The notes: generated from the sequence alone by a model not told the origin. Shown: positions 1-64,000, counted from the stretch's first letter. The stretch: 64,000 nucleotides of DNA from Chloroflexota bacterium (GCA_009838965.1 VXQP01000081.1:7854-71853); one strand, 5' to 3'. A program made the numbers and translations.

Positions 1-245
1 CCACCACAGCAAAAGGCGATACTCGTGTATACCGCGGGGATCGCCAACCCGATAATCACCCAGATGCGGCGATTCAGGCGCAATGCCCTTGAGGCCACTA
101 CGCGGTCGGGTGTCACCGGGATGTCCTCGCTGCCCAGTATCTTCTGCTCTTGGCGCCCACAGCCGCCGAGCGGGGAGGACAAGCGGACGTGCGGTCGAGT
201 ACCATGAGCGAGGATGCCATGATTTCGGCGGCAGCCACTATCCAC
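1..245 (-). CDS. Possible 5' part of a membrane-protein gene running off the left edge (very tentative)
   Basis: The minus-strand frame stays open to the window edge. Its translation ends ...RALRLNRRIWVIIGLAIPAVYTSIAFCCGG, a basic stretch followed by a TM-like helix. The start is uncertain (GTG 245, GTG 263 or TTG 182). It is absent from the ORF track because there is no stop inside the window. Confidence 0.2.
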   Translation of the reverse strand, partial: MDSGCRRNHGILAHGTRPHVRLSSPLGGCGRQEQKILGSEDIPVTPDRVVASRALRLNRRIWVIIGLAIPAVYTSIAFCCG

Positions 246-335
246 CGGCTGGCAGTGATCCACCCGGAACGTTAGTGACTTCAACCAGCTTGGCGTTGAG
301 TTGGAGAATCCCTTCGAACTCCAGGAGACCGAAGC

Positions 336-1193
336 ATGCAGTCACACGGGCAAGACCCATCGGTAACTGTAATGGACAACCTGATACAGAGTGCCGGACA
401 ACCGGATAGCAGGCCGTTCCGGGAGCGCGCTCGCATGATCGGTGCTGTGTATACGATTTCGTATACAGAGGCCATAGTCGCCGTATACGACTACGATAGG
501 GAGCAAGCTGGTGGCCTGCCCAAGAGCACGTTTCTTATGGCAGCAAAGCCCGAAGGAGACGAATCATTTGTATTGCTCAGAATACAGAAGGAGGCCCGGC
601 TTCCATCAGCTGCGGCCAACGACCAGACAAGGCAAGAGACTATCGAGGACTCAGGTAATCAGGGACACTGGTCGGATAGGCTGCCCGATTGGGTAAGAGA
701 CAAGATGTCTTTGCATGGATTGGAATGCTCGGTGCTGGGTACTTTCGTAGCTGAATCCAACGGCCGTTACCGATATGCCGAGGATATCGACAACTACTAC
801 GCTGTCAATCAGCTGATGGTGTGGAAACCAGATGCTGTATCGCTGGACGTGATAGTGAATCACCAACACCGCACCAACGACATACCGGTCGCCCGCAAGG
901 CTGCCAAAATAGGCCGCACTAGGTTTGCAGCAGCTGAACCGTCTAATGCAACCAAGGCGGACTTCAGGATCAACCCAACGGACATCATGAAGAGGCGGAC
1001 TGCATACTTTGGCATGTCACGTTCCGGCAAGTCCAATGGCCTCAAGATCGTAGCGGAAAACATCTACCGGATACGAGACGACAATCCAGCTCATCGAGTC
1101 GGGCAGATCATATTCGACCTAAGCGGCGAGTATGCTCAGGACAATTATCAAGACGGTAAGGGGCTACACCGGGTACACGAGACGCTGGGCTGA
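336..1193 (+). CDS. HerA/FtsK-superfamily (DUF87-like) ATPase, N-terminal piece (barrel-like N-terminus plus Walker A), ended by an in-frame TGA
   Basis: AGGAGA RBS 7 nt upstream of the ATG. IGAVYTISYTEAIVAVYDYD beta-rich N-terminus. Walker A is FGMSRSGKSN. Same reading frame as ORF 1257..2522. Confidence 0.75.
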   Translation: MQSHGQDPSVTVMDNLIQSAGQPDSRPFRERARMIGAVYTISYTEAIVAVYDYDREQAGGLPKSTFLMAAKPEGDESFVLLRIQKEARLPSAAANDQTRQETIEDSGNQGHWSDRLPDWVRDKMSLHGLECSVLGTFVAESNGRYRYAEDIDNYYAVNQLMVWKPDAVSLDVIVNHQHRTNDIPVARKAAKIGRTRFAAAEPSNATKADFRINPTDIMKRRTAYFGMSRSGKSNGLKIVAENIYRIRDDNPAHRVGQIIFDLSGEYAQDNYQDGKGLHRVHETLG

Positions 1194-1256
1194 CCTAGGC
1201 AATCCGAAATAGCCACCTATGGGCTTATCCCCGTTCCATGGGACACTGACCGCAAA

Positions 1257-2522
1257 GTGATGAAGCTGAACTTCTTTGGAGACCCAGTTCCTCGATCGTG
1301 GCAAACACCGCAAGACACTGTTGCCGTTGAGCAAGCACTTGACCAGATGATAGCAGGCAAGGAAATCATTCGGGGTATCATGGCCAATGAGACAGCCCGC
1401 TACACGACCGCCTTCCGTGACGCTGATCTTGCAGTTGAGGCGAGTGCAGCCGGAAACAGAAGTGCCCAGACACGATACTATAGAGCCATCCTGGCATACC
1501 GGACTGCGCTTGCAGCGGCAGGTCTTCAGACGCCCAGTTGGCAACCCTCCATACAAGGACCTGGACAAAACCCTGTTTTCTCACAGGATCTAGTCACTGC
1601 ACTTAGACACAACGACAATGCCAGCAGTGATTACCAGACGGATTACATACAGGCAGCCGCAATCATCGAAAACTCGGTCAACAACCAGTTCAACATTAAT
1701 TGGGATCAGCTCATTGCACTTTTCTCGGCGTTAGCTCGGTTCGTCGATGACCGGAGAAGCCGATTCCCAAGGTTTGAACAGGACTACATCGCACAGAGCT
1801 CAACTCAAGAATCGTGGGCTGACCCCAGATTTCGCGCTCTCTTGCGCATTTTCGAATCCCGAAACGGACCTCGATCTTTTCAGACAGCCCAAGAGCAACA
1901 CGACCCTAGCACCACCAACGATTTTGCTGAAGCTGTTGTAGATGACCTCAGAAGTGGTAAGCTGGTCATCATCGACCAGTCCGCTGGAGACCCAGAGCAG
2001 AATTTGGCCGCTGCCGAACGGGTGATGTGGCGTATTTTCCGGTCTCAGCAAGAGAGATTCAGGAGCGTCTTGGTCAATTACGACCCAACCGCGCCTCCCG
2101 ACGAGGACACGGCAACCGAAGGCCACATCATTATCTACATCGAAGAAGCTCATAACCTGCTGCCCCGTGCCAACTCTCGCGACAACCTGACTACCGTATG
2201 GGCCAGGGCAGCAAAGGAAGGGAGTAAGCTCAACATTGGAATGGTACTGGCGACGCAAGCTCCCAGCTCGGTAATGCCGGAAATTCTTAGCGAGACGGAC
2301 AATTGGGTTCTGTCATATCTCAATTCCGCTTCCGAACGACGTGTAGTGGCCGACTACATGGATTTTGCTGACTTCGTAGAGCAGATTGGCAAAGTGAGCG
2401 AACAGGGGTTTGTGCGCATTAGAACCCTCTCACAAGCATACACAGTTCCAGTTCAGTTGGACCGATTCCAGCTCACTGATGCGTCTACTCAGCCCAATCA
2501 AAACGCCGACGGGCAACCCTAG
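1257..2522 (+). CDS. HerA/FtsK-superfamily ATPase, C-terminal piece (Walker B and downstream motifs); probably one gene with 336..1193
   Basis: GKLVIIDQS, Walker B IIIYIEEAHNLLP, GMVLATQAPSS and NWVLSYLNS motifs. No SD before GTG1257/ATG1260. In frame with the upstream piece. Confidence 0.75.
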   Translation: MMKLNFFGDPVPRSWQTPQDTVAVEQALDQMIAGKEIIRGIMANETARYTTAFRDADLAVEASAAGNRSAQTRYYRAILAYRTALAAAGLQTPSWQPSIQGPGQNPVFSQDLVTALRHNDNASSDYQTDYIQAAAIIENSVNNQFNINWDQLIALFSALARFVDDRRSRFPRFEQDYIAQSSTQESWADPRFRALLRIFESRNGPRSFQTAQEQHDPSTTNDFAEAVVDDLRSGKLVIIDQSAGDPEQNLAAAERVMWRIFRSQQERFRSVLVNYDPTAPPDEDTATEGHIIIYIEEAHNLLPRANSRDNLTTVWARAAKEGSKLNIGMVLATQAPSSVMPEILSETDNWVLSYLNSASERRVVADYMDFADFVEQIGKVSEQGFVRIRTLSQAYTVPVQLDRFQLTDASTQPNQNADGQP

Positions 2523-2548
2523 AGGCGTGTGGGTCGGTAGGAGAGGCA

Positions 2549-3862
2549 ATGCCATACGCAGATGAGAGGGCTGGGCTAGCAGCCATACAGGCGATAGCCG
2601 ATAGCGATGAATTCGAGGACTTCCGTGCTCGGCTACAACCTCCTAGGCTGAATGCAGTACTGGATCTTCCACCTTTTGCGCCGAACCCCGCTGGCAGATC
2701 GAGGACTCACCTAGTGGCTATAGATGGTTCCCAAGTGTACGACCATTTCCCTGGCAGCCTTCCGGACACCCAAGCCGGAGTAGTGTCGCTCGGCGTAGTG
2801 GTAATAAACTTGGGGAAATTGGCGTCCCTCCAGAAGTTACCTCAAAGTCGCTCGGTAGACCCAAGGGAATTAAGGAATACCGAAGATGGCCGAAGTTTGG
2901 GAGCACTATTGCCAGGCAGTAACGCTGGAACTGTGGACGGATTGAGCCCTAGGGACTGGTTCCGCCAACGCTTCAACGACATCTTGAACAACATTTCATT
3001 AGGTGGAGAAACATTTGCTGAAAGCCTCTACCACATTCTTGGTAGAGACCACGAAATCCGACGATGCCCTAACTCAAAGTGCAGTGCCCGAAATCTGGTG
3101 ATGCCTTCGCCAGGTAACCAGGGAACTTGCTCACTGTGCAATACAACAATCTTGACGACCGATGCTCTCAGAATCCATGAACAGTTCATAGAGAACCAGT
3201 CTGCGGTAGAGTGTCACATCAGAGTAATGCAGACTCTAGAAATGCTGGCTCTAGTTAATAGCTTGCGCCATTTGATGAAATCTGAGATGGGCTTAACGGC
3301 GATAACCAACACGGCGTTCGTCATGGACGGCCAACTCGCTGCCTTCGGAACAATCGCGGTCCTAGCTCAGGCTATCCGGAAGGAGCTGCAGGTCATCCAA
3401 AAAACCCTAGAGGAACGCCATCCAGACGCTCAGTTGCTTGTCATGTCCGGCGTTAAGAGCGGGCCTTTCGTGAACCACGCTGAAGAGCTAGATAGGGCTC
3501 CAGCACCAAACAAGAGAATTCCACTCAACCACTACTGGCTGCCCAACAACCAGTACATAAGAGACCACATCGTTGCTGGCCATTCTGATGATCCTGCGCC
3601 ATGGGGAGAGGTGACCCATTACGGGCGCCCCGTGATACTCAAGACTGGTAGTGGGCAACGCCTCGTACTAAACATTGCCCAGCCGGAGGTTGAACCGCCG
3701 CTCACCGACCGGGGGATACCTCATGTCCTCGGGGACGCAATCGGTACTGCCGAACCCTTGGGGTTAGGTACAGACCAGTTCCTTGCCTTGCGGAGGGCGC
3801 ACCGTTGGGCTGCAATCCCGCTAAAGACCGGCACAGACCTCATCCATAGCTTGGTAACATGA
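2549..3862 (+). CDS. NurA-like nuclease with an inserted Cys4 zinc ribbon
   Basis: THLVAIDGSQ near the N-terminus, AFVMDGQLAAFG and MSGVKSGPF motifs. CPNSKC...CSLC. AGGAGAGG RBS. Directly follows the HerA-like gene, the canonical herA-nurA order. Confidence 0.65.
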   Translation: MPYADERAGLAAIQAIADSDEFEDFRARLQPPRLNAVLDLPPFAPNPAGRSRTHLVAIDGSQVYDHFPGSLPDTQAGVVSLGVVVINLGKLASLQKLPQSRSVDPRELRNTEDGRSLGALLPGSNAGTVDGLSPRDWFRQRFNDILNNISLGGETFAESLYHILGRDHEIRRCPNSKCSARNLVMPSPGNQGTCSLCNTTILTTDALRIHEQFIENQSAVECHIRVMQTLEMLALVNSLRHLMKSEMGLTAITNTAFVMDGQLAAFGTIAVLAQAIRKELQVIQKTLEERHPDAQLLVMSGVKSGPFVNHAEELDRAPAPNKRIPLNHYWLPNNQYIRDHIVAGHSDDPAPWGEVTHYGRPVILKTGSGQRLVLNIAQPEVEPPLTDRGIPHVLGDAIGTAEPLGLGTDQFLALRRAHRWAAIPLKTGTDLIHSLVT

Positions 3863-5016
3863 AGGCCAAGCCACAGGTGGAATCCGTGAGCACAAGCATT
3901 TGGCATCGCAATACAGCTGCCGGGCGGTGGTACGGATTCGGTCGCTACTATGCGATGTTCCCCCAGCGTTTTGTCCACGACGCGATCCTTAATCTCACGA
4001 GGGCGGAGGAAACCATCCTCGACCCGTTCTGTGGCCGAGGCAACGGACCCTTCGCTGCGACCGTGCTAGGTCGAGGCGCCCTCGGGATAGATGTCAATCC
4101 CATTGCGTGGTTGTTCGCGGCAGCCAAACTGCAGCCCGCAGGGACTCCTGAACAGGTCATGGCTAGACTGGCCGAAATCGCTAAGGCGCGTCGTCCTAAC
4201 GACCGGCGGAGCCGCAGCCGGTTTGAAGCAATGGCTTGGGCTCCTGCGGTAAGAGCACTGTTGAAGGCGGCGCGTCGGGAACTTGATTGGCGAGATTCGA
4301 CCGTGGATCGAACTCTAATGGCATTCCTTACGTTGCATATGCAGGACAAGCAGGGCTGTGGTTTATCGAATGTTATGTCCCCTACTATCGCCTTTTCACC
4401 CACGTACGCTGTGAAATGGTGGACGAAAAAGGGGTTACTTCAACCACCGGATATAGATCCAGTTGCAATGCTGGAAGACAAGATCTATCGTCGCTACGAG
4501 CGAGGTATCCCGGCACAGGCTTCCGGAACAGTGTTGCTAGGTGATTCTCGCCAAGAACTCCCCCAGCGGATCCGCGTTGATGCCGCGCTGTTGGTCACAT
4601 CGCCACCTTACTGTGGTGTCACCGACTACTGGAATGACCATTGGATCAGGCTGTGGATGCTTGGATTTCCATTCCAGAAGAATTGGAAGAGATCGGCACG
4701 CTTTAACAACAACAAGGAGTACCAAGAACTGATCACTTCTGTCTTTCAGGAGTCCAAGAAGCACCTGAAGAAGGGAGCCGCGATTCTTATTCGAAGTGAC
4801 CAGCGCCGAAGCACTGCGGAAATGTGTATGGCGGCCATGAGGGAGGTGTGGCCTCGGAAGAAACTCCTGATCCGAAGCACTACGGCCCCTCATGCGGGAA
4901 TCTCGAACAACCACGGGCGTGGTGGGCGTAAGGCCAAGGAGATTGACCTATTGATGCCGGGCAGTAGAGCTGTCGCGTGGTGGCAAAGCCAAGGATTCAC
5001 TCCATCTGCAGCGTAG
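3859..5016 (+). CDS. DNA methyltransferase (N6-adenine/N4-cytosine type, AdoMet motif before catalytic SPPY)
   Basis: MFPQRFVHDAILNLTRAEETILDPFCGRGNG (motifs X and I) and LLVTSPPYCGVTDYW (motif IV). Its ATG overlaps the upstream stop (ATGA). Confidence 0.8.
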   Translation: MKAKPQVESVSTSIWHRNTAAGRWYGFGRYYAMFPQRFVHDAILNLTRAEETILDPFCGRGNGPFAATVLGRGALGIDVNPIAWLFAAAKLQPAGTPEQVMARLAEIAKARRPNDRRSRSRFEAMAWAPAVRALLKAARRELDWRDSTVDRTLMAFLTLHMQDKQGCGLSNVMSPTIAFSPTYAVKWWTKKGLLQPPDIDPVAMLEDKIYRRYERGIPAQASGTVLLGDSRQELPQRIRVDAALLVTSPPYCGVTDYWNDHWIRLWMLGFPFQKNWKRSARFNNNKEYQELITSVFQESKKHLKKGAAILIRSDQRRSTAEMCMAAMREVWPRKKLLIRSTTAPHAGISNNHGRGGRKAKEIDLLMPGSRAVAWWQSQGFTPSAA

Positions 5017-5372
5017 CTGGTCCTTGAGCGACTCGAACGCGGCCACCGACAGCGTGAATCTGAGGGTGAAAGTTCCTTGGCTTCGTCAAGCGTGTTGGGC
5101 CTCGACGCACTTCGGGCAGATGCGGAGCAAGGTCAAAGCCTGCAGGGCGAGGGCGGAGTTCAATGCCCTGTTGTGCGTGGGCGCTAGTGCGAGCCTCCCG
5201 CTGACGTGGTACAGAGCAGGGCACTTCGCACCCTACAGCGCTACCTCCCACTGGAAAGTTCGCAACACGGTAGCCTCAGGTTCACCATGGACGGGGCAAA
5301 GGAGGCTGGCGCAGATTCCCCGGATTAGTGACACGCGCCCGTTTCGCGGTTGCTCGTCCGGGCGGTACGCTG

Positions 5373-5554
5373 GTCGCATAACTGTCGTACTGGCATCAGA
5401 GTCCGGCCGTGGCGAAAGCGACAGAATGCGACAGTTGTCAGAAACACCCGGTCGCCGTCGCTCTTGGCGGCCTCCGCTCTAGGAGTGGAGAGGCTGTCGC
5501 ATAAGTGTCGCTTTGTGTCGTATCCGCGGTGTGCGGTGTCGCATTTCCGTCGCG
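5373..5554. repeat. Cluster of TGTCGCAT-N2-4-YGTCG motifs (direct and inverted copies) in a convergent intergenic region
   Basis: Plus-strand copies at 5373-5389, 5494-5520 and 5537-5553. Minus-strand copy at 5415-5434. Degenerate copies at 5451-5461 and 5567-5577. Confidence 0.6.
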
Positions 5555-5577
5555 CGATGCTGCGCGGGTGTCGCGCC

Positions 5578-6744
5578 CTACGTCTCGCGTTCGTTGGTGA
5601 CGCTGGCGTCGCCGGTGCAGTAGGGGATGAAGTTCTTCATGTGGCAGATCGCGCCGGTCTTGGCGAGTTCGGCCTCGAAGAGGTCGTGTATCTCGCGGGC
5701 CTCGTCCTCGTACTCGATCTGCCTGCCGCCGGACTTCATGCTGACGTCCGCGCCGGGGCGGGAGCCCCCGTAGGGCGGGACGAGGCCGTGCTCGCCCTGC
5801 CGCAGTGCGAGGTAACGCGCCCGCTTCGTGCCTGCGTTGAAGTGCTGGTGGAACGTCCGCTCGCTGGGGACGACGACCATGGAGCCCTTCTTCCAGTCCA
5901 CCTTCCGCATGTCGGAGCGGTCGTCCTCGTTCCAGAGGAGGGAGAAGCCAGCGTCGCCGCTGAGGATGATGAGGTGCGCGCCGGGGCCGTGGTGGTGTGC
6001 CTTCTTGTAGGTGCCGACGGGGAACTCGGAGATGTGCGCGGTGATGCTGTTCTTGGCCATCTCCAACTGCGCGTTGATGCCGCCCGCGCCGCGCAATGGC
6101 ATACCGTAGAGCGGCATGTTGTCGGCGTTGGGGATGAAGTTGGACTCCCAGACGCGCCCGTTGTAGAGCTTGCCGCTGCCGTTGTAGGAGTCGTCCGCGT
6201 AGCGGTTGGAGAAGACGTACGGCAGGTTGAAGATGAAGTGGTTGTCGCGGTAGAGGCGCATGATGGGCGGCGCGCTGGTGACGGCGATGTAGCGCGCAGG
6301 TTCGGCGCCGGAGCCGTTGAAGAGCTGGTACCAGGCGTTCAGCGGGATGGCGAAGACGCTGCCCGCCTTCCACTCGAACGTCTGCTTGCGGCTCTCGTCC
6401 ACCCAGATGCTCGTCGCGCCCCTGCCGGAGAGGACGTACATCTGCGTCTCGTACATGTGGTGGACGGGCTCCGACTTGCCGCCGGGCGCGATCTCAACGA
6501 CGTGGGCGTCGTTCGGCAGCAGGCGGTTCGGGATGTTGATGATGGCGCCGCTGCCGCCCTTCGGCTCCCACGGCGAGAGTTCGAGCGCGTTGAGGTTCTC
6601 GAAGGCGTATTCGACGATGAGCGGCACGCCCTGTTCGCGAACCCACGCCATGTACGGGTCGTCGACCTCGAAGTCGCCGAGAGGTTCCGCGGGCTCCGCA
6701 GCCCGGAGCATCCGACTGTCCTGCGTGCCTGCGCTGGTGGCCAT
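5578..6744 (-). CDS. Bicupin (two cupin domains) protein, dioxygenase/isomerase-like, function unknown
   Basis: Two cupin-like halves (VHHMYETQMYVLSGRG..., KKAHHHGPGAHLIILSGDAGFS). GAAGGAG RBS before ATG 6744. The longer ORF start at 6816 is judged spurious. Confidence 0.7.
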   Translation of the reverse strand: MATSAGTQDSRMLRAAEPAEPLGDFEVDDPYMAWVREQGVPLIVEYAFENLNALELSPWEPKGGSGAIINIPNRLLPNDAHVVEIAPGGKSEPVHHMYETQMYVLSGRGATSIWVDESRKQTFEWKAGSVFAIPLNAWYQLFNGSGAEPARYIAVTSAPPIMRLYRDNHFIFNLPYVFSNRYADDSYNGSGKLYNGRVWESNFIPNADNMPLYGMPLRGAGGINAQLEMAKNSITAHISEFPVGTYKKAHHHGPGAHLIILSGDAGFSLLWNEDDRSDMRKVDWKKGSMVVVPSERTFHQHFNAGTKRARYLALRQGEHGLVPPYGGSRPGADVSMKSGGRQIEYEDEAREIHDLFEAELAKTGAICHMKNFIPYCTGDASVTNERET

Positions 6745-6772
6745 GGCGTTGCTCCTTCTGCTCTGAAAGTGA

Positions 6773-6800
6773 AAGGGCGGGAGCACCAGCCCCCGCCCTT
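6773..6800 (-). terminator. Hairpin between the two bicupin genes
   Basis: AAGGGCGGG (6773-6781) pairs with CCCGCCCTT (6792-6800). On the minus strand it is followed by TCACTTTC and then the RBS of the downstream gene. Confidence 0.45.
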
Positions 6801-6805
6801 CGCTG

Positions 6806-6858
6806 TTTACCCTCACCCGCCGCCGCTGCGCGGCGACCTCTCCTCTCTAGGGAGAGGT
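6806..6858. repeat. REP-like GC-rich element, copy A
   Basis: ACCCTCACCCGCCGCCGCTGCGCGGCGACC followed by the hairpin CCTCTCC-7nt-GGAGAGG. Related copies lie at 26921-26967 and 29690-29763. Confidence 0.6.
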
Positions 6859-6861
6859 GTA

Positions 6862-8016
6862 TTACGCCTGGCGCTCGCTGGTGACGCCGGCGTACCACTC
6901 ACAGTGGGAGAGGAAAGAATCCATCTTGCACTCCGCGCCGGACTTGGCAAGTTCGTCAAGGAAGAGCGCGTGAATCTCAGGGGCCTGGTCCTCGTACTCC
7001 ACCTGGATGCCGCCCTCCTTGATGCTGACGTCGGCGGTGGCGCGCTGGTTGGGTGCGTAGAAGCCGCCGTTGCCGCCGCGCAGCGCCATGTAGCGGGCAC
7101 GCGTCGTGCCGGAGTTGAAGTGCTGGTGGTAGGTGCCGTCGCCGGGAACGATGACGATGGTGCCGATCTGCCAGTCGCACTTCACCATGTCCGAACGGTC
7201 TTCCTTCGTCCAAAGGAGGGAGTACCCGGCGTCGCCGCTGAGGAGGAAGAGGTGCGCGCCGGGGCCGTGGCGGTGGGCCTTCTTGTAGGTGCCGACGGGG
7301 AACTCGGAGATGTGGTTGCCCATGTCGTTCTGGCCCATCTGCAGCATGGCGTTGATGCCGCCGGCGCCGCGCTCCTTCCAGCCGTAGAGCGCCATGTCCG
7401 GCGCGTTGGGGATGAAGTTGGTCTCCCAGATGCGCTTGTTGTAGAGCTTGCCATTGCCGGAGAACCAGGACTCGTCGTCCGAGTAGCGGCTACGGAACAT
7501 GAAGTCGTTGTTGAACATGAAGTCGGTGTCGCGGAAGAGGCGCATCATGGGCGGAGCGTTGGTCGTCGCCATGTAGCGCACCTTCTCGTCGCCGGAACCG
7601 TTGAAGTGCTGGTACCAGGCGTTCAGGGGGATGGTGAAGAGGGAGCCCGTCCTCCACTCGAAGGTCTGCTTGCTGTCCTCGTTCATCCAGACGGTCGTCG
7701 CGCCGCGCCCCTGAACGATGTAGAAGTTGATCTCGTACATGTGGTGCTCGGGCTCGGAGCGTCCGCCGGGCTTGATGTCGACCACGTGCAGGTCGTTCGG
7801 CATGTGGGCGTTGTCGATGTGGATGACTGCGCCCTCGCCGCCCTTGCGCTCCCACGGGCCGACCTCGACCTCGTGCCAGTTGGGGACGTAGTACGTCTTG
7901 TGGACCAGTACCTTCTCCTTCTCCAGCCAGTCCTCGTAGGCGTCGGGGATGCGGAAGTCCTCGAGCTGGCCGGTAGGCGTCTCCGCCACCTTCATGTCGG
8001 TGCCTTGCATAACCAT
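6862..8016 (-). CDS. Bicupin protein, tandem paralogue of 5578..6744
   Basis: Collinear similarity to the downstream bicupin along its full length. GGAGTGAGGTGA RBS 6 nt before the ATG. Confidence 0.7.
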   Translation of the reverse strand: MVMQGTDMKVAETPTGQLEDFRIPDAYEDWLEKEKVLVHKTYYVPNWHEVEVGPWERKGGEGAVIHIDNAHMPNDLHVVDIKPGGRSEPEHHMYEINFYIVQGRGATTVWMNEDSKQTFEWRTGSLFTIPLNAWYQHFNGSGDEKVRYMATTNAPPMMRLFRDTDFMFNNDFMFRSRYSDDESWFSGNGKLYNKRIWETNFIPNAPDMALYGWKERGAGGINAMLQMGQNDMGNHISEFPVGTYKKAHRHGPGAHLFLLSGDAGYSLLWTKEDRSDMVKCDWQIGTIVIVPGDGTYHQHFNSGTTRARYMALRGGNGGFYAPNQRATADVSIKEGGIQVEYEDQAPEIHALFLDELAKSGAECKMDSFLSHCEWYAGVTSERQA

Positions 8017-8082
8017 CAGGCGTCACCTCACTCCGTAAATGTGGGGCAAGCGTATCGCAATAACGCACCGCGCACAAATAGA

Positions 8083-8113
8083 AGGGGCAGGCAACTGGCT
8101 ATTGCCTGCCCCT
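8083..8113 (-). terminator. Intrinsic terminator-like hairpin after the amidohydrolase gene
   Basis: 12-bp stem AGGGGCAGGCAA / TTGCCTGCCCCT with a 7-nt loop. Followed on the minus strand by TTCTATTTGT. Confidence 0.6.
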
Positions 8114-8136
8114 GCAGTGCGAACGCTGCCGGAAGC

Positions 8137-9279
8137 CTAGACGGGAACGGGCGCCTCCACCTTGTAGAAGCGGGCGCAGTTGTCCCAGAGGATCTTGCGC
8201 TTCTCCTCGTCGGTGAGGTCCAGTTCGAGGAACGCCTTGACCGCGTTCGGGTAGCGCGAGTCGCCGTGGGGGTAGTCGGTCGAGAAGACGATCTGGTCGC
8301 TGCCGATGTAGTCGATGGCGTATTTTGCAGGGCCCTCGTCCGGCTCGATGGAGACCCAGCACTGGCGCTTGAAGAGCTCGATGGGGCTCTCGGACAGCTC
8401 CGGCATGTAGGCGTCGAGCTCGAGCTCGTGCATCTCCTCGATGCGCCAGAGGAGCCAGGGCAGCCAGGCGCAGTTGGCTTCCAGGAACGCGGCGCGGAGC
8501 TTGGGGTGCCGCTCCAGAACGCCGCCGCCGACGAAGCTGCCGAGGCCCATCATCTGCTCGAACGGCTGGGCGTAGACACGGCGCAGCATGAAGTTGTCGA
8601 AGTGCTCGCCGGCCTGCTTGGACATGGAGCCGGAGGCTTCGTGGAAGCCGATGGGCACGTCCAACTCCTCCAGCGTGTTCCATAGCGGCTCCATGTACGG
8701 GTCGTGCCAGTTCTTGCCGTTGACGACGTTCGAGCGGACGAAGACGGCCTTGAAGCCGAGCTCCTCCACGGCGCGCCGGGTCTCGGCGACGGCGTCGTTG
8801 ACGTCGTAGACGGAGATCATGCCCGCACCGAACATGCGGTTGGGGTCGACGGAGCAGAAGTCGTACATCCAGTCGTTGTAAGCGCGGGCGATGGCCGCGC
8901 CGAGGCCGGGGTCGATGTCGGGCCGGGTGAGGACGCTGAGGCCGCGGCTGGGGAACATGACGGCGACGTCGATGCCCTCGATATCCATCGCCTCGAGCTG
9001 GCAGTAGGAGTCCCACCCGCGCGAGGAGTGGTCCCTGTAGAGCACCTGGTTCTTCTCGTAGTTGTGCCCCTTGCGGTTGATGGTGGTTGCACCCGCGCCG
9101 GTGCCGTCGGCGATGCGTTCGAGGTCGGGCCAGCTGATGCGGAGGTCGCGCACGTTCTCCGAGGTGATGCCGACCGGCGCGGCGCTCTTGTAACGGTCGT
9201 CGATGTAGCGCTGCCAGAGGTCCGGCGGCTCCATGATGTGCATGTCGCTGTCGAAGATGAGGAAGCCATCCTTAGCCAT
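8137..9279 (-). CDS. Amidohydrolase-2 family (ACMSD-like metal-dependent hydrolase/decarboxylase)
   Basis: FDSDMHIMEP N-terminus, FHE, and STDYPHGD near the C-terminus. GAGGAGGA RBS. Confidence 0.8.
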   Translation of the reverse strand: MAKDGFLIFDSDMHIMEPPDLWQRYIDDRYKSAAPVGITSENVRDLRISWPDLERIADGTGAGATTINRKGHNYEKNQVLYRDHSSRGWDSYCQLEAMDIEGIDVAVMFPSRGLSVLTRPDIDPGLGAAIARAYNDWMYDFCSVDPNRMFGAGMISVYDVNDAVAETRRAVEELGFKAVFVRSNVVNGKNWHDPYMEPLWNTLEELDVPIGFHEASGSMSKQAGEHFDNFMLRRVYAQPFEQMMGLGSFVGGGVLERHPKLRAAFLEANCAWLPWLLWRIEEMHELELDAYMPELSESPIELFKRQCWVSIEPDEGPAKYAIDYIGSDQIVFSTDYPHGDSRYPNAVKAFLELDLTDEEKRKILWDNCARFYKVEAPVPV

Positions 9280-9335
9280 CGCTGTTCCTCCTCTGTGGCC
9301 TATTCAGGGCCGCATGTCTCTCGTGTTCCCGTCCC

Positions 9336-10637
9336 CTAACTCCTGTTGCTGGCGACCACCTCGTCGGCGTGGCTCGCCCAGGTGTCGAGCACGCCCTGGA
9401 TGTCGCTCTTGACCTCCTCGGTCTCGCCGGCCTGTGCCGTGAAGTAGACGGCTATCCGGCTCACTTCCTGCAGCGACGGCCAGCGCTCCAGCGGCAGTTC
9501 GATGCTGTTGTTCTTCCCGGGGTCGCGGATGACGTTCATCGGGTCGCCGCCGTCCTCTACGATCTTCATCTGCTCTGCCAGCTGCTTGCGGAGCAGGATG
9601 ATGCCGCGGTCGGACTCGCCGAGCTTCTCCTGGACGCGATCGGCGTTCGGGCCCTGGGTGATCCACGCGACGAAGTCCTGGTGGTTCACGAGGTCAGGGA
9701 TGAGTTTGCCGGACTCGTCGTAGATGGGGACGATGAAGTGCGGGATCTTCTCCTGCTTCGGGAGCGTGGTGCCCGGTGCGGCCTTGTAGAAGAACCAGGT
9801 GACGTGGAGCGTCGTGGTGTCGTCGATCGGCGTGCGGTACTGGAAGTTGCACTTCACGCCGTCGCCGACGAACAGGATGTTCGGGAAGAGGGCGGGGTGG
9901 CCGACCTTCCAGTCGTGGTCCTCCTTCGAGGTGCCCTCGACGACGCGGCGCTTGATGATGCCGTGCTCGAACTCGGTGAAGCCGATCTCCTTGTGGTTGC
10001 GCGGGATGATGGGGCTGAGGTCCGGCTCTCCACCCAGGGCGATGGCCTTCTCGCGCTGCTGCACGACGCCCCAGTAGCCGTGCAGCCACTCGAGGTGGAC
10101 AGGGTCGTGCGAGTTCTCCTGGCACTGGAGCCAGTTGCAGGGTAGTTCAGCGATGCCGATGTCCGAGTAGCCATTCTCGTAGGTGTACGGCTCCCACATC
10201 GGGATGAGCGGCGCGGGGGCAGGCCCCATGTACGCCCAGAGCATCCCCGCCATCTCCTGCACGGGGTAGCCCGCAACCTTCACCTTCTCCTTGAAGCGCC
10301 CGTCCGGGTGGACGGTCTCCTCGAAGGGCTGCTCGATGCACTGGCCGGTCTCGTCCATCATCCAGCCGTGGTACATGCAGCGGAGTCCGTGCTCCTCGGG
10401 GATGCCGTAGGAGAGGTCGACCCTGCGGTGGGGGCAGAACCGCTCGATGAGGCCGACAGTGCCGGACTTGTCGCGGTAGAGGACGAGGTCTTCGCCTAGC
10501 AGGCGCACCGGCTTGGTGGGGCGCTCGTCGAGTTCGGTCGCGGCCGCGAAGGGGTGCCAGTAGCGGCGCATGAGTTCGCCCCCGGGCGTGCCCGGGCCGA
10601 CCTGCGTTAGGCGTTCGTTGTCCTGTGCGGAAAGCAT
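9336..10637 (-). CDS. Rieske [2Fe-2S] non-heme-iron oxygenase alpha subunit (phthalate/KshA-like class)
   Basis: CPHRRVDLSYG...CMYHGW Rieske motif. NSHDPVHLEWLH iron motif. GGAGGA RBS. Confidence 0.9.
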   Translation of the reverse strand: MLSAQDNERLTQVGPGTPGGELMRRYWHPFAAATELDERPTKPVRLLGEDLVLYRDKSGTVGLIERFCPHRRVDLSYGIPEEHGLRCMYHGWMMDETGQCIEQPFEETVHPDGRFKEKVKVAGYPVQEMAGMLWAYMGPAPAPLIPMWEPYTYENGYSDIGIAELPCNWLQCQENSHDPVHLEWLHGYWGVVQQREKAIALGGEPDLSPIIPRNHKEIGFTEFEHGIIKRRVVEGTSKEDHDWKVGHPALFPNILFVGDGVKCNFQYRTPIDDTTTLHVTWFFYKAAPGTTLPKQEKIPHFIVPIYDESGKLIPDLVNHQDFVAWITQGPNADRVQEKLGESDRGIILLRKQLAEQMKIVEDGGDPMNVIRDPGKNNSIELPLERWPSLQEVSRIAVYFTAQAGETEEVKSDIQGVLDTWASHADEVVASNRS

Positions 10638-10690
10638 CCTTCATCCTCCCGATGCAGGCAGATTGGCGGGATTGTAGCACGGGCGGGCGC

Positions 10691-11110
10691 TTACGCACTC
10701 TGCCAGGGGTTAGTCACTTCGATGGGGAGATAGTCGAAATCGGCGACGTTGCGTGTGGCGAGCGAGAGGTCGTTCGCCGCGGCTATCCCGGCGATGAGCG
10801 CGTCGGCAATCCTGAGGCGTCGGCCGGATCGATGTGCTTCCGCGCGCAACCCGCCAGCATATTCCGCCGCTTCACCGTCCAGCGACAGAGTGCGCTCGCT
10901 GTACTCATCCAAGAACCCAGCCATTGCGGCTGCGATGGAGTTGCGCCGTCTCCCCTGCGGAAGAAGCTGTAACCCATACTCGATCTCATACAGTGCGATG
11001 ACAGGAACCCAGAGGTCATCCATCGTTTTGAGGAAGGTCACCACGTGCCTGTCCGGTGGGGTCTTGGCTAACTCCGAGATGACGTTGGTATCGAGCAGAT
11101 AGCCGCTCAT
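10691..11110 (-). CDS. vapC: PIN-domain toxin VapC
   Basis: LLDTNVISEL start and conserved acidic positions, about 139 aa. Its ATG overlaps the antitoxin stop (ATGA). Confidence 0.85.
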   Translation of the reverse strand: MSGYLLDTNVISELAKTPPDRHVVTFLKTMDDLWVPVIALYEIEYGLQLLPQGRRRNSIAAAMAGFLDEYSERTLSLDGEAAEYAGGLRAEAHRSGRRLRIADALIAGIAAANDLSLATRNVADFDYLPIEVTNPWQSA

Positions 11111-11421
11111 CGGTTGGCTTCGTCAGCGAAGGGAATCTCGCGGTCGTCATCATCACGGGAAGGGAGTTCCAGTTCAATGCCACGAGGGAAGTTCTCCACG
11201 AGCCACTGGCCGAGGGGTTTGCGCGGGTGTGCCCGCTCCTGCCAGACGCGCTCCGGCACAACGATGAACGCGCGTTGCACACCGATGCGCTGCGGGCCTT
11301 CCTCCTCGGCGAGGCGCAGGACCTCGGACAGCCGCGCCTTGGTGTCGGCGACCGTCCACGTGCGGGTGGGGTCGTTACGTTGAGGTGCGGTCCGTGTGGT
11401 CACAGTATTCCTCCTCATCAT
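11107..11421 (-). CDS. Phd/YefM-type antitoxin partner of VapC
   Basis: About 104 aa with WTVADTKARLSEVLRLAEEEGPQRI, typical of the Phd/YefM N-terminus. Lies directly upstream of vapC. Confidence 0.7.
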   Translation of the reverse strand: MMRRNTVTTRTAPQRNDPTRTWTVADTKARLSEVLRLAEEEGPQRIGVQRAFIVVPERVWQERAHPRKPLGQWLVENFPRGIELELPSRDDDDREIPFADEANR

Positions 11422-11431
11422 CTCCTGTCAG

Positions 11432-11463
11432 GACTAGTCTATATCATCCAGACCAGACTAGTC
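11432..11463 (-). promoter_or_regulatory. Twin palindromic operator candidates upstream of the antitoxin
   Basis: The GACTAGTC palindrome occurs twice (11432-11439 and 11456-11463), within the repeated GACTAGTCTATA, 24 bp apart. Confidence 0.5.
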
Positions 11464-11519
11464 TATACCGCGATACGGAGCCCAATCCCAGTACTACGGA
11501 CAGCGTGAGAGAGGTGCCG

Positions 11520-13193
11520 CTAGGCGGGTGCTTCGAACGTGCCGAAGACGTCGCGCAGCGTCGAGCAGATCTCGCCGAGCGTGGCGTAGGACTCGACGCA
11601 CTCGAGGATGGGCGGCATCAGGTTGACCGATGGCGAGCGCGCAGCCTCGCCGAGCCGCTGCAGCGACGCCTCGCTTGCGGCGGTGTCGCGCTCGTTGCGG
11701 ACGCGCGTGAGGCGGTCGAGCTGGCGCTGCGCCGCGTGCGGGGGGATCGTCTGCAGCTCGATGCGCTCGTCCTCCTCCGACGTGAAGGCGTTGACGCCCA
11801 CGATGACGCGCTCGCCGCTCTCGACCAGTTGGAAGTGACGGTACGCGGCCTCCTCGATCTCGCCGCGCTGGAAGCCCGCCTCGATCGCCGCGACCGCGCC
11901 GCCCATCGCGTCGATGCGCTCGATGTAGGCCGACGCCTCGCGCTCGATGGCGTTCGTCAGGTGTTCGACGTAGTACGACCCGCCGAGCGGGTCTATCGTC
12001 TCCGCGACGCCGGACTCGTTCGCGAGCACCTGCTGCGTGCGGAGCGCGAGCGCCGCCGAGTCCTCGGTAGGCAGGCCGAGCGCCTCGTCCTTCGAGTTGA
12101 CGTGGAGCGACTGCGTCCCCCCGAGCACCGCGGCGAGCGCCTGCACCGTCGTACGGACGACGTTCACGTCGGGCTGCTGTGCCTGGAGTGTGACGCCTGC
12201 GGTCTGCGTGTGGAAGCGGAGCATCCAGGAGCGCGGGTCCTTCGCGCCGAAGCGGTTGCGCATGATGCCGGCCCACATCCGCCGCGCCGCGCGGAACTTC
12301 GCGGCTTCCTCGAACAGGTTGTTGTGCGATGCGAAGAAGAACGAGAGCCGACCGGCGAAGTCGTCCACGTTCAGCCCGGCGTCGACCGCGGCCTGCACGT
12401 AGGCGATGCCGTTGGCCAGCGTGAATGCCAATTCCTGCGGGGCCGTCGCGCCCGCCTCGCGCATGTGGTAGCCGCTGATGCTGATCGTGTTCCAGCGCGG
12501 CACCTCTGCGGCGCACCAGGCGAACATATCGGTCGCGAGGCGCAGCGACGGCAGGGGAGGGAAGATGTGCGTGCCGCGCGCGATGTATTCCTTCAGCACG
12601 TCGTTCTGCGTCGTGCCGCCGATCTCGGCGAACGGCGCGCCTTGTTTGCGCGCGACGGCGAGGTAGAGCGCGAGCAGCATCGGCGCGGTGGCGTTGATGG
12701 TCATGGACGTGGTGACGTCGCGGAGGGGGATGCCGTCGAACAGCGCTTCCATGTCGGCAAGGCTGGATATGGGCACGCCGACCTTGCCAATCTCGGCGCG
12801 CGCCATGTCGTGGTCGGCGTCGTAGCCGGTCTGCGTGGGCAGGTCGAACGCGACCGAGAGGCCGGTCTGTCCCTGCGAGAGGAGGAAGCGGTAGCGGGTG
12901 TTGGAGTCCTCCGGCGTCGAGTAGCCGGCGTACTGGCGCATCGTCCAGAGGCGCCCCCGGTACATGGACGGCTGCACGCCCCGGGTGAACGGGTACTCGC
13001 CGGGATATCCGAGGCGGTCTTCCTGAGAGTCCTCGTCCGTTCGTCCTGAGCCTGTCGAAGGGCTGTCCGGGCCGTAGATGGGCGCAGCCTCAATGCCGGA
13101 CTCGGTGGAGAAGGCGGGCTTGCGCTCCGGCACGCGCCGCACGGCAGGGTCGTATGTCTCGCGCTGCCAGCGCTCGTGGGCGTCGTCCGTCAT
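11520..13193 (-). CDS. Methylmalonyl-CoA mutase family, large catalytic (substrate-binding) subunit without a B12-binding domain
   Basis: [60 protein letters not shown]. The start could instead be 13235. Confidence 0.9.
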
Positions 13194-13239
13194 GAGGGGT
13201 AGTGTACAGGGTGCGTGCTCTCGTACGCGCCCCATGCGC

Positions 13240-13245
13240 TAGAAT
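13240..13245 (+). promoter_or_regulatory. -10 box TAGAAT for ruvB (leaderless or near-leaderless mRNA)
   Basis: GCTAGAATCG ends 9 nt before the ruvB ATG. There is no SD. Confidence 0.45.
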
Positions 13246-13254
13246 CGCGGCGGG

Positions 13255-14301
13255 ATGGCCAACGAACGCATCGTCTCTGGAGTAGCGCGGGAGGAAGACC
13301 GGGGTTCGGAGGGCGGACTGCGCCCCCGCCGCCTCGCCGAGTACATCGGCCAGGAGCGCGTGAAGGAGACGCTCACCATCTCGATGGACGCCGCCCTGCA
13401 GCGCGGCGAACCCCTCGACCACGTGCTGCTCTACGGTCCGCCCGGCCTCGGCAAAACGACGCTCGCCTCCATAATCGCGGCGGAGATGGGCGCGAACCTC
13501 CGCACGACGGCGGGCCCAGCCATCGAACGCCCCGGCGACATGGCGTCGCTCCTCACGCAGCTGAAGCCCGGCGACGTGCTGTTCATCGACGAGATACACC
13601 GGCTGAGCAAGCTCGTGGAGGAGATCCTGTACCCGGCGATGGAGGACTACTCGCTCTCTTGGGTGATGGGGAAGGGGCTACAGGCGCAGAGCATCAATCT
13701 GAAGGTGGAGCCGTTCACGCTCGTGGGCGCGACAACGCGCTACTCCATGCTGAGCGCGCCGCTGCGCGACCGGTTCGGCTCGGTGTACCGCCTCGACTTC
13801 TACGACGAAGCCGCGATGCAGGCCATCGTGCGGCGTTCGGCGCGCATCATGGAGCTGGAGACCGACGAGGGCGGCGTGGAAGAGATCGCCAAGCGTGCGC
13901 GGGGAACGCCCCGTGTTGCGAACCGGCTGCTGCGGCGGGTACGCGACTTCGCGCAGGTGCGCGCCGACGGCCGCGTCACACAGGACGTGGCGTCGCAGGC
14001 GCTCGGACTGATGGAGGTGGACGCGCTCGGACTCGACGAGGTCGACCACCGCCTCGTGCGGATGATCGCGGAGAAGTACGGCGGTGGCCCTGTGGGGCTG
14101 GACACACTCGCGGCGTCCACCGGCGAGGAGGCCGACACCATCATGGACGTGTACGAGCCGTACCTGATGCAGCTCGGCTTCCTGAACCGCACGCCGCGCG
14201 GGCGGATGCTGACTCGTGCGGCGTACGAGCACCTGGGCCTCACACCCCCGCCGCGCCTCGCTGTCGGCCAGCCGCAGTTGTGGGACAGCACGGGACAGTG
14301 A
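13255..14301 (+). CDS. ruvB: Holliday junction branch-migration helicase RuvB
   Basis: [41 protein letters not shown]. Confidence 0.97.
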
Positions 14302-14325
14302 ACGGGTTACACCGAGGGAGACGCC

Positions 14326-15717
14326 ATGCTGACTGCGCAGGATAACGAGCTGCTGACACGCGTAGGGCCGGGCACTCCCGGCGGCGAGATGATGCGCCGC
14401 TACTGGCATCCGATATTGGCGACGCAGCAGCTGGACGAGAACCCCGTCCGCAAGGTGAAGATCCTCGGCGAGGAGCTAGCTCTCTACCGCGACCGTTCCG
14501 GTACGCTGGGGCTGCTGGGCCTGCGCTGCCCGCACCGGCTGATGAGCCTGGAGTACGGCATCCCTGAAGAGCAGGGGCTGCGCTGCGGCTACCATGGTTG
14601 GATGTTCGACGAGGAGGGGCGCTGCATCGAGACGCCGCTGGAGCCGCCGGACAGCACCTTCAGAGAGAAGGTGGAGGCGCTCCACTACCCGGTGCAGGAG
14701 ATGGGTGGGCTCGTCTGGGCGTACCTGGGCCCATCGCCCGCGCCGCTGCTCCCGCGCTGGGACCTCTTCGTGCGGCCGGGCGGTTTCCGCCAGATCGTCG
14801 CGCATCGCCTGCCGTGCAACTGGCTGCAGGTGATGGAGAACCGCGGCGACCTGGGCCACGCGACCTACCTGCATGGGCGGCTCGCGCAGTACGCGCTCGA
14901 ACGTCAGGGCAGGCTCACCGACGACTCCCGAGCGCGCTACAACGCAACGATGCGTCAGCAACAGGACCGGCTGGACAGGGGCGTCTACACGAAGTACCAG
15001 CCCGTGTGGAATCAGTTCGGGTTCAGCAAGGGCAACCTGGAATCGGACAAGAGCGAGGACTCGGCGTCGTGGACGATCGGCGCGAACTCGTTCCTCTTCC
15101 CGTACATCCTCACGTTTGCGCCGTACCAGCCGGGGACCATACGCAAGTCGTACCAGATCGGCGTGCCGCTGGACGACACGAGCACCTGGCACTTCCAGTA
15201 CTTCTTCTACGACTTCCCGCCCGGCGTGGACGTGCCTGAGCAGGACGGCGTGCCCTATGCTGAGGTGCCGCTGGACTACGAGAACGGTGAGCCGATCCTG
15301 GACAACGTGCTCTCCCAGGACATGATCGCGTGGTGGTCGCAGGGCGACATCGCGGACAGGACGCAGGAGCATCTGGGCGTCTCGGATGCCTGCGTCATCG
15401 CGTACCGGAACCTGCTGAAGGAGCAAATCAAAGTGGTGCAGGACGGGGGCGAACCGATGAACGTGTTCCGCGACCCAGCCGCTATCGAGCGTCCCGAACG
15501 GGTGCTGGAGCAGGACAGCGAGACTGCGGCCAAAGTGCTGGCCAGCCGCGGAGCACGAGGCACGATCTACTACCGCGCCAACTTCCACAAGGTCTCGAAG
15601 GGAGGCTGGCTCTACATCGACGACGACGTGGACCGGTACTGCCCGGACCGCGACACCATCGTGCAGCTCTACCGGGAGACCGAGGAGCTGCAGCTGCGGC
15701 AGGCACAAGGGGCCTGA
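14326..15717 (+). CDS. Rieske non-heme-iron oxygenase alpha subunit
   Basis: [11 protein letters not shown]...CGYHGW. GAGGGAG RBS. Confidence 0.9.
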
Positions 15718-15728
15718 CGACCGCCACC

Positions 15729-16358
15729 GTGCCCTCGTTCACGATACCTCGCGCTGCTGTCCTGTCGCTCTGCGCTGTGCTCTTGCTCGCGGCGCTCGGG
15801 TGCACACCGGATCCGACGCCAACCCCCACGCCTGCGCCCATACCGACGCCCACGGCGACTCCCACGTTAACGCCCACGCCGACCCTTACTCCAACACCCA
15901 CCTTGACTCCCACGCCCGCTCCGGCGCCGACGTCAACGCCTACCCCCGCGCCGACAGCAACGCCGTCCGGTTACCCACAGGCCGAGGTCACTATCGAAGG
16001 ATCTACGTTCCTGGTGGACGTGGCGGACACGTATGAGCGCAGAAGTCTCGGGCTTGGCGGACGCGACGAGATGGCGCGCGAGGTCGGGATGTGGTTCGAC
16101 ATGCCCGGCATCGGGAACGCGACGTTCTGGATGCGCGGCATGCGCTTCCCGATAGACATCGTGTGGATATCGGACGACTTCGTCGTGACGGGAGTGGCCG
16201 AGCGGTTGCCCTTCCCCGAACCGGGGACGCCGGACTCAGCGCTGCCGCGCTATTCCTCCGGCGTGCCGATACGGTACGTGCTGGAGATCAACGCAGGACT
16301 CGCCGAGGAGTTAGGCATCGGGGAGGGGTCGGCAGTCAGTTTCACACCGCTCCCGTGA
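15729..16358 (+). CDS. DUF192-like lipoprotein with Pro/Thr-rich linker
   Basis: GTG start. Signal peptide plus lipobox LAALGC, a PTPT linker, then ...GMWFDMP...[14 protein letters not shown]. The ORF-track start 15330 overlaps the previous gene. Confidence 0.6.
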
Positions 16359-16427
16359 GGGACAGCATAATGATGCTCGCGAGCACCTGCGACGGTGGAG
16401 TATCCTCACGCGGTTGAGGAGGCACCT

Positions 16428-16757
16428 ATGATCTACGAGATGCGCACCTACTATGCGATGCCGGGCAAGCTGCGCGCGGTCGTGCAGCGGTTCGCGGACG
16501 TCACCCATGACCTCTTCCTGAAGTACGGGTTCCGCCCCGTGGGATACTGGACGGAGTCGGTCGGCGACAACACGAAGTTCCACTACATGCTGGCGTGGGA
16601 GGATGACGCGGAGCGGCGCGCAAAGTGGGCCGAGTTCCGGGACGACCCGGAACGCATCCGCGCGTTCGCCGAATCGGAGAAAGACGGCCTCATCGTCGCC
16701 CGGATAGAGAACTCGATATGGGAAGCGACATCGTTCTCGCCACAGCTCCCTGCGTAG
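16428..16757 (+). CDS. NIPSNAP family protein
   Basis: MIYEMRTYY...YWTESVGDNTKFHYMLAWED. GAGGAGG RBS 5 nt upstream of ATG 16428. Confidence 0.7.
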   Translation: MIYEMRTYYAMPGKLRAVVQRFADVTHDLFLKYGFRPVGYWTESVGDNTKFHYMLAWEDDAERRAKWAEFRDDPERIRAFAESEKDGLIVARIENSIWEATSFSPQLPA

Positions 16758-16782
16758 CACCGGCGCGGTAGCGGCGGTGCGG

Positions 16783-16788
16783 TAGAAT
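16783..16788 (+). promoter_or_regulatory. -10 box TAGAAT for tRNA-Gln
   Basis: TGCGGTAGAAT lies 16 nt upstream of the mature tRNA 5' end. Confidence 0.5.
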
Positions 16789-16804
16789 AAGGGGACGCCT
16801 CCGG

Positions 16805-16878
16805 TGCCCCGTGGTGCAGTGGTAGCACAGCAGACTTTGGATCTGTTGACCCTGGTTCGAATCCAGGCGGGGCAGCCA
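16805..16878 (+). tRNA. tRNA-Gln (anticodon TTG), CCA encoded
   Basis: Cloverleaf folded by hand. Acceptor TGCCCCG/CGGGGCA, anticodon loop CTTTGGA, T-arm CCTGG-TTCGAAT-CCAGG. Confidence 0.9.
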
Positions 16879-16914
16879 GACCGGCACTCTGCCTGGTAAC
16901 AAGGATGGGATGAG

Positions 16915-17607
16915 TTGACCGACAACGGCACAGGGACAGACGACAACTGCGTCCAGTTCGTGTTCTTCAAGCTGGACGCCTCGTGGCGGCGACAGCCCGC
17001 CGGAGCGAGGATAGAGCAGAAAGAGGAGTTCCTCTCCACGCTCCAGGCGACGGACGCCAAGGTTCCAGCGCATTCCTACAGTACGCTTGGGCTGCGCGCC
17101 GACACCGACTTCATGCTGTGGCGAACGTCCACAGGACTCGAATGCCTCGAAGAGACGCTTGGGGCGCTGCTTTCGACAGGGTTGGGCGGGTTCCTAGAGG
17201 TCAGCCACTCGTACTTCGGGCTGCTGCGGCGTTCAACCTACGGCCAGGCGCGGACGGACCAGGACCACGCGGAGCAGTCGCAGGAGAAGGGCAGGTACTT
17301 CGTGCTCTATCCCTTCACCAAGACCATCGAGTGGTACCTCATGTCCCGCGAGGCGCGGCAGGGGATGATGAACGAGCACATCCGCGTAGGGCGGACGCAC
17401 CCAGACATCAGCCAGATCCTGCTCTACTCGACGGGGCTGGGTGATCAGGAGTTCATCGTGGGGTACGAGACCGACTCGCTCGCCGAGTTCCAGGACCTCG
17501 TCGTCGAGCTCCGCTCCACCGAGGCGAGGCGTCACACATTGCGGGATACTCCCATCTTCACGTGCGTGAAGAGAGCCCCGGAACGTATCCTGGACATGCT
17601 CGGATAG
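16915..17607 (+). CDS. hemQ: Coproheme decarboxylase (chlorite dismutase family, HemQ/ChdC)
   Basis: About 230 aa with FVLYPFTKTIEWYLMS...MMNEHIRVGR. TTG start. Heads the hemE-hemY-hemH cluster. Confidence 0.8.
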   Translation: MTDNGTGTDDNCVQFVFFKLDASWRRQPAGARIEQKEEFLSTLQATDAKVPAHSYSTLGLRADTDFMLWRTSTGLECLEETLGALLSTGLGGFLEVSHSYFGLLRRSTYGQARTDQDHAEQSQEKGRYFVLYPFTKTIEWYLMSREARQGMMNEHIRVGRTHPDISQILLYSTGLGDQEFIVGYETDSLAEFQDLVVELRSTEARRHTLRDTPIFTCVKRAPERILDMLG

Positions 17608-17622
17608 CCGGGCGCATCTGCC

Positions 17623-18684
17623 ATGAGCACCCTCGTTACACATACCGGATATGAGCCTGCGCTGCTGAAGGCCGCCAGGATGGAGAAGACCGAAGGGACT
17701 CCCCTGTGGTTCATGCGGCAAGCCGGGCGGGTGCTGCCCGAATACCGGAAGGTGCGCGGGAAGCACAGTCTGCTGGACATCTGCCGGAACCCGGAACTCG
17801 CAGCGACGATAACGATGCAGCCCGTCGAGCGCTTCGACGTGGACGCCGCCATCATCTTTGCGGACATCGTGACGCCGCTGGTGGGGGTCGGTATCGACGT
17901 GCAGTTGGTCGAGAAGGTCGGTCCGGTCATCGACCCGCCGATCCGTTCGAAGAGCGACCTCGAACGCCTGCGTCCGCTCGATCCCGGAGAAGACGTGCCG
18001 TACATGCTGGAGGCGCTCAAACTCGTGCGGAACGCTTTGCCTGAAGAGAAGGCGCTCATAGGCTTCTCCGGCGCTCCGTTCACACTCGCTACCTACCTCA
18101 TCGAGGGCGGCCCGTCCCGGAACTACGCCACGACCAAGGCGATGATGTACGGCCAGCCGGACCTGTGGCACGGCCTGATGAGCAGGCTCAGCGACATGAT
18201 CGTCGCTTACCTGCGCGCCCAGGCGGGCGCAGGGGCCCAGATGCTGCAACTGTTCGACAGCTGGGTCGGCTGGCTGAGCAGGCGCGACTATGTCGAATAC
18301 GTCTTCCCATACACCCGCGGGATACTCGCCGCGGTCAAGGAGGCGGGCGTCCCGGTCATCCACTTCGCGACGGGCTCCGGCGGACTCAACGAGGTCATCA
18401 GGGAGAGCGGCGCGGATGTGATCGGGGTGGACTGGCGCGTCCCGCTGGACGAGGCCTGGGCATCGCTGGGAGACGTCGCCGTGCAGGGAAACCTCGACCC
18501 CGCCGTTCTGCTCGGCCCGCCGGACGTGGTGCGGGAGCAGACGCGTGACGTGCTGAGGCGCGCCGCAGGACGGCCCGGCCACATCTTCAACCTGGGCCAC
18601 GGCTTCCTGCCCCAGACCCCGATCAACAACATCATGCAGATGATCGATTGCGTACGGGAGTGGGACGCCTCCCATGCCTCCTGA
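17623..18684 (+). CDS. hemE: Uroporphyrinogen decarboxylase
   Basis: PLWFMRQAGRVLPEYR, IIFADI, FNLGHG. Confidence 0.95.
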   Translation: MSTLVTHTGYEPALLKAARMEKTEGTPLWFMRQAGRVLPEYRKVRGKHSLLDICRNPELAATITMQPVERFDVDAAIIFADIVTPLVGVGIDVQLVEKVGPVIDPPIRSKSDLERLRPLDPGEDVPYMLEALKLVRNALPEEKALIGFSGAPFTLATYLIEGGPSRNYATTKAMMYGQPDLWHGLMSRLSDMIVAYLRAQAGAGAQMLQLFDSWVGWLSRRDYVEYVFPYTRGILAAVKEAGVPVIHFATGSGGLNEVIRESGADVIGVDWRVPLDEAWASLGDVAVQGNLDPAVLLGPPDVVREQTRDVLRRAAGRPGHIFNLGHGFLPQTPINNIMQMIDCVREWDASHAS

Positions 18685-20131
18685 CCATGGCACACGAGAC
18701 GAGAATCGTCTCTCGGTAGCCGTCGTCGGAGGCGGCATCACCGGGCTCGCCACAGCGTGGTACCTCGAAAAGGCCTCCCGGCAGAGCGGGACCGACCTCT
18801 CCATCGTTCTGGTGGAGCGCGAGAAGGTCCTCGGCGGCAAGATCAGCACGCTGAATGAGGACGGCTTCATCGTGGAGGGCGGGCCGGACGGTTTCCTCAC
18901 GAGGAAGCCGTGGGCGTTCGAACTCGCGAACGAACTCGGCATCGCGGACGATGTCGTCTATATGCAGGTGACCGGCGCATCGCTTCTCCACAAGAGGAAG
19001 CTGCATCGTATACCCGCAGGCCTCATGGGGCCTGCCCCCGCCAGCCGGAAGGACGTGTGGGATGCGTCGTTCCTGTCGTGGCGGGGCAAGCTGCGGGCCA
19101 GTCTCGAACCGCTGGTGCGCAGGCGCAAGGCTGGTGGCCCCGAGTCACTGGGCGGGTTCCTGCGGAGGCGCTTGGGCGCTGAACTCACCGACACGCTGCT
19201 CGAACCCCTGACCGCCGGGATATACGGGAGCGACTCCTACGACATGAGCCTCGACGCGCTCTTCCCGATGTTGGAGGAGTGGGAGCAGCGCTACGGCAGC
19301 ATCACGCGCGGGATGCGGGAGGCCAGAAAAGCAGCGCGCGGCGCCGAACAGGCGCCGAGCGCATTCTTCTCACTGAAAGGAGGAACGCACCGGCTCGTGG
19401 AAGCGGTCGCGGAAGGACTCGAGCGGACGGAGGTCGTCAGTGGCAGGGCTGCCGTTGCGGTCAACCGTATCGAGGAAGAGCCTGCGCGTTACCGCGTCAC
19501 GCTGGACGACGAGCGGTCGTTCGAAGGGGACGCTGTTGTGGTCGCGGCGCTTGCGCAGGATGCGGGAAACCTCGTCGGCTCGTTCGCGCCGGGACTGGCT
19601 GGGCTGCTGGGGCGGATGCAGAGCGCACCGGCCGTCAGTGTCTACTTGGCGTTCCGGCGCGAGAACGTCGCCCACCCACTGGACGGCTCCGGCTTCCTGT
19701 CGCCGCGCTTCGAGCAAGGGCCGATCGCGGGGTGCACGTGGATGTCGTCCAAATGGCCGGGTCGTAGTCCAGAGGGCCACGTGCTGCTGCGCGTGTTCAT
19801 GCGGACCGAGGATGATGCACCCGCCGGTGGCAGCGATGGAGTGCTGATCGAGGCGGCAACCGAAGCGCTGCACTCTCTCCTTGGCATAAGCGGTGCGCCC
19901 GAACGCGTCTGGGTGCACCGATGGGCGGACGGCTTGCCCCAGTACAAGGTCGACCACACGGAGTGGCTGGAGAGCGTGGACAGGGAACTCGATGCCCACC
20001 CCGGTCTGTTCCTGTGCGGCGCGTCCTACCGGGGCGTCGGCGTTCCCGACTGCATCCGGCAGGGCCGCGACGCCGCGGAGCGCGTCCATGCGTTCGCGCG
20101 TCGAGGCGCAGCGCAGGCCGCGAGCGTCTGA
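18674..20131 (+). CDS. hemY: Coproporphyrinogen/protoporphyrinogen oxidase (HemY/CgoX, FAD)
   Basis: VAVVGGGITGLATAWYL dinucleotide fold, about 485 aa. Overlaps the hemE end by 11 nt. Confidence 0.85.
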   Translation: MPPDHGTRDENRLSVAVVGGGITGLATAWYLEKASRQSGTDLSIVLVEREKVLGGKISTLNEDGFIVEGGPDGFLTRKPWAFELANELGIADDVVYMQVTGASLLHKRKLHRIPAGLMGPAPASRKDVWDASFLSWRGKLRASLEPLVRRRKAGGPESLGGFLRRRLGAELTDTLLEPLTAGIYGSDSYDMSLDALFPMLEEWEQRYGSITRGMREARKAARGAEQAPSAFFSLKGGTHRLVEAVAEGLERTEVVSGRAAVAVNRIEEEPARYRVTLDDERSFEGDAVVVAALAQDAGNLVGSFAPGLAGLLGRMQSAPAVSVYLAFRRENVAHPLDGSGFLSPRFEQGPIAGCTWMSSKWPGRSPEGHVLLRVFMRTEDDAPAGGSDGVLIEAATEALHSLLGISGAPERVWVHRWADGLPQYKVDHTEWLESVDRELDAHPGLFLCGASYRGVGVPDCIRQGRDAAERVHAFARRGAAQAASV

Positions 20132-20153
20132 GCGCGAAGAACGGAGAGGAGAC

Positions 20154-21101
20154 GTGTCAGGGTTGAAAGGCGTTCTGCTGATGGCGTACGGGACGCCGGA
20201 GCACCTGAGCGAGGTCGAGCCGTACTACCGCGACATACTCGGCGGGCGGGAACCCAGCCCGGAAGCAGTAGCCACGCTCGTGGAGCGGTACCGCGCTGTG
20301 GGCGGCGGGACGCCGCTGCTGGAGATCACCCGGAGCGTCGCGGACCTGTTGGAGCAGCGCCTGAACCGCGACGGCGGAGACGCCTCCTGGCGCGTCTACG
20401 TCGGCATGAAGCACTGGCATCCGTATATCGCGGAAGCAGTCAAGAGCATCGTTGCTGACGGGTTAGACGAACTTGTTGCGCTTCCGCTGGCGCCGCACTA
20501 TTCACGGATGAGCACCGGCGGATACCGCGATGCCGTGAAGCGCAGCATGGCGCAGGCTTCGTCGTCCCAGCCAACGTGGTTCATCGAGAGCTGGCACGCG
20601 AACCCGCAGTTCACAGCGCTCATCGTGCAGCGGATCAGGGACGCGCTGGTGCGGTCCAACGCTGCCCCGCCGGACGTGGAAGTTCTGTTCACCGCACACA
20701 GCCTGCCCGCGCGGATAATCGATGAGGGTGACCGGTACCCGCAGGAGCTGGCGGAGAGCGCCGCGGCGGTGGCGCAGGCAGCGGGCATCGCGTCGTGGCG
20801 CTTCGCCTACCAGAGTGCAGCGAAGACCGGCACGCCGTGGCTGCGGCCGGACATCCTCGAAAGCATCAAACAGATCGCGCGCGAGGGCGGGAAGAACGTG
20901 CTCGTCGTCCCATTCGGCTTCGTCTGTGACCACCTCGAGATACTGTTCGACGTCGACATCACGGCGAAGCGAGCGGCGGAAGACCTCAGCGTGCGCTTCT
21001 CGCGTATCGAGATGCCGAACAACTCGCCGGACTTCGTCGAGGCACTGTACGACATAGTCGCCAGCGGCGCCGGAGCGCGGGTTGTCGGTTTGAGCGGCTG
21101 A
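20154..21101 (+). CDS. hemH: Coproporphyrin ferrochelatase (Gram-positive-type HemH/CpfC)
   Basis: GVLLMAYGTPEHLSEVEPYYRDI, FTAHSLP, FGFVCDHLEILFD. GTG start after a GGAG-rich RBS. Confidence 0.9.
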   Translation: MSGLKGVLLMAYGTPEHLSEVEPYYRDILGGREPSPEAVATLVERYRAVGGGTPLLEITRSVADLLEQRLNRDGGDASWRVYVGMKHWHPYIAEAVKSIVADGLDELVALPLAPHYSRMSTGGYRDAVKRSMAQASSSQPTWFIESWHANPQFTALIVQRIRDALVRSNAAPPDVEVLFTAHSLPARIIDEGDRYPQELAESAAAVAQAAGIASWRFAYQSAAKTGTPWLRPDILESIKQIAREGGKNVLVVPFGFVCDHLEILFDVDITAKRAAEDLSVRFSRIEMPNNSPDFVEALYDIVASGAGARVVGLSG

Positions 21102-21109
21102 CCCCGTGT

Positions 21110-22189
21110 TTACAACCGGTAGAAGTCCCGCGGGTTGTGGGAGAGGATCTTCTCCTTCAACTCCGGCTCCACGTCCTCGCGCGCATTGAGTTCATCGACG
21201 ATGGAATAGTTCGCGGAGGGATCGGTGTGGCCCCAGTCAGAGCCGATGAGGAGCTGGTCCTCCGGGATGCACTGCGCCAGGTAGGAGATATCCTCGTCCG
21301 CCTCGCACGCCACGAACAGCCGGTAGTCCTTCAGCACGCCGCCCTCCCAGCGGTCGCTGCCGTCGCGCACGCGGTGCTTCAGGTAGTGCAGCAGGTACGG
21401 CACCCAGGATGCGCTCGTTTCGATGAAACCGATGCGCAGGTCTGGGAATCGTTCAGGGACGCGGTGGGAGACGAGGTCATGGAAGCCGATGAGCGGCAGC
21501 AGGCGCTGCTGCGGGAACGACTGCACGATCGTCGTGTCGAACGCTTCGGTGATCGCGGGGTTGCCCGCGCCGGTGTGGATGCACATAGGCAGGCCGAGCC
21601 GCTGCGCCTCGTCGTAAACCGGGAAGAAGTACGGGTCGCAGAGTGACCGGCTGCCCTCCATACCGCGGAAGAGGACACCGACCGCGCCATTCGCAACGCC
21701 GTAGTGCATCTCCTCGATGGCCCGGTCGATGGACTGGAGTGGCGGAACGAGTATCCAGCGCAGACGGTCGTTAGACTTCGACCAGACGTCGGCCATGAAA
21801 CGGTTGTACGCGCGGCACAGCCCGAGTTCCAGCTGCGGGTCGCCGGTGAGATAGACGATGAAGAGGGTGGGGTAGACGACCTGCACGTCCACGCTCATCT
21901 CGTCGGCCGCCTGCAACCGGTAGGGCAGGTCCTGCAGCGACTTGCCGCCCCAGAACTTGCTGGCCAGGACTTCGGCATCCGCAGGCGGTGCCTGGGCGTT
22001 GTGCCCTCCCGGTCCGGCAGGCTGCGGAATCAGCCGCCGACCGATGACCCACCGGTTGCGCGGGAGTCCCGAGGACGGCTCCATGGTGCCCACGAGCACC
22101 GGCTTCAGGTGTGCGAGGTCATCGTCGAAGAATTCCCAGACCGCTTCTGACTCGACCACGTGGGTATCGGCATCGATCACAGTTGGCAT
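21110..22189 (-). CDS. Amidohydrolase-2 family protein
   Basis: MPTVIDADTHVVES start, IHTG, and SDWGHTD near the C-terminus. Start trimmed from ORF 22249. Confidence 0.8.
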   Translation of the reverse strand: MPTVIDADTHVVESEAVWEFFDDDLAHLKPVLVGTMEPSSGLPRNRWVIGRRLIPQPAGPGGHNAQAPPADAEVLASKFWGGKSLQDLPYRLQAADEMSVDVQVVYPTLFIVYLTGDPQLELGLCRAYNRFMADVWSKSNDRLRWILVPPLQSIDRAIEEMHYGVANGAVGVLFRGMEGSRSLCDPYFFPVYDEAQRLGLPMCIHTGAGNPAITEAFDTTIVQSFPQQRLLPLIGFHDLVSHRVPERFPDLRIGFIETSASWVPYLLHYLKHRVRDGSDRWEGGVLKDYRLFVACEADEDISYLAQCIPEDQLLIGSDWGHTDPSANYSIVDELNAREDVEPELKEKILSHNPRDFYRL

Positions 22190-22273
22190 CGCGCACCCCC
22201 TGCCGTTCCGGCTGGCCTGTTCACGCGGCACTATAGTCCAGAACTGCAAGAGGTGGCATCTCCGCCACCTGCT

Positions 22274-23014
22274 CTAGAACGGGATGAGCGTCATGCCCGT
22301 CGCTATCTCCACCATGAGCGCGACGCCGAAGAGCAGGCTCGCCGCGCCTGCGACCCCGGCGATGATCTGATACCACCGCCGTGTCTGCGACATGACCGCG
22401 AACGGCACCCCAAGGATGATGGTGATAACGCCCATCGAAGCGACCGTCCCGATGCCGAACAGCACGAGGTAACCAAGTCCCACCCAGAACACCTCGATCT
22501 GGGGCAACAGCACCAACATAACTGCCGCGCTCCCGGCAAGGCCGTGTACGATGCCGACCCCGTAGGACTTGAGGCGGAAGCTGGGACGGAGCGCCTCGTG
22601 GAGGCCGTTGCCGGGCTCACTGCCCTCGCGGTGCGTGGCGTGTACGTGCGCGTGCGCTTGGCCCTGATGCTCGTGTACGTGTGTGTGCAGTGAGCCGCGC
22701 CGCAGCTTGTAGAACACCTGTGCTCCAAGGAAGACCAACATGATTCCGACGCCGAACTCCAGGACGGGAGCAACGGCCTCGTAGCGATCGAGCAGCGCCT
22801 CCTTCAAGAGCAGGATGACGATGCCAAGAATAAGCAGCGGCGTCGTGTGACCGAGCCCCCATGACGCGCCAATCCACATCCCGCGCCAGACGTTGCCGTG
22901 CTCCGTGGCGAAGGTGGCGACGGCCACGACATGGTCGGCGTCGGTCGCGTGCTTCAAGCCCAGGAGCATGCCGATAGCGAGGATGGCCCATACGCCGGTA
23001 CTAGCTTCTATCAC
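22274..23014 (-). CDS. NicO/RcnA-like nickel/cobalt transporter with His-rich loop
   Basis: LGLKHATDADHV (H-x4-D-H type motif), GLGHTTP, and the loop HTHVHEHQGQAHAHVHATH. GTG start after an AGGGAGG RBS, overlapping the regulator stop (GTGA). Confidence 0.65.
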   Translation of the reverse strand: MIEASTGVWAILAIGMLLGLKHATDADHVVAVATFATEHGNVWRGMWIGASWGLGHTTPLLILGIVILLLKEALLDRYEAVAPVLEFGVGIMLVFLGAQVFYKLRRGSLHTHVHEHQGQAHAHVHATHREGSEPGNGLHEALRPSFRLKSYGVGIVHGLAGSAAVMLVLLPQIEVFWVGLGYLVLFGIGTVASMGVITIILGVPFAVMSQTRRWYQIIAGVAGAASLLFGVALMVEIATGMTLIPF

Positions 23015-23520
23015 TGCTGCCTCCCTGTTTCGGTTGCCGAAGGATGTTTGTGGTGTTGCGTCTGAGCGTGCGTGTGGCCGCTGTGCGAGTGCCCCTCGTC
23101 CTGCCGGCACTCCCGGCAGAGCCCGCTCATGGTGAGATGCTCTACGTGCAATTCGAAGCCGGTGTCGCGCAGAAGCGCCTCGCGTAACTCGTCAAGGTGC
23201 GTGGTTGAGGCGTGGATCGTCCTGCCGCAGTGCTCGCACACCATATGGCCGTGCCGCTGGCCGGGAAGGGCGTATTCGTAGTGGCTCACCCCGCCGATGG
23301 AGACCTCGTTGAGCAGGTGCAGGCGGCTGAGCAATCCCGCCGTGCGGTAGACTGTTGCCAGGTCCATCTGGGGATGCTTCTCACGCACCTTTGCGGCGAC
23401 CTGGTCAACGGCGACGTGCCCTTCCATCCCGCGGATGGCATCCAGCACGGCGACGCGCTGTATCGTGACGCGGTGCCCTGTGGCACGTAGCGCTTCAGCC
23501 GTGTCGTTCTGGTGTTGCAT
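23011..23520 (-). CDS. Fur-family metal-responsive regulator (Zur/Nur-like) with His-rich C-terminal tail
   Basis: RVTIQRVAVLDAI winged helix, CEHC...CREC zinc site, tail GHSHSGHTHAQTQHHKH. Confidence 0.85.
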   Translation of the reverse strand: MQHQNDTAEALRATGHRVTIQRVAVLDAIRGMEGHVAVDQVAAKVREKHPQMDLATVYRTAGLLSRLHLLNEVSIGGVSHYEYALPGQRHGHMVCEHCGRTIHASTTHLDELREALLRDTGFELHVEHLTMSGLCRECRQDEGHSHSGHTHAQTQHHKHPSATETGRQQ

Positions 23521-23688
23521 CGAATAGCTCTTGCGAAGATTTGCAGAAAGAGTATCACTCTACGAGACGACTAATCAAGACTGTCGGACTTCAGTCGTGA
23601 TATCGCGCGCAATGCTGGCATTGACAGTCCACGCCTGTTATCGTTCCCCCCGCGTCTGCGAGCCCACTCGCAGGACGGGAGGAAAGCC

Positions 23689-24978
23689 ATGCGCTTGACG
23701 CGACTCTTCGCCCTGACACTGGTGCTGCTCTCCGCGGCGCTCCTGGCCGTCGCCTGTGGAGGTGACGAGGAGCCTGATCCCACAGCAACGCCTACACCTC
23801 AACCTGCGCCAGCGGCGGCTACCGCTACGCCGACGCCTGCGGACGCGATGGAACCGACGGAGCCAGCGGCCACGCCGACGCCGCTCCCACCGGGCGTCAC
23901 CCCACCTCCGCCAACGGCCACGCCGACGTCGCCCCCGCCTCCAACGGCGACGCCCATCCCCGGCTTCGATCCCGAGGAGCACTTCAAGAACAAGCGCATC
24001 TCCATCAATGTGGGCTTCTCTCCGGGCGGCGGCTACGACACGTTCGGGCGAGTGGTGGCGAAGTTCCTGCCCAATCACCTGCCCGGTAACCCGCGCATCA
24101 TCGTCAGGAACCTGACCGGCGGTGGGGGAGAGCGGATCTTCCGGCCGACGCTGGTCGACATCGAACCTGAGGGCTATGCCGCTGCCGTAGTGCACCCGCG
24201 CTTCTTCAAGCGCGAACTGGTCGGCATAGACGTGCCCGACTTCGACATGAATGAGGTCAGGATCATCGGCACGGCTTCGGCGGTATCGACAGTCAGTGCG
24301 CAGTTCACCTTCCGCGACACGGGCCTGACGTGGGATGAGGCAGTAGCGAACAAGGGCGTGCTCACAGTTGGCGCCACCGAGCCGGGCGACAGTGGAGGAC
24401 TCGCCACGACGTTCATCGAGCTGGTCGGAGGCCCGATCAAGAACGTCTACGGCTACCCTGGTTCGTCCGACATCGCTGCGGCGTTCGACCGGCGTGAGAT
24501 CGACATCACCACCCGGGGGAGCGAGGCCACAGCGAAGAGCCTCTTCCCCGAGTGGGTGGAGCAGCAGCAGATCGTGCCGCTCTTCTACTGGGGAGCGGAC
24601 CCTGCTGACGATCCAGGTTTCGTCAACTACGTCATCAACGACTTGGGTGCCGAGATTCCTCCGCACATATTCGACATCATCGACCTGACAGACGAGCAGA
24701 AGACGCTGTTCAGCGTTACGGAGACGATCAACGACAAGATGTCGCGTCTGTTCATCATGCACCCGGACACACCGGACCACATCTATCAGGTCTGGGTGGA
24801 TGCGTTCCGCGCCACCGCGCATGACCCCGATTTCCTGGAGGCGATGTCTCTCCTCAACCGCGAGGTTGGCTACGCAGGGCCTGACGAGATCGTGCAGGTG
24901 CTGCAGGAAGGCTTGGTTGCGCTGGAGGACCCGGTGCTCCGTGAAGGCTTCATCGTCCTCGCGGGCGGCGTGGACTAA
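23689..24978 (+). CDS. TctC/Bug-family tripartite tricarboxylate-type substrate-binding lipoprotein
   Basis: Lipobox LAVACG, Pro/Thr linker, GFSPGGGYDTFGR...VRNLTGGGG. Confidence 0.75.
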   Translation: MRLTRLFALTLVLLSAALLAVACGGDEEPDPTATPTPQPAPAAATATPTPADAMEPTEPAATPTPLPPGVTPPPPTATPTSPPPPTATPIPGFDPEEHFKNKRISINVGFSPGGGYDTFGRVVAKFLPNHLPGNPRIIVRNLTGGGGERIFRPTLVDIEPEGYAAAVVHPRFFKRELVGIDVPDFDMNEVRIIGTASAVSTVSAQFTFRDTGLTWDEAVANKGVLTVGATEPGDSGGLATTFIELVGGPIKNVYGYPGSSDIAAAFDRREIDITTRGSEATAKSLFPEWVEQQQIVPLFYWGADPADDPGFVNYVINDLGAEIPPHIFDIIDLTDEQKTLFSVTETINDKMSRLFIMHPDTPDHIYQVWVDAFRATAHDPDFLEAMSLLNREVGYAGPDEIVQVLQEGLVALEDPVLREGFIVLAGGVD

Positions 24979-24999
24979 TCAAAGGACGGGAGGGACGTT

Positions 25000-26295
25000 A
25001 TGCGTTTGACGCGATTCTTGGCACTGACCTTAGCGCTGCTGTGCGCGGCGTTCTTCGTCGTTGCCTGTGGAGGCGACGAACCCGAGCCCGACTCCACGGC
25101 CACACCCACACCAGCACCTGCGGCTGCTGCGCCTACGCCTACGCCTGCGGACGCGATGGAACCCAAGGACCCGGAGCAGCCAGCGGCTACGCCGACGCCG
25201 CTCCCGCCGGGTGCAACGGCACCTCCGGCGACTGCTACTCCCACGCCGAGGCCGGTCCCGACGGCGACACCCATCCCGGGCTGGGACCCGGAAGAACACT
25301 TCAAGAACAAGCGTATCTCCATCAACGTCGGCTTCTCTCCGGGCGGGGGCTATGACACCTTCGCGCGGCTCATGGCGAAGTTCCTGCCGAACCACATCCC
25401 GGGCAACCCGCGCTTCGTGGTGCGGAACCTCACCGGCGGAGGAGGAGAGCGCATCTTCAAACCGACGCTGGTGGATATCGCACCCGAGGGCTACGCTGCC
25501 GCAGTCGTGCACCCGCGTTTCTTCAAGCGTGAACTGGTCGGCATAGACGTGCCCGACTTCGACCCGAGCACCGTCAAGATTATCGGCACGGCCTCGGCAG
25601 TGAAATCGACCAGCGCGCAGTTCACCTTCCGTGACACAGGCCTGACGTGGGATGAGGCTGTAGCGAACAAGGGCACGCTCACGGTTGGCGCCACAGAGCC
25701 GGGCGATGGCAGTGGTCTTGCCACGGCGTTCATCGAGTTGGTCGGCGGACCGGTAAAGATTGTCTACGGGTACCCCGGCTCGTCCGACATCGCAGCGGCG
25801 TTCGACCGGGGCGAGATCGACATCACCACCCGCGGAGGAGAAGTCACTGCCAAGAGCCTCTTCCCCGAATGGGTAACGGGTCGGCAGATCGTGCCGCTCT
25901 TCTACTGGGGCGCCGACCCCGCCGACGACCAGAACTTCACCAACTACGTCATCAACGACTTGGGGGCGGAGATACCACCGCACCTGTTCGACATCATCGA
26001 CCTGACGGATGAACAGAAGACGCTGTTCAGCATCACGCTGACGATCAACCAGGACATGTCGCGCCTGTTCATCATGCACCCGGACACACCGGAGCACATC
26101 TACCAGCTCTGGGTGGATGCCTTCCGTGCGACGGCGCACGACCCCGCGTTCATCGAGGCTGCGGGGCTTCTCAACCGCGTGGTTGGCTACTCCGGGCCTG
26201 ATGAGATCGTACAGGTGCTCGCGGAAGGCACGGAGGCGCTGCAGGACCCGGTGCTGCGCGAGGGCTTCATCACGCTCGCGGGCGGCGTCGACTAG
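25000..26295 (+). CDS. TctC/Bug-family substrate-binding lipoprotein, tandem paralogue
   Basis: Same architecture as 23689..24978, with a highly similar mature domain. Confidence 0.75.
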   Translation: MRLTRFLALTLALLCAAFFVVACGGDEPEPDSTATPTPAPAAAAPTPTPADAMEPKDPEQPAATPTPLPPGATAPPATATPTPRPVPTATPIPGWDPEEHFKNKRISINVGFSPGGGYDTFARLMAKFLPNHIPGNPRFVVRNLTGGGGERIFKPTLVDIAPEGYAAAVVHPRFFKRELVGIDVPDFDPSTVKIIGTASAVKSTSAQFTFRDTGLTWDEAVANKGTLTVGATEPGDGSGLATAFIELVGGPVKIVYGYPGSSDIAAAFDRGEIDITTRGGEVTAKSLFPEWVTGRQIVPLFYWGADPADDQNFTNYVINDLGAEIPPHLFDIIDLTDEQKTLFSITLTINQDMSRLFIMHPDTPEHIYQLWVDAFRATAHDPAFIEAAGLLNRVVGYSGPDEIVQVLAEGTEALQDPVLREGFITLAGGVD

Positions 26296-26322
26296 CGTCA
26301 TAACGCGAGAAGCGTTGACACG

Positions 26323-26352
26323 AAGGAGCCCTCCCGACCGGGAGGGCTCCTT
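26323..26352. terminator. Bidirectional terminator hairpin between convergent genes
   Basis: 13-bp perfect stem AAGGAGCCCTCCC / GGGAGGGCTCCTT with a 4-nt loop. Confidence 0.6.
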
Positions 26353-26376
26353 GCTTAGGTCTCCGTCAGTGAGGCG

Positions 26377-26820
26377 CTACGCCAGCGATGCCTCGACGCT
26401 GAGTTCGACGTTGCCCGCCATCGCGGTCGAGATGGGGCAGCCGTTCTTGGCGTCCTCCGCGGCCTGCCGGAAGTCGTCCTCGCTCATGTCCGGCACTTCG
26501 CCAACGACCTTGAGCGCGCTCGATGCGACCTTCGCGCCGCCTTCGAACAGTTCGAACGTTACCGTGGCGTCCGCCTCCAGTCTGGTCGCGACTTTGCCGT
26601 CGGCTCCCAGGCGAGCGGAGAGCGCCATGCAGAAGCAGCTCGCGTGCGCCGCCGCAACCAGTTCCTCGGGGCTCGTGCTGGGACCTGCGGTCTCGTCGCT
26701 GCGCGCTTTCCACGATACGGGAAGCTCGCTGTACGCGCCGGACGACGACGCGGTCACCGTGCCGGTGCCGGAGAACAGGTCGCCGCTCCAGACGGCGTGC
26801 GCGGATCTGGTGATTGCCAT
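26377..26820 (-). CDS. osmC: OsmC-family peroxiredoxin
   Basis: AAHASCFCMAL and NGCPIS cysteine motifs, about 147 aa. Confidence 0.85.
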   Translation of the reverse strand: MAITRSAHAVWSGDLFSGTGTVTASSSGAYSELPVSWKARSDETAGPSTSPEELVAAAHASCFCMALSARLGADGKVATRLEADATVTFELFEGGAKVASSALKVVGEVPDMSEDDFRQAAEDAKNGCPISTAMAGNVELSVEASLA

Positions 26821-26920
26821 AACTCCTCCTTGGGGGATCGTTCCGAAGATGTGGGCCGCTCGTTCGCGACCCTCGCCAAGTATCAGCGTCGCTGCATCCG
26901 CCGGTCAACGCCGTGTTGCC

Positions 26921-26967
26921 TGGTTCACCCTCACCCTAGCCCTCTCCCCTCGAGGGAGAGGGAACCA
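26921..26967. repeat. REP-like GC-rich element, copy B
   Basis: TGGTTC-ACCCTCACCCTAG-CCCTCTCCC-loop-GGGAGAGG-GAACCA nested hairpins, 12 nt downstream of the msrA stop. Confidence 0.6.
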
Positions 26968-26978
26968 GGCCTGCCGGA

Positions 26979-27515
26979 TCAGGCCTTGAGCGCTTCGAGG
27001 TGCTCCTTACGGAGCTTGGCGACCTTCGGCGCGATGATGATCTGGCAGTAGCCCGCCCACGGATTGTTGCGGAAGTACTGCTGGTGGTAGTCCTCGGCGT
27101 CGTAGAACACGTCAAGGGGCTGCAACTCGGTGACGATGGGGTCCCGCCAGACGCGGCGCTCCGTGAAATCGGCGATGACCTCCTTCGCTATCCGGCGCTG
27201 TTCCTCGTCGTGGTAGTAGATGGCGGAGCGGTACTGCGTGCCGGTATCCGGCCCCTGCCGGTTGAGGGTCGTCGGGTCGTGCATCGTGAAGAAGAGCTCG
27301 ACCAATTGGCGGTAGGAGACCACGTCCGGATCGTATGTGAGTTGCACGGCCTCGGCGTGGCCCGTGTTGCCGGAGCAGACCTCGTAGTAAGTGGGGTCGA
27401 CGGTCGTTCCGCCCGTGTAACCGTTGACAACCTTTTCGACGCCGCGCACCTGCTCGTACACGGCCTCCAAGCACCAGAAGCAGCCTCCGGCCAGGGTGGC
27501 CATCTCCGTCGACAT
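26979..27515 (-). CDS. msrA: Peptide methionine (S)-sulfoxide reductase
   Basis: ATLAGGCFWCLEAVY, GYTGG, GHAEAV. Confidence 0.95.
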   Translation of the reverse strand: MSTEMATLAGGCFWCLEAVYEQVRGVEKVVNGYTGGTTVDPTYYEVCSGNTGHAEAVQLTYDPDVVSYRQLVELFFTMHDPTTLNRQGPDTGTQYRSAIYYHDEEQRRIAKEVIADFTERRVWRDPIVTELQPLDVFYDAEDYHQQYFRNNPWAGYCQIIIAPKVAKLRKEHLEALKA

Positions 27516-27531
27516 GGTCAGAACCTCCTGC

Positions 27532-27756
27532 TCACCGTTGCTTCCGGCGGACTACCGCCATCATGTACACCGAACCGCCGCCTCCGTAGCCTGACAGCCA
27601 CGCGAGTTCGTAGCCGTTCGCGTCCATCTGGTTCAGCCACTCGGCGAGCTTCGGCGCCTTGTCGCGCTCTATCTCGTAGGTGACGTACTCGTCGCCCACG
27701 ACGCCGCCCTGACCCTTGGGCGGCTTCTCCTGTTTGGTCAAGGCCCGGTAGTCCAT
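27532..27756 (-). CDS. Small hypothetical protein (DUF4177-like pattern)
   Basis: 74 aa ending ...NGYELAWLSGYGGGGSVYMMAVVRRKQR. AAGGAA RBS overlaps the upstream stop. Confidence 0.5.
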   Translation of the reverse strand: MDYRALTKQEKPPKGQGGVVGDEYVTYEIERDKAPKLAEWLNQMDANGYELAWLSGYGGGGSVYMMAVVRRKQR

Positions 27757-27764
27757 CCGGTTCC

Positions 27765-29459
27765 TTATGCGGGTACCGGAGCGCGGCTGCGAAGCGTGCG
27801 GCCCGGGTATGCGCCCGTGTGCTCGCCGTCCTCCAGCAGCACCTCGCCGTTGACGATGGTGTAGTCCACGCCGTTCGCCTTCTGGCGGAGGCGCATGAGC
27901 CCGCCGGGGAGGTCGTTCACCTCGTCCGGCTCCTCCGCGCCGACGGTGTCCGGGTCGAACACCACCACGTCGGCGGCGAAGCCGGGGCGCAGCAGGCCGC
28001 GATCGTGCAGCCCGAAGAGCGACGCCTGCATGAAGCTGAGCTTGCGCACTGCCTCCTCCAACGAGAGCGCGCCTTCCTCGCGCACCCACTTCCCGAGCAC
28101 GAGCGTGCTGTAGCCGTAGCCCGCCTCGAACACGACGTGCGCGCCGGCGTCCGAAAGGCCGATGACGGTGTAGGGGCTGGCGACCAGCCTGCCCATGATG
28201 CCGCCGTCCGCGCCGGCCTGGCTGTTCTGCATCCCGGTGCCGAGGTCCTCGTCAAGCACGAGGTCGAGGAAGCCGTCGATGACGTCCTTGCCCTGGGCCT
28301 CCGCCATCTCCGCGATGCTCATGCCCTTGTATGCGCTGTTGCGCTCCTTGAGCGTGCGGGTGATGAAGATACGCTCCCATGTGACGGGCAGCGCACCGGA
28401 AGGCAGGTTCTTGCCGTCGACGGCCTCGGCCCGGAGTTTCTCGCGTACCGCGGGGTCACGGAAGGCGGCAGCCTTCTCTTCGACGGAGCCGAGCATCACC
28501 TCTCGCCAAGTGGGCATGCGGTCGAATATCTGGGCGTTGCGCATGGTGAAGCGCTGTGCCTGGGGACGCGGGTTGATGACGGGGTAGACCTGCTTCCCCT
28601 CGGCGATGCCGCGCTCGACGATGTCCAGGTGGCGCTGCCACCGGTCGGGCTCGCTGGGGTGGTAGACGATCTGGTTGTAGACCACGGGACGCTGCGCGTG
28701 CTCGCCGAGTTTCGTGGCGAAGCCGTCGCGTATCTCCAGCGGGTACGCCGCACCGCACTGCACGACGCCGGCGCCCACGTCGCGGAGCGCGGTCGCGAGC
28801 TCGTACAGCTCTTCGACAGGCGGCACGATGCCGGGGATGGGACGTCCCAGCAGGTCCATGTGGCCGCTGTTGCGGTTGAACGAGAGGCCGAGCGCGCCCT
28901 GCCGGATGGAGTCCCGGACAAGCTGCTTCATCTCTTCCATCTCGGCGGGAGTGGCCTCGGCCCGCTGGAACGACTCGTCACCCATGACCCAGCGGCGCAC
29001 GGCGGAGTGGCCGACGAGCGCGCCCGCGTTGACGCCGAGGCGCTGGTCGAGGTAGTCGAGGTAGCCCCCGAACGTCGTCCACTCCCAGGGGATGCCTTCC
29101 TGCAGGCTCTCCATCGGGATTGCCTCGACGCGTGAGAGCATCATCGCGAGGGCGTCGTGGTCCTCCGGCTTCACCGGTGCGAGCGTCAGCGAGCAGTTGC
29201 CGAAGATGACACTGGTGACGCCGTGCTGCGGCGAGAAGGTGCAGAGCGGGTCCCACGTCACCTGGGCGTCGAAGTGGCAGTGGTTGTCGATGAACCCCGG
29301 CGCGACGACACGCCCTTCGGCGTCGATGGTGCGCTGTGCCGGGCCCGAGAGCCGACCCACGTCCGCGACGCGTCCGTCCACGATGCCCACGTCGGCGATG
29401 AACGAGGGCATGCCCGAGCCGTCGGCGACTCTCCCGTTCTTGATCAGCAGGTCGTACAT
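27765..29459 (-). CDS. D-aminoacylase-like amidohydrolase (Amidohydro_3 family)
   Basis: MYDLLIKNGRVADGSG...APGFIDNHCHFD. GGGAG RBS. Start trimmed from ORF 29516. Confidence 0.8.
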   Translation of the reverse strand: MYDLLIKNGRVADGSGMPSFIADVGIVDGRVADVGRLSGPAQRTIDAEGRVVAPGFIDNHCHFDAQVTWDPLCTFSPQHGVTSVIFGNCSLTLAPVKPEDHDALAMMLSRVEAIPMESLQEGIPWEWTTFGGYLDYLDQRLGVNAGALVGHSAVRRWVMGDESFQRAEATPAEMEEMKQLVRDSIRQGALGLSFNRNSGHMDLLGRPIPGIVPPVEELYELATALRDVGAGVVQCGAAYPLEIRDGFATKLGEHAQRPVVYNQIVYHPSEPDRWQRHLDIVERGIAEGKQVYPVINPRPQAQRFTMRNAQIFDRMPTWREVMLGSVEEKAAAFRDPAVREKLRAEAVDGKNLPSGALPVTWERIFITRTLKERNSAYKGMSIAEMAEAQGKDVIDGFLDLVLDEDLGTGMQNSQAGADGGIMGRLVASPYTVIGLSDAGAHVVFEAGYGYSTLVLGKWVREEGALSLEEAVRKLSFMQASLFGLHDRGLLRPGFAADVVVFDPDTVGAEEPDEVNDLPGGLMRLRQKANGVDYTIVNGEVLLEDGEHTGAYPGRTLRSRAPVPA

Positions 29460-29559
29460 TGCACGCTCCCAGCCATCATTTTCTGGGAGAGTACGCCGAT
29501 ACGGGTCGCAGGGCAAGGGCAGAGGTGAGGCTGCGGGTCCATTCTTCGCAGCGCCGGAA

Positions 29560-29578
29560 TTGATAGCATTTGATAGCG
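29560..29578. promoter_or_regulatory. Tandem direct repeat TTGATAGC x2 in a divergent control region
   Basis: TTGATAGCAT-TTGATAGCG with a 10-bp period. Confidence 0.35.
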
Positions 29579-29655
29579 TCCTCCCGAAGGTCCACGGCGC
29601 TTGTTCCTGGGGCCAGGGTCAATTGTACGGGGACGGTGTATCTTGTGCAACCGCT

Positions 29656-29677
29656 GTATGTCATACTATTGACATAC
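29656..29677. promoter_or_regulatory. Perfect palindrome GTATGTCA-N6-TGACATAC (operator candidate)
   Basis: 8-bp arms in an AT-rich patch between the divergent D-aminoacylase-like and Rieske genes. Contains TTGACA. Confidence 0.45.
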
Positions 29678-29689
29678 GCCTGTGCTGAG

Positions 29690-29763
29690 CCCTCACCCGC
29701 CATACGCTACGCGCGGCGACCCATTCGACAAGCTCAGGGCAGGCTCTCTCGCAGAGGGGAGAA
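29690..29763. repeat. REP-like GC-rich element, copy C
   Basis: CCCTCACCCGCCATACGCTACGCGCGGCGACCC shares its core with copy A, followed by TTCGACAAGCTCAGGGCAGGCTCTCTCGCAGAGGGGAG. Confidence 0.55.
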
Positions 29764-29946
29764 GTGGAGCAATGGGGGTGGACCGGGAGGGCCGTCCGGG
29801 ACGGCGGAGGGCGCGTGGACCGGGATGCGCGCACGGCGCTATCACGATGCGACCGCAGCGCTATCACGGTGCCACCAGAATGAAGCCGAGGCGTGGTCAG
29901 GATGCGCACATAGACGCTCCCACCAGCCCCGCGTATGATGCGGCGC

Positions 29947-31272
29947 ATGCTGTCAGCGGCCGAGAACGAACGGCTCACGCGGGTGGGGCCGGGCACGTCG
30001 ATGGGAGAGTTGATGCGGCGCTACTGGCAACCCATCAGCGTCACGTCGGAACTGAACGCCAGGCCCACGAAGCCCGTCCGCATCCTCGGCGAGGACCTCG
30101 TCCTCTACCGCGACCGCTCCGGCGAGTATGGCCTGATCGACCGCTACTGCCCACACCGCCGCGTCGACCTCTCCTACGGCATACCGGAAGAGCACGGCCT
30201 GCGTTGCATGTATCACGGTTGGATGATGGACGAGACCGGCCAGTGCATCGAGCAGCCGTTCGAAGAGATCGTCCACCCGGACGGGAGGTTCAAGGAGAAG
30301 GTGCGCGTCACGGCCTACCCCGTGCAGGAGCTTGGCGGGCTGCTCTGGGCGTACATGGGCCCTGAGCCCGCGCCGCTGCTGCCACGCTGGGACCTGCTGG
30401 TATGGGACAACGTGCTGCGCGACATCGGCGTCGTGGTGCTGCCGTGCAACTGGCTCCAGTGCGTGGAGAACGCCGTCGATCCCGTCCACACGGAGTGGTT
30501 GCACATCAATCTCACGAGCGCGGTGCTGGAGCGCGAGGGCGCGATAGCCGACCGCAGTGAGATGCCGCGCCGCCCACACCGGAAGATCGGTTTGGACCGC
30601 TATGAGAACGGCGTCATCAAGAGGCGGGTAGTCGAAGGCACGACCGAGCAGGACCGGGAGTGGACGGTCGGCCACCCCATCATCTTCCCGACGTGGGTGA
30701 GCATCATCAACGGCTTCCAGATGCGTGTGCCGGTAGACGACACCCATACGTTGAACTTCTTCTACCACGTCTACGTGCCTCCGGAGGGCGTCGAGCTGGA
30801 GCCGCAGGAAGAGATACCCGGCTACGACGTGCCGTACGTCGGTGAGGACGGGCGCTACCTGCAGAACTTCATCGTTGCGCAGGACTCGTCGGCCTGGGTT
30901 ACGCAGGGGCCGATAGCGGACCGGACGAGGGAGAAGCTGGGACAGTCAGACGTCGGCGTCATCATGTACCGCAAGCTGCTGGAGGAGCAGATGCGGCTGG
31001 TGGAGGACGGCGCGGACCCGATGAACACGTTCCGCGATCCCGCGGAGAACGAGGTCCTCTACACGTTCGACGAGTACCGCGCTCCGGGCGAGCGTCCGGA
31101 GAAGGGCATCCTGCAGCTCGGCGGCGCGTTCATGTCCGTTGCCATGTCCGGCGAGCGCGACCCGGAGACGGGCAGGCACGTCCGCAGCCTCACGGGCAGG
31201 TACAGCCCCCTCGCCTTTACGGCGGAGGAGACATACGCACAGGCCCGGCGGCGGGCTACGCCGTCCGCGTAG
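29947..31272 (+). CDS. Rieske non-heme-iron oxygenase alpha subunit
   Basis: MLSAAENERLTRVGPG, CPHRRVDLSYG...CMYHGW. Start chosen by analogy with the paralogues. Confidence 0.9.
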   Translation: MLSAAENERLTRVGPGTSMGELMRRYWQPISVTSELNARPTKPVRILGEDLVLYRDRSGEYGLIDRYCPHRRVDLSYGIPEEHGLRCMYHGWMMDETGQCIEQPFEEIVHPDGRFKEKVRVTAYPVQELGGLLWAYMGPEPAPLLPRWDLLVWDNVLRDIGVVVLPCNWLQCVENAVDPVHTEWLHINLTSAVLEREGAIADRSEMPRRPHRKIGLDRYENGVIKRRVVEGTTEQDREWTVGHPIIFPTWVSIINGFQMRVPVDDTHTLNFFYHVYVPPEGVELEPQEEIPGYDVPYVGEDGRYLQNFIVAQDSSAWVTQGPIADRTREKLGQSDVGVIMYRKLLEEQMRLVEDGADPMNTFRDPAENEVLYTFDEYRAPGERPEKGILQLGGAFMSVAMSGERDPETGRHVRSLTGRYSPLAFTAEETYAQARRRATPSA

Positions 31273-31330
31273 ACGCTCCGCATGCCTCGACGTATGATGC
31301 ACCCGACGTTCACAGGCTGGGGGTGCGGTC

Positions 31331-32641
31331 ATGCTGACAACGGCTGAGAACGAGCGACTCACGCGGGTAGGGCCAGGCACGCCGATGGGCGAGCTGATGC
31401 GGCGCTATTGGCAGCCCGTCGCCGTCACGTCGGAATTGAACACGCGACCGACACGTCCCGTCCGCATCCTTGGCGAAGACCTCGTCCTCTACCGCGACCG
31501 CTCCGGCGAGTACGGCCTGATCGACCGCTTCTGCCCCCACCGACGCGTCGACCTCTCCTACGGCATACCGGAAGAGCACGGCCTGCGCTGCATGTATCAC
31601 GGCTGGATGATGGACGAGACCGGCCAATGCATCGAGCAGCCGTTCGAGGAGACGGTGCACCCGGACGGCAGGTTCAAAGAGAAGGTGCGCGTTGCCGCCT
31701 ATCCGGTGCAGGAGCTTGGTGGGTTGCTCTGGGCGTACATGGGACCGCAGCCCATGCCCTTGCTGCCGCGCTGGGACCTGCTCGCGTGGGACAACGTGCT
31801 GCGCGACATAGGGACTACCGTTCTGCCGTGCAACTGGCTGCAGTGTATGGAGAACTCGCTTGACCCCGTCCACACCGAGTGGCTGCACGTCTACCTGACG
31901 AGCGCGGTGCTGGAGCGCGAGGGAGCGATAGCCGACCGCAGCGAGATCGCCCGTCGTACGCACCAGAAGATCGGGTTCGAGCGCTACGCGAACGGACTCG
32001 TGAAGAAGCGCGTCGTTGAGGGAACGACCGAGGACGACGTGGAGTGGACGGTTGGCCATCCCATCATCTTCCCGAACTGGCTCGGCGGCACGACCGGGTT
32101 CCAGATGCGCGTGCCGATAGACGACACGCACACGTGGCACATCCTCTACAACGTCTACGTGCCACCGGAGGGCGTTGAGCTGGAGCCGCAGGAAGAGATA
32201 CCCGGCTACGACGTGCCGTACGTCGACGAGGAAGGGCGCGCCGCCGTGAACTTCGTCATCGGCCAGGACACGGCGGCGTGGTGGACGCAGGGCCCCATCG
32301 CCAGGCGCGAACTCGAGAAGCTGGGGCAGTCGGACGTTGGCATCATCCTCTACCGGAAGCTGCTGGAGGAGCAGATGCGGCTGGTGGAGGACGGCATCGA
32401 CCCGATGAACACGTTCCGCGATCCCGTGGAGAACGAGATCATCTTCACGTTCGACGAGCACCGGGCGCCCGGCGAGCGTCGCCTGAAGGGACGGCGCCAG
32501 ATAGGCGGAGCGTTCCAGGCGCTGCCGATGTCCGGCGAGAAGGACCCGGACACGGGCAAGCTCGTGCGCAGCCCCACCGGCAAGTACGGGCCCATCGCCC
32601 GCACTGCGGAAGAGATCTTCGCGCGAGCCGCGGGGAGGTAG
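31331..32641 (+). CDS. Rieske non-heme-iron oxygenase alpha subunit, tandem paralogue
   Basis: MLTTAENERLTRVGPG, CPHRRVDLSYG...CMYHGW. Confidence 0.9.
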   Translation: MLTTAENERLTRVGPGTPMGELMRRYWQPVAVTSELNTRPTRPVRILGEDLVLYRDRSGEYGLIDRFCPHRRVDLSYGIPEEHGLRCMYHGWMMDETGQCIEQPFEETVHPDGRFKEKVRVAAYPVQELGGLLWAYMGPQPMPLLPRWDLLAWDNVLRDIGTTVLPCNWLQCMENSLDPVHTEWLHVYLTSAVLEREGAIADRSEIARRTHQKIGFERYANGLVKKRVVEGTTEDDVEWTVGHPIIFPNWLGGTTGFQMRVPIDDTHTWHILYNVYVPPEGVELEPQEEIPGYDVPYVDEEGRAAVNFVIGQDTAAWWTQGPIARRELEKLGQSDVGIILYRKLLEEQMRLVEDGIDPMNTFRDPVENEIIFTFDEHRAPGERRLKGRRQIGGAFQALPMSGEKDPDTGKLVRSPTGKYGPIARTAEEIFARAAGR

Positions 32642-32650
32642 GGCCGCTCC

Positions 32651-33496
32651 CTAGCCCGGGTAGACCGCCTTGCTGGGGATCTGCGGCCAGGCGGCGGGAG
32701 CGCCGGCCTTCTCGAGACGCTCCTCGATGGGGAGCGACTCGTCCCAGAAGTAGGCGATGAACCGTCGGCCGTTGACGCCGTCGGCGGCGTCGGACGCGAG
32801 CCAGACGACGGGAACGCGCATGATGTCCGGCTGGATCAGTTTCGCGCGGTCGAACGGCGAGTCGGGAGGGAGAAGGTTCGTGTTGACCGGGCCGCCGGGG
32901 ACGAGGACGTTTGCGGTGACGCCGGTGCCCTCCAGTTCCGTTGCCATCGTCGCGACCAGCGCCTCGTGTCCGGCCTTGGACGGGCCGTAGGGCGACATGT
33001 TGATGCGGATCATCGTGTCCAGGCTGGTCGTGACGCCGATGATGCGGCCCCAACCCTGCTCCAGCATGTGGCCCACAGCGGCGTGCGCCATGTGGAACGG
33101 GCCGCTGAAATTGACCGCGATGACGCGCGCCCATGCCTCCGGGGACACCTCCCACCAGGGCTCCATGAGCGTGTTGCTCATGCCGACGTTCCGCTGGTTC
33201 GTGCCCGCGTTGTTGACGAGCACGTGCAGCCCGCCGAAGTGGTCCAACGCCGACTGCACGACGCGCTGTGCGTCGGCGTAGCTGGTCACGTCGGCGACCA
33301 CGGTCAGGATCTGCTCGTCGCTGCTGGCCTCTCGTGCGTCGTTCGCGCTCGCTTCCAGCGTTGCGCCGTCGATGTCCATCATCACCACGTTCGCACCTGC
33401 GGATGCGAGAGCGATGGACATGTGCCGTCCCATGCCGATGGGTGAGCCTGCGCCCGTTACGATGATCGTCTTGCCGTTCAGCACTCCCTCTGCCAT
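32651..33496 (-). CDS. Short-chain dehydrogenase/reductase (SDR)
   Basis: TGAGSPIGMG cofactor motif, NNAG, YGPSK catalytic motif. Confidence 0.9.
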   Translation of the reverse strand: MAEGVLNGKTIIVTGAGSPIGMGRHMSIALASAGANVVMMDIDGATLEASANDAREASSDEQILTVVADVTSYADAQRVVQSALDHFGGLHVLVNNAGTNQRNVGMSNTLMEPWWEVSPEAWARVIAVNFSGPFHMAHAAVGHMLEQGWGRIIGVTTSLDTMIRINMSPYGPSKAGHEALVATMATELEGTGVTANVLVPGGPVNTNLLPPDSPFDRAKLIQPDIMRVPVVWLASDAADGVNGRRFIAYFWDESLPIEERLEKAGAPAAWPQIPSKAVYPG

Positions 33497-33514
33497 GTCG
33501 TTCTCCTTTGTGTG

Positions 33515-35689
33515 TCAGCTGTCTCCGTGGAGCATGTTGTAGACCCGCTCCGCTGTGAGCGGGAGCGACCGCACCGGCATGCCGATGGCGTCATGCACCG
33601 CGTTCGCGATCGCGGAGGCGGTCGGCACGTTGGCGGACTCGGCTATGGCGCCTGCATTGAACGGCCCCGGCCCCTCACCGCTCGGGATGAGCACGGTCTC
33701 GAACGCCGGTATGTCGGCGATGTTGGGTATCTTGTAGTCCGCGAGATTGAGCGCGATGGGGCGTCCGTCCTCGATGACGTGCTGCTCTACCGTGGCCATG
33801 CCGAGGCCCTGTATCGCGCCGCCGAGTATCTGGCCGCGATGCCCCTCCGGGTTGATGATGGTGCCTACGTCGTGCGCGCTCACTATCCTGCGCACGATGA
33901 CGTTTCCCGTCTCCAGGTCCACCTCGACCTCGGCGGCCTGCGCCGTGAACTCGGTGGTGGGCGGGTCCGGGAAGAGCGGCACCTTCTTGTACGTGTTCAC
34001 CGACACTTCGCCGCCGTTAGCGCGGCAGAGCTCCGCAGCCGCCTCCGCGAACGGGGCGTCCCCCGCGACCTCGCGCAACTGCGCGCGCAGGCTGTTGATG
34101 GACTCCTGCACCGTCACGCCGAGTGCGAACGTTGTGCGGCTGCCGGAGACGCCGAAATCGAACGCCAACTCGTCCGTCGGCGCGGGGAGTACCTTGATGG
34201 TCTCCGGTTCGATGCCCAACTCTTCCGCGATGACCTGCTGCATGGCGGTGTATGCGCCCTGGCCAGGGTCGGCGATGGGCACGAACAGCGTGATCGAGGC
34301 GTCCGGATGGAGCACGAGACGGCAGCTGGAGTCCCCGCCGATGGGGCCGCGCTCGTACATGGAGACGCCGCGCCCGACGTAGGGGGGCTTGGGCTCGCTC
34401 CAGCCTATCGCCTCGACCGCCGCGTCGAGCGCCTCGATAGCATAGATCGCGCCCCACTGATCGCCGTTCGGGGCCGTGTCGCCGGGACGCAGCAGGTTCC
34501 GCCTGCGGAACTCGGCAGCGTCCATCTCCAGCTCTGCTGCGATGATGTTCAACTGGGACTCCACCGCGAAATTGACCTGCGGCCCGCCCGGCGACCGCAT
34601 GTGGCCGGAAGGAAGCGTGTTGGTGTAGACGATGTGACTGGTCACGTCGAGCGCGGTGAACCTGTAACAACTGCCGACCTGCTCCAGGCCGTGCAGGTTG
34701 AGGTTGGGGGCGGGCTTGAATGCCGCGTAAGCGCCGCTGTTGAAGTACGCCTCCACCTGCATTCCCGTCACGCGGAAATCCTCCGCGACGCCGGTCCGGA
34801 CCGTGATTACGCCGGGGTGACGGCTGCTCGCCGCGAGCAACTCCTCTTGGTACGACATGACGATCTTCACGGGGCGTCCGGTTGCCTGGGAGAGGAGGTA
34901 GGCAACCGGCGTGTCCATCGGTGAGCCCTTGCCGCCGAAGTCCCCGCCCACGGGCATCGGGTGCACCCGGATGGTCGGCACTTCCACCCCCATCGCGGCG
35001 GCCAGCTGGCCGCGCAGCATGTGCGGGCTCTTGTTGGAGGCCCATACATCCGCCGTGCCGTCTGCGTGCACGGCGACGGCGCAGGCGTGCGTCTCCATGT
35101 AGACGTGGTGCTCCTTCTGTGTGGCGAACGTGTTCTCGAACACGCGGCGCGAGCCCGCAAGCTCGGTCTCGACGTCGCCGTGGGTCCAGCGTCCGTAGGA
35201 GCTGAGGTTGGGCAGGTCGGGCTGTTCCGGGTGCACGAACGCGCCCGCGTACTGCGTGGGGTCGTCGTGAACGCGCGGCGCGTCCGGCGCGAGCGCCTCG
35301 GGAACGTCGAACACGGCGGGCAGCTCCTCGTACTCGACCTCGATGAGCGCGAGCGCCTCGTCCGCGGCGTCCGCCGACTCCGCGGCGACGGCGGCGACGC
35401 GCTCGCCGATGAAGCGCACCTTGTCGATCGCGAGGACGGGGAGGTCGCGCACCATGCGCCCGATCCAGTGGGGACGCTGCGCACCGGTGAGGACAGCGTG
35501 CACGCCGGGCAAGCGCTCGGCGGCAGAGGTGTCGATGCGCACGATACGAGCGTGGGCGTGCGGGCTGCGGAGCACCTTGCCCCACAGGCAGCCTTCGGGA
35601 GCGAGGTCGGCGGCGTAACGGAGGTACCCACTCACCTTGTCGGGGCCCTCGATGCGAGGGGTGCGTTTGCCGACTACGCGCATCGTCAT
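33515..35689 (-). CDS. Xanthine dehydrogenase/aldehyde oxidase/CoxL-family molybdopterin-binding large subunit
   Basis: VGKRTPRIEGPDKVSGYLRYAADL N-terminus, about 724 aa, GGDFGGK, AESANVP. Confidence 0.9.
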   Translation of the reverse strand: MTMRVVGKRTPRIEGPDKVSGYLRYAADLAPEGCLWGKVLRSPHAHARIVRIDTSAAERLPGVHAVLTGAQRPHWIGRMVRDLPVLAIDKVRFIGERVAAVAAESADAADEALALIEVEYEELPAVFDVPEALAPDAPRVHDDPTQYAGAFVHPEQPDLPNLSSYGRWTHGDVETELAGSRRVFENTFATQKEHHVYMETHACAVAVHADGTADVWASNKSPHMLRGQLAAAMGVEVPTIRVHPMPVGGDFGGKGSPMDTPVAYLLSQATGRPVKIVMSYQEELLAASSRHPGVITVRTGVAEDFRVTGMQVEAYFNSGAYAAFKPAPNLNLHGLEQVGSCYRFTALDVTSHIVYTNTLPSGHMRSPGGPQVNFAVESQLNIIAAELEMDAAEFRRRNLLRPGDTAPNGDQWGAIYAIEALDAAVEAIGWSEPKPPYVGRGVSMYERGPIGGDSSCRLVLHPDASITLFVPIADPGQGAYTAMQQVIAEELGIEPETIKVLPAPTDELAFDFGVSGSRTTFALGVTVQESINSLRAQLREVAGDAPFAEAAAELCRANGGEVSVNTYKKVPLFPDPPTTEFTAQAAEVEVDLETGNVIVRRIVSAHDVGTIINPEGHRGQILGGAIQGLGMATVEQHVIEDGRPIALNLADYKIPNIADIPAFETVLIPSGEGPGPFNAGAIAESANVPTASAIANAVHDAIGMPVRSLPLTAERVYNMLHGDS

Positions 35690-35798
35690 GCCGCGTCTCC
35701 TCCGTCTATCGAACGCATCGCGCGCCGCGCGTTCGTAGCGGGGCGGAGGGTATCACGCGGGAAGCGTCGGGAGAAGGCGCACGAATGGGACAGGGACC

Positions 35799-36140
35799 TC
35801 AGTGCAGAAGGGCATCGACCTTGCCCTGGACTTCGGCCACTGCCTGCAAGGTAGTTTGGCATGCGAAGCGTGCCCATCGCGCTCGCCAATCCAGGCTCTT
35901 GATCTGGTCGGCAAGGACGGCACCCGTAACCACGTTGTCGGGGGGAAGCAGGACTTCGAACGGATAGCCCTTCACCTGCGAAGTGATAGGGCAACAAAGT
36001 GCCAGCCCGGTTCTTTCGTTATAGACCTGTGGGCTCAGGACAAGGGCTGGACGATGGCCGGCTTGTTCGTGTCCTGCCTGGGGCGTGAAGTCAAGCCAAA
36101 CGATGTCACCTCGGCGGGGAACGTAGTCGCCTTCTACCAT
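35799..36140 (-). CDS. mazF: MazF/PemK endoribonuclease toxin
   Basis: PRRGDIVWLDFTPQAGHEQAGHRPALVLSP, CPITSQVKGYPFEV. Confidence 0.9.
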   Translation of the reverse strand: MVEGDYVPRRGDIVWLDFTPQAGHEQAGHRPALVLSPQVYNERTGLALCCPITSQVKGYPFEVLLPPDNVVTGAVLADQIKSLDWRARWARFACQTTLQAVAEVQGKVDALLH

Positions 36141-36373
36141 GCCTCATTGCCCTGAGGCTTACCGAAGTCCTGCTCTGCGTGCAGGTTGTCCGGAGTCACT
36201 TCAGCGAGCATGGCCTCCAAGTCGTAGGGCTGCTTACGAAGCACGACTTCTCCACCACGTGAGATCAACTCTATTGCTGAGCCTTCCTGGACACCCCACT
36301 GTTCGACAATCGCCTTGGGGATACGGACGGCGAGGCTGGTTCCCCACCGGGAGACGTGTGTTTTCGCGCCCAT
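36134..36373 (-). CDS. mazE: AbrB/SpoVT-fold antitoxin MazE
   Basis: VSRWGTSLAVRIPKAIVEQWGVQEGS. GGAGGTG RBS. Overlaps mazF by 7 nt. Start trimmed from ORF 36838. Confidence 0.85.
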   Translation of the reverse strand: MGAKTHVSRWGTSLAVRIPKAIVEQWGVQEGSAIELISRGGEVVLRKQPYDLEAMLAEVTPDNLHAEQDFGKPQGNEAW

Positions 36374-36394
36374 CAGTCCACCTCCGACATATCT

Positions 36395-36400
36395 ATTATA
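36395..36400 (-). promoter_or_regulatory. -10 box TATAAT for mazEF
   Basis: The minus strand reads GCTATAATAGATATGTCGGAGGTGGACTGATG. Confidence 0.45.
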
Positions 36401-36435
36401 GCGATATACCTTACGACCAACAACGTTTCGGTGCA

Positions 36436-37395
36436 CTACAGCTGCGTCCCGATGATGACGGCGATGACTCCGGAGACGGCGAAGAGGGTGCCGAGGACGA
36501 GCGGCAGGGTGATCCGCTCCAACCGTTGTAGGAAGAAGTGCGCCAGCACCAGCGCCACGACCGGGTTGAGCGCGAATACCGGCGAGACCACGATCACCGG
36601 CGCTTTGCTCAGCGCCAGGTAGAGGAATGCAACACCGGAGGACATGAACAGGCCGCCTACCGCCACGGACAGGAGCGCCCGCCGCGGCGCGTCCCGGAGC
36701 ATCACGGGTATGGACCTGGAGGAGAGCACGCCCATCGCGATGAAGCCGACGAGCATCGTATACGTCGCGGTGACGAGTGGTACGGTCAGGTCGGTCACGG
36801 CCACGCGCCCCAGCACGGTAATGGTGCCGTAAGCCCATGCCGCTCCGAACGCCGCGAGGTAACCGAAGAGGCGGGGACGGCGCTCGATGAGCCCGAGCCG
36901 CTTCCCGTCAGGGGGCGGCGTGGGAGCCGCTGGACGCTGCGTTTCTCCCCCGCGCGCCTTCACCTCGCCGTAGACCGCGACGATGACGCCGGTGACAGTC
37001 AACAGCGTTCCTCCCGCTATAGCCCAGTTGAGGCGCTCGCCGAGGAAGACGACGCCTTCGAACGCGGAGATGATGGGTGCCATCGCGAGGACGGGGTTCG
37101 CCCTCAGTATCCCGAGGTTCTTCATGCTGACGAAGTTCAGGAAACGGCCGCCGGGGAAGTTGATGATGCCGATCATCGCGAGCCAGGCGAACGTACCGAG
37201 TGTGACGCCGAAGAGCGCGTCAGGGTGGAGGACCGCCGTGATGCTCGCGATGAGCACCCAGCCGACAACGAGCGATACGAAGTTGCCCGCGCCCGCGGGG
37301 ATGTGTACGAGCCCGACGCGCGCAAGCAGCATGCCGGTGCCGAAGCTGAGCGGCACCAGAAGCGCTATCAGTGCACCGGTGAGTTCAGGCGACAT
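36436..37395 (-). CDS. EamA/DMT-superfamily transporter
   Basis: 319 aa, about ten hydrophobic segments, two EamA-like halves. Confidence 0.8.
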   Translation of the reverse strand: MSPELTGALIALLVPLSFGTGMLLARVGLVHIPAGAGNFVSLVVGWVLIASITAVLHPDALFGVTLGTFAWLAMIGIINFPGGRFLNFVSMKNLGILRANPVLAMAPIISAFEGVVFLGERLNWAIAGGTLLTVTGVIVAVYGEVKARGGETQRPAAPTPPPDGKRLGLIERRPRLFGYLAAFGAAWAYGTITVLGRVAVTDLTVPLVTATYTMLVGFIAMGVLSSRSIPVMLRDAPRRALLSVAVGGLFMSSGVAFLYLALSKAPVIVVSPVFALNPVVALVLAHFFLQRLERITLPLVLGTLFAVSGVIAVIIGTQL

Positions 37396-37434
37396 GCGTG
37401 GCCGGCCCGCCAGGTTCGGTGTGCGGTCGAGTAC

Positions 37435-38394
37435 TCATAACTGTGTCCCGATGATAACGGCGATGACGCCCGCGACCGCGAAGAAGGTGCCGAGAACGAG
37501 CGGTAGGGTGATGCGCTCCAGCCGCTGCAGGAAGAGGTGCGCCAGCACGAGCGATACGACCGCGGTGAGCGAGAAGACCGGCGAGACCACGATCACCGGC
37601 GCCTTGCTCAACGCCAGGTAGAGGAACGCGACGCCCGTGGACATGGCTGCGCCGCCCAGCGCGACCAGGAGCAGCGAGCGGCGAGGGGCGTGTCGCACCA
37701 TCCCCGGTATCGACCCGGCAGAGAGCAGGCCCATGACGATGAAACCGACGAGCATCGTGTACGTCGCGGAGACGAGCGGGATGGCGAAGTCGGTTACGGC
37801 AACGCGCCCAAGTGCGGGGACCGATCCGTAGGCGCAAGCTGCGCCCGCCGCCGCGAAGTAGCCGAACAGGCGCGGGTGGCGCTCGATGAGCCCGTGATGG
37901 TTTTCGCTGGAGGCCGGTACTGGCGCCACGGGCTGAGGAGTTCCGCTGCCGCGCGCGGAAACTTCTCCGTAGACGACGAAGATGATGCCGGAGACAGCCA
38001 TCAGCGTCCCTATCGCTATCGCCCAGTTGAGCTGTTCGCCAAGGAAGACGACTCCCTCGAACGCGGAGACGATGGGCGCCATCGCAAGGATGGGGTTGGC
38101 CCTGAGGATGCCGAGGTACTTGATGCTGACGAAGTTCAGGAAGCGCCCGCCGGGAAAGTTGACGACGCCGATCATCGCGAGCCAGCCGAACGTGCCCAGG
38201 GTGATGCCGAAGAGGGCGTCCGGGTAGAGCACTGCTGTGATGCTGGCGATGAGCAGCCAGCCTGTTACGAGCGATACGAAGTTGCCCGCGCCCGCGGGGA
38301 TGTGCACGAGGCCGGCGCGCGCAAGCACCGTGCCGGTGCCGAAGCAGAGCGGTACAAGGAGCGCTATCAGCCCGCCGGTGAGTTCAGGCGACAT
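37435..38394 (-). CDS. EamA/DMT-superfamily transporter, tandem paralogue
   Basis: Same length as 36436..37395 and collinear with it. Confidence 0.8.
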   Translation of the reverse strand: MSPELTGGLIALLVPLCFGTGTVLARAGLVHIPAGAGNFVSLVTGWLLIASITAVLYPDALFGITLGTFGWLAMIGVVNFPGGRFLNFVSIKYLGILRANPILAMAPIVSAFEGVVFLGEQLNWAIAIGTLMAVSGIIFVVYGEVSARGSGTPQPVAPVPASSENHHGLIERHPRLFGYFAAAGAACAYGSVPALGRVAVTDFAIPLVSATYTMLVGFIVMGLLSAGSIPGMVRHAPRRSLLLVALGGAAMSTGVAFLYLALSKAPVIVVSPVFSLTAVVSLVLAHLFLQRLERITLPLVLGTFFAVAGVIAVIIGTQL

Positions 38395-38400
38395 CCGCCG

Positions 38401-39732
38401 TTAGTCGAAAGCCCAGGCCGGGAGCGCAGTCGCGATCTGCGGGAAGGCGATGACCAGTCCGACCGCGATGATGTCCAGGATCACGAACGGGATGCTTGCG
38501 CGGTACAGGTCGGACATGGACGCCTGCGGGACGACTCCCTTGAGTGCGAACAGCATCATGCCGAACGGCGGCGTGATCGCGCCGATGGAGATGTTCATGA
38601 GGAACAGCACCCAGAACCAGACCGGGTCTATGCCGAGCGGTTCCAGGATGGGCACGAGCACCGGGATCGCCACCAGCATGATGGAGAGCTGGTCGATGAA
38701 GAAGCCGAGGATGAGCACCGCCAGCTGCACGATGATGACGAGCATGACGGCGGAGAGGCCGAGTTCGACGATGAATGCCAGGAACTCGCGCGTTGCGCCC
38801 GTGAACGCCAGGAGCTGGCCGAGCGCTACGGCGCCGGTGATGATGAGGAAGATCATCCCGCCGATGTACAGGGTGCCGTAGAGGGAGTCCTTGACCACCT
38901 TGAAGGTGAGCCGTCGGTAGAGCGCCGCGACGATGAACGCGCCGATCGCGCCCGTGGCAGCGGCCTCGCTCGGCGTCGTGACGCCGAAGAGGATGAAGCC
39001 CATCACCATGATGATGATGATGCCGAGCGGGCTCATCTGTGCGAGTCCGAGGAAGCGGTAGCGCCAAGTGACCGACTCTCCCGTGTAGGGCGGCGCGAGG
39101 TTCGGGTTCATCCGTACGCGGACCCAGATGTACGTGCCGTAGACGGCCACCATCAGCAGGCCCGGCATGAAGCCGCCGATGAGGAGCCGCGCGATGGAGA
39201 CTTCCGCCAGGCTGCCCAGCAGCACCGCCAGCGCGCTGGGCGGGATGATGGCGGCGAGCAGTCCCGACGACATGATGGTGCCGAGCGAGAGGCGGCGGTC
39301 GTAGCCCCGCCTCTCCATCTCCGGGTGGAGCGTCGTGCCGAGGAGGGCGGTGTCCGCCATACCCGCGCCGCTGAGGGTCGCGAGTATCGTTCCCGCGCCG
39401 AGAGAAGTGAACAGCAGGCGCGCGCGCACCTTGCCTATCCACCGGTCCATCACGTCGATCGTCAGCCCGATGACGCGGGACTGGAACAGCACCTCGCCGA
39501 GCAGGAAGAACATCGGTATGGCGAGCAGGTTGAACGTCGCCACCGATCTATAGACGCTGCCTGCCAGCAACTCGAGGCCCTTGAGTCCGTCCACGACCAG
39601 GAGGAGGCCGGCGATGTTCAGCACGGCGAAGGCCATCGCCACCGGCATGCCTGTCGACATAAGCGCAAGCAGGAGCGCGAAGAAGATGATGAGGGTGAGC
39701 CACCAGGAGAATTCGAAGCCGAAGAGTTCCAT
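38401..39732 (-). CDS. dctM: TRAP transporter large permease
   Basis: 443 aa polytopic protein with MPVAMAF...LLAIPMFFLLGEVL. Confidence 0.9.
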   Translation of the reverse strand: MELFGFEFSWWLTLIIFFALLLALMSTGMPVAMAFAVLNIAGLLLVVDGLKGLELLAGSVYRSVATFNLLAIPMFFLLGEVLFQSRVIGLTIDVMDRWIGKVRARLLFTSLGAGTILATLSGAGMADTALLGTTLHPEMERRGYDRRLSLGTIMSSGLLAAIIPPSALAVLLGSLAEVSIARLLIGGFMPGLLMVAVYGTYIWVRVRMNPNLAPPYTGESVTWRYRFLGLAQMSPLGIIIIMVMGFILFGVTTPSEAAATGAIGAFIVAALYRRLTFKVVKDSLYGTLYIGGMIFLIITGAVALGQLLAFTGATREFLAFIVELGLSAVMLVIIVQLAVLILGFFIDQLSIMLVAIPVLVPILEPLGIDPVWFWVLFLMNISIGAITPPFGMMLFALKGVVPQASMSDLYRASIPFVILDIIAVGLVIAFPQIATALPAWAFD

Positions 39733-39740
39733 GAGCCGGC

Positions 39741-40475
39741 CTAGATGCCTGCCTCCTCAACCGTCTCCCTGTAGCGGCGCAGGCGCACGGCGTTGACGCC
39801 CATGCGGAGGAACTGGAGGCCAAGGAGCGTGAAGCCGTAGGGGATGACCCAGGTGACTTCCGCGCGCGGGACCTCTATCCCCTGCAGGAGGATCGCGTTG
39901 GACTGGAACTCCTCCACGGTCTTCTCGAACGCCTTGTACGTGAGGACGCCGCAGACACCCGAGGAGATGAACGAGCCGACGATGTAGAACCAGAGCCGCG
40001 CGGTGCCGCCAAGCCGCTCGGTGATGGCAGTCATCCGCACATGGCCCTCGCGCCGGAGCACGATGGGCGCCGCGAGGAACGTAAGGTAGAGCAGGCTGAA
40101 CTCGGTCGTAGGCAGGGCCCACTTCAACGGTTCCGTCCACGGGAGCGCGCGCATGAGCACGTTCGCGCCGATAGCGAATGCCACGTAGAGCACGATGAGC
40201 GCGCCCGCGAATGCAGAGATATCTATGACCCCGTCGAATATACGGGTGAGCAGCGGATTCCCGGCGCGCGCCTCCCGCTGCTGCTCCGCGATGTCCAGCA
40301 GTTTGTCCAACGCCCCGATGAAGAAGAGGAGTATCACCGCCCACAGGAAGACCTGGACGAAGAAGAAGGGCGGGAACTTCTCTTCCTGCACGAAGAAGAC
40401 CAGCGTTCTTCCGATGTCAAGCACCAGGACGACGGCCAGGACTATCTTGGCGAGGCTGTATCTCTTCGCTGCCAT
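39741..40475 (-). CDS. dctQ: TRAP transporter small permease
   Basis: Four or more TM segments, with EGHVRMTAITERL typical of DctQ. Lies between dctP and dctM. Confidence 0.75.
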   Translation of the reverse strand: MAAKRYSLAKIVLAVVLVLDIGRTLVFFVQEEKFPPFFFVQVFLWAVILLFFIGALDKLLDIAEQQREARAGNPLLTRIFDGVIDISAFAGALIVLYVAFAIGANVLMRALPWTEPLKWALPTTEFSLLYLTFLAAPIVLRREGHVRMTAITERLGGTARLWFYIVGSFISSGVCGVLTYKAFEKTVEEFQSNAILLQGIEVPRAEVTWVIPYGFTLLGLQFLRMGVNAVRLRRYRETVEEAGI

Positions 40476-40521
40476 TATTCCATCGCCGTTAGCTGCTCTT
40501 TCAAGGAGTAGAGCGGGTTGC

Positions 40522-40556
40522 CGCGGGCCGGGCTCCTCGGGGAAGCCCGGCCCGCG
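40522..40556 (-). terminator. Intercistronic hairpin between dctP and dctQ (partial terminator or mRNA stabiliser)
   Basis: 13-bp stem CGCGGGCCGGGCT / AGCCCGGCCCGCG. No U-tract. Confidence 0.45.
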
Positions 40557-40570
40557 TAGATGAGTTCTTC

Positions 40571-42643
40571 CTACTGTCGGTCAGGCAGGATGATGTCGTT
40601 CACACAGCGGATGGCGTCGGCCAGCGGCTGACCGAGCACCGGGTCCGGCGCGATGATGAAGTCCTCGATGATCTTGTCGTAGTGGTCGTTGCTCCACCTC
40701 TGCTGCAACTCGTCGGGCCAATCGATGCTCTCGATGCCCTGCGCAGCCAGTGTCTCGACCTCGGTCCGTTCAACCTCGTCGATGTACTCGGTGTAGAACT
40801 TCGAGGCGGTCTTGGTGGCGGCGCGCACCGCCTCCTGCTGGCGAGGCGACATGTTGTCCCAGGATTCCTGGTTGAACATGATTCCGATACCGCCGCCGCC
40901 CGCAAGCGAGTCGGGGTACTGGTACTTGATGACCTCGTTCCACTTGCCGGCCAGCGCACCGGCGCCGCCCCAGTAGAGACCCTTGATGACGCCCTTCTCG
41001 AGCGCGGGGTAGATCTCGGAGAACTGCAGCGGAGTCGTCGTTGCGCCGTAGGCGTGTATGAACGGCTGGTAGATGGTTGCAGCGCGCAGGTGTACGCCGT
41101 CCAGGTCGCCGATCTCGCGGATCGGGTCAACCGTCCACAGGCGTGCGCCCCAGCCGCCCGTTATCGACGCGACGTACTGGATGCCCAGCGGCGCGTAGAT
41201 GTCCTCCAGCGCGTCGTACATGCCGCACTGCAAGCGCGGCGTGTGGTTGTCCGCGACGCGGGTGTAGTTGGCGGCGACGTTCTCGCCGAGGCCGAGCTTG
41301 GTGTGGTCGGTGTGGTATGCGCCCACGGTTGCGATGGCGTCGTAGACACCCTCACGTGTCGGAGCGAACTGCTCCAGCGAGTGGGTGACCTCCGGGCCGC
41401 CGACCCGGTTGATGGTGACCGTGCCGTTGGAGATCCGGTTGACCTCTTCGATGAAGAAGGCCGTGGACCTGGCAACGTCCAGCACGGTCGGGAACGCGTC
41501 GATCAGGTCGATCGTGACCGGCTCGTCGACTACTTCGCGGTCGGGCAGCACGATGTCGTTCACGCAGCGGATAGCGTCGGCCAGCGGCTGACCGAGCACC
41601 GGATCCGGCGCGATGATGAAGTCATCGATGATCTTGTCGTAGTGGTCGTTGGTCCAGCGATTCTTCAGGTCCTCGGGCCAGGGGATGGTCTCGATACCGC
41701 GCTCTCCGAGGACTGCAACCTCGTTGCGCTCAACGCCGTCGATGAACTCGGTGTAGAACTCGGCGGCGTTCTTGATGGCGTCCCTGACCGCCTGCTGCTG
41801 CTTCTCGGACAGCTGGTCCCAGGCGTCCTGGTTGAACATGATGGAGACGCCGCCACCGCCCGCGAGCGAGTCGGGGTACTGGTACTTGATGACCTCGTCC
41901 CACTTGCCGTTCAAGGCGCCGACGCCGCCCCAGTAGAGCCCCTTGATAACGCCCTTCTCGAGCGCGGGGTAGATCTCGGAGAACTGCAGCGGTGTGGTGG
42001 TTGCGCCGTAGGCGTGGAGGAACGGCTGGTAGATGGTAGCCGCCCGCAGGTGTACCCCGTCCAGGTCGCCCACGTCGCGGACCGGGTCGATCGTCCAGAG
42101 CCTCGCGCCCCAGCCGCCTGCGATGGAGCCGACGTACTGGATGCCTAGCGGCGCGTAGATGTCCTCCAGCGCGTCGTACAGGCCGCATTCCACGCGCGGC
42201 GTGTAGTTGTCCGCGACGCGGGTGTAGTTGGCGGCGACGTTCTCGCCGAGGCCGAGCTTGGTGTGATCGGTGTGGTACGCGCCGACGGTGGCGATGGCGT
42301 CGTAAACGCCGTCGCGAGTCGGAGCGAACTGCTCGAGGGAGTGGGTGACCTCGGGGCCGCCGACGCGGTTGATGGTTACGCTCCCGTCGGAGAGCTTGCT
42401 CACCTCTTCAATGAAGAATGCGGTCGCCTTGGAGACGTCCAGCACCTCAGGGAAGGCGTCGATCAGGTCGATGGTGACCCGCCTCGCCTTCTCCTCCATC
42501 ATGGCCGCCTCTGTTGGCGTTGGCGTGGCCGCAGCCTGTTGGGGAACGGGCGTGGCCGTCGGCTCGTCGTCGCCGCATGCGCTCGCAAAGAGACCGAGAG
42601 CGGCGATCAGTGCGATTGCTACCAGGTACCTGCTGACTCTCAT
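40571..42643 (-). CDS. dctP: TRAP substrate-binding lipoprotein with two tandem DctP-like domains
   Basis: Lipobox FASACG, a short P/T linker, then two 315-aa modules offset by exactly 320 aa. Confidence 0.8.
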   Translation of the reverse strand: MRVSRYLVAIALIAALGLFASACGDDEPTATPVPQQAAATPTPTEAAMMEEKARRVTIDLIDAFPEVLDVSKATAFFIEEVSKLSDGSVTINRVGGPEVTHSLEQFAPTRDGVYDAIATVGAYHTDHTKLGLGENVAANYTRVADNYTPRVECGLYDALEDIYAPLGIQYVGSIAGGWGARLWTIDPVRDVGDLDGVHLRAATIYQPFLHAYGATTTPLQFSEIYPALEKGVIKGLYWGGVGALNGKWDEVIKYQYPDSLAGGGGVSIMFNQDAWDQLSEKQQQAVRDAIKNAAEFYTEFIDGVERNEVAVLGERGIETIPWPEDLKNRWTNDHYDKIIDDFIIAPDPVLGQPLADAIRCVNDIVLPDREVVDEPVTIDLIDAFPTVLDVARSTAFFIEEVNRISNGTVTINRVGGPEVTHSLEQFAPTREGVYDAIATVGAYHTDHTKLGLGENVAANYTRVADNHTPRLQCGMYDALEDIYAPLGIQYVASITGGWGARLWTVDPIREIGDLDGVHLRAATIYQPFIHAYGATTTPLQFSEIYPALEKGVIKGLYWGGAGALAGKWNEVIKYQYPDSLAGGGGIGIMFNQESWDNMSPRQQEAVRAATKTASKFYTEYIDEVERTEVETLAAQGIESIDWPDELQQRWSNDHYDKIIEDFIIAPDPVLGQPLADAIRCVNDIILPDRQ
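40574..41518 (-). repeat. Internal direct repeat, module 2 of the DctP-like gene
   Basis: aa 376-690 align without gaps to aa 56-370. Confidence 0.85.
41534..42478 (-). repeat. Internal direct repeat, module 1 of the DctP-like gene
   Basis: aa 56-370. Period 960 nt. Confidence 0.85.
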
Positions 42644-42700
42644 GATTCCTCCCTAACCCTGAATCAAGGGGCGTTTGTTCTGACGTACCCCCGGCTGACC

Positions 42701-43810
42701 CTAAGCCGCCGCGGAGCTGAGGCCGTAGAAGTCCAGCGAGTTCTTCCAGAGGATGGCTTCCTTCTCCTCCGGAGAGAGCTCTTCGATCTCGATTAACTCC
42801 TCAATCTCGTGCCGGATGCTGCCGAGGTTCACCTCGTGCGGGAAGTCGGACGAGAAGATGAACGCCTCCGGCCCGGCGACGTGCACCGCGTAGGCGAGCG
42901 CGGGTTCGTCGCCCTCGACGCCGACGCGCACGCGGCCCTGGCGGCAGAGGCTGATGAGGTAATCGCGTACGTTCATGCCCTCCGGCAGCTGCAGCAGTTC
43001 GCCGCGGGGGTCGAACGGGGTGAACGCCTCGTAGGAGCCGTTGAACCGCTCCAGTGCCATCAGGAACCAGCCGACCCCGCCCTCCAGGAAACCGACCTTC
43101 AGGCCGGGGAAGCGTTCGAACACGCCGTTGAAGAGCATCCCCGCCAGACCGATCATGATGCCGACGGGGTGGCCGATGGCATGCGTGGCCGCGAATACGT
43201 TCATGGTGTTCATGCCCAGGTCGTGGTGGGCGCCCCCGTGCACCGCCAGCGGTACGCCGAGGCGTTCGGCCTCCGCGTAGATCGGCCAGTAGGTCTTTGC
43301 GCCGAGGTGCGTCATCAGTCCGGTGGAGGGCAGCATCGCTCCGCACATGCCGAGGTCTTTCACGGCGCGGCGCAATTCCTCGACAGCGGCATCCGGCTCC
43401 TGCATCGGGATCAGGGCGACCGGGTGTAGACGGTTGTCCCTGTAGGAATACGCATCGGTGATCCAGTCGTTGTACGCCTGGCATGCCTGGATGGCGAAGT
43501 CCAGGTCGATGATCTTGCCGTAGGAGAGGCCGGAGGTGGGATAGAGCACGGCGGACTCGACCCCTGCCCTGTCCATGAACTCGCCCCAGCCCTCGACGCC
43601 CGGGTCCGTGAAGACGCCGTTGCTGATGCCGAAGGAGTCCTCCGGGTTGCGCACGACGCTGTGGTGCAAGTGGTCCAGTTGGGGGAAGATGCTAAACAGC
43701 TTGGCGATATTGGCATCCGCCAACGGGCTCCTCAGGTGGCTGCGCAGCCCCTCAGAGTCCTCGAAGATGTGTCCGTCGCCATCGATCACGATCTCCAGGT
43801 TAGCCATCAT
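42701..43810 (-). CDS. Amidohydrolase-2 family protein
   Basis: VIDGDGHIFED start, VHGG, and SSDFPHEV near the C-terminus. Start trimmed from ORF 43858. Confidence 0.8.
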   Translation of the reverse strand: MMANLEIVIDGDGHIFEDSEGLRSHLRSPLADANIAKLFSIFPQLDHLHHSVVRNPEDSFGISNGVFTDPGVEGWGEFMDRAGVESAVLYPTSGLSYGKIIDLDFAIQACQAYNDWITDAYSYRDNRLHPVALIPMQEPDAAVEELRRAVKDLGMCGAMLPSTGLMTHLGAKTYWPIYAEAERLGVPLAVHGGAHHDLGMNTMNVFAATHAIGHPVGIMIGLAGMLFNGVFERFPGLKVGFLEGGVGWFLMALERFNGSYEAFTPFDPRGELLQLPEGMNVRDYLISLCRQGRVRVGVEGDEPALAYAVHVAGPEAFIFSSDFPHEVNLGSIRHEIEELIEIEELSPEEKEAILWKNSLDFYGLSSAAA

Positions 43811-43998
43811 GCCCTCCCACTCCTGCGCCGTTATGGTGGGCACAGGCGCGCGAATCATACTTGGAAATCGCGGGCTTGTGTCAAGGAAAATGCCGGATTA
43901 CAGACCGATTTGCGGCAGGCGCAGCTCACATGTGCCATCACGCGCGTGGGCGCACCGTTGGTGATAGCATGCCGCCAAGCCGGGCAGGGGAGGAGAAT

Positions 43999-45066
43999 AT
44001 GACCACCACACAGGTCAGGCTTTTGGACTCGGACGGCCACCTGATCGAGTCGAACAGCGAACTCGGCGCGTACGTTGACGACTCCATCAAGGCGGTTGCC
44101 ACTGGACAGGTGCCCGCACAGGACGGCCCGTTCCCGACACTGGACGGCATCCACAACTTCTTCAAGGGTGAGGGCGGACGGTTCGGCGGAGAGCGGACGA
44201 TGGCCAGCGAGGAGCGCACCGGCTCCGGCGAAGACTGGACCCACTTCCTCGACAAGACCGGCATCGAACAGACCGTCATCTTCCCCACGCGCGGCCTTGC
44301 TGTCGGCTTCATCCAGACGCCCGAGTACGCCGACCGTCTCTGCCGCGCCTACAACGACTACGTGCACGACCGCTACCACAAGGTGGACGCGCGCATACAC
44401 CCCGTCGGGCTGATACCGCTGCAGAGCCCCAGCCTTGCGGTCGCGGAGCTGCGCCGCATCGTGCGCGACCTCGGCATGCCGGGCGCGATGCTCCCCACCA
44501 CCGGGCTGCCGCTGCACCTCGCCCACGAATACTACTGGCCGGTGTACGAGGAGGCTGCCAACCTCGGCTGCGTGCTCGCGCTGCACGGCGGTTCCAACCG
44601 GGGCATCGGGCTCGATACGTTCACCGACTTCGTGGGCTCGCACGTCTTGCACCATCCCGTGCCGCTCATGTACTCACTCGTCGCGCTGGTCTACCACGGC
44701 GTGTTTGACCGGTACCCCGGCCTCAAGCTCGCGTTCCTGGAAGGCGGCCCCGGCTGGCTCGTGCCCGTGCTCGACCGCGCGATACGCGACGACGAGTTCT
44801 TCGGTAAGGTGGCGAAGCGTCCCTTCGACGAGTACATCACAAGCGGGAACGTGCTGATCGGCTGCGAGGGGAACGACGTGAGCCTGCCGTACGTGGCCTC
44901 GCGCATCGGCATCGAGCCGTTCGCCTACTCCTCCGACTACCCGCACGAGGTCGACCTCGCCGCGGCGATGCACGAGATCGAGGAGACGCTGGAGGACGAG
45001 ACGCTCACCGACGATCAGAAGCACGCGGTGCTCTTCGAGAACACCCGCCGCTTCTACAGCTTCTAG
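43999..45066 (+). CDS. Amidohydrolase-2 family protein
   Basis: LLDSDGHLIES, LHGG, SSDYPHEVD. GGAGGAG RBS. Start trimmed from ORF 43861. Confidence 0.8.
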   Translation: MTTTQVRLLDSDGHLIESNSELGAYVDDSIKAVATGQVPAQDGPFPTLDGIHNFFKGEGGRFGGERTMASEERTGSGEDWTHFLDKTGIEQTVIFPTRGLAVGFIQTPEYADRLCRAYNDYVHDRYHKVDARIHPVGLIPLQSPSLAVAELRRIVRDLGMPGAMLPTTGLPLHLAHEYYWPVYEEAANLGCVLALHGGSNRGIGLDTFTDFVGSHVLHHPVPLMYSLVALVYHGVFDRYPGLKLAFLEGGPGWLVPVLDRAIRDDEFFGKVAKRPFDEYITSGNVLIGCEGNDVSLPYVASRIGIEPFAYSSDYPHEVDLAAAMHEIEETLEDETLTDDQKHAVLFENTRRFYSF

Positions 45067-45096
45067 AGACAGCACCGCACAACAGGAGGAGAGGTC

Positions 45097-46131
45097 ATGG
45101 TCAGCAAACCGAAGCTCCGGCTCAGCTTCATGTCGTCCACCAGCGACCGCATCGCACCGTTGCTCGACGGGCGGGTCCAGCCCGAGGGGATCGAGCTGAT
45201 CCACACGTTCGGAGGCATGTCCGAAGGCGCGTGGCGGCATCTGAACTTCCACGAGTTCGAGTTCCACGAACTGTCTATCTCGTCGTACCTCATCTCGCGG
45301 GAGCAGGGAGCGGACTGGATAGCGATACCCGTCTTTCCGCACCGCAGCTTCATGCACATGGGCCTCCACTACAACACGGACTCCGGCATCGAGAAGCCGT
45401 CCGACGTGGTCGGCAAGCGCATCGGAGTAGGGGAGTACCAGCAGACGGCTGCCCTCTGGATGCGCGGCATCATGGACCACGACCACGGCGTGTCCCAGTA
45501 CAAGGTGCACTGGTACATGGAGCGCACCGAAGAGATGAGCCACGGCGGGGCGACGGGCTTCGAGCCGCCGGAGGGCATCTCCTTCCAGCGCGTCCCCCCG
45601 GACAAGAGCCTCGCATCCATGCTGCTGGCCAACGAGTTGGACATCGCGTCGGTCAACCCGGCGGCCCTCAACGAACCCGGCGGGCAGGGGCCCAACCTCG
45701 TCGACCGCTCGTGGCGCATCCAGGGCCAGGGTGACCTGAGCAAGATCAAGCCGATGTTCCCGGACCGCATAGCGGAGGGGTCGCGGTTCTTCAAGGAGCA
45801 CGGGTTCATCCCTGCCAACCACACCTACGTGATACGAGGCGACGTCTACCGCGAGTATCCATGGGTGGCGCTCAACCTCTACAACGCCTTCGTCCAGGCG
45901 AAGGACCTGTCCATGCGGACATTGCCCGCGCGGATGCCGACCGACCTCGTCTTCGGTAACGATTACATGCGCCAGACGCGGGCGACCTTCGGCAACGACC
46001 CGTACCCCTACGGGGTGAAGGCGAACGAGGCGATGCTCAACACGCTCATCGACTACTCGCATGAGCAGGGGCTGACGAAGAAGCGGGCCAACATCGAGGA
46101 GATGTTCGCGTCCATTACTCTGAACCTCTAA
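45097..46131 (+). CDS. 4,5-dihydroxyphthalate decarboxylase-like protein (periplasmic-binding-protein fold)
   Basis: DRIAPLLDGRVQPEGIEL...EFEFHELSISSYLISREQG...IPVFPHRSFMH...GKRIGVGEYQQTAALWMRG. Confidence 0.65.
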   Translation: MVSKPKLRLSFMSSTSDRIAPLLDGRVQPEGIELIHTFGGMSEGAWRHLNFHEFEFHELSISSYLISREQGADWIAIPVFPHRSFMHMGLHYNTDSGIEKPSDVVGKRIGVGEYQQTAALWMRGIMDHDHGVSQYKVHWYMERTEEMSHGGATGFEPPEGISFQRVPPDKSLASMLLANELDIASVNPAALNEPGGQGPNLVDRSWRIQGQGDLSKIKPMFPDRIAEGSRFFKEHGFIPANHTYVIRGDVYREYPWVALNLYNAFVQAKDLSMRTLPARMPTDLVFGNDYMRQTRATFGNDPYPYGVKANEAMLNTLIDYSHEQGLTKKRANIEEMFASITLNL

Positions 46132-46163
46132 CGCGCGACGGGCGTACCGCGCCGGGGTGCGGA

Positions 46164-47420
46164 CTACTCGCGCCCCGGCGCGTCTGAAGGAGCTTCCACT
46201 TCACGCCGACGCTGTGAGCGCGTCTCCGGGCCGAACGCCGCCATCGCCAGCGCGCAGACCACGAGGAACGCCGCGACGGCGATGAATGCCGTCCCGAAAC
46301 CCCAGATCTCTGCGACGGCGCCAGCGGTCAGCGGGCCCACTGCGGAGCCGAAGCTCTGGAAGGATGCCCAGACGCCGAGGAAGGCGCCGCGCTTGTCCTC
46401 CGGGGCAAGGTCCATCGCGAAGGCTTGCGTGGAGCCCATCGTCATCGCGATCGCCAGGCCCAGCACCGCCATCCCCAGCAGCGCACTGCCGAAGCCGTCC
46501 ATCGTGGCCAGGAGGGTTGCCGCTCCGGCGGCGATCAGCAGCCCCGGCACCAGCGAGGTCTTTCGTCCGAACCGGTCGACCAGAATGCCGTTGGGGAAGG
46601 AGCCGAGCAGCGTGACGATGCCGGCGACGGTGATGAGCAATCCGATCTCGCTCTCGATCAGGCCTGCCTCGATCTTGCCCGCGATGGGGAACATCGCCTG
46701 GACCATGCTCTGGCCGATCAGCGTTGCGGCGATGGTGGTGAGGGCCAGCGCGATGAAGGCGCGGCTCATAACGATGGGGAGCAGGTCGGCGCGCAGGGTC
46801 GTCCGCTCGGCGGCGGGACGGCGCTCGCGGGTGGGGCGCGTCTCGCCGATCATGTAGAGCGTGATGAACATGACCAGGAACTTGGAGACGCCGTTCACCA
46901 CGAACACCTGCGGCAGGCCCCACGTTACGGCGATCACTCCGCCGAGCACCGGCCCGATGAGCTGGCCGAGACGCATCGACGAGTTCCGCATCGCAACGGC
47001 GCGTCCCCGGTTCTCGGGCGTGCTCATGTCCGCGATGACCACCTGCGAGGTGGTCTGCCACATCGACACACCGGTGTTGCCGATGAGCTCCAGCACGAAG
47101 AACGCCGCGTAGCTGTCGATGTAGAGCACGCCGAACGACGCGGCGCCTCTGAGGAAGGCCCCTATCACCGCCAGCGGCTTGCGTCCGACGCGGTCTGTCA
47201 GGAAGCCGGTGAGTGGAGCGGAGATGATGCGGGACGCACCCAGCGCCGCAAAGAGCAGCGTGACGAGGAAGATCGAGTTCTCGAGTTCGAAGGCGAACAG
47301 CGATCGTCCCAGCGTCTGCGCCCCGCTCCCGGTCCCCCAGATGAGGTACGTCGCGAAGAGCGGCAGGCCCTGCCTGCTGAACATGCTCGAACCGGGCCCT
47401 GCCCGCATGCTCCGTCTCAT
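46164..47420 (-). CDS. MFS transporter
   Basis: About 12 TM segments, with the loop motif GFLTDRVGRKP. The start may be 47384. Confidence 0.85.
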   Translation of the reverse strand: MRRSMRAGPGSSMFSRQGLPLFATYLIWGTGSGAQTLGRSLFAFELENSIFLVTLLFAALGASRIISAPLTGFLTDRVGRKPLAVIGAFLRGAASFGVLYIDSYAAFFVLELIGNTGVSMWQTTSQVVIADMSTPENRGRAVAMRNSSMRLGQLIGPVLGGVIAVTWGLPQVFVVNGVSKFLVMFITLYMIGETRPTRERRPAAERTTLRADLLPIVMSRAFIALALTTIAATLIGQSMVQAMFPIAGKIEAGLIESEIGLLITVAGIVTLLGSFPNGILVDRFGRKTSLVPGLLIAAGAATLLATMDGFGSALLGMAVLGLAIAMTMGSTQAFAMDLAPEDKRGAFLGVWASFQSFGSAVGPLTAGAVAEIWGFGTAFIAVAAFLVVCALAMAAFGPETRSQRRREVEAPSDAPGRE

Positions 47421-47598
47421 ACGCCTGTGCCGACCTCGTAGCGGAGTCTACTCCTTATCCTGCGCGTTCCTTGACGCTCCCCAGACCCGCTCCTACACTT
47501 GTCGCGCCGCAGTCCTGCCCTGGAGCGGACGCGCGCGCCCCGGAGTTCCATTGACGCAACCGCAACGCGAAGGCTTCACCGGCTCTGACCGCTCCTTC

Positions 47599-49041
47599 AT
47601 GGGCGAGGAAGAACTGCACCTCACCAGTGTTGGTGTGGACATCGGCTCGTCCACGTCCCACCTCGTCTTCTCCGCGCTGGAACTGGAACGCCGCAACACA
47701 CGCTACGTCATCGTCAAGCGCACCATCATCCGCGAGTCGGACATCCTCCTGACGCCCTACGTGGACGACGGCGCGACGATAGACGCCACCGCGCTCGGGG
47801 CCTTCATCGACGCCCAGTACCGTGCCACCGGACTCCGCCGTGAGCAGATAGACACCGGTGCGCTCATCCTCACCGGTGTTGCCGTCCGGCGGCACAACGC
47901 CCGCGCCATAGCGGAGCTCTTCGCGCAGGAGGCGGGGAAGTTCGTTGCCGTCAGCGCGGGCGATGGCCTCGAGGCAGCGATGGCCGCCCACGGCTCAGGC
48001 GCGATTGCCGAATCGGAGAAGACGCACGGCGTCGTGATGAACGTCGACATCGGCGGCGGCACCAGCAAGGTCGCCGTCTGTCAGGGCGGCAGGACGCTCG
48101 AGGTAACCGCGCTCGACGCGGGCGCGCGCCTGCTCGCATTCGACGAGAACGACCGCATCGTCCGTATCGAGGACGCCGGACGCTTCTACGCGAACGAGGC
48201 TGGCGTGAACGTCGAGCTCGGCGCGACGCTCTCCGACGAGGAGAAGCAGGCCATCGCCGGGAAGATGGTGGACCGCCTGATGGAGGTCGTGCTGCGCAAC
48301 GGCGTCTCCGACGAGACGAAGGGCCTGCTGCGCCTGCCGGAGTTGTCGTATGAGGGCCCGATCGGCACGGTCATCTTCTCCGGCGGCGTATCCGAGTTCG
48401 TCTACGGCTACGACAGGAAGAGCTACGGCGACCTGGGCCCGCTGTTCGCCCGCACGATGCGGCAGCGCATCGGGGAGCTCGGGGCTATGCTCATGGCGCC
48501 CACGGCGGGCATCCGTGCGACGGTCGTCGGTGCGTCGCAGTACACCGTGCAGGTGAGCGGCAGCACCATCTTCATCTCTCCCATCGAGACCGTGCCCATC
48601 CGCAACATCCCCGTTATGACGCCCGACCTCGACCTCACCGTCGACGACCTCGACTCCGACACCATCGCCGGTGCCGTGCGTGCCGGGCTCACACGGCTCG
48701 ACCTCCACGACGCGGACACTGCAGTCGCCATCGGCTTCCGGTGGGGCGGTTCGGCCACGTTCCACCGGCTGGATGCTTTCACACGCGGCGCGGCCTCCGC
48801 CATGAGCGCGCTGCTGGACAAGGGCAACCCCCTCGTTCTCGTGAGCGATGGCGACATCGGCGGGCTGCTGGGTCTGCACCTCCGAGAGGAGGTCGGCCTC
48901 CCCAACCCCGTCATTTCCATAGATGGCATCGAACTGCGCGAGTTCGACTACATCGACATCGGCGCGCTCATACCGTCGTCCGGCGCCGCGCCGGTCGTCA
49001 TCAAGTCGCTCGTCTTTCCCGGTCAGCAGGACGGCGTGTAG
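47599..49041 (+). CDS. EutA-like (ethanolamine ammonia-lyase reactivase family, ASKHA fold) protein
   Basis: SVGVDIGSSTSHLVFS, NVDIGGGTS, VIFSGGVSEF, IRATVVGASQYTVQVSGSTIF, and DYIDIG...VVIKSLVFP are collinear with E. coli EutA as I recall it. Confidence 0.75.
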   Translation: MGEEELHLTSVGVDIGSSTSHLVFSALELERRNTRYVIVKRTIIRESDILLTPYVDDGATIDATALGAFIDAQYRATGLRREQIDTGALILTGVAVRRHNARAIAELFAQEAGKFVAVSAGDGLEAAMAAHGSGAIAESEKTHGVVMNVDIGGGTSKVAVCQGGRTLEVTALDAGARLLAFDENDRIVRIEDAGRFYANEAGVNVELGATLSDEEKQAIAGKMVDRLMEVVLRNGVSDETKGLLRLPELSYEGPIGTVIFSGGVSEFVYGYDRKSYGDLGPLFARTMRQRIGELGAMLMAPTAGIRATVVGASQYTVQVSGSTIFISPIETVPIRNIPVMTPDLDLTVDDLDSDTIAGAVRAGLTRLDLHDADTAVAIGFRWGGSATFHRLDAFTRGAASAMSALLDKGNPLVLVSDGDIGGLLGLHLREEVGLPNPVISIDGIELREFDYIDIGALIPSSGAAPVVIKSLVFPGQQDGV

Positions 49042-49050
49042 GAGCAGATC

Positions 49051-50046
49051 ATGGAGTACCGGCGGCTTGGTGGCACGGATATGGACGTCTCGGTCATCGG
49101 CGCGGGCGGCTACCCGTTCGGCCCGCCGCTACTCGGCCAGGACGAGACGACCGCCGTCGTGCACCGCGCGATCGAATGCGGCATCAACTTCTTCGACACG
49201 TCGGACGTCTACGGCGGCGGCCAGAGCGAGGATTTCCTCGGCAACGCCCTTGCCGGTAAGCGCGACGCCATCTACCTCTCCACCAAGTTCAACCTGCGCG
49301 ATCTCGGCGATCAGACCCCGCGCGACCGCATCTTCGCGCGCTGCGAGGAAGCCCTGCGCAAACTGCGTACGGACCGCATCGATCTCTTCCAGGTGCACTT
49401 CTCGACGCCCGAGGTCCCGCACGAGGAGCTGCTCGGCCCGCTCGACGACCTCGTCCGGCAGGGCAAGGTGCGCTACATCGGTAACTGCAACACTGCGTCG
49501 TGGCGCTGGCTGGAGGAGATCGAGACCTCCCGCGCCAACGGCATGGCCGAGTTCCAGTCCACCCAGAACCACTACAGCCTCCTCTACCGCCACGCCGAAC
49601 TCGAACTGATCCCGTTCTGCCGCGCATACGGCAGGTCACTCCTTGCGTACTTTCCGCTCGGCGGAGGCTGGCTCACCGGCACGTACCGTCCCGGCGAACC
49701 GCCGCCGGAGGGGAGCCGCGCCGCGAAGGTGCCAACCGGCATCGTGACGCGCCTGCGCTCGGAGCGTGTCGAGCGCCTCGTTCCCCTGCTCGAAGCGTTC
49801 GCCGGAGAGCGTGGCCACACCGTCAATGAACTTGCACTTGCCTGGGTCATCGCCCACCCGGAGGTCGTGCTTGCCCTCACCGGCTTCGACCGCCCGGAGC
49901 ACGTCGAGGCGAATGTCAAGGGTGCTGACTGGAAGCTCACTGCCGAGGACATGGACGAGCTCGACTCCCTTACGTCCTGGTGGGAGGGGCGCAACGCCAT
50001 CATCGACAGTGCCACTCCTCCTCCGCGCCCGGACGTTCCGCGATGA
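49051..50046 (+). CDS. Aldo/keto reductase
   Basis: INFFDTSDVYGGGQSE, LSTKF, IDLFQVH. Confidence 0.9.
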   Translation: MEYRRLGGTDMDVSVIGAGGYPFGPPLLGQDETTAVVHRAIECGINFFDTSDVYGGGQSEDFLGNALAGKRDAIYLSTKFNLRDLGDQTPRDRIFARCEEALRKLRTDRIDLFQVHFSTPEVPHEELLGPLDDLVRQGKVRYIGNCNTASWRWLEEIETSRANGMAEFQSTQNHYSLLYRHAELELIPFCRAYGRSLLAYFPLGGGWLTGTYRPGEPPPEGSRAAKVPTGIVTRLRSERVERLVPLLEAFAGERGHTVNELALAWVIAHPEVVLALTGFDRPEHVEANVKGADWKLTAEDMDELDSLTSWWEGRNAIIDSATPPPRPDVPR

Positions 50047-50708
50047 ATGACTGGTACCTCATCCGCCACGGCGAGACGCAGTGGAACGCCGAGCGGCGGG
50101 TCCAGGGCCACACGGACGTTCCCCTGCACGACGTCGGCCGGGAGCAGGCAGCGCTGACAGGCCGACGCCTCGCCGATATCCGGTTCGGCGCGGTCTACTC
50201 CAGCGACCTCATCCGCGCCCGTGAGACGGCGGAGATCATCGTTGCTGCCAGCAACACCGGTCCGTACGAGATCGTCTTCGACGAGCGCCTCCGCGAGGTC
50301 TCCTTCGGCAAGCTGGAGGGTAAGACGTGGACGGAGATGGACGACGAGATCAGGGCGGTGCAGAACGAGCGGAACCTCGATTTCGCGCCGCCCGGCGGTG
50401 AGTCCTACCGCCGGATGCTGGACCGGCTGGGTGAGTTCGCGGAGATGGTCAGAGAACGCCACGCCCATGACGACGTGCTCGTGGTAGGACACGGCGCGGC
50501 GTTCCGCGCACTCGCCGTGCGGATGCTAGGCCTGCCGGATGAGACGTTCTGGTCGCTCAGCGGCCTGCGCTCCGCGAGCGTATCCCGCGTCCGGCGACGC
50601 GACGACGGCCGCACCGCGCTCTTCGCATGGAGCGACGCCGGCCACCTCGACGTTCCTCCTGCCGAACGCGGTGCTGGTATACTCTCTCACGCACACCTCA
50701 CTCAGTAG
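50043..50708 (+). CDS. Histidine phosphatase (phosphoglycerate mutase-like) family protein
   Basis: LIRHGETQWN, SSDLIRARETA, VVGHG. ATGA overlap with the AKR stop. Confidence 0.85.
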   Translation: MNDWYLIRHGETQWNAERRVQGHTDVPLHDVGREQAALTGRRLADIRFGAVYSSDLIRARETAEIIVAASNTGPYEIVFDERLREVSFGKLEGKTWTEMDDEIRAVQNERNLDFAPPGGESYRRMLDRLGEFAEMVRERHAHDDVLVVGHGAAFRALAVRMLGLPDETFWSLSGLRSASVSRVRRRDDGRTALFAWSDAGHLDVPPAERGAGILSHAHLTQ

Positions 50709-50718
50709 CGAGCAGACC

Positions 50719-50853
50719 ATGCCCCGCATCAAGAAAGCGAAGAAAGAGAAGCCCGCCGAGACGACCGAGCAGTTCGTCGCGCGGGTGAGCAAGAAGGACG
50801 AGACGCGCAACGGTAAGCGCGTCCGGTTCGGATTCACCAAGCGCGTCCGCTAG
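50719..50853 (+). CDS. Possible small, highly basic protein (44 aa)
   Basis: MPRIKKAKKEKPAETTEQFVARVSKKDETRNGKRVRFGFTKRVR. No clear RBS. Confidence 0.3.
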   Translation: MPRIKKAKKEKPAETTEQFVARVSKKDETRNGKRVRFGFTKRVR

Positions 50854-50891
50854 GCCCCTGCCTCGGACCCTGTTTTGTCACTCCCCTGCGC

Positions 50892-52238
50892 CTAGACCGG
50901 AGGGTTGAGTTCGACGCCGAGCGCCTTCTCGACCCATGCGGCAGCGCGCAGGAGTTGCGCCTCGCGGAAGGGGCCGCAGGCGAGTTGCGCGCCGAGCGGC
51001 AGGCCGTCGCTGGCAAGCCCGGTGGGCACCGAGATGCTGGGGAACCCGGTGTAGCTCCACGGACTCTGGAACCGCGTGTCGCCGGTCTGCGTGCGGTCGC
51101 GGGGCGCCGGGCCGGATGCGGTCGGCATGATGAGGGCGTCCACCTGCTCCATCGCCTCGGCAGTCAACCGTTGCACCTCGCGACGGTAGTCCGACGCCGC
51201 AATGTAGTCCCGCGCCGTGTGGGAGAAGCCGTTCTGTATGTAGACCGTGATCTTCGGGCCGTACAGCTCCTCGTTGCCCATGTAGAGCGGCGTGTGCCAG
51301 ACGGCCATCTCCGACTCCTGCATGATGCGGTGCGAGGCGTAGGAGCGCGCGAAGTCCACGCCGGGGTCGATCTCCTCGACGGAGGCGCCTGCGTTCGCGA
51401 GTTCCTGTGCCGTCTCCTCCATCAGGAGGCGCGTCTCTGCGTCCGCCTCGTTCGCGAACCAGCCCCGCACGAGGCCGAGGCGCGGCGCGGGCAGGTCGCC
51501 GCTCACCGCCGCGAGGTAGTCGTCCGTGGGAACGTCGGCGCAGTACGGGTCGTCCGGGTCGTGCACGGCGAGCACGCTCAGCAGCAGCGCGACGTCCTCG
51601 ACGCTCCGCACGAGCACCCCGACGTGGTCGAACGACGTTGCCATCGGCACGACACCGAGGCGTGGGATGCGTCCGAGCGTCGGTTTGAAGCCGACGACGC
51701 CGTTGTACGCGGCCGGGCGCAGGACCGAGCCGACGGTCTGCGAGCCGAACGCCCACGGCACCATACGCGCTGCGACAGCGACGCCGGAGCCGGTGCTTGA
51801 GCCGCCAGGCGTGTGCGCGGCGTTCCATGGGTTGAAGCACGGTGCGGGATCGCCGTCAGCGAACTCGGTTGTGTGCAGCTTGCCGAGCAGCACCGCGCCC
51901 GCGTTCCGCGCGAGCGCGATGGGCGCAGCATCGGCGTCAGGCACGCGCTCGGCCCATATCTTCGAGCCTGCCGCCGTGCGGATGCCCGCGGTGTCGAAGA
52001 TGTCCTTCGCGCCGTAGGGGACACCCGCGAGCGGGCCCCGCGAGCCGGCGCTTGCGGCGTCGGCGGCGCGGGCGGCAGCGAGCGCCTGCTCCGGAAGGAG
52101 CGTGGCCCATGCCTGCAGTCGCGGCTCCAGCGCCTCTATGCGCGCGAGCAGCGACTCGGTCAGTTCGACGGATGAGAGCCGTCGCGCCGCGATCTCGGCG
52201 ACGGCCTGAGTGAGGGTCAATTCGTACGGTTCAGCCAC
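50892..52238 (-). CDS. Amidase-signature family amidase
   Basis: GVPYGAKDIFDTAG, GGSSTGSG, GSQTVGSVLRPAA. GTG start proposed; the ORF-track start is 52310. Confidence 0.85.
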   Translation of the reverse strand: MAEPYELTLTQAVAEIAARRLSSVELTESLLARIEALEPRLQAWATLLPEQALAAARAADAASAGSRGPLAGVPYGAKDIFDTAGIRTAAGSKIWAERVPDADAAPIALARNAGAVLLGKLHTTEFADGDPAPCFNPWNAAHTPGGSSTGSGVAVAARMVPWAFGSQTVGSVLRPAAYNGVVGFKPTLGRIPRLGVVPMATSFDHVGVLVRSVEDVALLLSVLAVHDPDDPYCADVPTDDYLAAVSGDLPAPRLGLVRGWFANEADAETRLLMEETAQELANAGASVEEIDPGVDFARSYASHRIMQESEMAVWHTPLYMGNEELYGPKITVYIQNGFSHTARDYIAASDYRREVQRLTAEAMEQVDALIMPTASGPAPRDRTQTGDTRFQSPWSYTGFPSISVPTGLASDGLPLGAQLACGPFREAQLLRAAAWVEKALGVELNPPV

Positions 52239-52328
52239 GGGGTGCCTCTGTACTCTGGATTGCGCTCGGCGCGGAGGTACAGGGTAGGAGAGGGGATGTG
52301 ACCGGCGCAATGGCCTTGGCTCAGGGCT

Positions 52329-54209
52329 CTACGCTGGTGCGAGGCCGGGGACCTCGTCATCGAACTCGTTGGTGGGAGCGTAGTCACGCTTGGCGCCCGA
52401 CGCCGCGAGGCGCGCGTGCAGCTCGTGCTGCTGTGCGTACAGCCCGCCGAGCGCGACCAGTTCGTCGTGGTTGCCCAGTTCCACGATGCGCCCCTTCTCC
52501 ATCACCACGATCTTGTCCGCATTGCGGATAGTGGAGAGCCGGTGCGCGATGACGATGGCCGTCCGCCCGTGCAGCATCTTGCCTATCGCCTGCTGGATCA
52601 GCTGTTCGGTCTGGGTGTCGACGCTGGCCGTTGCCTCGTCGAGCACGATGATGCGCGGGTCCGCGACGAGCGCCCGGGCGAAGCTGACGAGCTGGCGCTG
52701 GCCGAGGCTCATGTTGCCGCCGCGCTCCTCCATCATCGTCTCGTAGCCTTCCCGCAGGCTCACGATGTGGTCGTGCAGGCCCACGGCCTTGGCTGCCTCG
52801 TACACTTTCTCGTCGTCCGCTTCCGGGTGGTTGTAGCGGATGTTCTCCAAGATGGTGCCGGAGAACTGGAACGGCTCCTGCAGCACGATGCCCATCTGCT
52901 TCGCGAGCGACTCGCGGGTCACGTCGCGCACGTCGTGGCCGTCGATCGTGATGCGCCCATCGACCACGTCGTAGAAGCGTGAGACGAGCGCGGCCATCGT
53001 CGTCTTGCCCGCGCCGGTGCGTCCGACGAACGCGATCGTCTCGCCGGGCTGCACGTCCAGGTTCACGCCGGTCAACACGAGCTTGCCCGGCTCGTACTCG
53101 AACGACACGTTCTCGTACCGTATCGCGCCCTGTATCTGCGGCATCGGCTTTGCGTCGAGCGCGTCGACCAGGTCCGGCTCGGTGTCGAGCAGGTCGAAGA
53201 TGCGGGCACCGGACGCCATCGCGCGCTGCAGCTGCGTGAACTGCATCGTCAGGCTGCGGATCGGGTCGTAGAAGCGCTGGATGTAGAGCGTGAACTGCAC
53301 GAGCTGGCCGGCGCCCAGTGCCCCCCCGAGCACGAGCCTCCCGCCGAAGATGATGGTCGCCGCGAGGCTGAACGACATGAACATCTCTACCACCGGCATG
53401 AGTGAGGACGCGAGCCGCTGGGCGCGCAGGTTCGTCTGCAGGTGGTGGTCGTTCAGTTCGTCGAATGCCCCCATGTTCGTCCGCTGGCGGTTCATGCTCT
53501 GCACGACGCGCACGCCGTCCAGGTTCTCCGCGAGCGATGCGTTCACCTGCGAGATGGCGACGCGGACGCGCAGGAATGCCGGGCGTGCGTGCTTCTGCCA
53601 CACCCAGATGATGACCATCAGCACGGGCAGGCTGGCGAACGAGAGCAGGGACAGTTGCCAGTCCCTGGCCAGCATGAATGCGATGATGCCGCTGAGGCTC
53701 AGCAGGTCGCCGATGCTCAGCACCACGATGTCCAGGAACTCCTGCAACTGGTAGACGTCGTTCTGGGCGCGCGACATCACGGACCCGACCTTGTGCCGGT
53801 TGTGGAACGACATCGGCAGGTCCTGCAGGTGTTTGAAGAGGTCGTTCCGCAGGTCGTAGATGACGCGCTGGCTCACGCGCGCCAGCAGCACCTGGTGCGC
53901 GTAGTTCGCCGCGTAGTGCACCACCAGTACCACGCCGAACCAGACGGCGAGCGTGTTGAGACCTGAGAGGTCGCCGTTCTCGATGTAGCGGTCTATACCG
54001 ATGGCGATGATGAGCGGTATCGCAACCGTCGCTCCGGTGTAGACGACCACAGCCATCATGGCGAGGAAGACCGGGAACTTGTACGGCACCACGTAGCTGA
54101 GCAGGCGCAGGATGACCCGCTGGTCGTACAGCTTCGTACCGTCCTCGTCGATGTCGCCCTGCTGGCCGCGCGATACCCAGTTCCCGCCCGTGCCGGTGTT
54201 CACCATCAT
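52329..54209 (-). CDS. ABC exporter, fused permease/ATPase (consensus Walker B, degenerate signature)
   Basis: GRTGAGKTT, NMSLGQRQL, IIVLDEATASVD. Its ATG overlaps the partner's stop (ATGA). Confidence 0.9.
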   Translation of the reverse strand: MMVNTGTGGNWVSRGQQGDIDEDGTKLYDQRVILRLLSYVVPYKFPVFLAMMAVVVYTGATVAIPLIIAIGIDRYIENGDLSGLNTLAVWFGVVLVVHYAANYAHQVLLARVSQRVIYDLRNDLFKHLQDLPMSFHNRHKVGSVMSRAQNDVYQLQEFLDIVVLSIGDLLSLSGIIAFMLARDWQLSLLSFASLPVLMVIIWVWQKHARPAFLRVRVAISQVNASLAENLDGVRVVQSMNRQRTNMGAFDELNDHHLQTNLRAQRLASSLMPVVEMFMSFSLAATIIFGGRLVLGGALGAGQLVQFTLYIQRFYDPIRSLTMQFTQLQRAMASGARIFDLLDTEPDLVDALDAKPMPQIQGAIRYENVSFEYEPGKLVLTGVNLDVQPGETIAFVGRTGAGKTTMAALVSRFYDVVDGRITIDGHDVRDVTRESLAKQMGIVLQEPFQFSGTILENIRYNHPEADDEKVYEAAKAVGLHDHIVSLREGYETMMEERGGNMSLGQRQLVSFARALVADPRIIVLDEATASVDTQTEQLIQQAIGKMLHGRTAIVIAHRLSTIRNADKIVVMEKGRIVELGNHDELVALGGLYAQQHELHARLAASGAKRDYAPTNEFDDEVPGLAPA

Positions 54210-56047
54210 GGCGCGGCGCTCCTCTGCGCGGGCGAGCCCATGCGCACGGCGGCGACGCCGTTCAGGCTGGTGGCGTACTGCAACTCCGTAACGTGGGTGA
54301 ACAGCCCACCGGACTCGATCAATTCGTCGGGCGTCCCCATCTCGCCGATCTCGCCGTTCTGCATCACGATGACGAGCCCGGCATGTTGGATGGACGAGAG
54401 CCGGTGCGCGATGATGAACGTCGTCCGGTCCTTCACCACCTCCGCCATCGCGTCCTGGATGCGCGACTCCGTGCCCGCGTCGACGCTGGAGGTCGAGTCG
54501 TCCAGCACGAGTATCGGCGGGTCGAGCGCCAGCGTCCGTGCGATGGAAAGCCGCTGCCGCTGGCCGCCGGAGAGCGAGACGCCCCGTTCGCCGATAACCG
54601 TCTCGTAGCCTTCCGGCAGCGCCATGATCTCGTCGTGGATCTGGGCGGTCGTGGCCGCGGTGATGATGTCGTCCATCGTCGCGTCCTCGCGTCCGTAAGC
54701 GATGTTCTCCGCCACCGTCGCGCTGAACAGGAAGACGTCCTGCTGCACGATCCCGATGGCCGACCGGAGTGAGGCGAGCTGGCACTCCCGGATGTCTTTG
54801 CCGTCTACAGTGATGCGCCCGCCGTCCGGGTCGTAGAAGCGCGCGAGCAGGCTCATCAGCGTCGTCTTTCCGGAACCCGGCGCCCCCATGAGAGCGGTCA
54901 CCTGTCCCGGTTCCGCTTCGAATGAGACGTTCCGCACGGCGTCACGGTTGGTGTAGCCGAACGAGACGTCCTCGAACCGCACGTGGCCGCGCACTTCGCC
55001 GATAGGCACAGCCTCCGGCAGGTCCCGCACCGGTGAGTCGGCGTCGAGCACCGCGAACACCCGCTCGCCCGCGGACGCCGCCCGCGCGAACGTGTTGACG
55101 AGGAAGCCGAGCATGCGGATCGGCTGCACGAGCAGGCTGATGTAGAGGAAGAACTCTGTCAACTCACCCGGCGTCATACGCCCTTCTATGACGGCCCTGC
55201 CGCCGAACCAGAGGATCACGCCGGACGCACTCCAGAAGACTATCTGCATGAGCGAGGTGTTGAACGACTGCGCCTTCTGCACCTCGAACGTGCGGTTGAA
55301 CACTTCGTCATTCTGGCTCCGGAACTTACGCTCCTCGTGGTCCTCCGCGCCGAACGCCTTGACGACGCGCTGGCCGGAGAGGTTCTCCTGCAGCACGGTG
55401 GTGAGCTTGCCCATCTCTATCTGCGTCTGGAGCCACATGTGGCGCATCCGCCTGCTCGCCCAGATGGCGCGAGCGGCGATGACGGGAGCGAACGCCAGGC
55501 TGATGAGCGCGAGCCGGGGGTCCGTAAGCAGCATCATCGTCGCGGAGCCTGCGGTGAACAGGACTATCTGCCCGGCCCGGATGAGCCCCATACTCACGAA
55601 CATCCGCGTCATCTCCACGTCCACCGTGGACTTGGACATGAGATTGCCGGTGTGCTCGCGGTCGTGGAACGCGAAACTCAGGTGCTGCAGCTTGTCGTAC
55701 AGCATGTTGCGGATGCGGTATGCGACCCGCTGGGAGACGGCCTCCGCCATGTAGAGGTTTCCGTAGTTGAAGACGCTCCGCGCGGCGATGACGCCGATCA
55801 CCAACAAGCCCAGCCGCACGAGGTCGCCGCTGTCCCCCTGCCCCCCGGCGCCGACCGCGGCGTCGACCGCATTCCCGACCAGCCGTGGCACTGCGAGGAA
55901 GAGCACTGATGCGGTGATGAGCGAGACCCAGGCTATGATGAGCCGCCCCTTCTCCAGGGCGGCGAGTTTCGTTATGCGCCAGAGGATTCTTCGCATCGAG
56001 TTTAAGGGACGGTAGCGAGGGTACGAATCCTGATTAGTATACGCCAC
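54206..56047 (-). CDS. ABC exporter, fused permease/ATPase (Walker B lacks the catalytic Glu, canonical signature)
   Basis: GAPGSGKTT, LSGGQRQR, ILVLDDSTSSVD. Confidence 0.9.
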   Translation of the reverse strand: MAYTNQDSYPRYRPLNSMRRILWRITKLAALEKGRLIIAWVSLITASVLFLAVPRLVGNAVDAAVGAGGQGDSGDLVRLGLLVIGVIAARSVFNYGNLYMAEAVSQRVAYRIRNMLYDKLQHLSFAFHDREHTGNLMSKSTVDVEMTRMFVSMGLIRAGQIVLFTAGSATMMLLTDPRLALISLAFAPVIAARAIWASRRMRHMWLQTQIEMGKLTTVLQENLSGQRVVKAFGAEDHEERKFRSQNDEVFNRTFEVQKAQSFNTSLMQIVFWSASGVILWFGGRAVIEGRMTPGELTEFFLYISLLVQPIRMLGFLVNTFARAASAGERVFAVLDADSPVRDLPEAVPIGEVRGHVRFEDVSFGYTNRDAVRNVSFEAEPGQVTALMGAPGSGKTTLMSLLARFYDPDGGRITVDGKDIRECQLASLRSAIGIVQQDVFLFSATVAENIAYGREDATMDDIITAATTAQIHDEIMALPEGYETVIGERGVSLSGGQRQRLSIARTLALDPPILVLDDSTSSVDAGTESRIQDAMAEVVKDRTTFIIAHRLSSIQHAGLVIVMQNGEIGEMGTPDELIESGGLFTHVTELQYATSLNGVAAVRMGSPAQRSAAP

Positions 56048-56145
56048 CTTTAGGGACTCGTTAAGACGCTGTGGTTACTGCTAATCGTAGGAGTGAGGGA
56101 CAAAGAGATGAGACGTACCCGCCACCCGTCTTCGCGCGCCGGTGC

Positions 56146-56151
56146 TAGAAT
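56146..56151 (+). promoter_or_regulatory. -10 box TAGAAT upstream of rimI
   Basis: GCTAGAATCG, the same 10-mer as at ruvB. Confidence 0.4.
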
Positions 56152-56183
56152 CGGAATCGTTCCCCACAGGTGGTTCTGACGAC

Positions 56184-56816
56184 GTGCCCCGAGAAGCAGT
56201 GCTCCCCTACTCATTGCGCCCCATGGACTGGGCCGACCTCGACCAGGTCGCCGCGATGGAGCGCGAATCGTTCCCCACACTCTGGCCTCCGACCAACTAC
56301 CGCCGCGAGATGCGGAACCGCACCGCGGAGTACCTCGTCTGCGTGCGGGACGGCGAGTACCTTACGCTGGAGCGCAAGCAGGGCGCGCTCCGGCGCCTCT
56401 TCCGCCGCAACAAGCCTGGGCCACCCGAACGGCGGAGGCTGCTCGCCGGGTTCCTGGGGGTGTGGCACATGGCGGGCGAGGCACACATCGTCTCGGTAGC
56501 GGTGCGCGAGGATTACCGCCGGCGCGGGCTCGGCGAACTGCTGGTCATCGGCGCGATCGAGATGGGGATGGCGCGCGGCGCACAGGTCGTGACGCTCGAG
56601 GCGCGCGTCTCCAACGAGCCCGCGATAGCGCTCTACACCAAGTACGGTTTCCATGAGGCCGGCATCCGCCGCCGCTACTACGCCGATAACCACGAGGACG
56701 CCGTCATCATGACCACCGACGCTCTCGACTCCGCGGACTACCGCGCCCTCTTCGAGCGCCTCCGCAACGCCTTCGACGAGCGCTACGGCGAGGCCGTCCG
56801 CGAGTACATCCAGTGA
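56184..56816 (+). CDS. rimI: Ribosomal-protein-alanine N-acetyltransferase (GNAT)
   Basis: LRPMDWADLDQVAAMERESFP, VREDYRRRGLGELL, YTKYGF. The start is uncertain (GTG 56184, or 56142 as in the ORF track). Confidence 0.8.
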   Translation: MPREAVLPYSLRPMDWADLDQVAAMERESFPTLWPPTNYRREMRNRTAEYLVCVRDGEYLTLERKQGALRRLFRRNKPGPPERRRLLAGFLGVWHMAGEAHIVSVAVREDYRRRGLGELLVIGAIEMGMARGAQVVTLEARVSNEPAIALYTKYGFHEAGIRRRYYADNHEDAVIMTTDALDSADYRALFERLRNAFDERYGEAVREYIQ

Positions 56817-56865
56817 GGGCTTCAGGCTCACCACGAACGGTTCGGTCGCGCTACAATCCTGACCG

Positions 56866-57480
56866 ATGCTTCGCTTGATCCTCGTCCGCCATGGCCGCAC
56901 CTCGTGGAACGTGCAGGGTCGCGTGCAGGGCGGCGGCGGACTGGACGAGGTGGGCAGGGCGCAGGTCGCCGCACTGACGGAGCGCCTCGCCGCCGAGCCC
57001 ATCACCGCCGTCTACGCCTCGCCCGCGTGGCGCGCCCGCCAGACTGCCCAGCCGCTCGCCGACGCGCTCGGACTGCTCGTCCGCCGCCGCCGACTGCTGC
57101 GCGACCTCGACTACGGGCGGTATGCGGGCGCGTTCGTCGCAGACGTGATGCGGGACGACCCGGACCTGCTGCACCGCTGGCGCACCGAACCGCAGAACGT
57201 CACGTTCGACGGCGGCGAGAACCTCGCGGCGCTGAGGGTCCGCATTGAGCGCTTCATCTGTGATATGGCGTTGGCGCATCCGGAAGGGACGGTCGTTGCC
57301 ACGACGCACGACTCGCCGGTTCGGATGGCGGTTGCCGTCGCGTGCGGCCTGCCGGACTCGTCGCACCGCGAAGAGTGGATCAAGACGGCGTATGCCTCGG
57401 TGACGGCGTTGGAGGTGGAGGATGGCGCGGTGCGCTTGGCGTCTCACAACGACGTGGCGCACCTGGCGGGCATCCAATGA
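56866..57480 (+). CDS. Histidine phosphatase family protein
   Basis: LVRHGRTSWN, ASPAWRARQTA, ATTHDSP. Confidence 0.85.
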   Translation: MLRLILVRHGRTSWNVQGRVQGGGGLDEVGRAQVAALTERLAAEPITAVYASPAWRARQTAQPLADALGLLVRRRRLLRDLDYGRYAGAFVADVMRDDPDLLHRWRTEPQNVTFDGGENLAALRVRIERFICDMALAHPEGTVVATTHDSPVRMAVAVACGLPDSSHREEWIKTAYASVTALEVEDGAVRLASHNDVAHLAGIQ

Positions 57481-58247
57481 CGAGCGCGCCCCGCAGGACC
57501 CGCCGCAAGGTGCTGCGTCCACGCAGCGTGCGCGGCGTGAAGCCATACTCGCCGGACGAAGTCTACGATCTGCTTGAGGACTACTACGGCGTACCGAGCC
57601 GTCGCCAGCGGCTCGACGGCATGTCCGAGCTCGTATGGACGATCCTGTCGCAGCACACGTCCGACGTGAACGCCGAACGCGCGTTCGCCGCGCTCTCCGA
57701 CCGCTACGAGACGTGGGAGGACGTGCTGAACGCGCCGGAGGCGGACCTCGCCGACACGATCCGAAGCGGCGGGCTTGCCAACCAGAAGGCGCCGCGCATC
57801 CAGCAGGTGCTCGGCTCCGTGCGCGAGCGCACGGGCGGGTTCGACATCTCCTTCCTGGAAACCATGCCGCTGGAGGATGCGAAGGCCTGGCTGCGCGCGA
57901 TGCCTGGGGTCGGGCCGAAGACGGCAGGCGTCGTGCTGTCATTCTCGATGGGGCAGCCCGCGATGGCGGTCGACACGCACATCTATCGCGTGTCGAAGCG
58001 GCTCGCGCTCATCGGGCCGAAGGTGACGGCGGACGAGGCGCACGACGTGCTGGAGCAGGCCATCGCGCCGGAACGCGTGCTGAACCTGCACGTCTACCTC
58101 ATCACGCACGGGCGCCGCGTCTGCAAGGCGCAGCGCCCGCTCTGCCACGCCTGCCCCTTGGGTGAGCGCTGCCCGGAGCGTCCCCGCCACGTTCGCGAGG
58201 ATGACCCGCGCGTGCCGACCGCTACGCTCAGTCACAAGCCGCTATGA
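57477..58247 (+). CDS. nth: Endonuclease III-like HhH-GPD DNA glycosylase with [4Fe-4S] cluster motif
   Basis: LPGVGPKTAGVVL hairpin-helix-hairpin, VDTHIYRV, C-x6-C-x2-C-x5-C (CKAQRPLCHACPLGERC). ATGA overlap. Confidence 0.85.
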   Translation: MTSAPRRTRRKVLRPRSVRGVKPYSPDEVYDLLEDYYGVPSRRQRLDGMSELVWTILSQHTSDVNAERAFAALSDRYETWEDVLNAPEADLADTIRSGGLANQKAPRIQQVLGSVRERTGGFDISFLETMPLEDAKAWLRAMPGVGPKTAGVVLSFSMGQPAMAVDTHIYRVSKRLALIGPKVTADEAHDVLEQAIAPERVLNLHVYLITHGRRVCKAQRPLCHACPLGERCPERPRHVREDDPRVPTATLSHKPL

Positions 58248-58762
58248 GCGAACCGCGCCCCATCTCGCCGCTGGAACGCGCCTCGGTCGAGCGTCTGCTT
58301 GTGGCGTTGTGCGAGGAACACGGCATATCGCCGCAGCCCGCCCTGGAATGGTCCCGCCGTTTACGGCGCGTGCTCGGCAAGGCCTACCATGACCGTCGAC
58401 TCATCCGGCTCTCGGCGTGGCTCGACCACGAGCAGGCGCAGGCGACGCTGCGGCACGAGTTGGCGCACGTCGCGGTGGGAAGGGGACGGCGTCCGCACGG
58501 CGCTCGATGGAAGGCGTGGGCGGTCAAGCTGGGGGCCGACCCGCGCGCGACCGCTCACCGAGGGCCCGCGCTCGCGCCGGAGCCTGCGCCGGACCGTCGC
58601 TGCTCCGGGCTGGAGTGCCCCGGCTGCGGCATGCGCATCGTCCGTTTCCGTGTGCTGCGCGGCCTCTACTGTCGAGCGTGCGGCCCGAGGCGTGGGATGC
58701 TCTCGCGAGCGGTGCGCGGCCCGTACGCGGAGGTCGCCACATGGGCGAAGGGGGATGGGTAG
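58244..58762 (+). CDS. SprT-like zinc metalloprotease domain protein with C-terminal zinc ribbon
   Basis: HELAHV, CPGCG...CRAC. ATGA overlap with nth. Confidence 0.7.
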   Translation: MSEPRPISPLERASVERLLVALCEEHGISPQPALEWSRRLRRVLGKAYHDRRLIRLSAWLDHEQAQATLRHELAHVAVGRGRRPHGARWKAWAVKLGADPRATAHRGPALAPEPAPDRRCSGLECPGCGMRIVRFRVLRGLYCRACGPRRGMLSRAVRGPYAEVATWAKGDG

Positions 58763-59049
58763 GGGAACATATCGCCCGAAAGTTGCATGAGATGGGCTTG
58801 GCAACCGGGGATTCGCCCCCTAACATGGCGCGTGCGGCGATAGGCCGCAGAAAGGGGGTGATCCGTAGTGCATACATCATTACCTAGCACTGCTGCGTCA
58901 CCCGCTGCTCGCCGCTAGGGACCGACCGGTCGATGTCGGTCGCCCCGCGGTGTCCCGTGGGACCTCAGTGGTGGGTCCTTGCGGGAGGCGCGGCAGGGTG
59001 CACCCCGTGGAGGCCCGCTCCGGCGGTGCTGACATGGGGAACAGGACGG

Positions 59050-59086
59050 GCGCCTCGGCTCCTGATGGAGCCGGGGCGCTTCGTTT
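59050..59086 (+). terminator. Intrinsic terminator
   Basis: 13-bp stem GCGCCTCGGCTCC / GGAGCCGGGGCGC (one G-U pair), loop TGAT, followed by TTCGTTT. Confidence 0.65.
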
Positions 59087-59143
59087 AAGGCGAAGGAGTG
59101 ACGAGCGCGTCGTGTGGGAACGGCGAGAAGGCGACCTCTGCGG

Positions 59144-59149
59144 TAGAAT
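59144..59149 (+). promoter_or_regulatory. -10 box TAGAAT for the LLM oxidoreductase gene
   Basis: TGCGGTAGAAT, the same 11-mer as at tRNA-Gln. Lies between the terminator and ATG 59197. Confidence 0.45.
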
Positions 59150-59196
59150 CACATTTCGTTGGAACGCAGCCTTCCCAATAGCGGTTGGAGGATGGC

Positions 59197-60138
59197 ATGT
59201 CGGTGAAGATAGGGCTGGCCGGGGCCTCGGTGATGGCGCGCGAGGGACGCGAGACGTTTCTGCGCTACGTCGACGCCGCCGAGGAGCTGGACTGGGACTC
59301 CATTTGGTTCTCGGATCGCATCGTCGGCCCGGCGTGGCGGATGGACCCCATCGCGGGCATGGCCATCGTCACCGGACGCAGCGAGACACTGAAGTTCGGC
59401 ACCGGCGTGCTGCTGATGTCGATGCGCAGTCCGGTCACCGCCGCGCGCGAGCTTGCCACGATAGACCTGCTCTCCAACGGACGCCTCGTGCTGGGCGTCG
59501 GCGTCGGACAGGAGTCGCCCGCGGAGTACGAGGCGATGGGCGTCCGCAAGCGCGACCGCGGCAGGCGGCTCGACGAGGCCATCGTGCTGATGCGGCGCTT
59601 GTGGACGGAAGAGCGCGTCACCTACGAGAGCGAGTTCATCAAGCTGACGGACGCGACGATAGGCGTGCGCCCGAAGCAGGCGAACGTGCCGATATGGATG
59701 GGCAGCCGCTCCGAGGCTGGATTGCGCCGTACGGGCAGGCTTGGCGACGGCTGGCTGCCGACGCAGATAACGCCGGAGGAGGTCGCGGCGGGCATCGCGC
59801 GCATCCGGGAGTACGCCGCGGAGGCGGGCAATCACATAGAGGATGACCACTTCGGCCTGCAGATCAACAGCTACCTCGTGGAGAGCGGCACGGTCCCGGA
59901 GCATATCAAGGAGCGCTACCTGCTGCGGCGTCGCTCGGATGTTCCGCCGGAGCAGTTGAACCTGCTCGGCACGCCGGACCAGATCATGGCGCGGCTGCGC
60001 GAGTACATCGACGCGGGCGCGTCGAAGTTCGTGTTCAACCCCGCCTGCGGCGCGGACGAGATGCTGGAGCAGATGCGGCTGCAGGCCGAGGCCATCGTCC
60101 AGCCGTTCCACCAGAAGCTCGTGCCGCTGGGGGCGTAG
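59197..60138 (+). CDS. Luciferase-like (LLM class) F420/flavin-dependent oxidoreductase
   Basis: SIWFSDR, LKFGTGV, NGRLVLGVGVG, PIWMGS. GGAGGA RBS. Confidence 0.85.
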   Translation: MSVKIGLAGASVMAREGRETFLRYVDAAEELDWDSIWFSDRIVGPAWRMDPIAGMAIVTGRSETLKFGTGVLLMSMRSPVTAARELATIDLLSNGRLVLGVGVGQESPAEYEAMGVRKRDRGRRLDEAIVLMRRLWTEERVTYESEFIKLTDATIGVRPKQANVPIWMGSRSEAGLRRTGRLGDGWLPTQITPEEVAAGIARIREYAAEAGNHIEDDHFGLQINSYLVESGTVPEHIKERYLLRRRSDVPPEQLNLLGTPDQIMARLREYIDAGASKFVFNPACGADEMLEQMRLQAEAIVQPFHQKLVPLGA

Positions 60139-60233
60139 GCCTCTCCTCTATAATGGGGCATGCGGCCCGTCGCACTGGATTCCAGCCTTCGCTGGGATGA
60201 CGAGGTTACACACAACGGGTCAGGTGAAGGTGT

Positions 60234-61268
60234 ATGAAGATAGGCATCATCAACGTGACGGGGTACGCGGGTATCGAGCTCGCACGCATCCTGTACCGCC
60301 ATCCTGAGGCTGAGGTCGTCAGCGTTACGGGGCGCAGCCAGGCCGGCGAGGAGTTGGGCGACGCGCTGCCGCATCTGTCGCGGATGGACATCACCATCGA
60401 GCCGGAGATCACCGGCAGCGTCGACGTCGTCTTCTCCGCGCTGCCGCAGGTCGCCTCGGCTGAGGCGTGCGTCCCGTTCGCGCGGGACGGCGTGAAGGTC
60501 GTCGACATCTCCGCCGACTTCCGCCTGCACGACCCCGACGAGTACGCGCTCTGGTACGGTGCCGAGCACCCCGCGCCCGACCTGCTTGAGACGTCCGTCT
60601 ACGGCCTCACGGAGCTGGATAGGGATGGCATCTCCTCGGCGCAGCTTGTGGCGAACCCTGGCTGCTACCCCACCGCCGCCCTGCTGGCGCTTGCGCCGGT
60701 GGTCGAGAAGGGCCTCATCGGCGAGCAGATCGTGGTCGACTGCAAGTCCGGCGTCTCGGGCGCGGGTCGCGGTCTGAGCATGACGACGCACTTTTCCGAG
60801 GTGAACGAGAACGTCTTCGCCTACTCGGTTGGCGGGCACCGTCACCTGCCGGAGATTACGCAGGAACTGCGCCGCATCAAGGACGGCTATGCACCGAAGG
60901 TGCTCTTCCAGCCGCACCTCATCCCCATGACGCGCGGCATCCTCGATACCATCTATGCCGACTTCGTGGATGGCGCGTTCGGCTCAGTGGAGGAGGCGTC
61001 GGCCTCGATGACCGAGCTCTACTGCGAGTACTACCGCGATGAGCCGTTCGTGAAGGTGACCGACAAGTCGCCCCAGACGAAGCAGACCTGGGGTAACAAC
61101 GACTGCCTCGTTTATCCTACGGTGGACCGGCATACGGGCAAGCTCGTCGTCTTCTCCGCGCTGGACAACCTCGTGAAGGGCGCTGCGGGGCAGGCGGTGC
61201 AGAACATGAACCTCATGTTCGGGCTGCCGGAGGCGACGGGGCTGGAGCAACTGGCCATCTACCCGTAG
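60234..61268 (+). CDS. argC: N-acetyl-gamma-glutamyl-phosphate reductase
   Basis: KIGIINVTGYAGIEL, ANPGCYPTA, SGVSGAGR. Confidence 0.95.
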   Translation: MKIGIINVTGYAGIELARILYRHPEAEVVSVTGRSQAGEELGDALPHLSRMDITIEPEITGSVDVVFSALPQVASAEACVPFARDGVKVVDISADFRLHDPDEYALWYGAEHPAPDLLETSVYGLTELDRDGISSAQLVANPGCYPTAALLALAPVVEKGLIGEQIVVDCKSGVSGAGRGLSMTTHFSEVNENVFAYSVGGHRHLPEITQELRRIKDGYAPKVLFQPHLIPMTRGILDTIYADFVDGAFGSVEEASASMTELYCEYYRDEPFVKVTDKSPQTKQTWGNNDCLVYPTVDRHTGKLVVFSALDNLVKGAAGQAVQNMNLMFGLPEATGLEQLAIYP

Positions 61269-61320
61269 CGCGCCTATCCTTACATGCGCCACAAGGCGCG
61301 CCGCCGCCGCACGCACGCGT

Positions 61321-61397
61321 GCCCCTATAGTCTAGCGGCCTAGGACGCCACCCTTTCAAGGTGGAGATCGCGGGTTCGAATCCCGCTGGGGGCACCA
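61321..61397 (+). tRNA. tRNA-Glu (anticodon TTC), CCA encoded
   Basis: Acceptor GCCCCTA/TGGGGGC, anticodon loop CTTTCAA, T-arm GCGGG-TTCGAAT-CCCGC. Confidence 0.9.
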
Positions 61398-61718
61398 GAA
61401 CTCTCTTGGATTACGAGTAAATCAAGGGGAAACGCGCATCAGTTGTCACTTTCGTTGTCACTGCTATTGGACGGGGTCCCGCGGCAGCGAGTCTGGCGTG
61501 ACGCCCGGATTGTCACATTCCAGCAAGCAATTCACTGAGTCGGGTGCAAGCCCATTGTCTGCGTAGGCATGAGCCGCCGATGCCCTTGGCAGACCAGGTC
61601 ATCTGCGCGTTGCACTGGCGGTGAGGGGAGCCGAGGGCAGGGTTGGCTCGTATATCATCACCATCACCACGCCTGAACGCCGACGCCTGGGAGGCCTTAC
61701 AGTGGGCTTATCGAACGA

Positions 61719-64000
61719 ATGCAAGGACTGATCGCAAGCCCCAAGCTGCCACTATCCAGCGGCCCGGCACGTCAAGCCAGTCTCCTGCTTCTACTGTTGG
61801 CAGCGTTGGCAGGCTTCTTCCTGTTGCTCGAGTTCGTCGTCGCCTTGGTGTCCACGGGACCCAGGGACATACTGGCCGCCACATCCTCGCAGGAGAGGAC
61901 GTTCGGCGTACCCAACGGTGTCGGACTGATCGAGTTTCTGGTACTGCCCGTGTCCATCGTCCTCGCATCGGCCGCGCTGGTTGTATCCGTCGGTTGGCCG
62001 CTGCGGAGGGCTTCCCTCCGGCCATCGTGGTTGCTCGCGCTGGGGGCGCTGACTGCGGCAGTCCTGATCGCGGCCGGAGCGTACCTAGCCTTCTCGGGGA
62101 TGCTGGGCAGCGCGGTCTCCTACGACGAGCACATGGTGCAACGCACTTACCTGGAGTCGGAGAGCCTGGTCCTCCTGGCAGCATTCTTCCTGTCTGTCAC
62201 GATCGCGGGGATACTCAACTGGAGGCTGCTGGCGGTGTCTCTCGTGGTCTGGCTGGCCGCCGCGGGCGTCTTCGGCTTCCTGGACACCAAACCCATCGAC
62301 GGGCTGCTCCTGTTCCCCAGGACACAGTTCCTGGAGGTGCCCCCCAGCTTCGCGGCGGTCGTGAAGGGCTTCCGGCAGACGGAGGAAGTGTCGACCGGAC
62401 AGCCTGCGGGGTCAGCAACCACCGCTGCGAGCGCACCCTCGGACACGTCCCTGCTGTCAGAAGTCACCGCGCTGCAGCTCCTTCCGCCGAGCAACGGTCC
62501 TGTGTTCCAGGTGACGGGCTCGGTCCATACCAGGTATCTCAGGACGTCCACGGGCGACAGCTACAGTGACGGAACGTGGAGCCAGTTGGACCCGGCCACC
62601 GTCACCCTGGAGGAGAACACCCCTGTTCCTGATGCGCTGGGGCCGCTGGCCGGAGAGCTCCATCTGCCGACGGCGATTCCGCTTCACGAATTCGCCGACC
62701 ACATCGTGGTCTCGCCGATCGAAGGGGCAGACACTCTCGCGGCGGGCGTGCTCCCGGTAGCCAGGACCCTGCAGAGCGTCAGCACGTCCGCAACGTACTT
62801 CCCCTTCAGCGAAACCCTTGCCGTCGATAGTCGTGTGCCCGGCTACCAGATGGAGTCGACTCTTCCGCTGTTCGCGCTGGGACAGAAGTTCGAGGCGCAT
62901 CCGGTGGCGGACCGGACGTATCTGCAACTGCCGGATGGACTGTCCCCGCGTGTGTATGAGCTGGCCGAGCAGGTCGGCGGTGTCGTTTCCCCGTACCTGA
63001 AGGCACGCCTGCTCCAGATACACCTGCAGGAGGAGTATGCCTACGGAGTCGCAGGCACGGAAGAAGAGGTCCAGCCGCCTGCCGGCCAGGACCCGGTCGA
63101 CTGGTTCCTGTTCGACCGCCGCGTGGGCACCAGCGGGAACTTCAGCAGTGCGTTCGTGGTGCTCGCGCGGGCGGCGGGAATCCCGGCCAGGGCCGTGTCG
63201 GGTTGGGTCGTGGCGAGACAGGAGGAGACGCAGACGGTCCATCGAAACCAGACCCACCAGTGGGCGGAGATCGCCCTTGATGGCCTGGGCTGGGTGACAG
63301 TGGATCCCCTGCCCAGAGACGCCTTCACGGACGACGACGTGGACCACGCGCTGGTGACTGCGCTCGACGAGCTGGCCACCAGTTCGGCGCCGGAAGTGCG
63401 GGATGCGGTGGCCGGGTTGTGGAATGGACTGGACGACCCGGATGCGCTGCGCCTGCTGTTCAAGGAGATAGACATCGCCGAGGAAGCGAACGCCCGGCAA
63501 GCTGCGCAGACCGCAGTGGGCGTGCTGGCCCTTCACTGGCCCATCGGAATCCTGCTCGACCGTGAGGACCCCCTCATGCGGGCTTCGGCGGCCTACGGCC
63601 TAGGGGTACTGGCCGACACCGAGGCGCTGGACGCGTTGATACAGGCCCTGGCTTCGGATGAGGACGCCCGGGTCAGGTTGGAAGCGGTCGATGCGCTGGT
63701 CATCCTGGGGAAAGGCAGGGCTGAGGAGCCGTTGCTGCAGGCCCTGGAAGCGGACCCGGACACCACCGTCCGAGAGGCCGCGGCCCGGGCACTGGGCACT
63801 CTGAAGACCGAGTGGACGGCGGACAGGATGGTGCCTGTTCTCTCCTCCGACGCTGCCCCGGAGGTGCGCGCAGCAGTGGCGCTGGCCCTGGGCAAGATCA
63901 GGGAGAACGTAGCCCTGTTGCCGCTGCTCGACGCCCGGGCCGACGACGCATCGCCTGAGGTGAGGGCTGCCGCGAATGAAGCCTTGGATGAGTGGGACTA
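61719..64000 (+). CDS. Membrane-anchored transglutaminase-like protein (TgpA-like) with C-terminal HEAT repeats; 3' end outside the window
   Basis: The frame is open from ATG 61719 to the window edge; I translated 61680-62640 codon by codon and read the remainder in-frame by eye without seeing a stop. About five N-terminal TM helices. Core GTSGNFSSAFVVLARAAGIPARAVSGW...HQWAEI...VDP. HEAT-like repeats with VRxxAAxALG. Not in the ORF track because there is no stop. Confidence 0.75.
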   Translation, partial: MQGLIASPKLPLSSGPARQASLLLLLLAALAGFFLLLEFVVALVSTGPRDILAATSSQERTFGVPNGVGLIEFLVLPVSIVLASAALVVSVGWPLRRASLRPSWLLALGALTAAVLIAAGAYLAFSGMLGSAVSYDEHMVQRTYLESESLVLLAAFFLSVTIAGILNWRLLAVSLVVWLAAAGVFGFLDTKPIDGLLLFPRTQFLEVPPSFAAVVKGFRQTEEVSTGQPAGSATTAASAPSDTSLLSEVTALQLLPPSNGPVFQVTGSVHTRYLRTSTGDSYSDGTWSQLDPATVTLEENTPVPDALGPLAGELHLPTAIPLHEFADHIVVSPIEGADTLAAGVLPVARTLQSVSTSATYFPFSETLAVDSRVPGYQMESTLPLFALGQKFEAHPVADRTYLQLPDGLSPRVYELAEQVGGVVSPYLKARLLQIHLQEEYAYGVAGTEEEVQPPAGQDPVDWFLFDRRVGTSGNFSSAFVVLARAAGIPARAVSGWVVARQEETQTVHRNQTHQWAEIALDGLGWVTVDPLPRDAFTDDDVDHALVTALDELATSSAPEVRDAVAGLWNGLDDPDALRLLFKEIDIAEEANARQAAQTAVGVLALHWPIGILLDREDPLMRASAAYGLGVLADTEALDALIQALASDEDARVRLEAVDALVILGKGRAEEPLLQALEADPDTTVREAAARALGTLKTEWTADRMVPVLSSDAAPEVRAAVALALGKIRENVALLPLLDARADDASPEVRAAANEALDEWD

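Follow-up and report, generated by a model that had tools for sequence, protein, structure and literature searches.

Three co-directional, closely packed genes at positions 336-5016 of the window, a 64,000-nucleotide stretch of DNA from a Chloroflexota bacterium, encode a HerA-family ATPase, a NurA-fold nuclease and an N6_N4-family DNA methyltransferase, and we read them, with moderate confidence, as a self-contained and horizontally mobile restriction-modification (R-M)-like module, a methylation-linked variant of TdpAB-type restriction. The methyltransferase would mark the host DNA, while the HerA/TdpA-like ATPase would form a ring translocase threading DNA into the NurA/TdpB-like nuclease of RNase-H fold, and the two proteins, presumably in a complex, would jointly degrade unmarked DNA, for example that of a phage or a plasmid. 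Since unmarked DNA would be degraded by a translocase-nuclease, the module would work in a TdpABC-like manner, with base methylation replacing backbone phosphorothioation; methylation would then protect self DNA, and the function may be an anti-phage one.

The original prediction had placed three packed genes on one strand here, and all of the sequence features that it listed were found in them (Table 1), including IGAVYTISYTEAIVAVYDYD at aa 35-54, in the beta-rich N-terminal part of the ATPase. Positions 1-335 presumably belong to a promoter region.

Table 1. Features of the trio and its surroundings (window coordinates).
Feature	Position	Strand	Remark
Low-GC, low-GC3 stretch	1..5050	no strand	right-hand portion of a horizontally acquired island
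Part of the intergenic region that separates the ATPase gene from a divergent methylase gene outside the window	1..335	no strand	full gap ~590 nt
HerA-family (TdpA-like) ATPase gene, 728 codons	336..2522	+	one in-frame stop; pseudogene in the assembly
Walker A GMSRSGKS, aa 226-233	1011..1034	+	aligned to TdpA GKTGFGKS
In-frame TGA, codon 286	1191..1193	+	Leu in intact homologues (HETLxLPRQ)
Walker B region IIIYIEEAHNLLP, aa 598-610	2127..2165	+	aligned to TdpA VVLEEAHNFL
GMVLATQAPSS block, aa 635-645	2238..2270	+	conserved TQ common to TdpA
Shine-Dalgarno-like AGGAGAGG	2539..2546	+	ends 2 nt upstream of the nuclease start codon
NurA-fold (TdpB-like) nuclease gene, 437 aa, intact	2549..3862	+	family profile and predicted fold
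Four-cysteine zinc-ribbon-like insert, CPNSKC-x15-CSLC	3065..3139	+	cysteine conservation in alignments
DNA amino-methyltransferase gene (N6_N4_Mtase family), 385 aa, intact	3859..5016	+	AdoMet motif before SPPY motif
ATGA overlap of nuclease stop and methylase start	3859..3862	+	translational coupling
AdoMet-binding motif I ILDPFCGRGNG, aa 53-63	4015..4047	+	kept in Halorarius and Deferribacter homologues
Catalytic motif IV LLVTSPPY	4588..4611	+	VTSPPY/ITSPPY in distant homologues

The trio was acquired horizontally. The first 5 kb have a GC content of 0.53-0.56, compared with about 0.65 in the rest of the window, and GC3 rises from 0.56-0.60 in the ATPase, nuclease and methylase genes to 0.93-0.95 in the three genes that follow, which bears out the earlier remark that third codon positions are more A/T-rich here than elsewhere. 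The island extends at least 7.4 kb further upstream on the source contig (L003; window position = L003 position minus 7452), where positions 1-7452 have a GC content of 0.54-0.62 and include a divergent type III-like res, PIN and mod set, with a methylase of its own, directly upstream of window position 1. The claim that no restriction-endonuclease-like gene lies near the methylase thus holds inside the window but not on the contig.

The HerA identity proposed for the first protein was upheld by profile and by structure. With codon 286 read through, PF01935 (DUF87, the HerA central domain) scored 27.6 bits (cutoff 23.2), and it is present in most intact homologues; PADLOC HerA models matched at about 1e-14, and the PADLOC mad8 model gave a weak, partial match (E 1.5e-11). 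The top 50 Foldseek matches of the ATPase model were all HerA-family chains, TdpA chains coming first, at TM-scores of 0.27-0.48 and with a model pLDDT of just 66.5. When the ATPase profile was compared with the PDB, TdpA was the best match (E 3.7e-16), other HerA proteins following at 1e-8 or weaker. The NCBIfam equivalogs were not reached, neither those for repair HerA (25-40 bits, far under cutoffs of 800-970) nor those for anti-phage HerA (31-53 bits against cutoffs of 800-850). By analogy, the GMVLATQAPSS block, which sits where a sensor motif would, may have that role. The gene is not, however, a single open frame: the TGA, to which the prediction alluded only in proposing its repair, divides it into 336-1193 and 1257-2522, at a codon where the leucine is conserved in intact 728-aa homologues. 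Stops in other loci fall at different positions, so the site is not one of conserved recoding. Because of the nonsense codon the window copy is probably a non-working effector, its restriction half being probably dead; the methylase would be left to act alone, as an orphan.

The nuclease gene starts 26 nt past the TAG stop of the ATPase gene, and the gap, the ribosome-binding site and the NurA-type motifs (THLVAIDGSQ, AFVMDGQLAAFG and MSGVKSGPF) are all present as previously described. Its NurA identity is supported by predicted fold and by family but not by a direct Pfam match: no Pfam, NCBIfam or PADLOC model matched the window protein at E values up to 0.1, whereas 23 of the 64 family members matched PF09376 (best E 1.3e-25) and homologues at 59% identity have precomputed matches to it. 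The AlphaFold model (pLDDT 83.8) retrieved TdpB first (E 1.7e-6, TM 0.55 normalised to target) and NurA structures thereafter; all 12 Foldseek matches at E<0.01 were TdpB or NurA, and the next two were the NurA-related TM1739. TdpB was also the only significant PDB match of the family profile (E 1e-4), with aligned blocks that include AIDGS/VDGGE, DGxLA/DGRLA and AH/AH. Model and family together point to an RNase-H-like NurA fold. Throughout the distant family alignment D59, D205, D260, K303 and G305 are kept, and E231 and H418 almost throughout; the blocks of D59, D260 and H418 align with TdpB, and the conserved acidic and His residues are candidate catalytic ones. Among the cysteines of the zinc-ribbon-like insert, which the profile leaves unaligned to TdpB, C173, C178 and C194 are near-invariant in the same alignment and all four are invariant among close homologues.

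The methylase matched PF01555 at 47.8 bits (cutoff 26.7) and the PADLOC MTase_II model at E 5.8e-20. FP-x17-ILDPFCGRGNG is present and the SPPY-type motif lies at aa 247-251, in agreement with the AdoMet and motif IV sites foreseen for it, as is the ATGA overlap. In DNA methyltransferases the SPPY motif points to N4-cytosine as the target, and the sequence suggests the same here, with N6-adenine as the alternative. Between motifs I and IV the variability of the protein is no higher than elsewhere, whereas many R-M and BREX methylases have specificity domains that diversify.

The order ATPase-nuclease-methylase is the same in 27 of 29 GTDB genome loci, from Chloroflexota, Proteobacteria, Gemmatimonadota and Binatia, and, out of 80 metagenome loci, in all that are long enough, the nucleases of these loci being 25-34% identical to the search query P0245. 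A plasmid of the haloarchaeon Halorarius carries the same trio, each protein at 26-27% identity, so that the conservation in unrelated genomes on which the prediction depended was indeed observed; on a Deferribacter plasmid members of all three families are likewise found together, arranged as MTase-ATPase-NurA. In the window, as in all related loci, the third gene encodes a PF01555 methylase, and the pairwise identities of the three proteins correlate with one another (r = 0.91-0.97). The flanks of more than 100 genome and metagenome loci yielded no fourth gene that is conserved with the trio. The distribution of the trio over phyla is patchy at 55-90% identity. ATPase-nuclease pairs without a methylase occur on cyanobacterial plasmids, and the pair is therefore evidently viable without methylation; MTase-less XRE-ATPase-NurA variants exist, and in Vibrio temperate phages int and xis flank a related ATPase-nuclease pair, which has a Dam-class methylase beside it.

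Lesions are found in several copies. Pseudogenisation or IS insertion affects 8 of the 29 genome loci, and in all 12 lesioned copies (that of the window, eight genome loci and three metagenome loci) the ATPase or the nuclease is damaged, the methylase never being the sole broken gene. Such a pattern is typical of R-M systems and only suggestive here, the probability of the asymmetry arising by chance being about 0.75^8 = 0.1 if first hits are proportional to gene length.

TdpABC, described as a phosphorothioate (PT)-based R-M system of thermophiles (An et al., Nat Chem Biol 2025, as cited in PMC12914056; structures PDB 8wet, 8wfd and 8y1k), likewise combines a HerA-like hexameric ATPase (TdpA), a NurA-like nuclease (TdpB) and a single DNA-modification gene. 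Of the solved structures, TdpA matches the window ATPase best and TdpB the window nuclease, by profile as well as by fold, though both matches are remote; motifs common to the two systems are EEAHN(L/F)L, (A/S)TQ(A/S)P, MPYxxE at the N-terminus, and the DG and AH blocks of the nuclease. In TdpABC, modification reportedly stops TdpAB translocation and cleavage on self DNA. The modification gene of the window, however, encodes an N6_N4-family amino-methyltransferase and not the PT-forming TdpC, the structural alignments are at just 12-16% identity (and the nuclease profile match at the E value given above), the ATPase is about 140 aa longer than TdpA, and the zinc-ribbon insert of the nuclease is left without a TdpB counterpart in the alignment. 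Since methylation of a base places the group in the groove and not on the backbone, the methylation read-out cannot equal that of TdpABC.

A methylation-independent defence or abortive-infection pair, in which the ATPase-nuclease complex would sense infection or DNA ends, is an unlikely explanation that nevertheless has precedents. HerA-effector pairs are an established kind of defence that needs no modification gene, and in SIR2-HerA (Nezha, Gao19) and DUF4297-HerA a HerA-family ATPase is, as here, combined with an effector from the adjoining gene; their structures are among the Foldseek matches of the window ATPase (PDB 8ziq, 8j4u and 8xau). The XRE-associated variants and the absence of hypervariability in the methylase mid-region also speak for such a pair, the methylase then being, for example, an epigenetic regulator of the operon, an anti-restriction function of the cassette or an antitoxin-like inhibitor. 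However, the effector here is a NurA-fold nuclease and the methylase an obligatory third gene, kept in essentially every locus of this family, in Bacteria and Archaea, co-diverging with its partners, translationally coupled to the nuclease and never lost alone. Less probable still is a DNA-mobilisation machinery, in which the ATPase would pump and the nuclease process chromosomal DNA for transjugation, with the methylase as an accessory. The model for it is the tdtA operon of ICEth1 in Thermus thermophilus HB27, composed of TthHB27I/Tth111II, the NurA-like TTC1878, TdtA (TTC1879) and the methylase TTC1880 (PMC5365140, PMC7767461), where knock-out of TdtA or of the NurA-like protein abolishes or strongly reduces DNA donation (PMC5365140) and loss of the methylase has minor effects only (PMC5365140, PMC7767461). 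This operon joins, on a mobile element, the same three components, a NurA-family nuclease, a HerA/FtsK-superfamily hexameric ATPase and a pfam01555 methylase of about 400 aa, and the trio is itself clearly horizontally mobile. Yet, compared by published gene composition, its order is NurA-ATPase-MTase against ATPase-NurA-MTase in the window; a type IIG restriction enzyme is co-transcribed and an integrase lies nearby; TdtA is reported to be membrane-associated, and the operon has been assigned to DNA donation (transjugation) rather than to defence. Across more than 100 loci the trio has no integrase, relaxase, type IIG enzyme or other transfer gene conserved beside it, the type IIG enzyme and the ICE integrase are absent from the window and the upstream contig, MmeI-like neighbours occur in a single locus (L001), and the solved structures that match best, TdpA and TdpB, are those of restriction proteins.

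We regard as very improbable a housekeeping role in double-strand-break repair, with HerA-NurA end resection and a functionally unrelated methylase next to it, even though HerA-NurA complexes of archaea and Deinococcus resect DNA ends (PMC9960219, PMC12977600), share both folds, presumably in a hexamer-dimer translocase-nuclease machine, and are represented among the nuclease Foldseek matches (PDB 9x1m and 7f6d), and even though PGAP calls distant relatives 'DNA double-strand break repair nuclease NurA'. The window cassette, by contrast, is mobile, often decayed and strictly linked to a methylase, with its ATPase gene before the nuclease gene and a zinc-ribbon insert in the nuclease; Mre11/Rad50 was not found among the neighbours of the examined loci. 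The patchy distribution, foreign composition and frequency of broken genome loci, the occurrence of the trio on plasmids and of a related pair on prophages, and the low scores against the repair equivalogs likewise argue against repair. As for mere chance adjacency of an orphan methylase and an ATPase-nuclease pair, methylase relatives at 27-31% identity do occur without the pair on rhizobial and Allochromatium plasmids, but the idea is refuted, and given practically no credence, by a three-gene order kept in more than 100 independent loci of Bacteria and Archaea, down to 25-35% identity.

The R-M-like module that we favour shares with classical R-M systems, BREX, DISARM and MADS a DNA methylase linked to an ATP-dependent restriction activity, putative in the trio, as well as the decay of restriction genes with the methylase kept. 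It differs from them in having, inside the module, no PD-(D/E)xK, HNH or PLD endonuclease and no HsdR/Res helicase, from BREX and DISARM in having no PglZ, BrxC or Drm genes, and from the eight-gene mad1-mad8 operon of MADS in that no mad gene is present in the module beyond the partial mad8 match of the ATPase. The nuclease is without a model in PADLOC 2.0, and no named system was found for the trio; the supposition that a HerA-NurA-methylase type is undescribed stands in that respect and falls short in that TdpABC and ICEth1 are already comparable.

The expectation that the trio would sit in defence islands was borne out in part by its surroundings. Many of the genes flanking trio loci are ordinary metabolic ones, so a defence-island context is not universal, but defence genes adjoin the copies of several genomes: BREX/type IIG genes are neighbours in L001, a DUF1156 methylase and transposases in L002, and Tiamat TmtA is found near the trio in 4-5 loci.

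Three co-directional sets of open reading frames fill positions 336-5016 of the window, and their arrangement agrees with the original prediction. The peptide motifs named for the three proteins were all found at the expected positions, and the 26-nt gap between the ATPase and nuclease genes and the ATGA overlap between the nuclease and methylase genes were both confirmed. The third codon positions, which had been described as richer in A/T than elsewhere, have a GC3 of 0.56-0.60 in the trio compared with 0.93-0.95 in the next three genes, and the GC content is 0.53-0.56 in the first 5 kb compared with about 0.65 over the other 59 kb. This contrast in GC and GC3 points to a cassette that is foreign to the host genome. 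On the source contig (L003, where window position equals L003 position minus 7452), a divergent type III-like R-M set (L003 1199-7194) abuts window position 1 on the upstream side; it comprises a 933-aa ResIII helicase/res gene and a 920-aa N6_N4 methylase gene with a 138-aa PIN-domain gene wedged between them, and its GC content of about 0.58-0.62 lies between the trio and host values. With these upstream genes included, the trio sits at the margin of an island at least 12 kb long, in which a type III-like R-M set was already present. Scanning window positions 1-6000 for promoters, terminators and Rfam families was uninformative.

In this assembly the stop codon makes the ATPase gene a pseudogene; the frames of the nuclease and methylase run to full length. 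Where the window encodes HETLG*PRQ, intact 728-aa homologues (up to 92-93% identical) have HETL(S/G/N)LPRQ, and from this alignment the in-frame TGA is most readily explained as a nonsense mutation, an assembly error being the less likely alternative. Programmed recoding was rejected because the homologues carry Leu at this site, other loci have stops at different codons and with different stop triplets, and TGA also terminates the nuclease gene of the window. The family is of real interest in itself, the window copy being a decayed example of it.

Profile searches identified the ATPase directly, with a score of 27.6 bits against the Pfam DUF87/HerA central domain (cutoff 23.2) and matches to 12 PADLOC models, namely 11 HerA models (down to 1.7e-14) and mad8; the NCBIfam HerA equivalogs matched weakly, far under their cutoffs. 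With a profile of 36 homologues, its closest solved relative was TdpA (E 3.7e-16), the HerA-like ATPase of the phosphorothioate (PT) TdpABC system, and HerA of the DUF4297-HerA, SIR2-HerA and archaeal repair complexes matched at 1e-8 to 1e-4. Foldseek searches with the AlphaFold model, which is of moderate confidence (pLDDT 66.5), placed TdpA chains on top, followed by HerA-family chains only. The methylase also matched directly (PF01555, 47.8 bits; PADLOC type II MTase models down to 5.8e-20). Its AdoMet motif (aa 53-63) comes before TSPPY (aa 247-251), a permutation of the order in the Pfam model, and from the SPPY motif we presume N4-cytosine methylation. No hypervariable specificity domain was found in it.

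The expected profile matches to DUF87/HerA and to the methylase were thus obtained, but the one to NurA was reached only through family members. The window nuclease itself matched no Pfam, NCBIfam or PADLOC model, and phmmer with this single sequence against the PDB gave only noise, so its identity was established through other members of the family, by profile search of the PDB and by fold comparison. The family comprises 561 clusters at 50% identity (E up to 0.001), and 23 of 64 diverse members match Pfam NurA (best E 1.3e-25). The family profile matches TdpB, the NurA-like nuclease of TdpABC, with an E of 1e-4 in three blocks that hold the invariant D59 and D260 and the near-invariant H418. 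The AlphaFold model (pLDDT 83.8) retrieved TdpB first, then NurA of Thermococcus, Deinococcus, Pyrococcus and Sulfolobus, and then TM1739. A zinc-ribbon-like four-cysteine insert (aa 173-197) is kept across the family.

The trio is a unit, and its homologues do neighbour each other in unrelated genomes, as the original prediction required. When one genome per GTDB species was scanned, we obtained 29 loci from MAGs labelled as Dehalococcoidia/SAR202, Caldilineaceae, Anaerolinea, Gamma- and Alphaproteobacteria, Pseudomonadales, Longimicrobiales and Binatia, of which 27 carry all three genes in the same order; one of the two exceptions ends at a contig edge and the other has lost the ATPase. Starting from distant members, a metagenome scan yielded 436 confirmed stretches, and among the 80 loci kept, whose nucleases are 24-34% identical to the query nuclease (P0245), the ATPase-nuclease-methylase order was found in every sufficiently long one. 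Members of the family abound in soil, in sediment and in MAGs from several phyla. All three genes also occur on a Halorarius halobius plasmid, whose proteins are each 26-27% identical to their window counterparts, and the Deferribacter megaplasmid pDF308 (L116) has homologues of all three in the order methylase-ATPase-nuclease. Clustering of flanking ORFs revealed no fourth conserved gene in either the genome or the metagenome set. A protein-database search with the TdpB N-terminal fragment, aimed at Thermus/Tdp loci, retrieved none of them, nor did tblastn of this fragment against plasmids.

The expectation that the trio would sit in defence islands was supported in part. All three contexts with precomputed Pfam annotation are rich in defence genes: the first (L001 4444-21311, on a 2.9-Mb contig) has MmeI_Mtase/Eco57I-type genes on both sides of the trio and, beyond them, KTSC, AAA_21, SLFN/AlbA_2 and PglZ genes, with this cassette embedded in a BREX-like locus; in the second (L002) the trio adjoins a DUF1156 methylase, a HATPase_c_3 and methylase pair, and transposases; and the third is the source contig with its type III-like R-M set. 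Among 106 flanking ORFs surveyed in a census of 26 further loci the picture was mixed, with many metabolic genes on the one hand and type I/II/III methylases, PtuA, PDC-M23B, HEC-01A and Tiamat TmtA on the other. PADLOC assigned four census ORFs to TmtA (E down to 5e-176), and the same 1,120-aa family clusters in 5 of the 29 genome loci. The gene for the TmtA-type protein is found a few kb or less from the trio, on no fixed side and in no fixed orientation.

Lesioned copies numbered 12, comprising the window, 8 of the 29 genome loci and 3 of the 80 metagenome loci. Each of these has damage in the ATPase or the nuclease; the methylase is damaged in three, each time together with the ATPase, and is never the sole broken gene. 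Lesions sparing the methylase would be expected if it protects against the ATPase and nuclease. The asymmetry is only suggestive, with a probability of about 0.1 under length-proportional hits in the eight evaluable single-target cases.

Features of the window and of loci carrying relatives of the trio
Feature	Coordinates	Strand	Remarks
ATPase frame	window 336-2522	+	split by in-frame TGA 1191-1193 into ORFs 336-1193 and 1257-2522
AGGAGAGG	window 2539-2546	+	precedes nuclease start
Nuclease gene	window 2549-3862	+	starts 26 nt past the ATPase TAG stop
Methylase gene	window 3859-5016	+	ATGA overlap with nuclease gene
Tandem paralogous cupin-domain genes	window 5578-6816, 6862-8016	-	412 and 384 aa by ORF; first is 388 aa on L003
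380-aa ORF	window 8137-9279	-	same strand as cupin genes
PIN-domain gene preceded by 103-aa gene	window ~10726-11453 (L003 18178-18905)	-	
1,120-aa TmtA-type protein	L004 1829-5191; L009 10565-13933; L012 14241-17273; L018 805-4215; L032 657-4079		
Methylase-less variant	L034 4626-11329; L035 3622-7302		Tolypothrix plasmid; Calothrix plasmid
Vibrio phage locus	L117 1-6053		phage 10N.286.54.E5_PE002; also PQ189371
IS630-like insertion in ATPase	L005 6446-7636		
IS5-like two-ORF insertion in nuclease	L032 7032-8001		
IS200/IS605 tnpA+tnpB splitting ATPase	L116 7306-9085		Deferribacter pDF308
Nonsense codons	L014, L016		
Frameshift	L027		
Truncations or splits	L006, L019, L030, L042, L091, L095		

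We slightly favour the reading of the trio as a methylation-gated restriction system. The HerA-like ring ATPase would load on DNA and presumably pass it to the NurA-like nuclease, while the dedicated modification enzyme would mark self DNA; what we infer for the trio is that a complex forms, that DNA is degraded and that methylation confers protection. The anatomy is the same as that of TdpABC, with the modification gene exchanged. An et al. 2025 reportedly found that the modification blocks both translocation and cleavage by TdpAB. In that system tdpC alone makes phosphorothioate, and tdpABC constitutes a PT-based R-M system (PMC12914056, PMC13223576). We advance more tentatively the wider proposal of a widespread, unnamed R-M class of Bacteria and Archaea, in which a HerA-type ring translocase and a NurA-type RNase-H-fold nuclease stand in for the restriction endonuclease and self DNA is protected through base methylation. 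TdpABC, the Thermus 'transjugation' operon and the Deferribacter cassette would in that case be sister arrangements built on a common translocase-nuclease chassis whose modification genes can be exchanged.

Our preference for restriction is held back by the Thermus precedent, the methylase-less variants, the lack of a hypervariable methylase segment and the many housekeeping flanks, all of which argue otherwise. The Thermus ICEth1 operon (a NurA-like nuclease, the TdtA ATPase and a methylase) is identical in composition to the trio and has been interpreted as a device for DNA donation, which needs the ATPase and nuclease and for which the methylase is nearly dispensable (PMC5365140, PMC7767461). 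DNA mobilisation is accordingly one rival, though an unlikely one to our mind. About as unlikely, if slightly less so, is a defence pair acting independently of methylation, as could be imagined from Nostocales plasmids with an XRE-ATPase-nuclease arrangement; the genome loci, by comparison, nearly all retain the methylase. In the Tolypothrix plasmid this arrangement is followed by a single 816-aa protein that combines RNase_T exonuclease and STAND-like NTPase parts. An IMG/VR scan for close relatives found none, while the more sensitive tblastn against GenBank phages found two Vibrio prophages. In these temperate phages the ATPase (annotated as two ORFs) and the nuclease (in L117 a full-length relative of 26% identity) lie between int and xis, beside a convergent Dam-class (D12) methylase that is non-homologous to that of the trio and may be either a non-orthologous swap of the modification gene or the phage's own Dam. 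Conversely, rhizobial and Allochromatium plasmids carry relatives of the methylase (27-31% identity) but lack the pair.

A role in repair would suit the matches to HerA of archaeal repair complexes and to archaeal NurA, but we consider it improbable. Annotation pipelines presently label the genes 'DUF87 / hypothetical / DNA methyltransferase' or, misleadingly, 'DSB repair nuclease NurA'. Chance adjacency, to which the solitary methylase relatives might lend some colour, is hardly credible. The three proteins co-diverge: across 72 complete trios their matrices of pairwise identity correlate with r = 0.91-0.97, and with r = 0.69-0.80 when limited to pairs below 50% ATPase identity.

The original prediction knew of no described HerA-NurA-MTase defence type. 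This holds for PADLOC-DB 2.0, where nothing matches the nuclease or defines the trio as a system, and for a full-text literature search, which returned no description of a DUF87/HerA, NurA and methyltransferase defence system (An et al. 2025 on Tdp and the FtsK-HerA comparative genomics of Iyer et al. 2004 being outside its reach). The concept, however, is not new, with precedents in TdpABC and, on composition, in the Thermus operon. MADS, MANTIS, the BREX-related capture system and the DndH 'HerA capture' systems were rejected in the literature comparison for their different composition. If the trio is methylation-gated, a processive ring translocase with a NurA nuclease would be a third kind of 'R' machinery in methylation-based immunity. 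Archaeal-type HerA-NurA end resection, the phosphorothioate Tdp system and Thermus transjugation, so far treated separately, would then be linked. It would also raise the question of how a base methyl group is read by a backbone-tracking translocase-nuclease; candidate readers are the zinc ribbon of the nuclease, the helical insert of about 215 aa in the ATPase, and the methylase as a sequence reader.

Downstream of the trio, the cupin-domain genes have as neighbours on the contig a 428-aa gene without Pfam match and a Rieske oxygenase gene, and these genes look like a host aromatic-compound catabolic cluster. An antisense ORF at 5350-8685 (1,111 aa) was dismissed as a high-GC artefact, and a 90-nt tRNA-Gly(GCC) called by ARAGORN at 9676-9765 is probably a false positive, as it lies inside the opposite-strand Rieske-domain gene (about 9371-10672, from the L003 gene table). 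The PIN-domain gene and its 103-aa partner have the usual layout of a VapBC-type toxin-antitoxin pair.
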